From: a virus
Taxonomy: Duplodnaviria > Caudoviricetes
Direction: 5' to 3' (one strand)
Length of the DNA: 35,962 nucleotides
Virus record (IMG/VR): IMGVR_UViG_3300032024_000154
Span: 1-35,962 of that record
The position numbers and the translations under genes are program-made. Under the pieces are notes generated by a model that worked only from the letters and a program-made list of their open reading frames with translations, was not told the DNA's origin and made no database searches. Within the stretch, counting starts at the first letter, position 1. Every line of letters begins with the position of its first letter. Below are positions 1-35,962 of this stretch, piece by piece.

Positions 1-140
1 GTGGCCTGGCCACGTGCCTGCAGGATGCCGCCACCTGGCAGTTGGACGGTGGAAACGTCGCCCGAAATTGACAGCACGGTGCCTACCTGGAGCGGCCTTT
101 GTGGCAGCAGATCGATGAACTCACGGTACACATTACGCAT
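1..140 (-). CDS. small tail-associated protein, runs off window edge (MRNVYREFIDLLPQRPLQVGTVLSISGDVSTVQLPGGG...)
   Basis: ATG at 140, 8 nt after the stop of the upstream tail gene; open to edge; translated by hand. Confidence 0.7.
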   Translation of the reverse strand, partial: MRNVYREFIDLLPQRPLQVGTVLSISGDVSTVQLPGGGILQARGQA

Positions 141-148
141 GGCGGGCC

Positions 149-2044
149 TCAAGCTTCGTGGGTTTCGACGGAGATGGTCTGGCGCAGCACTGGGCGCGAC
201 CAGTCGATCGACGTGGCGCGCACGAGACCTAAGCGGGTGTCCGCGCCGTCGGCGTAGCGCACGAACTTGCCTGGCGTGATGATGCCGGTCTCTGGCAGCA
301 CGGGCAGCTTGAGTGAGACGTGGGCCTGCTTGCCGGTGTTGCCAAGAACAGCCATGGCCCGCTGGCGGGCGGCGTCGGCGTGCGTGATGAGGGAGTGTGT
401 GACCATGGGCGCCACCACTGCGCCCGCCGTGCCGGTGCGGGTTACCTCGCCGAGCACGCCCTGGCTGGTGCCGCTGACGTGGACGCGGTCGTAGCCCGGT
501 TTGCGGCGCCAGTCGATGCCCTCAACCGATACAACCGACGGCGGCAGCTCGAAGTCTGGGATGACGGTGGCGGCCCAGCCCCACGGCACCGAGGGATAGC
601 GCGGCAACACGATCAGCGTGGCAAGGGTTGGGTGGGGCTGCACATAAGCGCCCGCGGCGCCGGCAATGTCCAGGATGGACTCTATATAGACACCCTGGTG
701 CGCCCAGACGTTGCCTGGCACCAGCCAATCCGTTATTCGCCAATCGACCGCCCACCCTATGCCGACACCGTTGATGGTGAGGACGTCGCCCATAAGCTGC
801 TGAGCTGTCCGAGCTATTGTGTTGCCCTGGTTAAGCACGGGTGCATACGGCGCGTCGAGGATTGCGGCCTTGCCTCGGCCACGCACCTTGATGCGTGTGT
901 TTGCGAACGCCCGATCGCGCCCTATGCCTTCGGCGGCCAGGCGGAACGGGGTGCCATTGATGGTGACTTCGAGCTCCGCTGGATCGCCATTGGTGGCTGG
1001 GGTGACATAGGGCCGCGCATCAGAAGGCAGCGTGGCGCTCCAGCTCCAGGTCCACGAGTCGGTGTCGAGCGACATGCTGAATGTATAGGTGGGAATGGCA
1101 ATATTGCCGTCAACGCGGCGCAAGTCGATGCTGTTGATGGTCACGTATGTTCTCCTGATCGGCACCACCATGGTGCCTGGCAATAAGTAGCACGCTTGCG
1201 CGCCAAAAACAAGGTTTGCCAGCAGCAAGGGCGGGCACTCGAACAGCAGGTTCCCGTCCCTGAAAAACACCTCAGGGCCGGGCGGCGGTGCGGGCGGCCA
1301 GATGCTCTTGCCGTTGCGCGCCTGGCCCGCCTGCTGCCACGGCATGGCGGCAAACTGCACGCCGCTGATTCGGGTACTGGCACCGCTGCGCCCCCCGAAG
1401 TTGCGCACCCTGGATGCCGCCACCTGCCATGAGGCGGCATGGTGGCGGGCGTGAAAAATGCCCGCCTGCATGGGCGAGGCGGACAGGGCGCTGCGCGGGT
1501 CGGCCTTTTGCCACGGCGCGGCGCGGCGCCTGTCGTGCTGCACCGCTTTTTGATGCGCCAGCGCGGCCTGCTGCTGGGCCTGCAGGCCGCGTTGCCACGG
1601 TACATCGGCCCGCTGGCGCATCGGCACGGACGCGTCTGCCGGCAGCGCCACGGTATCGCCCATGTGCCGCGCTTTTTGCCAGCGCTGCGCAGTGGCCTCG
1701 CGCCGGGGCAGGCTGATGCCCCAGGCGCTGCCGCGCGCCACGAAGTCGGCCAGCGCCGTCTGATGCGGCGCGGCGGCGCGCTGGTCCAACCAGGGCGTGA
1801 CGCGGTTGTCGTAATTTGCCGCCGCGGTGACTGTGACGGCGCCTGCAAGCAGTGCCACCGCGTCGGCCCGCACCGGCAAGCCCGCCACGGCGGCGACGCT
1901 GACAGTGCCGGCCAGCGTGGCCGATATATCGACCGTGACGGGCGGCAGCGCCACGCCGCTGCCATCGTCGCCAAAAACAAGGTCTGTTGGCGAGCCGATC
2001 AGCCGCGTTTGCGAAAAGACCAGGTCGGGGGACGGGATGGGCAT
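149..2044 (-). CDS. tail tip/baseplate hub-like structural protein (631 aa)
   Basis: position in tail operon; periodic PWQ/WQ repeats in N-half, beta-rich hub-like C-half. Confidence 0.7.
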   Translation of the reverse strand: MPIPSPDLVFSQTRLIGSPTDLVFGDDGSGVALPPVTVDISATLAGTVSVAAVAGLPVRADAVALLAGAVTVTAAANYDNRVTPWLDQRAAAPHQTALADFVARGSAWGISLPRREATAQRWQKARHMGDTVALPADASVPMRQRADVPWQRGLQAQQQAALAHQKAVQHDRRRAAPWQKADPRSALSASPMQAGIFHARHHAASWQVAASRVRNFGGRSGASTRISGVQFAAMPWQQAGQARNGKSIWPPAPPPGPEVFFRDGNLLFECPPLLLANLVFGAQACYLLPGTMVVPIRRTYVTINSIDLRRVDGNIAIPTYTFSMSLDTDSWTWSWSATLPSDARPYVTPATNGDPAELEVTINGTPFRLAAEGIGRDRAFANTRIKVRGRGKAAILDAPYAPVLNQGNTIARTAQQLMGDVLTINGVGIGWAVDWRITDWLVPGNVWAHQGVYIESILDIAGAAGAYVQPHPTLATLIVLPRYPSVPWGWAATVIPDFELPPSVVSVEGIDWRRKPGYDRVHVSGTSQGVLGEVTRTGTAGAVVAPMVTHSLITHADAARQRAMAVLGNTGKQAHVSLKLPVLPETGIITPGKFVRYADGADTRLGLVRATSIDWSRPVLRQTISVETHEA

Positions 2045-2055
2045 GGGCTACCCGG

Positions 2056-2460
2056 CTACTTTGAGATCACGCACGACAGCAACTGGATTTCTCCGTTGGC
2101 AAAGACTTGCGTGGTATTGACGATCACCGGCAAGCCCGAGCCAGCCAGCCCGACGAGCAGGTCCATGAATCCGTTGCCCGCGCCATCGACCAGGCGCGCC
2201 CAGCCGATGACGCCGGTGCTCGATGCGGGAGCGCCTCGGGGCACGGTCAGGGTCAAGGTGGCCAGCGTGCCCGACTGACCGATAGCGCCCGATGGCGTGG
2301 CCAGCGGCACCGCGCCGAGCAGCACCGCTGCCGTCGCGACATCGGGCGTGGCGGGTGGGGTGCCGGTGTAAAACAGCAGCCTGGCGCCGCCCGCGTCCAT
2401 GCCGTCGCGCAGGCCCAGCAGCTCGGCTATGCGGGCGATCAGGGACAAGGGGGTGCTCAT
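2056..2460 (-). CDS. tail structural protein (134 aa)
   Basis: ATGA overlap with upstream gene; LLFYTGTPPATPD...GWARLVDG motif typical of small tail proteins. Confidence 0.7.
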   Translation of the reverse strand: MSTPLSLIARIAELLGLRDGMDAGGARLLFYTGTPPATPDVATAAVLLGAVPLATPSGAIGQSGTLATLTLTVPRGAPASSTGVIGWARLVDGAGNGFMDLLVGLAGSGLPVIVNTTQVFANGEIQLLSCVISK

Positions 2461-3461
2461 GCAATCAACTCCGGTATTTGCCCGTCGGCCACCACGGCGC
2501 GATAGGCCCCGGTGTGGTCGTAGCTGAGCACGGTGTACCGGGCCGCCAGGTCCACGTAGTCAAAACTGTAGACACCCGTGATCGGGTCGCTCCATGCCTC
2601 GCGCACCAGAAGGGTTGTGGCTTCATCGAACAGCCGCACACGACGCCGTAGCGGGGTGTTGGTGGGGGTGCCTTTTTCTTTGACCGTGCCGGACACGCGC
2701 CCGCGGCCGCCTTGGTAGATGTTGCGCTGCCCAAGCACCTGCCCGCGGTTGATATTGCGGAGGCCGCCCGGTACCAGCGCCTCGGGCGGTGCCATTCCCA
2801 GCACGCCCAGCCCGGCCCCGGCTGCACCCAACCCGCGCACGCTAATGGGCGTCAGCGCCGCCTGCGGTGCATCCCACATCTTGATACTGTGCAGGCGTAC
2901 CGTGCTCTGGTACAGCGTGACGCCGGGGGCAAGGGAGGGGTACACCAGCGAGCTGCCAAAGACCAGCACGCCGTCGATGCGGAACTCGGCAGCCAGGCGA
3001 GTCACTCCAGCGCCCGTGGACATGTCCCAGCGCACGTTAAAAATGCGCCGGTCGCCCGCTGTGGCGAACGGAAAATCGGCACCGGGCGCAAAAGCAGAAG
3101 CAGCGCCATTGCCCGCCCACGACGCGGCGCCTGTCCACGGCATCACTTCGTAATTCAATCCATTGTGTGCAAACCGGAATCCGTTCGAGACCGAGGCCTG
3201 CCGGGCAACCGGCCACGCACCCCCAAAACCAAGCGTGCCGGCGGCGTTGGAGACAAACTCCAGATCACTCTCCATCTCGCCCGCCACGCGCAGCGGCTGA
3301 GAAGTGATGTCGTAGATGTTTTGACCTGCCGTGGCGTTGCTCAGGTCAACGGCCTGCGCAGTAGCGTTGTAAGCCTCTACCAGCGCTCCGGCTTGCTGCC
3401 TCAGCGTCGCAAAGCCCACCGGGATGCCGGTGACAAAGCTCTCGTCAAGTATCAGCGCCAT
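2457..3461 (-). CDS. putative tail fibre/receptor-binding protein (334 aa)
   Basis: beta-rich lectin-like N-part plus C-terminal GRVSGTVK...RRVRL...G.YSF Ig/prealbumin-like module; tail operon position. Confidence 0.6.
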   Translation of the reverse strand: MALILDESFVTGIPVGFATLRQQAGALVEAYNATAQAVDLSNATAGQNIYDITSQPLRVAGEMESDLEFVSNAAGTLGFGGAWPVARQASVSNGFRFAHNGLNYEVMPWTGAASWAGNGAASAFAPGADFPFATAGDRRIFNVRWDMSTGAGVTRLAAEFRIDGVLVFGSSLVYPSLAPGVTLYQSTVRLHSIKMWDAPQAALTPISVRGLGAAGAGLGVLGMAPPEALVPGGLRNINRGQVLGQRNIYQGGRGRVSGTVKEKGTPTNTPLRRRVRLFDEATTLLVREAWSDPITGVYSFDYVDLAARYTVLSYDHTGAYRAVVADGQIPELIA

Positions 3462-3464
3462 GGC

Positions 3465-4751
3465 TTACCACCATGGGCCGGTAATATCGAACGCCAGCCA
3501 ACCGGTGAAGTTGTTGCTGGCGCTGCCGTGCATCGCCTTGACCAGCATAAATGTGCGGCCCGGGTAGCCAGCCGCGCCGGTAATGGTGTCCATGTGGCTG
3601 AGCGTGGGACTGTTGTTGTGTACCCAGAACATGCCTGGCAACTTGCCGCGCAGGTGCGCGCCCTCCATCAGCATGACGGGATGCAGCACCAGACTGTAGT
3701 CAGGCCCGTTGGGCCATGCCAGTCCGCTGTTATAGCCGGATACCGCTTGAGCGTTGTTGGTGTTGAGGCTGGTGAACGAGAGAGTGACTGGGCTACTCAC
3801 TTGCAAATACGATTTCAAACAGGTTTTTCCTGTGGCGTCCAGCGTGCGGGGGAAACGTGCTCGCCAGTCCGAAGACAGATAGCCTTCGGGGTCCCCATTG
3901 CTGGGGCCGCCGTTGGCTGCGATGTAGGCGTCCTGCGCGCACAGCAATGTGTTGAAGCCATCGCCGCTGCGGTAGCTCGCAAAGTCAGTAAAGCAGCGGC
4001 CACCCAGACCGACCCCATCCAACGCCTCGTTGAAAATAAAAAATCCGCGATCATCCCCAATAATCACCCAGGGCCTGTTATAGGCACCCGGTGCGGCTGT
4101 GTCCTGGCTGTTGCCGCCCAGTTTTGCGTAGTACCACTTGTACCAGCCATCAACGGCGGTGGTGAGTGAGCCCGTGCCTATCTCATTTTTGGTTGGCGCG
4201 GCAGGGTCGTAGGGTGCGCGTGCGCCGACGAAGGTGTCGATGTCGCTCATGCCTTGCGCCATGGTGACCTTGGCCTTTTTGGCGTAAGTCGTGGTGTAGG
4301 CCGGGTCAAGGTTATCATCAACGCGCAAGTAAGGGCGGTTGCTCTGCACATTGGCGCTTCGGTAGGCGCGCTTGTTGGTACCGGTGAAGGCAATCCCCCA
4401 GCCCAGTGGCGCCACCTTGACCTGGATGCTGGCCCCGGTAGCCGGGCTGACTGGCGTGCCGGCGATGGCATAGGTGAATGTCATGGAGGTCGTGGTCAGC
4501 ACCTTAACCTCCCCGTTGTACTCGGCTTCCCCCGCTCCACTGACGACTAGCACCTGACCGACGCGGTACAGGTGGCCGGCGCTGACGGTGGCCGTGGCCA
4601 CACCGCCAGCGCTGGTCAGGCTGGCAACGGCCAGTAGGTTAAACCCGTTGACCAGGCAGGCGTCCAGCACTCCCGTCATGGCCCCCCAGGCATTGGTTAG
4701 CTGTGGTGCGCCCGGCATGGTGTTGTCGAAGTATTTGATGGGCAATGACAT
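3465..4751 (-). CDS. tail fibre-like structural protein (428 aa)
   Basis: N-terminal PGAPQL...G...VLDACLVNG motif common in siphophage fibre proteins; GGAG RBS. Confidence 0.7.
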   Translation of the reverse strand: MSLPIKYFDNTMPGAPQLTNAWGAMTGVLDACLVNGFNLLAVASLTSAGGVATATVSAGHLYRVGQVLVVSGAGEAEYNGEVKVLTTTSMTFTYAIAGTPVSPATGASIQVKVAPLGWGIAFTGTNKRAYRSANVQSNRPYLRVDDNLDPAYTTTYAKKAKVTMAQGMSDIDTFVGARAPYDPAAPTKNEIGTGSLTTAVDGWYKWYYAKLGGNSQDTAAPGAYNRPWVIIGDDRGFFIFNEALDGVGLGGRCFTDFASYRSGDGFNTLLCAQDAYIAANGGPSNGDPEGYLSSDWRARFPRTLDATGKTCLKSYLQVSSPVTLSFTSLNTNNAQAVSGYNSGLAWPNGPDYSLVLHPVMLMEGAHLRGKLPGMFWVHNNSPTLSHMDTITGAAGYPGRTFMLVKAMHGSASNNFTGWLAFDITGPWW

Positions 4752-4768
4752 TTTTTATCTCCTAAAAA

Positions 4769-7700
4769 TTAAGGCCGGTCCACGTCGCCACGGAACGCGA
4801 TCGAAAACACATCGCTGTCGAGCGATGCCGGACCCTGCAGCACGGTGCGCACGGCCCAGAATGGCGCGCCGGATGCCGCGGTGTTGAAGCGCAGCACATT
4901 GCCCACCGCCCAGCTCGCGCCCCAGCCCAGCGCCGGCAAGGTGAAATAGGCGGCGCCCGTGGCCGGGTTGATCGGGGCCGCATCCGCGCTGGTGCTGCCT
5001 GTGCCTATCACGCCGACCGACTCGCCGACGATGTTGAAGGCAGTCGTATTTGTAAAAATCATCGCCCAGCGCTCGGTGATGGCGCCGCGGTTTGTAGTGA
5101 CGATCGGGAACTGGCCCTCGTTGAAGTTGGCCAGCGGCGCAGCGCCTATCAGGGCGTCGCTCCAGACGCCGGTCCAGGTGATCTGCTCAAGGTAGTTGAA
5201 GGCGCGCGAGAACAGGTCGCCAAAGGGCAGCGCACTCGATACAAACGAGGTGGTGGCCGGGAAGCTGTGCGTCAGGCTGCGCGTGAACTTGAGCAGGCCC
5301 GAGATGTCGGCCTGACTGGTCAGCATCATGTCCTCGATCCGGTGCTCCACCGTCAGCGGCTGGGTGTAGGCCGTGATGACGGAGGCCGTGGGCACGGTGA
5401 TGGTGCCGGGATTGAGGTCGCTCACATACAGGCTGCTCGGCACCAGCGCGCCCAGCGCGTCCTTGATGCGGACACTGGCAATGCGCTCGCGGCCCAGCGC
5501 ATAGACCGTGCCTTTGACCAATGGGTTGGGCAACTGCGTGGTCAGCGTGTTGTGCACCACCACCAGGTCGCCGGTGCGGTAGATCGGCACCTTGCCGTCC
5601 AGCGGCAGGCGCACGGTATCCAGCCCGAGCAGGTCTTTATTGAGCGGCAAGAATTGCAGGAACACGGCGTTATAGGTCAGCGCCGCCGGGTCTATGGGCG
5701 CGCTGGCGGCCCAGCGCACCACGCCGCGCTGGTAGTCCACCGTGCCGCTCCAGATGCTGCCTGTGATCACGCCGGAGTCGTTGGCGCTGGCCACGTTGCC
5801 TGGCGTCTGCATCTGATAGACGCCCGTCTTTAGCGGCGCGCTGGCGGTGCGGAACACGCCGGTAGCAACGCTTTTTGCAGCCAGGTCCTGCGCCAGGTTG
5901 TACCAGGTCACGCCGTTGGCGAAGTCGCTGGGCAGGCTGCTGATAGTGATCAGTCCGTCGCTGCTGACCACGCCGGCGTTGGCCGTTGTGGGCGCGCCGG
6001 TCAGCACGCTCCAGCCGCGCTGCAGCACATTGCCGGATGCGAAGTAGTTTGAGCCGCCGATGCGCAGCGCAGCGCCGTCAACCAGCGGTGGGCCATTGGT
6101 GGCGACCGACATGACCCATGGGCCGGGCGCAAACGGCAGCGGCGTGCCAGCGGCGGGTGCGCCGCCAGCGTAAGCCACAGCGGTGATCGGCGACAGCAGC
6201 GTCACCACCGTGACCGCCAGCGGGCTGGAGTTGACGCTAGCGCCGCCTTGCCAGCCGGTCACGTTGGTCTCTGTGCGGTTGGGCAGCTCCATGCTGACGC
6301 TGGCATTGAGCGTGACAGCGCCGGTGGCGTAGTTGATGGTGCCCGCGGCGACTGACTTTTTGCGGTGCCTGATAAAGATCACGCCATCGGCGTCATACAG
6401 GCTGAGCGGACTGTCGGCATACTTCGGCACCACCGTTAGCGGATAGGTCACCAGTACGCTGGCGCGGAAGCTGCCCTTGGTGATTGGCAGCGTGCCGGTC
6501 AGGGTGTAGGCGCCGCCGCTGCCGGTGAACACGGTCTGGTCCGCAGCGCCAACGTCGCCCGTGATCGTGACGTTGGCATCAGGAAACACGTTGGGCTCGA
6601 ACGTCAGCACGCCGTCGGCATAAGTACCGGTGGCGTCGCCCGTGAGGACGCCTGCGGCATTGGTGCTGGCCGTGTAGTTGGTGACGCCACGCGTCCAGGC
6701 CACGGCGATGGCGTCGGCCTTGGTGCGGCTGCCGAGCGCGATCTGCATGCCAAGCCGCGCCGGCAGACCAGACACCAGCACCGCCTTGGCCGATGACACG
6801 TCGCCCCAGTCCGCGAGCAGCGGGCTGCCGACATCGGGGATGGCCCCGAGCGTGACGGCCATGGAGCCGGTGCCATAACTGAGGGTGCCCACGCCCACGC
6901 TGCCGTCAAGCCCGGCGAGCTTGCCCGCCAGGTTGTCTTTCATCTCATACCAGCGGCCTTGCGCCATATAGCTCAGGGTAAAGCTGCCGGGCGGCGGCGC
7001 CGGGCTGAACACGTTGGTATAGGCCAGCCCCTGATTGGCCGTGCTGACAATCAGCGAGGCGCTGTACGACGAGGCCCCTACCAGAGAGGCGGGGCGGTAG
7101 GTTAACGTGAGCGGCTGCGTGCCGTAGCTCGGCGCTCCCGGCAGCATCGTGGCAAGGCGCGACTTGTAGTCCACGGTGCCGACGATCGTCGTGCCTTCCT
7201 TGAGGTTGCCCGCGCTGTCGTCTGCAAACAGCGTGGCGCCGTGGGTAAAGCTGAAGGACCCGGGCTCTATGGGCGTGGGCGTGGCAACGATCGCGTTAGG
7301 CCCGAGCAGCATGCTGACCGCAGTCAGTGCAACGGGCGCGTAGGCGGTGGGTATGACGGAGGCGCGGCCCAGCAGCGGCGCCTGGTCAGTGATCGGGCTC
7401 TCAACCGTGGCGGCGGGCACCACGGCGCTGAAAATGCCGCCGGCAGCCGTCACCGAGAAATCACCCGGCACACCGGGCAATGCCAGCGGCTTGATGCCAT
7501 AGAACGCCGCGCCATTGGCGACGTTGGTGCCAAACGATTGCGCAAAGTTGGCCTCGACCAGGCCGACGCGGATGGCGGGCGGGCCGGCAAAGTCAAAGGC
7601 CAGCGGGTTGCCGATGTCGCAGGTGGCGACGCTGGCGGGCAGCAGCAGGGTCGAGCCGTTTTCAACCACGGCCACCGTCTGCGTGGCCGTGGCCACGCGC

Positions 7701-8191
7701 AGTATGCGCACATATTCTTCGTCGCCGTTGGGGTTGCGCAGCACGATGGCGTCGCCGCCGGCGGGCGGCGTGCCGCCGACCAGGCTGATCAGGCGTATCT
7801 GCAGGCTGCCGGCGAAATGCGGATCCCACAGCCGGAAGGTGATCTTGGGGCCTTTGACCAGGTATTTTTCGATGCTGTCTTGGGCTGCGGTGCGAGTGTC
7901 GGCCCAGTTTGCCGTGCGCATCAGACTGGCTTGCACCAGCGGGTCGGCCGGGGCCTGAGTGACGATGACATGAGCGCCCATCAGGGTGTCGGTGTCGCTG
8001 GTGTGCGCCACGCCAAACAGCTTGCGCAGGTTGACGCGGCCAAAGGCGCGGTCCATCGCCGAGGTGTCCGGGAAAAGGTTGTTGCTCTGGCCGTCGATCA
8101 CTGCAATGCCGGTCATGGCGCCGCCGCCCTCGGGCACGTCGGCCATGACGGCGGATTTGAGGAGTTTGATGTCTTCGGTGAGGATTGGCAT
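4769..8191 (-). CDS. large tail-tip/central fibre protein (1140 aa)
   Basis: N-terminus DIKLLKS...GGG..TG..V.DG..NNLFPD.S..DR..GRVNLRK typical of this tail type; repeated G.VDY.TG beta motifs. Confidence 0.8.
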   Translation of the reverse strand: MPILTEDIKLLKSAVMADVPEGGGAMTGIAVIDGQSNNLFPDTSAMDRAFGRVNLRKLFGVAHTSDTDTLMGAHVIVTQAPADPLVQASLMRTANWADTRTAAQDSIEKYLVKGPKITFRLWDPHFAGSLQIRLISLVGGTPPAGGDAIVLRNPNGDEEYVRILRVATATQTVAVVENGSTLLLPASVATCDIGNPLAFDFAGPPAIRVGLVEANFAQSFGTNVANGAAFYGIKPLALPGVPGDFSVTAAGGIFSAVVPAATVESPITDQAPLLGRASVIPTAYAPVALTAVSMLLGPNAIVATPTPIEPGSFSFTHGATLFADDSAGNLKEGTTIVGTVDYKSRLATMLPGAPSYGTQPLTLTYRPASLVGASSYSASLIVSTANQGLAYTNVFSPAPPPGSFTLSYMAQGRWYEMKDNLAGKLAGLDGSVGVGTLSYGTGSMAVTLGAIPDVGSPLLADWGDVSSAKAVLVSGLPARLGMQIALGSRTKADAIAVAWTRGVTNYTASTNAAGVLTGDATGTYADGVLTFEPNVFPDANVTITGDVGAADQTVFTGSGGAYTLTGTLPITKGSFRASVLVTYPLTVVPKYADSPLSLYDADGVIFIRHRKKSVAAGTINYATGAVTLNASVSMELPNRTETNVTGWQGGASVNSSPLAVTVVTLLSPITAVAYAGGAPAAGTPLPFAPGPWVMSVATNGPPLVDGAALRIGGSNYFASGNVLQRGWSVLTGAPTTANAGVVSSDGLITISSLPSDFANGVTWYNLAQDLAAKSVATGVFRTASAPLKTGVYQMQTPGNVASANDSGVITGSIWSGTVDYQRGVVRWAASAPIDPAALTYNAVFLQFLPLNKDLLGLDTVRLPLDGKVPIYRTGDLVVVHNTLTTQLPNPLVKGTVYALGRERIASVRIKDALGALVPSSLYVSDLNPGTITVPTASVITAYTQPLTVEHRIEDMMLTSQADISGLLKFTRSLTHSFPATTSFVSSALPFGDLFSRAFNYLEQITWTGVWSDALIGAAPLANFNEGQFPIVTTNRGAITERWAMIFTNTTAFNIVGESVGVIGTGSTSADAAPINPATGAAYFTLPALGWGASWAVGNVLRFNTAASGAPFWAVRTVLQGPASLDSDVFSIAFRGDVDRP

Positions 8192-8590
8192 TTAGAGTTC
8201 CAGGAAGCGGAAGGTGGGCAGATACAGCAGCTCGGGCGTGATCTCGCCGTCGGCAAGGCGCCAGATCGGCTGTGCTTCAAAACCTTTTTGCGCGTGGTCA
8301 AACATCACGCTGCGGGCCACGCCGCGCAGCGTGAGCGTGAGCGCTATGCCTGGCAGCGCGGCCCAGCCGTCGATCGTGTCGCACAGCGCGCGCGACATCC
8401 AGGCGGCCGTGTCCGTGCCCTGCAGCGTGATAGTGCGGCCCGCCAGCTTGAGGCCCACATCAACCAGCAGCGCGCCGGTGGTGCTGTATTCGGTGCGCTG
8501 CTCGACGGGGCTCCAGTCGTATTCGTCCACCCACTGCAGGCGGTCGCCCAGGTCCACCGTGGCGGCAAGGTAAGTCAGGGTGATGCTCAT
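8192..8590 (-). CDS. distal tail (Dit)-like protein (132 aa)
   Basis: directly follows tape measure; WVDEYDWSPV...GALLV...GR.ITL motif. Confidence 0.7.
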   Translation of the reverse strand: MSITLTYLAATVDLGDRLQWVDEYDWSPVEQRTEYSTTGALLVDVGLKLAGRTITLQGTDTAAWMSRALCDTIDGWAALPGIALTLTLRGVARSVMFDHAQKGFEAQPIWRLADGEITPELLYLPTFRFLEL

Positions 8591-8591
8591 G

Positions 8592-11500
8592 TCAGCGCGC
8601 TCCCGCCGTGCCGCGCGCGTCGGCCAGCTGCGTCAGCACTTCCTGCAGCACGCTGGCGCCGGCAGCGTCGGTGTTGACGGTGCGGCTGCGGCCGTCGAGG
8701 TTGATGTTGACCGAGGTGGTTGGGGCCGGGATGCTCGAAGGCGTCCGCGCGCCGGCGCCGTTGAGGCCAGGGCCGAAGGTGAATTGTTCTGCGGCTTTTA
8801 GCAGCGCAACGCTCAGCGTGTCGGCGCCGAATTTGCGCTGGCCCGGGTTGTCAAAGAAGGGGATGTTGCCCTTGCCGTCTGAGAACTGCAGCGCCAGCTT
8901 GCGCGCCGCCGTATCGTCGGCGACACCTGCGTTTTTCAGGAAAGCGGCAACGCCGGTCAGGGTGGCGATGTCGCTGCCGATGACCAGGCGGTTGCCGTCT
9001 TTGCCGGTGGAAAACCCCTCCTTGTCAACCCCGATGCGCTTGCGCTCGAGCTCGGCGGCCTTCTCGACGGCGGCGTTGGTGCGTTCAATCGCCGCATTCT
9101 GCCGCTCCAGCGCGCTCACGGCGCGATCAGCGGCGCTCTCGGCAGCAGCGCCCGCATTTTTGTAAGAACCAGCCAGGTCATCAACGGCTTTCTTGCTATC
9201 GCCGATGGTCTTCAGGGTGGCCTTGCCGGCGCTGTCCACTGCAACCTCATAGCCGCGCGCGGCGGCTTCGGCGGTCACCCACGACGGGGCAATGCCGTTG
9301 TTGGCCGCAATGGCGTCCTCGGCGGCTTTTTTGAAGCCTGCGGCCAATTCACGCGCGCTGCGCGTGCCCGACTCACGCATGGCGTCGTAAGCGGCCTTTG
9401 ATTTTTCGGCGGTGTCTTTGAAGGTTTGGTCGCTAGTCACGCCCAGCACCCGCATGGCTTCCTTCACGCCCTGTATGCCTGGCGTGGCGTCTTCCAGCGC
9501 TTTTCCCAGACCTTCCGCTTTTTGCCTGGCCTGGTCGAGCAGGCCGTCCGCGAGCTTGTTGCCGAGCGCCTTGCGCACCGCCTCGATCTGCACGCGCACG
9601 GCCTCTATGGCCTGCTGGCTGTCAGCGGTGCTGATGCCCTTGCCGATGCTGGCGACGAGCACCTGCGCGGTGTCAACGCCCATGGCCTTGAGGCGGTCCA
9701 GGCCGTTGATCATGGCGTCGGTGTCATTGATAGCGCTTCTGGCCGCCTTGCCCATGCCGCCAGAGATCACGTCAAAGTCAAGGCCGGTGCGCTTGATGGA
9801 CTCGCGCAGCGTGGCGTCGAGCACCTGCCCCAGGCGCTCGGCTTCGCGCGCGGTACCGGCCAAGGCGGCGCGGGCCTGCACCTCGAACACCGCCAGGTCG
9901 GCACCCTTGAGCGCGTCGCCCCAGGCCTGCGCAAACTGCTCGGCGCTGAGCTTGCCGTCAGAGGCCAGTTTGTCCAGCACGGCGGTTGCATTGCGGATGC
10001 CGGGCACGGTGGACAGGTCAAAATCCTTGCCGATTTTGGCGACGGCTTCGGCGGCGCTGCCGCCGGCCTTGGTCAACTGGTCAAACTCGGCAATGCTGGC
10101 CATGCCGGCTTTGCCCAGCTCAAACGATTTGTCAATGGCAAGCTGGGTGAGCGCCGCCATGCGCTGGCGCTGGGCGATGTTGTCGGCGGCAATTTGCGCG
10201 CTGACCCGGTCTGCGGCGGCCAGTTCGTCGGTACGGTCTTTGTAGCCGGCCAGCCGGGCCGCGGCCTCGCCGATGGCGGTACCGATATCCTTGAAATTGG
10301 TGGCGATGCCAAGCACCGAAAACAGTTTCAGGCTACTCAGGATCGCCGCAAAGCGCCCCACGCCCACCGCTGCCGTGCCGCCCGCCACGCCGGCGGCGGT
10401 AACGGCGACGGTGTTGGCCACGACCGCCGTGGTGGCCGTTGTGGCCGCAGCGCCTATGCCCAAAAAGTACTGTGCCAGCCGGATCGCGGCCAGCGCGGCC
10501 GCGGCCTGGCCGGCGTCGAGCAAGAGCCCGCCCACGGTGCTCAGGTTGTTTGACAGCACATTGATGGCGCTGGCGGCGGCGCTGCTCGCGCCCATGGCCT
10601 TGTCGGTTTCGCCTACATACAGCGTCCAGCTGGTGGACAGGTTCTCAATCGCCCGGCCCACGGTGGGCGGCAACTTGGAAAATTCGCCGGCCACGATGTC
10701 GGCCTGGCCCCGCAGCGCCTTGATGACGGTCTCGCTGCTCAGTTGCCCGGCTTCTGCCATCTTGCGCAGCTCGCCGGTGGTGGTGCCCAGGCCTTCGGCC
10801 AGCGCGCGGGCCAGCCGGGGGCTTTGCTCCATGACGGAGTTGAATTCATCGCCGCGCAACACGCCGCCCTGCAGGCCCTGGATCAATTGCGTGATGGCGG
10901 CATCGCTGGCCTGGGCGCTTGCGCCTGAGAGCTGCACCGCCTGGTTGACGGTTTCGGTCAGTTTGAGCGCCTGGTCAATCGCGGCCTGGGTGCCAAGCCC
11001 GGCGCTCTTGCCGGCCTCGGCCAGCCGGGTAAACAGGTTGCCGGTGCTCTCCAGGCTGCTGCTGGTGCGCTGGGCCACGGCCGTGACGCCCGCAAACGCG
11101 GCCTCAAACGCCGGGCCCTCGCCGGTCACCAGCTTGATGCGCGATTGCAGGTTGTTGTAGGCGTCGGCGGTGTCGGCCACGTCCCTGGCCATGACCGTGA
11201 GGCCCCGCAAACCGGTAAACCCCACGAACAGCTTTTGCATCAACGCAAGCTGCTCGCTGATGGAGCCCATGCCGGCTTTGATGTCCCGGTGGGCGCGGTT
11301 TTGCACGGCCGCTGAATTGGCAACACCGGTGGCTGCGCCTTGGTAGGCCGGCACCAGGTCCTTGACGCGGTCGCGCAAGACCTGTGTTTGCGCGGCCAGG
11401 CGCTGCTGGGCCGCTTGCGTGCTGTTGCTGGCCACGCCAAAGCGGCGCAGATCCACCGCGGCCACGGAAAGCGCCTGGTTTTGTTGCGCCAGCCTGGCGC

Positions 11501-11849
11501 TGACCGTTCCGGCCACCGCCTGCAGCTTCTGCAACTCCGCCGCTTCCCTGGCGGTGGGCGGCCCGGCGGCGGCGATTTGCTGGCTAAAACTGGCGGCTTC
11601 GTTCTCAGCGCTTTTGAGCGCGCGTGCGCTGTCTGCGGCTTCTTGCTTGAGCGTATTGAACGTCTTGATGGCCGCGCCCTGCGCGCTGAGCTCGCGCAAC
11701 TCGGCGGCCGCCTGCTGGGCCTTGACTTTGAGTTCTCCGCCCAGCACCTTGGCGGCGTCATCGAGGCGGTTGGTTAAATCGGTTACCGACTCCTGGCCCT
11801 TCACATCCGCGGTAATCTCGATGCCAACCTGATGATTTTTGGTAGCCAT
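8592..11849 (-). CDS. tail tape measure protein (1085 aa)
   Basis: long Ala-rich helical protein with GVLRGDEFNSVMEQSPRLARALA tape-measure motif. Confidence 0.92.
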   Translation of the reverse strand: MATKNHQVGIEITADVKGQESVTDLTNRLDDAAKVLGGELKVKAQQAAAELRELSAQGAAIKTFNTLKQEAADSARALKSAENEAASFSQQIAAAGPPTAREAAELQKLQAVAGTVSARLAQQNQALSVAAVDLRRFGVASNSTQAAQQRLAAQTQVLRDRVKDLVPAYQGAATGVANSAAVQNRAHRDIKAGMGSISEQLALMQKLFVGFTGLRGLTVMARDVADTADAYNNLQSRIKLVTGEGPAFEAAFAGVTAVAQRTSSSLESTGNLFTRLAEAGKSAGLGTQAAIDQALKLTETVNQAVQLSGASAQASDAAITQLIQGLQGGVLRGDEFNSVMEQSPRLARALAEGLGTTTGELRKMAEAGQLSSETVIKALRGQADIVAGEFSKLPPTVGRAIENLSTSWTLYVGETDKAMGASSAAASAINVLSNNLSTVGGLLLDAGQAAAALAAIRLAQYFLGIGAAATTATTAVVANTVAVTAAGVAGGTAAVGVGRFAAILSSLKLFSVLGIATNFKDIGTAIGEAAARLAGYKDRTDELAAADRVSAQIAADNIAQRQRMAALTQLAIDKSFELGKAGMASIAEFDQLTKAGGSAAEAVAKIGKDFDLSTVPGIRNATAVLDKLASDGKLSAEQFAQAWGDALKGADLAVFEVQARAALAGTAREAERLGQVLDATLRESIKRTGLDFDVISGGMGKAARSAINDTDAMINGLDRLKAMGVDTAQVLVASIGKGISTADSQQAIEAVRVQIEAVRKALGNKLADGLLDQARQKAEGLGKALEDATPGIQGVKEAMRVLGVTSDQTFKDTAEKSKAAYDAMRESGTRSARELAAGFKKAAEDAIAANNGIAPSWVTAEAAARGYEVAVDSAGKATLKTIGDSKKAVDDLAGSYKNAGAAAESAADRAVSALERQNAAIERTNAAVEKAAELERKRIGVDKEGFSTGKDGNRLVIGSDIATLTGVAAFLKNAGVADDTAARKLALQFSDGKGNIPFFDNPGQRKFGADTLSVALLKAAEQFTFGPGLNGAGARTPSSIPAPTTSVNINLDGRSRTVNTDAAGASVLQEVLTQLADARGTAGAR

Positions 11850-11866
11850 GGGTGCCCTGTGCTCTT

Positions 11867-11878
11867 TACAATGTGCGC
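11867..11878 (+). promoter_or_regulatory. putative sigma70 -10 element (TACAAT) for a leaderless transcript
   Basis: TACAAT 11867-11872, 6 nt, then ATG 11879; weak -35 TAGCCA at 11843-11848. Confidence 0.55.
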
Positions 11879-12043
11879 ATGTCGCGCCTGATTGCCTTTT
11901 TGTTCTGCCTGGCCTTCCTGTGCCTTGCGGGTGGCTGGGTCAAGTTCGGCCTGGCGCTTGCCGGTGGCGTGGTGGCGCTGCTGGCGCTCTACGTGGCCTG
12001 GCTGGGCGTGCGCCTTTTCATCGGCCCACCCCGCCAGCGCTAA
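11879..12043 (+). CDS. small two-TM membrane protein (54 aa), moron-like
   Basis: fills the tube-TMP gap on the opposite strand; two hydrophobic helices, basic C-tail; own -10 element. Confidence 0.7.
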   Translation: MSRLIAFLFCLAFLCLAGGWVKFGLALAGGVVALLALYVAWLGVRLFIGPPRQR

Positions 12044-12062
12044 GCCACCGGCTCACCCCCTT

Positions 12063-12079
12063 GGCGGGCCTGGCCCGCC
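12063..12079. terminator. GC-rich hairpin between convergent genes
   Basis: GGCGGGC-ctg-GCCCGCC inverted repeat; no U-tract, so terminator function uncertain. Confidence 0.35.
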
Positions 12080-12085
12080 CCAGGG

Positions 12086-12829
12086 TTACGCCATGCTCAC
12101 CTTGTAAAAACGGCTCACGCCGACGCCGGTCTTGGTGGTGTCAAGCAGCACGGTGCCTTCAACGTCGAGCGCGCCAAAGTCTTTATTGATCAGCGCCAGG
12201 CTCTTGGTAATGCCCTGGCTGGCCCGGAAAATATCGACCACCACCGGCTTGCCGCCATCAGCTTCGTTGAGCCCGCCGAAGGTCAGCGCCAGCTCGACCG
12301 CCTTGGTCGTGAGCGCTTCGATGGTCGCGTACTGGCCGTAGCTGTAGTCCACCGTCAGGGCGTCGGCGGCCAGGATGTTAGCGGCTGCCGGCAGGATGAA
12401 AACGCCTTCCGGGCGCACCTCGTAGTTGCCCGCCGCCACGATCGTGACCGCCGCTTTTTTAACGACCACGGCGGTGGGCTGGATGTGCGCCAGGCGCAGC
12501 AGCCCGCCCAGGGTGGCCACGTGCGGCTCGGCCACCACGGCGCCGGCAATCACGTCGGCGGCCGTTCCAAACACACTGCGCGCCAGGTTGACGACGTTAA
12601 TGTCGGCCAGCTTCATCGAGACCTTGACCTCCTTGACGCGGCGCACCTCGGCATGCGTGCCGCCGCCGAGCGCGGTCATGTCGTCTTGGGTCTTGACGTC
12701 TTCGCTGTGGTCGAGCTTGAGCTCCAGCACGTTGCCGATCGGGATCGGCTTGGCCGCGCTGCCGAAGGGGCGCGCGTACACCTGGCCGACGGTCAGGCTG
12801 GGTTTGTAGATTTGCGTGAGAACGGGCAT
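12086..12829 (-). CDS. major tail tube protein (247 aa)
   Basis: GQVY...IGNV..L motif, size, position after tail terminator; AAGGA RBS. Confidence 0.8.
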   Translation of the reverse strand: MPVLTQIYKPSLTVGQVYARPFGSAAKPIPIGNVLELKLDHSEDVKTQDDMTALGGGTHAEVRRVKEVKVSMKLADINVVNLARSVFGTAADVIAGAVVAEPHVATLGGLLRLAHIQPTAVVVKKAAVTIVAAGNYEVRPEGVFILPAAANILAADALTVDYSYGQYATIEALTTKAVELALTFGGLNEADGGKPVVVDIFRASQGITKSLALINKDFGALDVEGTVLLDTTKTGVGVSRFYKVSMA

Positions 12830-12854
12830 GGCTTGGTCCTTTGAATTTCAGGTT

Positions 12855-13322
12855 TTACGGTTTGCGGAAAATCGTTTCGGCGATGAATGACGATGGCAGG
12901 TACTGCACGCCGGCGCGGAATTCAGCGCGCGGCGGGCTGGTCAGGACCAGGGGGCGGGTCAGCCCAGGCAGACTGGTGCCAGCAAGCGCGCCCATCACCA
13001 GGGCCAGCAGGGGCCCGGCCGCGGCGCGGGCGGCGGCGCCGCTGCGCTGGTCTGCCACATGGCGCACCACAACCACCGCGTACCAGGTGTGCGCCAGCCG
13101 CCAGGCGGTGAGCAGGTCTTCGTCCACGCGGTAGCCGCCATAGATGATGTGCACCGCCGGCGTGCGCTGGGCGCTTTCCTTGACGCCGGCCAGGTCTGCC
13201 GCCGTGAGCACATGCACGGCCGGCGAGATGCCCGCCACGGCAGTCTTGACCGCCGCCACCAGTAGCGGCTCAAGCGCCAAAAAGTTGTTGGCCTGGGCCA
13301 CGCTCTGGCCGGCTGTGCTCAT
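12855..13322 (-). CDS. tail terminator, Mu gp37-like
   Basis: position after adaptor; PAVHIIYGGY...W..VVVVR motif; ATGA overlap. Confidence 0.7.
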   Translation of the reverse strand: MSTAGQSVAQANNFLALEPLLVAAVKTAVAGISPAVHVLTAADLAGVKESAQRTPAVHIIYGGYRVDEDLLTAWRLAHTWYAVVVVRHVADQRSGAAARAAAGPLLALVMGALAGTSLPGLTRPLVLTSPPRAEFRAGVQYLPSSFIAETIFRKP

Positions 13323-13807
13323 GCGTAGCCCCGCGTGCTGTCGTCGGTGACCTGGCGCGGGCTAAAGCTGTATTGCACCTCGCCCTCTGAGAGCGGGTCA
13401 TTGGCCACCAGCGCGCCGGGCGGACCGCCCCAGGGGCAGGCCAGCAGCACGGTGCCGGCGGCAATGGCCGTCAACTCTTTTTCAGCGGCCTTGTAGCGCA
13501 GATAGACCTCATGCTCGGGCGCCAGGTCGTCGTACAGGTAATAGCGCGCCACGTCGCTCACGATGCGCGCAAGCTGCGGCGGCGGCACCATCTCTGGCGG
13601 GTTGCCTAGCACGGTGGCCGGCTTGGCGCAGCCCGCCAGCGGCAGCCGATAGACGCGGCCCACGAAGGAGTCGGCATAGGCCTGCGCGTCGTCGAGCATG
13701 CGCTGCGCGCGGACGGTGACCACCACCAGGTTGTCGGGGTCGGTGAGCTGCACCAGCTCGGGCTCGCCGTAGCGGTCTATCAGGTCTTGCACTGTGGCGT
13801 ATTGCAC
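13319..13807 (-). CDS. head-tail adaptor, Mu gp36/DUF1320-like
   Basis: YAT..DLI.RYG..EL.QLTD...RY.LPL...D.ARY.LY motif. Confidence 0.88.
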   Translation of the reverse strand: MQYATVQDLIDRYGEPELVQLTDPDNLVVVTVRAQRMLDDAQAYADSFVGRVYRLPLAGCAKPATVLGNPPEMVPPPQLARIVSDVARYYLYDDLAPEHEVYLRYKAAEKELTAIAAGTVLLACPWGGPPGALVANDPLSEGEVQYSFSPRQVTDDSTRGYA

Positions 13808-13839
13808 GGCTGGGCTCGCTCAGGGCTGTGTGGGCGCTA

Positions 13840-14205
13840 TCAGACGATCGGGTGCACGTGCGGCAGCAGCTGCACCTCAATGAGCTGCCCGGCCGCCGTG
13901 GCCGCGCCCAGGGCGCGCCCGCAGAAGTTGGTGGTGCTGCCCACGGCGGCCTTGCCGGTGGCGTCGGTGGTGACAAACGCGCCGAAGGCGATGGCCGCAC
14001 TGGCCTCGACCAGCGCGCTGTAGCCGGTGCTGGCGCTGACGGCCTCGCCGATCGCGGCGGCGTGCTCGGTAACGCCCTGCACGTCATTGGCGCCGACGGC
14101 GCCGATGACGACGGGGGCAGCGCCGTTGTAGCTGACAAAGCGGTTTGCGGCGAGTGCCGCGGTGGCGATGATGGTGACCGCGTGCTGTTTGTCGTACTGT
14201 TGCAT
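13840..14205 (-). CDS. capsid cement/decoration protein, DUF2190-like
   Basis: Ala/Gly-rich 121 aa, GRAL.AA.AAG.LIEV.L C-terminus; AGGAG RBS. Confidence 0.75.
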   Translation of the reverse strand: MQQYDKQHAVTIIATAALAANRFVSYNGAAPVVIGAVGANDVQGVTEHAAAIGEAVSASTGYSALVEASAAIAFGAFVTTDATGKAAVGSTTNFCGRALGAATAAGQLIEVQLLPHVHPIV

Positions 14206-14245
14206 GGTTGTGGACTCCTAAGTGTGGTGTTGCAGGGTGCCGCGC

Positions 14246-14536
14246 TTACTTTTTCGCGGCGGGTTTGACGGGCGCGGCGGCCGGCTCGGCGATGGAGGCG
14301 TCGGCCTGTTGCACGCGCTGGCGCGCTTGCTCGAATTCCGCGTCCGCCTTGGCTGCGGTCCGCTTGTCGGCCTTGGCCAGCGCGGCCTCGTCGTCGGGGT
14401 TCTTGGCGGCGCCGCTGGCGGTGAGCTCGCGCTCGTCGTGCGCCGGCAGCTCGGGCAGCTCAGCGCCGGGCTGGATGACGGTGCGTTCGCCGTTGATGAT
14501 GACGGCGGTGGCAACCATTGCGATCAGTTTGCTCAT
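14246..14536 (-). CDS. small head-associated protein (96 aa)
   Basis: follows capsid gene, AAGGA RBS. Confidence 0.7.
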   Translation of the reverse strand: MSKLIAMVATAVIINGERTVIQPGAELPELPAHDERELTASGAAKNPDDEAALAKADKRTAAKADAEFEQARQRVQQADASIAEPAAAPVKPAAKK

Positions 14537-14568
14537 GTGGGGATTCCTTGGTTAGTTGTTTCGGATTG

Positions 14569-14595
14569 CCCCGCAGGCACATGCGTCCTGCGGGG
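14569..14595. terminator. hairpin downstream of capsid gene (attenuator/mRNA stabiliser)
   Basis: CCCCGCAGG-N9-CCTGCGGGG perfect 9-bp stem. Confidence 0.45.
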
Positions 14596-14637
14596 GGCTT
14601 CCAGGTCGTTGCCGACCCCCTCACGGTTTCAGGGTTG

Positions 14638-15600
14638 TTATTTCGGGTTGGTGAACAGGAAACCTGCGGTGTTGTAGGCCACGTTGGGGCGGCGCTCGAA
14701 GGTGGCGCCATAGACCCAGCTCTTGCTGGCCGCCTCGAAGTAAGGGGTTTCGGCAAACGGATGGCCTTCAATCACGTTGGTGAAACCCAAACCAGGCTCG
14801 GCCAGGCTGATGTCGCCGCCGCCGGCGCCGCCGATGCGCGGCACGTAGGCCAGGATGGCGTTGTTGCCCCAGACGTCTTGCCCCACGTTGCCGTCGTCCA
14901 TCCAGACCGCGTCGCCCACCACGATTTCAGCCACGTTGAGGATGTTCTTGAGCTGATCGAGCGTGGCCGGCCCCAGGTTGGTGGTGGGCAGGTAGCCCTT
15001 GACCTCGGCGTTGCCTGTGATGGCGGTGAAGGCGTCGGCGCTCAGCGTGAGCTTGTTCGGGCGCTTGCCGATCTTTTTGCGGATCACGTCGGCGGCGGCG
15101 CGCACGTCGGTCACCGGCGTGCCGGTGGCGGCGCTCCATTTGGTGCCCGCCGCCAGCGCCAGCACATGGCCGGCGGCATAGGTGCCGCTGGTGGTGGCCA
15201 GCGTGGCGACTTCGAGCTCGTAGTCAAGCGCCAGAATGTCGTTGGCGGTGACCATGGCGATGCGCGAGATGTCCAGGTGGTTGCCGACGTTGAGCTTGCG
15301 GCTCTCATCGGACTCGCGGATCAGCTCGCGCGGGATAGGCACATCAACCGAGTACTGATCAACCGTGTAGGTCTTGCCCTCGTACTTGATGTTGACGCGC
15401 TTGGTGGCTGCGCCCGGCGCGCGGCGCAGGTTGTAGCGGCGCAGGCGTTCGTCGCCCAACTGGGCCAGTTGCACGCTGCTGAGGGCTTGCGGCAGGCGCG
15501 GGAACAGCGCCTCGGCGATCATGGTGCCTTGCCCCAGGCCCAGCAGCAGGCTGGTCAGGATGGGGTTTTGGTTGAGGCGGATTTCTGCTGGCGTCATCAT
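14638..15600 (-). CDS. major capsid protein (320 aa)
   Basis: directly after protease/scaffold; size and motifs of Mu-like HK97-fold capsids; AAGGA RBS. Confidence 0.88.
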   Translation of the reverse strand: MMTPAEIRLNQNPILTSLLLGLGQGTMIAEALFPRLPQALSSVQLAQLGDERLRRYNLRRAPGAATKRVNIKYEGKTYTVDQYSVDVPIPRELIRESDESRKLNVGNHLDISRIAMVTANDILALDYELEVATLATTSGTYAAGHVLALAAGTKWSAATGTPVTDVRAAADVIRKKIGKRPNKLTLSADAFTAITGNAEVKGYLPTTNLGPATLDQLKNILNVAEIVVGDAVWMDDGNVGQDVWGNNAILAYVPRIGGAGGGDISLAEPGLGFTNVIEGHPFAETPYFEAASKSWVYGATFERRPNVAYNTAGFLFTNPK

Positions 15601-15633
15601 GGCTGCGGTCCTTTGGGTCTGTGGGTTGTTGGG

Positions 15634-16155
15634 TTAGCTGGTGAAGCTGGTCACGGCGCCAAGCGCTTCGGCGTAGCTCACCTTGTGCTGGCGGGCGTAG
15701 GCCTTGGCGGCGGTATCGATCTCGGCGTCGGTCTTGCCTTTTGCGCCGCCGGCCTGGCTGCCCGCGTTGCCGGGCGCAAATTCGCCGAAGCTCACTTGCG
15801 GCTTGCCCTGGGCGATCAGGTCCTGCAGCCACTGCGCCGGGCTGACCTTGCGGGTGGTGTCGCCTTCGGCAAACTCAACCGGCGTGCTGTCAGCCAGCGC
15901 ATCCAACGTGGCCACGGCCATGGCGGTGTCTTTGGGCAGCAGCCGCCCGGCGGCAACCTGCGCATCGGCAAAGCTCACGAACCCGGCCTTGCGGTCGGCG
16001 CGGGATTTTTCGGCAAACGATGCGGCTTGCGCCTGTGCATCGGCAGCGGTCTTCTTGTGCGTGGCCGCGTTGGTTTCAGCCTGGGCGCGAGCATCCTGCT
16101 CGGTCTTGAGCTGGGCCTGCGCGGCGGCCAGCTGGGTCTTGAGGTCTTCACTCAT
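15634..16155 (-). CDS. nested in-frame scaffold protein (Mu gpZ-like)
   Basis: internal ATG 16155 in frame with CAGGAG RBS, followed by coiled coil. Confidence 0.65.
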   Translation of the reverse strand: MSEDLKTQLAAAQAQLKTEQDARAQAETNAATHKKTAADAQAQAASFAEKSRADRKAGFVSFADAQVAAGRLLPKDTAMAVATLDALADSTPVEFAEGDTTRKVSPAQWLQDLIAQGKPQVSFGEFAPGNAGSQAGGAKGKTDAEIDTAAKAYARQHKVSYAEALGAVTSFTS

Positions 16156-16683
16156 GTCGTCGCTCTCCTGTGATGGTGATGTGATGGGGTCGTTGACGGG
16201 TTCTGAAAAGTTGACGGCGCCCGTCGCGTCGCCATCGGAAAACTGGATGTCTTTGAGCCCGGCCACCGCTGGCGGCTGCGCGCCCAGGAAGGCGACGTGG
16301 CGCAAATACCAACGCCCTGGTGTGGGGTTGTTGGGGGCCTGCGGCGGGTAAAAACTTGAACTGCGCTTTGGGAAGCGGCGCAGGCGAACCATCTCGGCGA
16401 ACTGCGGCTCGACGTCCTTTGTGGAGGCAATGATCAGGCGGCCATCGGCGTTGCGTGCCAGTCCGCCCACCCAACCGTAAGAGGGCTTGTTGTCTTGCGG
16501 GTGGCCCACGGTCAGCGGGGCTTCGCGCAGCGCGGGGTTGTAGCTGGCGGCCATGCCGTCCACGTCGGCTTCCGAGAAACTGTGCTCCACGCCCTGATCG
16601 TCGATGTGACGACCGACGCTGAAAATCTCGATGCCGTCGGGCAGCGTGGGCGACGAATTGGCGGCGGGGTTTGCGAGTGTCAT
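15634..16683 (-). CDS. capsid maturation protease/scaffold (Mu gpI-like)
   Basis: IEIF..G.H, APL.VGHP...P.YGWV, YLRHVAFLGAQPPAV.GL motifs. Confidence 0.9.
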   Translation of the reverse strand: MTLANPAANSSPTLPDGIEIFSVGRHIDDQGVEHSFSEADVDGMAASYNPALREAPLTVGHPQDNKPSYGWVGGLARNADGRLIIASTKDVEPQFAEMVRLRRFPKRSSSFYPPQAPNNPTPGRWYLRHVAFLGAQPPAVAGLKDIQFSDGDATGAVNFSEPVNDPITSPSQESDDMSEDLKTQLAAAQAQLKTEQDARAQAETNAATHKKTAADAQAQAASFAEKSRADRKAGFVSFADAQVAAGRLLPKDTAMAVATLDALADSTPVEFAEGDTTRKVSPAQWLQDLIAQGKPQVSFGEFAPGNAGSQAGGAKGKTDAEIDTAAKAYARQHKVSYAEALGAVTSFTS

Positions 16684-16732
16684 GACCGCACTGTCGCGCG
16701 GGGCGCCCGGTCAGGCTAAGTAAAGCGCTTTA
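16684..16732 (-). promoter_or_regulatory. late promoter with Mor/C-type activator dyad
   Basis: perfect palindrome TAAAGCGCTTTA 16721-16732; -10 GACAGT 16695-16690; ATG 6 nt later, 43.5 bp from dyad centre. Confidence 0.75.
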
Positions 16733-16805
16733 GTTTTTCGATGCCTTGCGGGACAGACCGCAGCTACGGCGACAGCCGAGCCAGCTCTGTCCCCAACCGA
16801 TCAAG

Positions 16806-16887
16806 CGTCATCGCGAGGCCGCAGGCCGTGGCGATCCATCGCCGAGGAAGCGCAGCCTTGGATTGCCGCGCTGCGCTCGCAATGACG
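16806..16887. repeat. 82-bp REP/RPE-like multi-stem palindromic element
   Basis: outer arms CGTCATCGCGAG / CTCGCAATGACG; inner arms GTGGCGATCCA / TGGATTGCCGC. Confidence 0.7.
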
Positions 16888-16888
16888 G

Positions 16889-17290
16889 CTAGGCCGGCTC
16901 CAGGTCCAGCTTGCCCTGCCTGCGGGCGCGCTCGTCAAGCAGCATGGCCTTGATGATCTGGCGCACGCGAGTGGAGGTGAGGCCGTGGCGGCGCGCCAGC
17001 TCATCATAGTTGTGGCCGTTGAATAGTTCAAACATTTCGCGGTCGCGCAGCGTGGCGCGGTAGCGCACGCCCTTGTTCAGGTACAGCGCCATGCCGCCGA
17101 TCTCGCTTGAGAGGCGCTCGGTCTGGCGCAGCGCCAGCAGAGCGAGCTGGTCAAGGCGCGGCGCGTCGGGCGCGGGTTCCTCGTCTTCTGCCGCCTGGAT
17201 GAACAGCCATTCGGCGATGAGTTGCAGATTCTCCGGATAAGCCGGATCGAGCAGCGCGTGCAGCGGCGCGAGATCGCAGCGGTCGGTCAC
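16889..17290 (-). CDS. mor: Mor/C-family transcription activator
   Basis: GG..LYL.KG...RD.E....FNG.NY.ELARRHGLT...VRQI motif; GTGA overlap with gemA. Confidence 0.9.
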   Translation of the reverse strand: MTDRCDLAPLHALLDPAYPENLQLIAEWLFIQAAEDEEPAPDAPRLDQLALLALRQTERLSSEIGGMALYLNKGVRYRATLRDREMFELFNGHNYDELARRHGLTSTRVRQIIKAMLLDERARRQGKLDLEPA

Positions 17291-17754
17291 TTGCCCACTC
17301 CCGCGCGCAGGCACCAGCGCTTGAGCGACTCGATCACGCTGTTGACCTGGTAGCCGTTCAAGAAGCGCCAGTGCTCGATGTGGGTCTGGCGCTTGACGTA
17401 CGCCATCAGCGCCGCGTCGGTGTCAATGCGCACCTGGCCGCTTGCCGCCAGCGCGGCCCAGAGCGCGCGCGCCTTGAGCCAGCGCTCGTCTTGCGCGTCA
17501 TCGGCGGAGCGCAACTGCTGCGGACGCGGCTGGTAGGGCTGGCGTTTTGGCGCTTGCGCGGCCCTGGAGCCGCTTTGCAGGCCGGCCAGGTGCGCCAGGT
17601 AGCGGCGGCGCTGCTGCTCGCTCATGGCGCCGGCGCTGGCCACGCCGGTAATCGCCAGCTTGAGCGCGCTGGCATCGTCCGCGCTCAGCCCCAGCGCCTT
17701 GTGCGCGATGTGGATGGCGGCCAGATGGCCCAGGCGGGTGGCGTGTGCGGCCAT
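17287..17754 (-). CDS. gemA: GemA/DUF1018 family protein
   Basis: IHIA...LGL, TG..SA..M, K.RALW, AL.AYVKR, VIESLKRW motifs; upstream of mor. Confidence 0.88.
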   Translation of the reverse strand: MAAHATRLGHLAAIHIAHKALGLSADDASALKLAITGVASAGAMSEQQRRRYLAHLAGLQSGSRAAQAPKRQPYQPRPQQLRSADDAQDERWLKARALWAALAASGQVRIDTDAALMAYVKRQTHIEHWRFLNGYQVNSVIESLKRWCLRAGVGK

Positions 17755-17756
17755 GG

Positions 17757-18092
17757 CTAGCCCCGCAGCTTGTGCCGCGTGATGCCGGTGATGCCGTTGC
17801 CAGGGCCTGGCAGCCGCTGCGTGCCGGACTGCCCGGCGTTGGGCAGATAGGGCGCATCGGGCGGCACCTCAAGGAACGGCGTGCTGGCCTGGCCGGTGGC
17901 CTGCAGGTAATCGACCTCCACCTTGGCGCTGTTGATGATGGTCTGCGCAACGTCGCTCACGCCCTTGGCGCGGCGGATCTCGGCGTCGAGCTCTTCGCCG
18001 GGCTTGGCCGCGCGCAGCGCGCGCAGCTGGTCGATCATGTGGGCGCGCACGGTGCTGATGTGGTTTTGCTCTTGCTCTTGCTCTTGGCTCAT
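17757..18092 (-). CDS. conserved phage protein usually paired with HNH-like gene (111 aa)
   Basis: AAGGAG RBS, ATGA overlap; EI.RAK.V..VAQTII.SAKVEVDY motif. Confidence 0.8.
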   Translation of the reverse strand: MSQEQEQEQNHISTVRAHMIDQLRALRAAKPGEELDAEIRRAKGVSDVAQTIINSAKVEVDYLQATGQASTPFLEVPPDAPYLPNAGQSGTQRLPGPGNGITGITRHKLRG

Positions 18093-18805
18093 GGGGTAGC
18101 TCCTTTGGTTTCTTGGGTGGTGGTGGTGGTTTTGCCGGACAGTTTGTTGATCTGGCGCGTGATGGCGCCGCGCAGCTGCACAAGCCGGCCCAGCTCTGGC
18201 GACCTGCTGCGCGGATGATTCCTGCGGGCGCGCTCGCCGCGAGAAATGCACTCCAGGCGATCTATCGTGATGTCTTCAAGCTTTGTGGTCTTGCAGCCCG
18301 GCCGGAAGGCAATAACGTGCCCCTTGGGCACCGGCCCGTTGACCGCCGCCCAGACCAGGCGCGACACCGAGTGCCAGCGCACCGAGTTATTGCCTGGCAA
18401 ATCGTTGATCTTGCGTTCCAGGTAGCCGTCCGCCGTGATCCGGTAGCTGCCGACCGGCAACCAGTTGCGCGGCTTGCTGCCAGGCTTGAACTGCGTCTGC
18501 ACGCCGCCCAGCTGCAGGCCCTTCGTGCCCTTGTTCCACGGCACGATGCCTGGCTGAAACCGACTAGCAATCATGTTCGGGTTCTGATTGGCGTGCCTGA
18601 TGCGCGCGCTCTTGTCCGACGCGTAGAACGCCGCGCTTTTCTTGAGCCCATGGCGCGCGGCGGCCTGGTAAACGGGGCCAACCGGCAGGCCAAGCAACGC
18701 GGCCACGTCGGCGGCCGGCACGTCCGGGTAGAGCTGGCGCAGCAGCAGCACCTCGGCATCGGTCCAGCGGTGCTTTGCACTGTTGATGTTTCTTGACTTG
18801 GTCAT
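18089..18805 (-). CDS. HNH-like protein with N-terminal Myb/HTH-like and NUMOD3-like repeats
   Basis: WT..E...L...YP, FQPG..PWNKG, FKPG..P.N, RLVW...NGP.P.G motifs; catalytic His/Asn look degenerate. Confidence 0.8.
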   Translation of the reverse strand: MTKSRNINSAKHRWTDAEVLLLRQLYPDVPAADVAALLGLPVGPVYQAAARHGLKKSAAFYASDKSARIRHANQNPNMIASRFQPGIVPWNKGTKGLQLGGVQTQFKPGSKPRNWLPVGSYRITADGYLERKINDLPGNNSVRWHSVSRLVWAAVNGPVPKGHVIAFRPGCKTTKLEDITIDRLECISRGERARRNHPRSRSPELGRLVQLRGAITRQINKLSGKTTTTTQETKGATP

Positions 18806-18838
18806 GGCGTGGTTGAAATAGTTTTAGCGTCCAAGGCC

Positions 18839-19723
18839 TTAAAACGGCCTGTGAGCCGCCGAAGGGCCTTGGACTAGGGTTTCATCGTCCTTGGGTCGAA
18901 TCGGTGCTGTGAAACGTTGTGCGGGCGTTACAGCGGCCAAATCAGCCCCAAACGTTTCCTGCCATGCGGCCATGGCGTTCGGGTCGGCGAATTTGTAGGC
19001 GCCGGAAATGATGCCGGCGGCGGTTGCGCGGCTGACGCCGAGGCATTCCCCTATGTACCCGGGCTTGAACTTTTGCGAATGCAGCACATGAACCTTGCGC
19101 ACGAGATCAGCCGACGGTGCGTTGCAGCGTAGCGCGCGTTCGCGCGGCAAAGTCATGGCACCAAAGGTTTGCTGCCAGGCAACAAACGTTTCCTGGTCAA
19201 AGTTTGCATAACCTCCTGTGATGACGCGCGACACGGTGCTTTTTGACACCCCCGTGCTTTTTGCAATTTCCCGGCGCTCGCGGCGCTCCCTGAATTGCCG
19301 ATGGATTTCGCGCACCAGTTCCGGCGTGACGCTCCTGCGGACCAACCCCGAAGCCAGGGCGCCAGCATTCACAGGCCCCGCGCTCATCGCCCGCGACCAT
19401 TCCGCAGTCCAGGCTCCGTGCAGGATCGACACGCGCTTCATGGCGGCGTGATACGTGTCGAGGTGCGCATACAGGTCAACCAGCACCATCTTCATCTTGC
19501 CGGGCGCAACCAAAAAGGTTTCCCGCATGAGGCGGTCACGGGCGCGCTGCAGGCCGAGCTTTTCACGGCGTCCCGTGAAATACATCGCCCAGCGGTGCGG
19601 CCAGCTCATGCACAGCGCCTCCATCAGGCTGCGCAGGTCAATCAGCGTGCCGTGGCTCTCATCGCGAACCAGCCACAAGGGGTGCTTGCAGCCGGGCATG
19701 TCGAAGGGCTCGTACTGTGTCAT
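18839..19723 (-). CDS. putative DNA-binding protein with two tandem HTH repeats (294 aa)
   Basis: ATGA overlap at 19723; repeats EIAKSTGVSKSTVSRVITG..WQQTFGA and IGECLGVSRATAAGIISG..WQETFGA. Confidence 0.75.
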   Translation of the reverse strand: MTQYEPFDMPGCKHPLWLVRDESHGTLIDLRSLMEALCMSWPHRWAMYFTGRREKLGLQRARDRLMRETFLVAPGKMKMVLVDLYAHLDTYHAAMKRVSILHGAWTAEWSRAMSAGPVNAGALASGLVRRSVTPELVREIHRQFRERRERREIAKSTGVSKSTVSRVITGGYANFDQETFVAWQQTFGAMTLPRERALRCNAPSADLVRKVHVLHSQKFKPGYIGECLGVSRATAAGIISGAYKFADPNAMAAWQETFGADLAAVTPAQRFTAPIRPKDDETLVQGPSAAHRPF

Positions 19724-19938
19724 GCCGGCGCTCTCAGGGGATCGTGCTCCCCGCAGATCGCAAACGCAGTAACAAAGAAGCCGCCTTTCATGCAACGCCA
19801 GCTCGATTTGTCCCAGGGCGGCATGCGCTCGACGACGCTCTCTTTGCCGTGCCTGCAGTTCGAGCAGCCCGCGCGGTCGCTGGAGCGCACGAACTGCTGG
19901 CGCTGCTTGGCCAGATCAAAGGTGCTGAGGCGGATCAT
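19720..19938 (-). CDS. small Cys-rich protein (72 aa)
   Basis: CSNC...C...C..H pattern; ATGA overlaps at both ends. Confidence 0.75.
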   Translation of the reverse strand: MIRLSTFDLAKQRQQFVRSSDRAGCSNCRHGKESVVERMPPWDKSSWRCMKGGFFVTAFAICGEHDPLRAPA

Positions 19939-20456
19939 GGCCGGCCGTCCTGGCGGTTTGTGAACACCACGCCGCAGCGCACTGGATTGCCGTTTCCTTT
20001 GGCGCACCACTCCACCCACGCGATGAGCGCGTCGATCTGGCCGGTCTCGCCTGCTGCCTCGGGCACGCCCGGCACGAGCAGCCTGCCTTCGTCTTGGCCC
20101 TGGCCGTGTCGCGCCAGGACGCCAACCACTTCACGCAGCTTAGTGTCGATGCCGGTGGCGAAGCTGAGCGCGCCCTCGGGCATCTTGCGGCCGAACTCGA
20201 TCAGGCCGGACTGCCAGGCCCAGGCCCGCACCGGCTCGGCCAGCAGCCGCCAGTGCGAAACGTTGTGGTCGTCGCTGCTCAGGTTCTTCAGTCGTTCCGC
20301 GCGAAGAAAGGATTGGCCATACAGCTTCTGGCCCATGCGCTCGGCCGCCTGGCGTTCGCCGCAGGTGCAGCTGGCTTTGACGCCACCAATGGAGTTGGTC
20401 TGATAGGTGCCGTTGTTCTGCCGGACGATGATGTCTGTTGTGTTGCAGGTCATCAT
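19935..20456 (-). CDS. hypothetical phage early protein (173 aa)
   Basis: ATGA-coupled; [10 protein letters not shown]...P.GAL and LLVPGVPEA motifs. Confidence 0.75.
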
Positions 20457-21013
20457 GCAGGCCTCCAGACGTTCCGATTCGCGCCCTCGACCAACTGTCT
20501 AAACCGGGTCAAAAACACCCTGCGGGCCGTATGCACGGGTACCGGAACGAGGATCCCGTTAATCGGTTGAATGCCTGGGATCGTCTCCCACTCCCATACA
20601 TCGCCGTGGCACGGCATCAGGTCGCGCTGCTCAGTGGCCATGGCGATCAGGTCTGCGCGCTTGACGTCTGGCGGCAGATCTGCAGGCAGGCCAAAGCGGC
20701 CCAGCACCGCAGCCTCGACACGCCGCTCGATGGCCTTGTATTCCGGCAGCAGGCGCTTGAGCGGCGCCGACACGTCGCCGATAAACGCCTCGGCCGCGTC
20801 GTGCAGCAGGCCCGCCAACGCGTTTTCTGGCGCCACCAGGTAAGACACCAGCACCGAATGCTCTGCGACGCTGTAAAACTCGCTGGTGTGGCCGGTGTAG
20901 CGGCAGATGTGCGAGAGGGCGTGGGCAATGGTTTCGATGTCGAACACGCTGTTCTCGGGCTCCAGGAAGTTGAAGTAATTCCCGCCGCTGGTCAGGATGT
21001 CGGGCCGCATCAT
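20453..21013 (-). CDS. HD-domain phosphohydrolase (YfbR-like nucleotidase)
   Basis: [34 protein letters not shown] motifs. Confidence 0.9.
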
Positions 21014-21543
21014 GCAGCCTCCGCTTCTGTTTCATCTTCAACGCCCTTGAGCAGGGCCTTAACCAACTTATCAACGCCGGCGGTGCTGTCGGTCACAAAC
21101 ACCACGTCGCCGGTCTCTTCCACGCTGACGCCGAGTTTTTTGAGCTCGGCCACGCTCAGGTTGGCCAGCGCGGCCTTGACGGGTTTTTCGGTGGTCTTGC
21201 AGAGCACGTCGAACTGCTCGGGGAAGTGGCGCCGGATCAGCTTGACGACCTGGGCGTCGTCTTCCCAGTCGATCTTGCCCTTGCCCTTTTGGTAGCCGAG
21301 CTTGAGGCCGTGCAGCACCACGCTGCGCGGTTTCCGGAACAGCTCGGGGGCGTGGTCAATGGCGGCCTTGAGGTCGGCGTCGGCCTGGGCGACATTGGCC
21401 ACGGCGCTGCGCAGGCCTGGCAGCTTGCGCCGTGTGGCGGCCTCGATCTCGGCCTGCAACGTGGTGGCGCGCTCGGTGAGCACGTCACGCGCGCCGCGCA
21501 GGCGCTTGGCGGAATTTTCTATAGGGTCGAACGTGTGGATCAT
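21010..21543 (-). CDS. gam: Gam-like host-nuclease inhibitor
   Basis: coiled N-half, [20 protein letters not shown].....ELKKLGV motifs; AAAGG RBS before ATG 21543. Confidence 0.75.
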
Positions 21544-21587
21544 GGCGATGGGCCTTTCTGGGTGAGTTGAAGAGGGGGACCGGAAAA

Positions 21588-21827
21588 TCAATGCACCTGC
21601 GCATCGGCGGGGCGCTCCAGCGCCGCGCGCGCCAGGCGTTGGTGGGTAAGCAGCGTTGCCTTGCTGGCAGGGCCGGTGCAGCAGCTGTGGACCTCTGCCA
21701 CGACGGTGTAGAGGGTCAGCAGTGCTTCGAGCATGAGGCTGTGCGGCTCGCCTTCACACGCTTGTGAGAGTTTTAGCGCCAGGGCTTTCACCTGTTTTTT
21801 GCGCTGGTCAAGTTCTTGTTGACTCAT
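21588..21827 (-). CDS. hypothetical protein (79 aa)
   Basis: GGAG RBS, operon packing. Confidence 0.7.
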   Translation of the reverse strand: MSQQELDQRKKQVKALALKLSQACEGEPHSLMLEALLTLYTVVAEVHSCCTGPASKATLLTHQRLARAALERPADAQVH

Positions 21828-21842
21828 GGGAGTTGCTCCGGG

Positions 21843-22076
21843 TTAATGCAGTAGAGCGCTGGCAATGACTGGCTCCGTGCCATCACGCCAGACGAGGGCG
21901 GCGCCGATCTGCAGCAGCTGCTCGCCGGCTTCGTGGCGCAGGCCGTGCAGCGTGACCAGGTGGAGGTAGGCCACCAGCAGCGCGTTGAGCTGGACGACAA
22001 CCGGGTCGAGCTTGACGGCGTCGCGCAGCCGGGCTTCGGCGGCGAGCGTGGCCGTGGCGGTTTCAGTCCTGTTCAT
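21843..22076 (-). CDS. hypothetical protein (77 aa)
   Basis: AGGAGAGG RBS, ATGA overlap. Confidence 0.7.
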   Translation of the reverse strand: MNRTETATATLAAEARLRDAVKLDPVVVQLNALLVAYLHLVTLHGLRHEAGEQLLQIGAALVWRDGTEPVIASALLH

Positions 22077-22519
22077 GCGCCCTCTCCTTGCACGCCCGCC
22101 CAGAAAGGAACGCTGTGGCTGCTTATGAGGCTGGGATGGGCCTGGTGGTCAAACGCGCCGGCGCGGTAGGCCTCCGGCGCGGGCTGGTACGGCGGGGCAT
22201 GCAGCACGTCGATCTGGCGCGGCGGCACGACTGGGCCTGGCGTCCAGCCGTCTTTGGTGGCTGCCGCGGTCAGCGGCGCGGCGGGCCGGTCGAGCAGCGC
22301 CGTGGCCTTATTGGTCAGACTCCAGACGCCTTCGTGGGTAGAGCCCGAATTGACCAGCCAGCCGTCTGCCCTGAGGCTGGTCAGCTTGTGCCGGAACTGG
22401 TTGATGTGCTCGCCGGCGCCCTCAAACACCGAGAACAGCGCAAAGGCCGCGACCGGCTGATGCCGACGTATGCAGGCCAGCAGCGCCAGGGTGGCTGGGG
22501 CGACGTCGCCGCGCCTCAT
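22073..22519 (-). CDS. hypothetical protein, winged-helix-like N-part (148 aa)
   Basis: ATGA overlap at 22519; L..LR..GWL...W.LT pattern. Confidence 0.65.
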   Translation of the reverse strand: MRRGDVAPATLALLACIRRHQPVAAFALFSVFEGAGEHINQFRHKLTSLRADGWLVNSGSTHEGVWSLTNKATALLDRPAAPLTAAATKDGWTPGPVVPPRQIDVLHAPPYQPAPEAYRAGAFDHQAHPSLISSHSVPFWAGVQGEGA

Positions 22520-22689
22520 GCCGCCCACCAGCTCACCATGGCCGCGGCCAGGCAAAAAGCGATGATGATGGCCAGCGCCCAGTCGGCCAGGTACTCATGT
22601 CTGTTGCCGGGGCGGGTGACGGCGCAGGCGTAGTCGGCGCCGAACGGAAAGGCCTCGTCAAGCGTGCGCGGGTGTTTGCGTGTGGTCAT
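22516..22689 (-). CDS. small membrane protein (57 aa; MTTRKHPRTLDEAFPFG...), absent from ORF track
   Basis: AAAGGAG RBS; C-terminal TM helix; ATGA overlap with next gene; translated by hand. Confidence 0.75.
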   Translation of the reverse strand: MTTRKHPRTLDEAFPFGADYACAVTRPGNRHEYLADWALAIIIAFCLAAAMVSWWAA

Positions 22690-22701
22690 GGTTCGGCTCC
22701 T

Positions 22702-23853
22702 TTAGCAGTGGCTGATGACTTGCGCATCAACCTGCGGCCAGCCGGCCAGGCAGGCGGCGTTCATGGCGCGGCAGACCAGGTTGTTGACGACCAGGGGGAA
22801 GCACAGGCTGCGCGCGTCGCTGGGCTTGCCGCCGCGCGGGCGATGGATCAGGCGCTCACGCATGGCGTCGGCGGCGTCAGGGGCCAGCACGTCTTCGTAC
22901 TTCAGGTCGAAACGCGCGAACTTGTGCTTGAGGTAGGCTTCGAGCTCGCCGTCAAGCGCTTCGAGCTCGACCACTTCGCAGCGCTGCATCACTTCGCGCA
23001 CCTCGGCGTTGTGGCTGCCAAGGCGCTCGCGCAGCTCGGGCTGGCCTATCAGCGCAATGCCGAGCAGGCGCTGCATGCCGTCTTTGAGCTCCAGGAAGCG
23101 CTTGAGGTGCTTGAGCGTGGCGGTCGGCAGGCAATGGGCTTCCTCGATCAGCAGCAGGTGCCTGCGGCCGGCGGCGCGGCTGGCCTTGAGCAGCGCATGC
23201 ACCTGGGCAAAGCGGGCCTGCGGGCTTGAGCGCACGCTGGCGGATGGGTCGAGCGCGGCAATCAGCGCCTCTGCAATGTGGCCGCTTTTGAGCGTCTTGC
23301 CTTTGGCATCGGTGGCTTCCATGGCCAGCACGTAGGGGCGGATGATCAGCACGTCGCGCTTGTCCATCTTGATGCGCTCTTCCAGGTCTTCGGCCAGCGT
23401 GGTCTTGCCCGCGCCGCTCTCGCCGACGATGGCGACAAAGCCGTGGTGGTTGGCGGCGTCGAGCAGCGTGGCGCGCACGTAGCGCACGCTGGCGGTCTGG
23501 AACACGTCGTCAACGCTTTGCACGTCATCGACGAAGGGGTTGCGCGGCAGCTTGAAATGTTTTCGGGCCTCTGGCGTGAGGGCAACGTTTTGCAGTAGCA
23601 TGGCATCTTCCTTTTTGGTTTCTGTTTCGGGAACTGAGGGAACGGCCCCGGTGAGTTGCACGCTCACCGGGGCCAACTTTTTTTGCTCGCGCAAAAATTG
23701 GGTAACGCTGGACCTGGCTTGCGCCGTGCGGCGCGCCGGCCAGGCGCCATGCGTGCAGATGCGGCTGACGGCCGAGCGGGACAGGCCGGTGGCGCGGCTC
23801 AGGTCGCGCTGCGTAAGGCCGAGCTTTTGCAGGGAGGCGGCGACGGGCTTCAT
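22702..23853 (-). CDS. MuB-like transposition ATPase (ExeA-type AAA+) with N-terminal HTH
   Basis: Walker A GESGAGKT, Walker B LLIEEAH, LIGQPEL; ATGA overlap with transposase. Confidence 0.92.
   Translation of the reverse strand: MKPVAASLQKLGLTQRDLSRATGLSRSAVSRICTHGAWPARRTAQARSSVTQFLREQKKLAPVSVQLTGAVPSVPETETKKEDAMLLQNVALTPEARKHFKLPRNPFVDDVQSVDDVFQTASVRYVRATLLDAANHHGFVAIVGESGAGKTTLAEDLEERIKMDKRDVLIIRPYVLAMEATDAKGKTLKSGHIAEALIAALDPSASVRSSPQARFAQVHALLKASRAAGRRHLLLIEEAHCLPTATLKHLKRFLELKDGMQRLLGIALIGQPELRERLGSHNAEVREVMQRCEVVELEALDGELEAYLKHKFARFDLKYEDVLAPDAADAMRERLIHRPRGGKPSDARSLCFPLVVNNLVCRAMNAACLAGWPQVDAQVISHC
23644..23684 (+). terminator. intrinsic terminator-like hairpin, antisense inside ATPase gene
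   Basis: GGCCCCGGTGAG-N7-CTCACCGGGGCC followed by AAC and T7. Confidence 0.6.
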
Positions 23854-25643
23854 GAGGCAACTCCTCCGGCCACTACGCGCAGACCGGCGCGTACCGCTAG
23901 CTTGGCGTGCAGGGCCTCCATTTCGTCTTCAGGCACGCCGCCTGGGTGCCAGCCGCGCACCTGGGCATTCTTTTCAGGCGTCATGGCAACGCCCCTGGCG
24001 GTCAGCTCGCGGGCGGCCTCGAACAGGGTGAGGGTGCGCACCGGCAGCGGCGTGAGGCGGGTGGTGACGGTGGGCACCATGTCGGTCCCCCGGCGCGGCA
24101 GCACTGTGGGCAGCACGGTTTCCTGCATTTCCTTGAACGGCTTGATGCGCCCGCCAAACGGCACAGTCTTGAGGCGGCGCTTGGCCTCTGCCTCTTCGTC
24201 CGTGCCGGCGTCCATGGCGATGCGCTTGACCAGTTTGCGGTTGGTGTCGGCCAGGGTGTCGGCATGGCGCTTGTAGTCTTCGCCAATGACAGCGGCAGCA
24301 CCGTCGGTGCGGAAACCATCCTCGCCGCGGGTGACCATGGGCACGCTGTACAGCAGCTCATGGCCGTCTGCATCGGCGTCAACGATGCAGGCGCAGTTGG
24401 CGTCATAGGGGTTATAGGTGACCTTGAGCTTTTCGCCAACCATCACGCCGGGCACGGTGCTGACATCCACCTCGCGCCCCTTGAACGACAGGGTCAAGAA
24501 GTCGCTCACCACGCGCAGCTCGGGTTCGTGCGTGAGCAGCTCGCGGCACAGTTCAGCCGGTGGGGCAATGCGCAGCTGGTCTTCCTGTATCTGCAGCCAT
24601 TGCTGGGTGCGGGTCTTGCCGTGGCGGCTATGCACTTCGGTGGCGTTGTAGTAGCGGCACCAGTGGTAGGCGTTGGCGTTGAGCTCGTCCAGGCTGGCCA
24701 CGGCAACAACCAGCTTCAAGGCGGATTCGAACTGGCGCTCCACAATGTCCTGCGCCTTTTCCACCTGGCCGGTGGCGCGCGCATTGCCGGGGGCGTGGGC
24801 GATGGTTTGCACGTTCAGGCGGCGCGCCAGGTTGGTGAACAGGCCGCTGGTGTTGGCGCTGCCCATGTCCATCATCAAAATCCAGGGCACGCCATGGAAC
24901 GGGTCATCGGCGCGCTTTTGCGTTGCGGCGACAAAGCTCTCGGCCAGGTTGATGCCGCTCTCGGCACCCATGACATAGTGCAAGAAGATGCTGCCGCTGT
25001 TGTGGTCTGTGACCACATAGCGCCAGACCCGGTCGGCCTCGATGCGCTTCAAGTTGGCGGGCTTGTTTTTGTAGTACTTGTCTCGCTCCATGACCTGCAG
25101 GCCGGCCTCGGTGGCGGTGCGGGCGTTGAGGTAATAGAGAACGCAAAGGGAGGCGTCAATCTGCCACACGTGGTTGGGGTGCAGGCTGCGCAGCTCGACC
25201 GCGGGGGCCGCCTGCAGCAACTGGTCAGGGTGCAAGCCGTATGAACGCAGGGCGCGGCTGATGGCGCTGTCGCTCAAGGGGCGGATTTCGCCGGTTTGGG
25301 CGTCGGTGTATTCAGCCCGCGCCTCGCCGCTGGTGCGCAGCAGGCGCACGGCCCGGCCAATGGACAGCAGCCGCTTGGCGTTTTTGCGGTGGCTCTCCAT
25401 CAGCAGCGCGCTGATCAGGCGGGCCTCATTGAGGTCAAGGCTCACCTCGCCTGCATCGCTGCGCTGGCGGCGCTGCGGGCGCACGCTGACCTTTTGCATG
25501 TGGCGATACACCGTGGCCAGGGACCGGCCCGTTTCAGCGCACGCCTGGCGCATGACGTCCCCCTTGCTGCCGCGCTGGGTGCTGGCGGCATCTTGGGCCA
25601 CCTGTACCAGGCGCTGAATGGTTGGGGCGCTGATTGTGGCCAT
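23850..25643 (-). CDS. DDE transposase (MuA-like, 597 aa)
   Basis: R..RSDAG, PNHVWQIDAS (D), ILMMDMGS (D), ATGQVEK (E). Confidence 0.95.
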   Translation of the reverse strand: MATISAPTIQRLVQVAQDAASTQRGSKGDVMRQACAETGRSLATVYRHMQKVSVRPQRRQRSDAGEVSLDLNEARLISALLMESHRKNAKRLLSIGRAVRLLRTSGEARAEYTDAQTGEIRPLSDSAISRALRSYGLHPDQLLQAAPAVELRSLHPNHVWQIDASLCVLYYLNARTATEAGLQVMERDKYYKNKPANLKRIEADRVWRYVVTDHNSGSIFLHYVMGAESGINLAESFVAATQKRADDPFHGVPWILMMDMGSANTSGLFTNLARRLNVQTIAHAPGNARATGQVEKAQDIVERQFESALKLVVAVASLDELNANAYHWCRYYNATEVHSRHGKTRTQQWLQIQEDQLRIAPPAELCRELLTHEPELRVVSDFLTLSFKGREVDVSTVPGVMVGEKLKVTYNPYDANCACIVDADADGHELLYSVPMVTRGEDGFRTDGAAAVIGEDYKRHADTLADTNRKLVKRIAMDAGTDEEAEAKRRLKTVPFGGRIKPFKEMQETVLPTVLPRRGTDMVPTVTTRLTPLPVRTLTLFEAARELTARGVAMTPEKNAQVRGWHPGGVPEDEMEALHAKLAVRAGLRVVAGGVAS

Positions 25644-25646
25644 GGA

Positions 25647-26000
25647 TCATGCTTCCATCGCGGCAGCAAAGAGCCGATCAGCTTCAAGCTGGCCCATGGC
25701 GGCCGTGTAGGTGTCCAGCACCTTGTCCAAACACGTCCGATCAATCCGGCCTGCGTCAGCCAGGCCTTGCAGTGTGTGGGCGGCCTCGTGCAGCGCCAGT
25801 TCATGGTTGCTCGCCAGTTCGGACACCATGGAAACCATGTTGTCCAGATTGGCGAGTTGGCCCCACAGGTTCAGTCTGGCCGGACCGTCCAGGGTGTCGG
25901 GCGCATCGATGGCAGCTTTCATGCGTTCCAGGCTGGAGCCCACCAAAAACAGCAATGTGTCCAGGTGCGAGCGATACAACATGGGTTCTTGGGCACCCAT
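25647..26000 (-). CDS. hypothetical helical protein (117 aa)
   Basis: fills gap with 3-nt spacing on both sides. Confidence 0.65.
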   Translation of the reverse strand: MGAQEPMLYRSHLDTLLFLVGSSLERMKAAIDAPDTLDGPARLNLWGQLANLDNMVSMVSELASNHELALHEAAHTLQGLADAGRIDRTCLDKVLDTYTAAMGQLEADRLFAAAMEA

Positions 26001-26003
26001 GGC

Positions 26004-26915
26004 TTACGCCCCCACCTTCTTAGGCGCCCACTGGGCGGCGGCGGCGATGATGGCGGCGTCGGCCGCGTTGCTCACGTCGGGCAGATTGAATTCTTCGCGC
26101 AGCGCCGTCACGTCCGCCTGAACCTGCCCCACCAGCCCGGCCATGAAGACGCTGTGGTCTTCGTCACCGTGGTTTTTGATCTGAATCAGCGCCTGGCGCA
26201 GATGGCCGCGTATGACGCCCATGGCCTCACCCATGATCGCGGTGGACTCTTTCTGCAACTCCAGCAGCACCTCGTCCGGAGTGGCCTTGGCTATGTGACG
26301 GCTGAGCTTGTCGTTTTGCTTGTGCAGGTTGGCAACGAGCTTGTCGGTGGCGTCCTTTTCAAGCTTGGCCTCACGACAGGCCTTGCGCAACTCCTTCACG
26401 CTCATGGTGGCCACGTCGTCCAGGGCTAGTTCGCCAGTCTGGCCGGTCAGCTCCAGTTCTTCGATCTGGTCATCGTCCAGGATCAGCATTTCAAATAACT
26501 TTGATTGATTGCTTGCCGCCTTCAAAAGCTGCGACGTCGCAGCTTTTGGGAATTTGTTAGCCGCTTGCATGAATCGAACGGCAACGCTGGCATCTATGTT
26601 CAGCACCTCCAAACGTGCAAGAAAGTTTCCGTAGGCGCAAGCAGTTTTCAGCACACGCAAACCCTTTCCCACTTCCAGGCAGGACTCCACGCTTCTGCGC
26701 ATATTGATGCTGATGTCGCGCTGGATCAGGTCCGGGTCGGTGCAGTCGGCGGGCAGTGCGTAGCCCATCTGCAGGGCCATGGCGCGAACGGCGCTGTCAT
26801 GCTGGGCTGTCACAAGGGCAAATTCGTCCTGGTTGTGCATCAACTCTGCTGCCTTGCCGGGCAGCAGTTCTGGCATGTCGGCGGGGAGTTGAATGATTTC
26901 TTTTTTGCGTGCCAT
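26004..26915 (-). CDS. DUF3102-like protein of transposable phages (303 aa)
   Basis: EVGK.L..LK....G.F...L, A.RFMQAA.KF, LDDVATMSVKELR motifs; upstream of transposase. Confidence 0.8.
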   Translation of the reverse strand: MARKKEIIQLPADMPELLPGKAAELMHNQDEFALVTAQHDSAVRAMALQMGYALPADCTDPDLIQRDISINMRRSVESCLEVGKGLRVLKTACAYGNFLARLEVLNIDASVAVRFMQAANKFPKAATSQLLKAASNQSKLFEMLILDDDQIEELELTGQTGELALDDVATMSVKELRKACREAKLEKDATDKLVANLHKQNDKLSRHIAKATPDEVLLELQKESTAIMGEAMGVIRGHLRQALIQIKNHGDEDHSVFMAGLVGQVQADVTALREEFNLPDVSNAADAAIIAAAAQWAPKKVGA

Positions 26916-26948
26916 GGATATATCTTTCGTGGGTGGGTGGTGGGTGAG

Positions 26949-27248
26949 TTACAGGCCGGTCATGGACCGTTTGGAATCTGCTACGCGGGTTTCCAGCCGT
27001 TCAAAGTCGGCCAGCACGCGAAAACTGAGCCGGGCAAAGGCCGGCGTGGGGTAGAAGCGCCCGTTCTCGGCCTTGCGCGCCCAGCCCTTGGCCATGAGCA
27101 ACGCCAGAATGCGGGTGATGTTGGGCGCGGCGGTATTGAGCGCGGTCGCCAGGTCGGTGTTTCTGGCCCCGTGGGCGGCGTAGCCGCTCAGTGCTTCGAG
27201 CAGGTTGAGCACCAGCATCGCGCCCTTGTTGTCGTCGTCACGGCTCAT
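26949..27248 (-). CDS. IclR-type HTH DNA-binding protein (99 aa)
   Basis: L.LLEAL....G....DLA.AL......TR.L..L...GWA. Confidence 0.8.
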   Translation of the reverse strand: MSRDDDNKGAMLVLNLLEALSGYAAHGARNTDLATALNTAAPNITRILALLMAKGWARKAENGRFYPTPAFARLSFRVLADFERLETRVADSKRSMTGL

Positions 27249-27469
27249 GCGCACACCTCGTCGGCGATGGTGTCGAGCACTACGCGGCCCGGCAGCCAGT
27301 GGCGCCCGCCGCAGGGGCGCTGCTCCGCTGCCGTGGCGGCACGCTCCAGCAGGGCGGCCAGGGCGCGCAGCCCCTGGGGCGTGTATTCGGCGTCGATGAA
27401 CGGACCGCCGTCGAGCTGCACCAGGGGCTTTTCGAAGCGGGTGCGGGTGTAGGTGACCTTGATCTGCAT
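27245..27469 (-). CDS. hypothetical protein (74 aa)
   Basis: GGAG upstream, ATGA overlap downstream. Confidence 0.7.
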   Translation of the reverse strand: MQIKVTYTRTRFEKPLVQLDGGPFIDAEYTPQGLRALAALLERAATAAEQRPCGGRHWLPGRVVLDTIADEVCA

Positions 27470-27471
27470 GC

Positions 27472-27942
27472 TTAAAACTCCAGTTCTGGCGTGGCGTGCC
27501 GCTGCACGTTGGCCTGGTGGTAGGCCACCTGCTGCAGGTGGGCGGTGAGAGCGGCCAGGGTGGCGGCGGGGTCGGCCTGGCCGGGGTGGGCGTAAAAGTC
27601 GCTCAGCAGCTGCAGGGCGGCGGCAAAGCCGCTGTTGAACTCGACCATGTCGCACGGGCTGGCGGTGCGGCCGCTGGGCATGTCAATCACCAGCTTGCCG
27701 GCGCTGGTGGCCAGCCAAACGCTGGCGAAGTGGCAACCGCAGGCGTTTTCGTAGGCGGGCAGCAGCATAGCGGGGATGCGCCCGCTGGCCAGCCACTTGT
27801 ACAGGCTGTCGTGGCTGGTGCCCATGCGGTCGGCGATGCGCTCGATGGAAAGGTTCTGGCGCTGCTGGGCAAACTCCTTGCACAGGCGCAGCGCCTCGAC
27901 CAGGCTGAGCGGGCGCACGCGTTTCCAGTCGCGGCGCGTCAC
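27472..27942 (-). CDS. HTH regulatory protein, CII-like (156 aa)
   Basis: SIERIADRMG....LYKWLASGR.P HTH; GTG start after AAGGG. Confidence 0.75.
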   Translation of the reverse strand: MTRRDWKRVRPLSLVEALRLCKEFAQQRQNLSIERIADRMGTSHDSLYKWLASGRIPAMLLPAYENACGCHFASVWLATSAGKLVIDMPSGRTASPCDMVEFNSGFAAALQLLSDFYAHPGQADPAATLAALTAHLQQVAYHQANVQRHATPELEF

Positions 27943-28056
27943 TGGAAGGCCCTTCTGGCGGGGGTTGAATTGGCGTCCAAACAAATGGGCTGGCTGGGGC
28001 TGGTGCTTTGGCGCTGGCGGGCCAACAATGAGCCCTCAGCAACAGAAGGAGACACC

Positions 28057-28323
28057 ATGAACGACCGAGACTTCGACGAACTGGCCGGGCGCATTGAAGG
28101 CGTGGCCAGGGCGGTATTGATACTGGCGCAAATGATGGAGAGTGAGACTTGCATGGACGGCCTCACGCTGTCTCGGCGGTGGCGGGAGTCTGTGCCGCTG
28201 CCAGCCGATGCCGGCAGTCTTGGCACAGCGCGCAAGACCCTGCAAGAGCTGGCACAGCGTTTGGACGACGCACGTAGTCGCCACCAAGAATTGGTGCGTA
28301 AGGCAAGGCAGTCTCAGGATTGA
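28057..28323 (+). CDS. small helical accessory protein (88 aa), antisense to early operon
   Basis: AAGGAG RBS before ATG 28057; amphipathic helical sequence. Confidence 0.75.
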   Translation: MNDRDFDELAGRIEGVARAVLILAQMMESETCMDGLTLSRRWRESVPLPADAGSLGTARKTLQELAQRLDDARSRHQELVRKARQSQD

Positions 28324-28591
28324 AGCCGTGCTCGTCAAGCGGTTCGGCTGGCACCGCCGGACACAGCCTGGCAAGCAGGGCGCGCAGAGCTTGCGGGCGC
28401 GCTGCGCGACCTGCCATCAGCGCGTCCGAGAGCGCGCCGGCCTGGCCGGGCGTGAGGTGGCTGGGCGGCAAGCTGGCGGTGACCAGCGCGCCCCAGAGTT
28501 CAAGCGCCTCGGCCGGGCTCAATGGGCCGTTGCTGACGCACTCTTGGGAGCCGTCGGGCTGGGGCGTGGTGGGGATAGTGGGTGTGCTCAT
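28163..28591 (-). CDS. hypothetical protein; 3' part overlaps the + strand gene
   Basis: CA-rich leader + AAAG before ATG; helical N-part plausible, C-part is antisense of 28057-28323. Confidence 0.45.
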   Translation of the reverse strand: MSTPTIPTTPQPDGSQECVSNGPLSPAEALELWGALVTASLPPSHLTPGQAGALSDALMAGRAARPQALRALLARLCPAVPAEPLDEHGFNPETALPYAPILGGDYVRRPNAVPALAGSCALCQDCRHRLAAAQTPATAETA

Positions 28592-28602
28592 GGGTTCTTT
28601 AC

Positions 28603-28633
28603 GTGGGTGGGTGGATGGGTGGATGGGTGGGTG
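28603..28633. repeat. (TGGG/TGGA)n tract; CA-rich leader on mRNA strand
   Basis: gtgggtgggtggatgggtggatgggtgggtg; similar tract at 26929-26946. Confidence 0.7.
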
Positions 28634-28635
28634 AT

Positions 28636-28869
28636 TTATTTGGAGGGTTCCGGTTTCAGGCCAAGAATGATGGCGGCGCGATGGGCCGCGCCGCGGCGGC
28701 CTTTTTGCTTGCCACGCACCAGGTCAACCAGGGTGTGGCGAGGCACCTGGTGCTGGCGCGCCAGTTCGGACACGTTCACGCCGTGGTCGAGCAGCCACTG
28801 GTGCGCGCTCTCTGGCGTCTGCGGGTAGGGCAGGCGCGTCGGGGCAGGCGGTTTGGGGGTGCGTTTCAT
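28636..28869 (-). CDS. Ner/Cro-like DNA-binding protein (BcepMu gp16-like, 77 aa)
   Basis: G..VSELAR.H......V.L.RG..KGRRG.AHRAA..LGLK motif. Confidence 0.85.
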   Translation of the reverse strand: MKRTPKPPAPTRLPYPQTPESAHQWLLDHGVNVSELARQHQVPRHTLVDLVRGKQKGRRGAAHRAAIILGLKPEPSK

Positions 28870-28925
28870 GGCTTTTTTGTGGTAACTTGCGGTGTTACAG
28901 GGGATCAATTAATCAGGAGGAAGTC

Positions 28926-29255
28926 ATGCCGGATGAACCAGATATGCAATCGCCGCTCACATCACAGCAACTGGAAGAATGGGTGGGTGTGGTGGAGGAC
29001 AAGGCTTGGGACGCACAGGCAGAGACATCAGCCTGCCGCTTTCTGCTCGGAAATCTGCTTGCCGAGTTGCAAGGCATGGGGCTGCTTGATGCCAGTGCAT
29101 TCATCACAAAGCTGCGCTCGGCACTGCCGCCAGACATGGACAACGCGCAGACGCGGATAGGCATTGCTGATTTGCTGGATGATCTGCAGCTGTTTTTTCA
29201 CGGGCAGCCCAAGAGCAGCCCGGGCGAAGGCAGTCCAGGCGGTGTGTCCCATTAG
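28926..29255 (+). CDS. small acidic helical accessory protein (109 aa), antisense to early operon
   Basis: AGGAGG RBS before ATG 28926. Confidence 0.75.
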   Translation: MPDEPDMQSPLTSQQLEEWVGVVEDKAWDAQAETSACRFLLGNLLAELQGMGLLDASAFITKLRSALPPDMDNAQTRIGIADLLDDLQLFFHGQPKSSPGEGSPGGVSH

Positions 29256-29337
29256 GGTGAACGCGGCAAAGCTGTGCGGGGCGTGGCATGTACACATCAA
29301 ATTTCTTTGCGGGGTCCTTGGGTTTAATGAGGGTCAT
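29104..29337 (-). CDS. first ORF after early promoter (77 aa), overlaps + strand gene
   Basis: AAAGGAC-A7-ATG start; most of the ORF is antisense to 28926-29255. Confidence 0.4.
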   Translation of the reverse strand: MTLIKPKDPAKKFDVYMPRPAQLCRVHPNGTHRLDCLRPGCSWAAREKTAADHPANQQCLSASARCPCLAAVPSAAL

Positions 29338-29388
29338 TTTTTTTGTCCTTTGCTGTGGTTGATTGCGGGTATCTGTGGGTCTGAATGA

Positions 29389-29418
29389 ATTATGCGGCAC
29401 GTTCGTTTCTAATGTCAA
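29389..29418 (-). promoter_or_regulatory. early lytic promoter (sigma70)
   Basis: minus-strand TTGACA (29418-29413), 18 nt, CATAAT (29394-29389) in AT-rich divergent region. Confidence 0.75.
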
Positions 29419-29438
29419 TAATTATTTGAGGAATATTT

Positions 29439-29843
29439 GCGCCTCTTATTTCTGATCGTTTGCGCAAACAGCGAGAAATGCTCGGTTTGAGTCAGCAGGC
29501 GCTGGCAGACCGCTGCAATATCTCGGCGCGATCGCAGCGCAATTACGAGTCAGGCGAGCGACTGCCAGACGCCGCCTACCTGGCAGCGCTGGCTACCCTT
29601 GGGGTGGACGTCCTTTACATCCTCACTGGGAGGCACGCGGCTGCGCGGTACACGACCGCTAGGTCTACCGCTGGACTGCAAGTGTGCGAACCTGACCCGC
29701 CGCCTTATCTGAGTCCGATCTCCAGGCGCGAGCGCGCGTTGCTAGACAACTACGAGGCAGCCGACGAAGCGGGGAAAAAAGTCATCGAGGGCACGGCAGG
29801 TCTGGCAGCGCAACCGAAGGCCGCGCGATGCGGCAGCAAATGA
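29439..29843 (+). CDS. Xre/CI-type repressor (start codon anomalous)
   Basis: ISDRLRKQREMLGLSQQALA...YESGERLPDAAYL...GVDVLYILTG; first canonical start is TTG 29460, but GAGGA RBS points to GCG 29439. Confidence 0.88.
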   Translation, partial: APLISDRLRKQREMLGLSQQALADRCNISARSQRNYESGERLPDAAYLAALATLGVDVLYILTGRHAAARYTTARSTAGLQVCEPDPPPYLSPISRRERALLDNYEAADEAGKKVIEGTAGLAAQPKAARCGSK

Positions 29844-29872
29844 GACTGTTTTTTAAGTGGGAGTATTGAGTC

Positions 29873-30298
29873 GTGAAAATCAAAATACTGTGGGCCGCCT
29901 TGCTGCTGGCCACCTCGCCCGCCTGGGCCATCAATAAATGCACCGGGCCCGATGGCAAGGTAACCTACCAGGAAGCCGTGTGCGAAGGGGGCAAGAAGAT
30001 AAACATCAGCGGCGCTGGCCAGGCCGATCCGAGTTCAAACGTGTCGAACTACTGGAGACGCGAGATCGCACGCCAGACTCGCAATGAAAAAGTGGAGTCG
30101 GCCATTTCCGAGGGCCGTGTGTTCATTGGCATGGAGGCCGACGATGCGCGCCGGTCATGGGGGAATCCCACCAAGATCAATACGTCAATTGGCAGCTACG
30201 GCAAGCACGAGCAATGGGTGTACGAGCGCAGGAATTCCAGGTCTCAGTACGTTTACATTGAAAACGGCGTGGTGACCAGCACGCAGTCGCCGGAGTAG
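29873..30298 (+). CDS. exported DUF4124-like protein with C-terminal small beta domain
   Basis: signal peptide ending AWA; INKC.GPDGKVTYQ..C; IGM...A..SWG.P...EQWVY. Confidence 0.8.
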   Translation: MKIKILWAALLLATSPAWAINKCTGPDGKVTYQEAVCEGGKKINISGAGQADPSSNVSNYWRREIARQTRNEKVESAISEGRVFIGMEADDARRSWGNPTKINTSIGSYGKHEQWVYERRNSRSQYVYIENGVVTSTQSPE

Positions 30299-30395
30299 TT
30301 GTGACCTGAAAAACCGGTGAAGAAATGTTTGAGTTTTTTGCCACCAACAACCGGGCTGCCATGCCTGGCGCTTTGATTACGAAAAGGGAAAAATC

Positions 30396-30688
30396 ATGAA
30401 TGAACTGGCCTCTGGCGTCTATCTGATCTATGGCGCAATCATTCTCGGCGGAGCACTGGTTATCGGGCTATGGAAAGGGCGCGTTCTGGCGGCCCTGCTC
30501 TGGTCTGTCGTCCTCGGCCCGATAGGCTGGGCATCGTGGCCTTGGGCCCCAACCTAAAGGCGGTGCAGTCGGTCGATTGCCCGCACTGTGGCAAGACGCT
30601 GCCGATGCACCAGGTCGATTGCAATCACTGTGCCAATAAAGTTACATGGATCGCCGGCAAAGCGCGCAAGCCGTCACGCGTTGCCTAG
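30396..30688 (+). pseudogene. membrane protein with C-terminal Zn ribbon, frameshifted at ~30529-30531
   Basis: ATG 30396 frame gives TM-KGR-TM-LGPIGW and stops soon after; adding 1 nt continues IVALGP...CPHC..CNHC to TAG 30688. Confidence 0.7.
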
Positions 30689-31016
30689 CTGGAGTCGTCT
30701 CAAAAGCAGCAGATGAACCGAGTCCTGGCGTGCGAGGCGATGTTGGTGGCCGTCGTTCGACGGCTTGCGCCTCAGGCTCTGGCGGGGGTTTTGGAGGAAT
30801 ACGACGCGGCGATTGATAGAGCGGCCGCGCAGCTTGATCCGGCGCTGCAGATGCCGGATGTCTGGCAGCAAATGTCAGACGGGCTAAGAGACTTTGCAAA
30901 ATCTGTTGACTCTGCGCTGGGCATGCAGCAGAGCCAAAAACCCGGCGCAGGCTGACCCGGCCGAACGCGCGGTCCATCGCCTCGGCGTCTTGAAAAATGG
31001 GGGCGCTGCGACTCAT
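30642..31016 (-). CDS. ORF with N-terminal copy of tail-tip motif; rest antisense to + strand genes
   Basis: residues 7-28 match tail protein residues 39-60 (15/22 identical); ATG 9 nt after upstream stop; weak RBS. Confidence 0.5.
   Translation of the reverse strand: MSRSAPIFQDAEAMDRAFGRVSLRRVFGSAACPAQSQQILQSLLARLTFAARHPASAAPDQAARPLYQSPRRIPPKPPPEPEAQAVERRPPTSPRTPGLGSSAAFETTPARQRVTACALCRRSM
30713..30955 (+). CDS. small helical accessory protein (80 aa)
   Basis: amphipathic helical sequence; last gene in repressor-orientation cluster; 5' end uncertain. Confidence 0.7.
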   Translation: MNRVLACEAMLVAVVRRLAPQALAGVLEEYDAAIDRAAAQLDPALQMPDVWQQMSDGLRDFAKSVDSALGMQQSQKPGAG

Positions 31017-31025
31017 GCCACGGGC

Positions 31026-31109
31026 CTATGCACTGTGGTCATCGTCTGGCGGCTTGCGCGGCCCGCCCTGCATGAGCCAGACCCACAAGTAAAACCAGAT
31101 CGGGTTCAT
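31026..31109 (-). CDS. 27-aa hydrophobic peptide (MNPIWFYLWVWLMQGGPRKPPDDDHSA)
   Basis: ATGA overlap with stop of upstream holin-like gene. Confidence 0.45.
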   Translation of the reverse strand: MNPIWFYLWVWLMQGGPRKPPDDDHSA

Positions 31110-31288
31110 GCTTGCCCCTTGGCGGTTGCCTTTTGCGTGACGTTGCCGGCGATGTAGGCGCCCACCGTGGCAATGACCACGGCCGAGTAAACGCCGTCGG
31201 CAATGTGGCCAAACCACGTCAGCAGGGTTGCGCTGAGCAGCGCGAACAGCGCGAGCAGGAATTTGCGGCTGGATAGGCGAGCGATCAT
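31106..31288 (-). CDS. holin-like two-TM protein (60 aa)
   Basis: AAGGAG RBS; SRKF-TM-G.I-TM-YI.GN..QK pattern of small phage membrane proteins. Confidence 0.75.
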   Translation of the reverse strand: MIARLSSRKFLLALFALLSATLLTWFGHIADGVYSAVVIATVGAYIAGNVTQKATAKGQA

Positions 31289-31304
31289 GGGTTTCTCCTT
31301 AAGA

Positions 31305-31390
31305 GCCTGCATCGTGCGCCTCACAACGCGCAGGCAATAAACAAAGCGCTTTATTCACGCGCCCGCACGCGCCCGCGCGAACATGTGGAC
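31305..31390. promoter_or_regulatory. bidirectional late promoter around Mor/C-type dyad
   Basis: AAAGCGCTTT 31343-31352; -10-like GAACAT (+, 31379-31384) and CACGAT (-, 31316-31311), each starting 31.5 bp from dyad centre. Confidence 0.7.
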
Positions 31391-31606
31391 ATGCCGACAA
31401 AGACCACGCCGTCACAGCCACAGCCCCTGCAAAAGTGCAGCGACTGCGCGCGCTTTTCTACCGAGCATGCATCGCTGGCGCACCTGGGTTTTGGGCAGTG
31501 CAATTTGCAGCCTGGCTACACGCAGATGAGCGTGTACGCACCCTGCCATTTCGCCGCAAGCCGGTTCGAGCCCAGACCCATTACCACCACCAGGAGCCCC
31601 GCATGA
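31391..31606 (+). CDS. small Cys-rich protein (71 aa), probably leaderless
   Basis: CSDC...C...C pattern; ATG 6 nt after -10; ATGA overlap with holin. Confidence 0.65.
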   Translation: MPTKTTPSQPQPLQKCSDCARFSTEHASLAHLGFGQCNLQPGYTQMSVYAPCHFAASRFEPRPITTTRSPA

Positions 31607-31980
31607 ATGACCCCATACCCACCCGCCGCCGCTCGCCGCTGCGCATGAGTGACTGGCTGCTTGCCGCCGTGCTGCTGACGGCGCTGGTGTGGCTGATCGC
31701 GCCGCAGCAGCTCCCGGTGAGCATCTACAAGCTCAGCCTGGTGGCGCTGGCGGCGGTGGCGGGCTACTGGATTGACCGCAGCCTGTTCCCCTATGCGCGG
31801 CCCGATGTGTTTTTGACGGTTGAGACGGAAGACGACGATTTCAATTTCGACGACGATGAGGCGAGCGTCATGCTGCATGCCGCACCCCATGACACGCTGA
31901 TGCGGGTGATGGGGGTTTGCATGTTGCGCCGCGCGATCATTGTGGCGGCGACGATGCTGGCGGTGGGGCTGGGGGCGTGA
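31603..31980 (+). CDS. putative holin (2/3-TM family of Mu-like phages)
   Basis: AGGAG RBS; PQQLPV..YKLSLV...GYW.DRSLFPYARP...RRAIIV; precedes endolysin. Confidence 0.85.
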   Translation: MNDPIPTRRRSPLRMSDWLLAAVLLTALVWLIAPQQLPVSIYKLSLVALAAVAGYWIDRSLFPYARPDVFLTVETEDDDFNFDDDEASVMLHAAPHDTLMRVMGVCMLRRAIIVAATMLAVGLGA

Positions 31981-32627
31981 TGATCAGGCGCGGCATATTC
32001 TGGTGGACCGTTGTGCTTGTCGCGACGGCGCTGCTGGAGGTGGGCGTTCTGGTTGCGGCGGCGCTGCTGCTGGCGAGTCAGGCTAAAGCGCAAGTCCCCG
32101 CCGGCGCGGCGCGCTACCGGCTGGAGCTGGTGCGCGCGGCGCACAGCCAGTGGGGACTGGCCGCGCCGGTGGCAGTGCTGGCGGCGCAGGTGCACCAGGA
32201 AAGCGGCTGGCGCCCGGAGGCGTTAAGCCGTGTCGGCGCGAGCGGGCTGGCGCAGTTCATGCCCGCAACCGCTGCCTGGTGGTGCGGCCGCGACGGCCTT
32301 GACGCCGCTGCCTGCCTGCCGCAAAACCCGACCTGGGCGCTGCGCGCGCTGGTGGGCTATGACAAATACCTGCGCGATCTGACGCCCGAGCGCTATGACG
32401 AGCGCGACCGGATGTGGGTGGCGCTGCGCGGCTACAACGGCGGCCTGGGCCACTGGCGCGCCGAGGCCGCGCGCACCGGGCAAAAGCTGCCGACGCGCGA
32501 GCAGGTTGATGCGGCCTGCGGCAGCGCCAGGCGCAGCGCCGTGCACTGCCCGGAAAACCTGGGCTACCCGCGCCGCATCCTGCAGGTGCTGCAGCCGCGC
32601 TATGCCGGGTGGGGGCCGGGCCTGTGA
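31980..32627 (+). CDS. endolysin, SLT lytic transglycosylase with N-terminal hydrophobic anchor
   Basis: QVHQESGW (catalytic E), GLAQFMPATA, YNGGLG motifs. Confidence 0.92.
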   Translation: MIRRGIFWWTVVLVATALLEVGVLVAAALLLASQAKAQVPAGAARYRLELVRAAHSQWGLAAPVAVLAAQVHQESGWRPEALSRVGASGLAQFMPATAAWWCGRDGLDAAACLPQNPTWALRALVGYDKYLRDLTPERYDERDRMWVALRGYNGGLGHWRAEAARTGQKLPTREQVDAACGSARRSAVHCPENLGYPRRILQVLQPRYAGWGPGL

Positions 32628-33190
32628 ATCCGCTTCAATGGCTATCCGGCTGGAGCACGCCCTACATTGCCGCGGCCGCGTTTGCGGGCGGTCTGGCGCT
32701 GGCCGGGCCAGCCGCCTGGTATGTGGGTCGTTTGCCGCTGCAGGCCGAGCTGGCCGAGCAGCATGAGGCAGCGGCGCGCCAGCAATTGCGCATGGCCGAG
32801 CGCGCTGCCGAGGTGCTGCAGACCGCCGCGGACCGGGGCGATGCCTTGAGCACCGCTCTGGCGCAAAGCCAGGCGCAGATTGATCAACTTTCAAGGAGAC
32901 GACGCGATGCGATCACTAAAAATACCACTGGCCGCGCTTGCCTTGACGGGCCTGCTCTACGGCTGCTCAACGGCGCCCCTGGCCTCAGTGTCAGTGGTCT
33001 GCCCGAGGCCGCCAGCGGCGCTGCTGCAGCGGATGGGGCCGCTGCCGCCAATACCGACAAGCCCGACAGCGGCGCGGCCAGTATTACAAGCACCGACGCC
33101 GACATCACTGGATGGGCGCTTGACGCCGGAGCACAGTACGCAACTTGCCGCGCCCGGCTCGACACGCTGATTGACTGGTTTTCAAAATGA
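32624..33190 (+). CDS. i-spanin (Rz-like)
   Basis: N-terminal TM then coiled coil; follows endolysin with GTGA overlap. Confidence 0.75.
   Translation: MNPLQWLSGWSTPYIAAAAFAGGLALAGPAAWYVGRLPLQAELAEQHEAAARQQLRMAERAAEVLQTAADRGDALSTALAQSQAQIDQLSRRRRDAITKNTTGRACLDGPALRLLNGAPGLSVSGLPEAASGAAAADGAAAANTDKPDSGAASITSTDADITGWALDAGAQYATCRARLDTLIDWFSK
32907..33170 (+). CDS. o-spanin (Rz1-like) lipoprotein embedded in +1 frame
   Basis: AAGGAG RBS, signal peptide with lipobox LYG-C, Pro-rich mature part. Confidence 0.75.
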   Translation: MRSLKIPLAALALTGLLYGCSTAPLASVSVVCPRPPAALLQRMGPLPPIPTSPTAARPVLQAPTPTSLDGRLTPEHSTQLAAPGSTR

Positions 33191-33540
33191 CGATTGAACT
33201 CTGGCACGTTGTGCTGCTGTCGCTGGCTGTGTTGAGTGGTTTTTGGGCGCTGACCAAGATCATCGCCACGCAATTCGAACGCAACCTGGCCGTCAACCAC
33301 AAGCAGATCGGCGACCGTCTGGAGCGGATTGAGCTGGTCAACCGCGAGGATGCCAGCGAGTGGCAGCGCGTGGAGCGCGACCTGCTGCGTTTTCAGGCGG
33401 ACCTGCCGCTGAACTATGTGCGGCGCGAGGACTACATACGCGGCCAGAGCGTGATCGAGGCCAAGCTCGACGGGCTGGCCGACAAGGTTGACAAGGCCCA
33501 ACTGCGCGCAATCATCAACGGAGGCAAAAATGCAAATTGA
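33187..33540 (+). CDS. membrane-anchored coiled-coil protein (Mu gp25-like position)
   Basis: N-terminal TM; LP..YVRREDY...IEAKLD motif. Confidence 0.75.
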   Translation: MTIELWHVVLLSLAVLSGFWALTKIIATQFERNLAVNHKQIGDRLERIELVNREDASEWQRVERDLLRFQADLPLNYVRREDYIRGQSVIEAKLDGLADKVDKAQLRAIINGGKNAN

Positions 33541-33838
33541 CCATGCACGGCTGCGGCGCGAGGCGCTGCGCTGGCTGATTATCCTGACGCTCAACAACGC
33601 GCGCCCGGTGGGCGCGTTTGAGCACCTGGTGCTGACGGTGGCGCAGAGCGAATACCCGGACGCCTCGGTGCTGGAGCTGCGGCGCGAGCTCGACTATCTG
33701 GCCGAACGCGAGCTCATTAGCCTGAACAAGCAGCCCAATGGCAAGTGGTTTTGCGCGCTGAGGCGCCTGGGCATAGACGTGGCCGAATACACGGTGGACT
33801 GTGAGCCCGGCGTGGCGCGTCCGGCCAAATACTGGTAA
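33530..33838 (+). CDS. Mu gp26-like winged-helix protein (102 aa)
   Basis: GGAGG RBS; RRELDYL..R.L...G.DVAE...PGVARP. Confidence 0.8.
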   Translation: MQIDHARLRREALRWLIILTLNNARPVGAFEHLVLTVAQSEYPDASVLELRRELDYLAERELISLNKQPNGKWFCALRRLGIDVAEYTVDCEPGVARPAKYW

Positions 33839-33845
33839 CTCAGCC

Positions 33846-34418
33846 ATGGGCCGCAAATCAACCATTTCCCGGCTGCCGCCGGATGTAAAAAGCTACATCG
33901 AGGGCAGGCTGGCGGCGGGCCGCCACACGCTCGACGAGCTGATTGCCGACCTGCACGCGCGCTTTCCAGAGCAGCAGCAGGCGGGCGACCTGCCCAGCCG
34001 CGCCGCGGTGCACCGCTACGGCCAAAAGCTGGAGCGCCGCCTGAGCGCGATTCGCGCCAGCACCGAGGCCGCGAAGATCATCCAGGCGCAGGCGGGCGAC
34101 AACAATGATGCGCGCAGCGAGGCGCTGACGGCGCTGATCCAGACCGAGCTGTTTGAAGCCATCCTCAACCTGCAGGAGGCCGACGATCCGGAAGCCGACC
34201 CGGCTGATCGCGTGGGCATGCTGAGCACGGCGGCCAAGAACATTGCCACGCTGACGCGCTCAAGCGTCAACCTCAAGCAGTTTCAAGCGAAGGTGGAGGA
34301 TGAAACCCGCCGCAAGCTGCTGGAAGAGCAGCGCGCCAAGCTTGATGCCATGGGCAGCAAGGGCGGTGTGACCGAAGACACCAAGAAGGCCATCCGCGAA
34401 GCGCTGGGGATAAGCTGA
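33846..34418 (+). CDS. small terminase, Mu gp27/DUF3486-like
   Basis: MGRKSTI..LP, SRAAVHRYG motifs; directly before TerL. Confidence 0.85.
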   Translation: MGRKSTISRLPPDVKSYIEGRLAAGRHTLDELIADLHARFPEQQQAGDLPSRAAVHRYGQKLERRLSAIRASTEAAKIIQAQAGDNNDARSEALTALIQTELFEAILNLQEADDPEADPADRVGMLSTAAKNIATLTRSSVNLKQFQAKVEDETRRKLLEEQRAKLDAMGSKGGVTEDTKKAIREALGIS

Positions 34419-35818
34419 TGAAGTTCAAAGGCCAGGCCAAGGTGATCCCCGCGAACACGGACGGCATTTTCCTGCCGTTTCAAAGCCGGTGGATCACCGA
34501 CAACAGCCGCCTCAAGCTGATGGAAAAGTCGCGCCAGATCGGTATCAGTTGGGCGTCTGCCTACGCCGCCGACGAGCGCACGGCCGCGCAGGGCGCGCGG
34601 TTTGACCAATGGGTGAGCAGCCGGGACGATCTGCAGGCGCGCCTGTTCATTGAAGACTGCAAAATGTGGGCGGGTGTGATGCACCTGGCGGCGAAGGACC
34701 TGGGTGAAGTGGTGCTGGACCCAAAGGACCGCATCAGCGCCTACGTGATCGAGTTTGCCAGCGGCAAGCGCATCCACAGCATGAGCAGCAACCCGGACGC
34801 ACAGGCCGGCAAGCGCGGCGGCCGCATTCTGGATGAGTTCGCCCTGCACCCGGACCCGCGCAAGCTGTGGGCCATTGCCTACCCCGGCATCACCTGGGGC
34901 GGCAGCATGGAGCTGATCAGCACGCACCGGGGTTCGCACAACTTTTTCAATCAGTTGATCCGCGAGGTGCGCGAGCACAAAAATCCCAAGGGCATCAGCC
35001 TGCACCGCGTCACGCTGCAGGATGCGCTGGACCAGGGATTTCTGTTCAAGCTGCAGCAGATGCTGCCCGCCGACGATGAGCGCCAGGCGATGGACGAAGC
35101 GGCTTACTTCGACTTTGTGAAGTCGGGCTGCGCCGACGCTGAGAGCTTCGAGCAGGAATACATGTGCAACCCGGCCGATGACGACGTGGCCTTCCTTGAA
35201 TACGGTTTGATCACCGCCTCGGAATATGCCGCCGGCGTTGACTGGCAGCAGATCGGCAGCGGGCGGCTGTTCGCGGGAATCGACATCGGCCGCAAGCACG
35301 ATTTGACGGTGCTGTGGGTGTTTGAGCAGCAGGGCGACGTGCTGTACACGCGCCACGTCGAGGCGCTGCAAAACATGCGCAAAAGCGAGCAGGAGAAGAT
35401 TCTCTGGCCCTGGATTGAGCGCTGCGACCGCACCTGCATCGACCAGACCGGGCTGGGTATTGGCTGGGTCGATGATGCGCAGGACAAATACGGTGAGAGC
35501 CGGGTCGAGGGGGTCAATTTCACCGGGCAAACCAAGGAAGCGATGGCCTACCCGGTGCGCGGCGCGATGGAAGACCGCACCCTGCGCATCCCTTATGACC
35601 CTAAAATCCGCGCCGACCTGCGCCAGGTGACCAAGCAGGTCACACCGACGGGCAATATCCGTTTTACGGCCGAGCGCACAGCGGATGGCCACGCCGACCA
35701 TTTTTGGGCGCTGGCGCTGGCCAAACAGGCGGCTTCAAACCCCTCCGCGCCCATCGAATTCATGAGCAGCGGCCCGCGCGAGTCCGCGCAGCTTGGAGGT
35801 TTTTCTTATGGCTACTAA
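34418..35818 (+). CDS. terminase large subunit, Mu gp28-like
   Basis: LPFQ..W, EKSRQIGISW, ILDEFA, ISTH.G, GIDIGR..D, IDQTGLG, HAD.FWALAL. Confidence 0.95.
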   Translation: MKFKGQAKVIPANTDGIFLPFQSRWITDNSRLKLMEKSRQIGISWASAYAADERTAAQGARFDQWVSSRDDLQARLFIEDCKMWAGVMHLAAKDLGEVVLDPKDRISAYVIEFASGKRIHSMSSNPDAQAGKRGGRILDEFALHPDPRKLWAIAYPGITWGGSMELISTHRGSHNFFNQLIREVREHKNPKGISLHRVTLQDALDQGFLFKLQQMLPADDERQAMDEAAYFDFVKSGCADAESFEQEYMCNPADDDVAFLEYGLITASEYAAGVDWQQIGSGRLFAGIDIGRKHDLTVLWVFEQQGDVLYTRHVEALQNMRKSEQEKILWPWIERCDRTCIDQTGLGIGWVDDAQDKYGESRVEGVNFTGQTKEAMAYPVRGAMEDRTLRIPYDPKIRADLRQVTKQVTPTGNIRFTAERTADGHADHFWALALAKQAASNPSAPIEFMSSGPRESAQLGGFSYGY

Positions 35819-35962
35819 AAAGACGTTAACCGCTGCAGCGCCAGTGCTTGACACGGAGGTCGCGAACCGGCTGCGCGACCCGTTTGAGACCAACTACCTG
35901 GGCGTGCTGCGCACCAATGACCCGCTGCTGCTGGAGCGCGGCGGCAATGGCAGCTCGGCCTA
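35808..35962 (+). CDS. probable portal protein (Mu gp29-like), N-terminal fragment
   Basis: GGAGG RBS, overlaps TerL end, open to edge; NDPLL..RG motif and gene order. Confidence 0.65.
   Translation, partial: MATKKTLTAAAPVLDTEVANRLRDPFETNYLGVLRTNDPLLLERGGNGSSA

Follow-up and report, generated by a model that had tools for sequence, protein, structure and literature searches.

A lysogeny-region gene overlapped antisense by a copy of a tail-protein motif: a conserved module of temperate phages and a possible inhibitor with a target-mimicking decoy antidote

Antisense defence modules in temperate phages

Four described systems resemble in layout the locus analysed here. Tha-1 and Ith-1 belong to Staphylococcus aureus phage 80alpha (PMC11087260). 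Tai and Ati occur in phi80, PICIs and P4-like satellites, where Tai prevents tail assembly by way of the central tail fibre and Ati is a counter-defence that acts by binding (PMC11364771). Tab and anti-Tab of Pseudomonas phage JBD26 are a tail-assembly blocker and a late antidote that bind each other (PMC10884400), and TerI and anti-TerI were described in Listeria phage phi10403S (bioRxiv 10.1101/2025.02.27.640495).

The window, that is the whole stretch of DNA analysed here, is a whole virus record of 35,962 nt, and its PHROG matches identify it as a transposable phage (Table 1). As in Tha/Ith, a gene of the lysogeny region that lies on the same strand as the repressor has a small overlapping antisense partner (PMC11087260); in the family described below, such a partner overlaps the repressor-strand gene at all ten loci whose DNA continues beyond its stop, a count of sequence layouts and not of transcripts. 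As in Tai/Ati, the accessory gene lies nested antisense within a lytic operon that also contains its cognate counter-defence (PMC11364771), here a predicted one; this nesting is seen in loci G013, G252, G253 and G254 and, through a promoter-like site, in the window. TerI is a 65-aa defence gene transcribed in lysogeny and nested antisense in an early lytic module, in a hot spot where small genes alternate with self-immunity proteins, a layout like the one here (10.1101/2025.02.27.640495). The earlier note on this DNA had put forward Tab as the precedent: blocker and antidote lie on opposite strands there, as the predicted pair does here (PMC10884400, compared by description only), but the position of Tab differs, its target is the tape measure, and Tha/Ith and Tai/Ati are closer by layout.

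Table 1. Coordinates of the features discussed, in the window unless another locus is named.
Feature	Position	Strand	Remarks
124-aa antisense ORF, predicted decoy antidote	30642..31016	-	own ATG start
22-codon tail-motif copy	30933..30998	-	51/66 nt, 15/22 aa
LLxRLT segment, absent from tail protein	30873..30890	-	partly dictated by + gene
27-aa ORF	31026..31109	-	ends 9 nt before ATG 31016
60-aa hydrophobic ORF	31106..31288	-	first gene of leftward operon
Late-promoter-like site facing peptide operon	31311..31352	-	palindrome AAAGCGCTTT, 26 nt, AnnnT
Late-promoter-like site, rightward lysis genes	31343-31384	+	same palindrome as 31311..31352
Late-promoter-like site before head and tail operon	16690..16731	-	
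80-aa gene, predicted inhibitor or sensor	30713..30955	+	5'-truncated member of ~100-aa three-helix family
8 remnant codons of family N-terminus	30689..30712	+	
Membrane and zinc-ribbon gene	30396..30688	+	frameshifted near 30530; abuts truncated family gene
Repressor-like HTH gene	29460..29843	+	heads + strand accessory run; PHROG match
Tail, head, late activator and transposition genes	149-28908	-	PHROG matches
Late activator gene	16889-17314		matches phrog_532
Lysis and terminase genes	from 31603	+	PHROG matches
Terminase genes	33801-35818		adjacent to each other; PHROG matches
1140-aa tail protein, predicted target	4769..8191	-	phrog_6128; second gene after tape measure
Tail motif, residues 39-60	8012..8077	-	
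Second-family locus	L162 5037-5312 (-) with 4934-5212 (+)		
Second-family loci	L160 3813-4103 (-), 2682-2927 (-)		
Second-family loci	L151 6776-7027 (+); G014:31211-31460		

The copied tail motif and its conservation

The stretch at 30933-30998 aligns without gaps to 8012-8077 in the tail gene, with 51 of 66 nt identical and a longest exact run of 15 nt, and on the minus strand 15 of its 22 residues are identical to tail residues 39-60, all as the earlier note had reported. Eleven codons are identical, four differ synonymously and seven non-synonymously (four of the seven conservatively). The pair is the best direct repeat of the window in a self-blastn comparison (E 2.7e-8; next direct repeat E 0.002), and blastp recovers it at E 7e-8. 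Among 70 short ATG-led frames between 28400 and 31700, ORF 30642-31016 (from two ATGs) was the only one with a match to a large protein encoded elsewhere in the window.

Residues 39-60 are among the most conserved positions of the tail protein N-terminus. Homologs of this protein are annotated in some isolates as tail fiber (RS138, AS1) or virion-associated protein, and the tail of Curvibacter phage PCA1 is identical to that of the window at all 22 residues. The motif falls inside a part that AF2 left unmodelled (residues 1-91, pLDDT under 50); sequence searches found no solved relative of the N-terminus, and its best Foldseek matches were the Klebsiella K1 capsule lyase (E 1.3e-3) and the phi92 tailspike (E 9e-3). 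The PCA1 match and the matches L002 and L003 were rejected as stand-alone copies, all being tail genes. So was a weak match in G041 (L152, G041:32503-32571), which is the N-terminus of another frame, of 340 codons; this frame starts with a distant form of the motif, which suggests from its sequence that the tail N-terminal domain occurs in shorter tail proteins too.

DNA of eleven distinct loci of the family was compared: the window, L004, L005, G013, G252, G253, G254, G255, G256/G257 (the same sequence over the stretch compared, and counted once), G258 and G259. The DNA of L005 stops at the stop codon of the + gene, and the counts therefore refer to the other ten. In every one of these ten an ATG-led antisense frame overlaps the 3' end of the + gene, and a stand-alone motif is kept beside the same + gene in nine, in eight of them in the same register, where the stop codon of the + gene falls across the V-S codons of the motif copy. 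This retention, together with many synonymous differences and a DNA identity among the peptides of only 31-43 of 66 nt, bears out the proposal that the copy was constrained as protein. The register is fixed across + proteins that are only about 30-45% identical, in transposable and in lambdoid-type phages.

Motifs were scored with a profile built only from 28 distinct tail motifs, against 1,122,958 null 22-mers (maximum 6.7). Six loci scored in register above every one of the null 22-mers (window 49.4, G253 36.1, G254 34.0, L004 32.5, G257 29.7, G013 12.9). G252 (L155) scored 5.0 (four null windows as high), G255 (L165) -1.4 (22 as high), and G259 (L172) 5.5 nine codons upstream and out of register. 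In G258 (L171) the score was not significant, most of the motif being lost, and the gene and a canonical tail motif were kept. The 14 codons outside the overlap, taken alone, scored within the top 0.16% or higher at each of the seven loci tested, and hhalign matched the peptide profile to the tail N-terminus with probability 96.9 (E 1.4e-10).

Members of the tail family occur in the window, G013, G253, G254, G255, G257 and G258; the three carriers without a match are genomes 35-54% complete. A blind search covered 50 virus records, 40 selected by the tail protein and 10 by the endolysin, being the longer ones among 80 and 43 loci. The motif occurred in 43 of the 50, and only G013 had two matches; G013 was also the only record with the + gene, which lies 5 nt from the second motif on the opposite strand.

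The copy had been described as one of the phage's own tail motif. The peptides follow the motif of the family rather than that of their own genome, but the own tail is tracked in part: own peptide-tail pairs were closer than shuffled ones (P 0.013-0.015 for amino acids, 0.001 for nucleotides; n=7, kinship not controlled), a signal driven by the window and G257, and the own tail was the best match of only three of seven peptides, one of them the degenerate L171 (kinship again not controlled). The window peptide is nearest in DNA to its own tail (next best 48 of 66 nt among 82 tail stretches). Recent copying from this gene was not borne out by 51 against 48 of 66 nt.

The overlapping genes and their neighbourhood

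The antisense ORF measures 95-109 aa in the relatives measured. The earlier note had regarded its remainder as just the antisense of the + gene. The long open frame is indeed mostly explained by the + protein, but an LLxRL(T/S)-type segment recurs about 20 residues past the motif and is common to most relatives; judged by its sequence, it is possibly a second binding helix. As proof of a full-length protein the long frame was discarded, because synonymous recoding of the + gene leaves it open (P 0.012-0.78); an open antisense frame was found in only 2 of 72 control blocks.

Peptide ATGs lie close behind, or overlap, the stop of the upstream gene, several with G-rich ribosome sites. The window peptide ORF has no clear Shine-Dalgarno sequence, and the 27-aa ORF before it would couple its translation. 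Pfam and PHROG searches with the 60-aa ORF at the head of the operon gave no match. The arrangement palindrome-26 nt-AnnnT hexamer occurs at exactly three sites in the window; the pattern was drawn by eye from these sites, and the comparison with shuffled sequence (5 matches, allowing up to 2 mismatches, versus 1.7 expected) is therefore no independent test. Such palindrome-type sites presumably bind Mor-type activators. The late genes of the window are split between a leftward arm with head and tail and a divergent rightward arm with lysis and terminase, and one palindrome (31311-31384) appears to serve two divergent late promoters.

The peptide ORF had been called late-expressed, a description that suits the window, where it stands behind the late-type promoter-like site, but not the lambdoid-type relatives, where it is part of an early operon: in G013, G252 and G254 the stop of a cro-like gene overlaps or immediately precedes the peptide ATG, and in G253 the peptide lies further down the cro-like operon (cro assigned by eye). 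From this layout we infer that both phage types express the peptide frame lytically, late in the window and early in the lambdoid type; its partner lies on the repressor strand. No RNA dataset containing 29400-31700 was listed; the two DNA datasets listed are both possibly the source.

The 80-aa gene at 30713-30955 singled out earlier is a 5'-truncated member of a 101-aa family. In the window, the end of the zinc-ribbon gene takes the place of the family's codons 1-13, start and ribosome site; its stop directly precedes the eight remnant codons, and the Leu22 codon of the relatives is an ATG. The letters of 30396..30688 are identical in Logan contigs, which are possibly the source DNA itself. 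Without its 21 N-terminal residues the predicted inhibitor of the window may well be inactive.

Four close homologs of the window gene have 101-119 aa and 76-83% identity. Searching the 50%-identity representatives with a profile gave 37 proteins at E<=0.001, one of them a 1751-aa outlier; 31 of the profile-search proteins and five close homologs make up the family alignment of 36 sequences. AF2 predicts helices at 3-38, 41-60 and 69-90 in the intact relative P0004 (pLDDT 88), and the family appears as an unannotated one of about 100 aa with three predicted helices. PADLOC (2023 copy) matched none of its 36 members, two of the 36 weakly matched one unnamed PHROG, the window's member had no Pfam match, and no catalytic domain was found in the ~100-residue protein. 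Foldseek gave no match at E<=0.001 in PDB or BFVD; the best VIA match (Z 6.7) was to generic helices, the fold being a generic helical hairpin or bundle, and in the ESM Atlas (best 0.89) an IraP cluster at 0.88 is a lead only. No family member was found in annotated phages, plasmids or 201 genomes drawn from the phylum of G051, or in viral contigs with the window protein alone as query. The names attached to one family member suggest Comamonadaceae (Burkholderiales) as the host group.

Locus L006 was dropped as a spurious match. In another transposable phage, the same slot in L040 holds a 97-aa gene at 7121-7414 (+), overlapped by an antisense ORF of different sequence at 7284-7523 (-); its similarity to the family is weak, and homology was not established (hhalign probability 15.4). 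Within the window, an unannotated ORF of 105-122 aa at 28887-29255 (+) is nested antisense in the early operon and overlapped by its first ORF, 29104-29337 (-), a layout the same as that of the tail-motif module; the frame 29104-29337 (-) matched no large protein of the window.

A second small-gene family occupies the same hot spot in G013, G252 and G253 (two copies), and its antisense frame carries an F-x-A-W-x-x-x-K/R-R-F-V motif. A profile of the four peptides matches a frame of 570-620 codons in 3 of 3 records (E 5-7e-7), with no match in G254 or G257. The matched segment is alike in G013, G252 and G253 except for one residue, and in G013 it falls in the DUF5906/VapE-like domain of a protein that we take to be a primase-helicase. 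Among the 50 records of the blind search, G014, which had no part in building the profile, has the gene, an adjacent antisense peptide and the match in the large frame, and G021 has two weak, unlinked second-family matches. Homology between the two small-gene families was not established (hhalign probability 4.4). In G253, the gene that immediately precedes the tail peptide (L160 2945-3271 (+), G253:11193-11231) has at its end a stretch weakly similar to the helicase-like peptide motif (E 0.01). Upstream of the tail-motif module, at about 3380-3800 in L169/L170, lie a third small gene and an antisense ATG-led frame, the gene being flanked by a duplicated stretch of ~45 nt that contains the peptide start; the third peptide (G256/G257) has no match elsewhere in its own genome.

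Proposed mechanism, rival readings and known systems

The two-gene overlap is real and conserved across temperate phages. The reading that we favour, at a probability of roughly 0.55, is that it combines a lysogenic inhibitor of tail assembly with a lytic decoy antidote that mimics the target. The ~100-aa helical protein, likely made in the lysogen, would bind the motif on the nascent tail protein of a related invader and so stop its tail assembly; the antisense peptide, likely made only in lytic growth, would soak up the inhibitor and let the owner build its tails. On induction the peptide would outcompete the tail protein of its own phage, and its extra hydrophobic segment and antisense transcription may contribute to this. 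If the window inhibitor is inactive, the peptide would act there as an orphan counter-defence against lysogens with intact relatives. The timing of expression, the binding, which of the two partners acts as effector, and a block of assembly rather than killing are all inferred from layout and conservation. A decoy acting at the tail stage is less expected from an early promoter, which counts against this account, although Ith-1 likewise had to be made early (PMC11087260). Also against it are the lack of any PADLOC match in the family, its generic fold, the loss of most of the motif in G258, the incomplete tracking of the own tail, the position of the motif in the unmodelled part of the tail protein, and the truncated gene with its frameshifted neighbour in the window. 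Co-folding of two P0004 chains with the cognate 45-aa peptide (score 0.28, mark 0.32, without controls) counts neither way.

The same early peptide of the lambdoid-type carriers would suit an inhibitor needed before its trigger, and the layout matches that of Tha/Ith (PMC11087260), both of which speak for a sensor-toxin: binding of the tail motif would trigger growth arrest (abortive infection, Tha-like), and the peptide would occupy the sensor without activating it. With three plain helices in 100 residues, no catalytic domain, and a perfect trigger mimic that would tend to activate the sensor, we consider this unlikely, though it deserves to be kept in mind. The roles could also be reversed, with the peptide as effector, either a toxin or a dominant-negative mimic of the tail, and the ~100-aa protein as its antidote. 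The conserved extra hydrophobic segment of the peptide would fit such an effector, but its frame lies in lytic operons and should be off in the lysogen and on while the phage builds its own tails, and the + gene is on the repressor strand; this exchange of roles seems improbable.

Tail proteins are common immune triggers (PMC13728456), and in the window a peptide of high fidelity stands next to a + gene that is truncated, as might be expected if the peptide were a decoy for an immune sensor of the tail motif encoded by the host or another element and the + gene an unrelated neighbour. Against this, the second motif copy occurred among the 40 tail-selected records only where the + gene did, and the register is fixed across divergent + proteins and both phage types, which makes an unrelated neighbour quite improbable. 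There is little to recommend a role in self-regulation, where the pair would time the phage's own assembly or replication (a chaperone or brake with a release peptide): the target tail family is present in every near-complete carrier, but the gene is accessory, being found in only one of the 40 tail-selected records, and truncated in the window. A functionless recombination scar of the tail gene, which the earlier note had tied to a copy not conserved in relatives and which the closeness of the window's own tail DNA would favour, is very improbable and largely refuted, because nine of ten loci keep the motif despite synonymous divergence, each peptide with its own start, and because gene and motif co-occurred in the blind search.

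If an inhibitor with a target-mimicking antidote is what these loci encode, the target of an unknown defence protein could be read from the opposite strand. A prophage whose defence is aimed at virion assembly has to protect itself, and the mechanism of such antidotes is for the most part little understood; an antidote in which the target sequence can be recognised would reveal, with no screen, what is bound and at which epitope. Whole genomes could then be searched by one rule, namely for short antisense frames with similarity to an essential protein encoded by that phage, and the helicase-matching second family suggests that the rule finds more cases. At even odds, temperate phages of Comamonadaceae-type hosts carry modular cassettes, several stacked after cro, each pairing a small helical inhibitor of an essential phage protein with an overlapping antidote that spells the target epitope; at least two unrelated targets would be in use, the N-terminal motif of the tail protein and part of the DUF5906 primase-helicase.

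Compared with the described systems, Tha recognises a minor tail protein as its pattern, and here a tail protein is the predicted target (PMC11087260). Tha is a 301-aa HEPN RNase (PMC11087260), in contrast to the ~100-aa helical protein without a catalytic domain found here; its C-terminal HEPN domain with an RX4H motif has no counterpart in the three-helix proteins. An orphan inhibitor without the defence gene exists in phi7206 (PMC11087260), and the window may be alike. The main text of PMC11087260 does not term Ith a mimic or decoy, whereas the partner here is a sequence copy of the target. Tai/Ati, compared by description only, has a target of a different family, and Ati is not described as target-like in the available text of PMC11364771. 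The Tab genes lie between the terminase genes (PMC10884400), whereas the module here, at 30642-31016, lies apart from terminase genes that are adjacent to each other at 33801-35818; the target of Tab is the tape measure, and the motif copied here comes from the 1140-aa tail protein. Anti-Tab is not termed a mimic or decoy in the available text of PMC10884400. TerI targets the terminase in a Gram-positive host, and anti-TerI is not termed a mimic or decoy in the available text either (10.1101/2025.02.27.640495); the short frames of the window showed no similarity to the terminase. We found no report of an antidote that is a sequence copy of its target, including in the available text of 10.64898/2026.01.04.697583 and PMC13728456, in a full-text search of main texts, for the most part of papers outside subscription. 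The layout of the locus is thus of a known kind, that of Tha/Ith, Tai/Ati, Tab and TerI, and what would be new, judging by the sequences, is an antidote that copies the sequence of its target.
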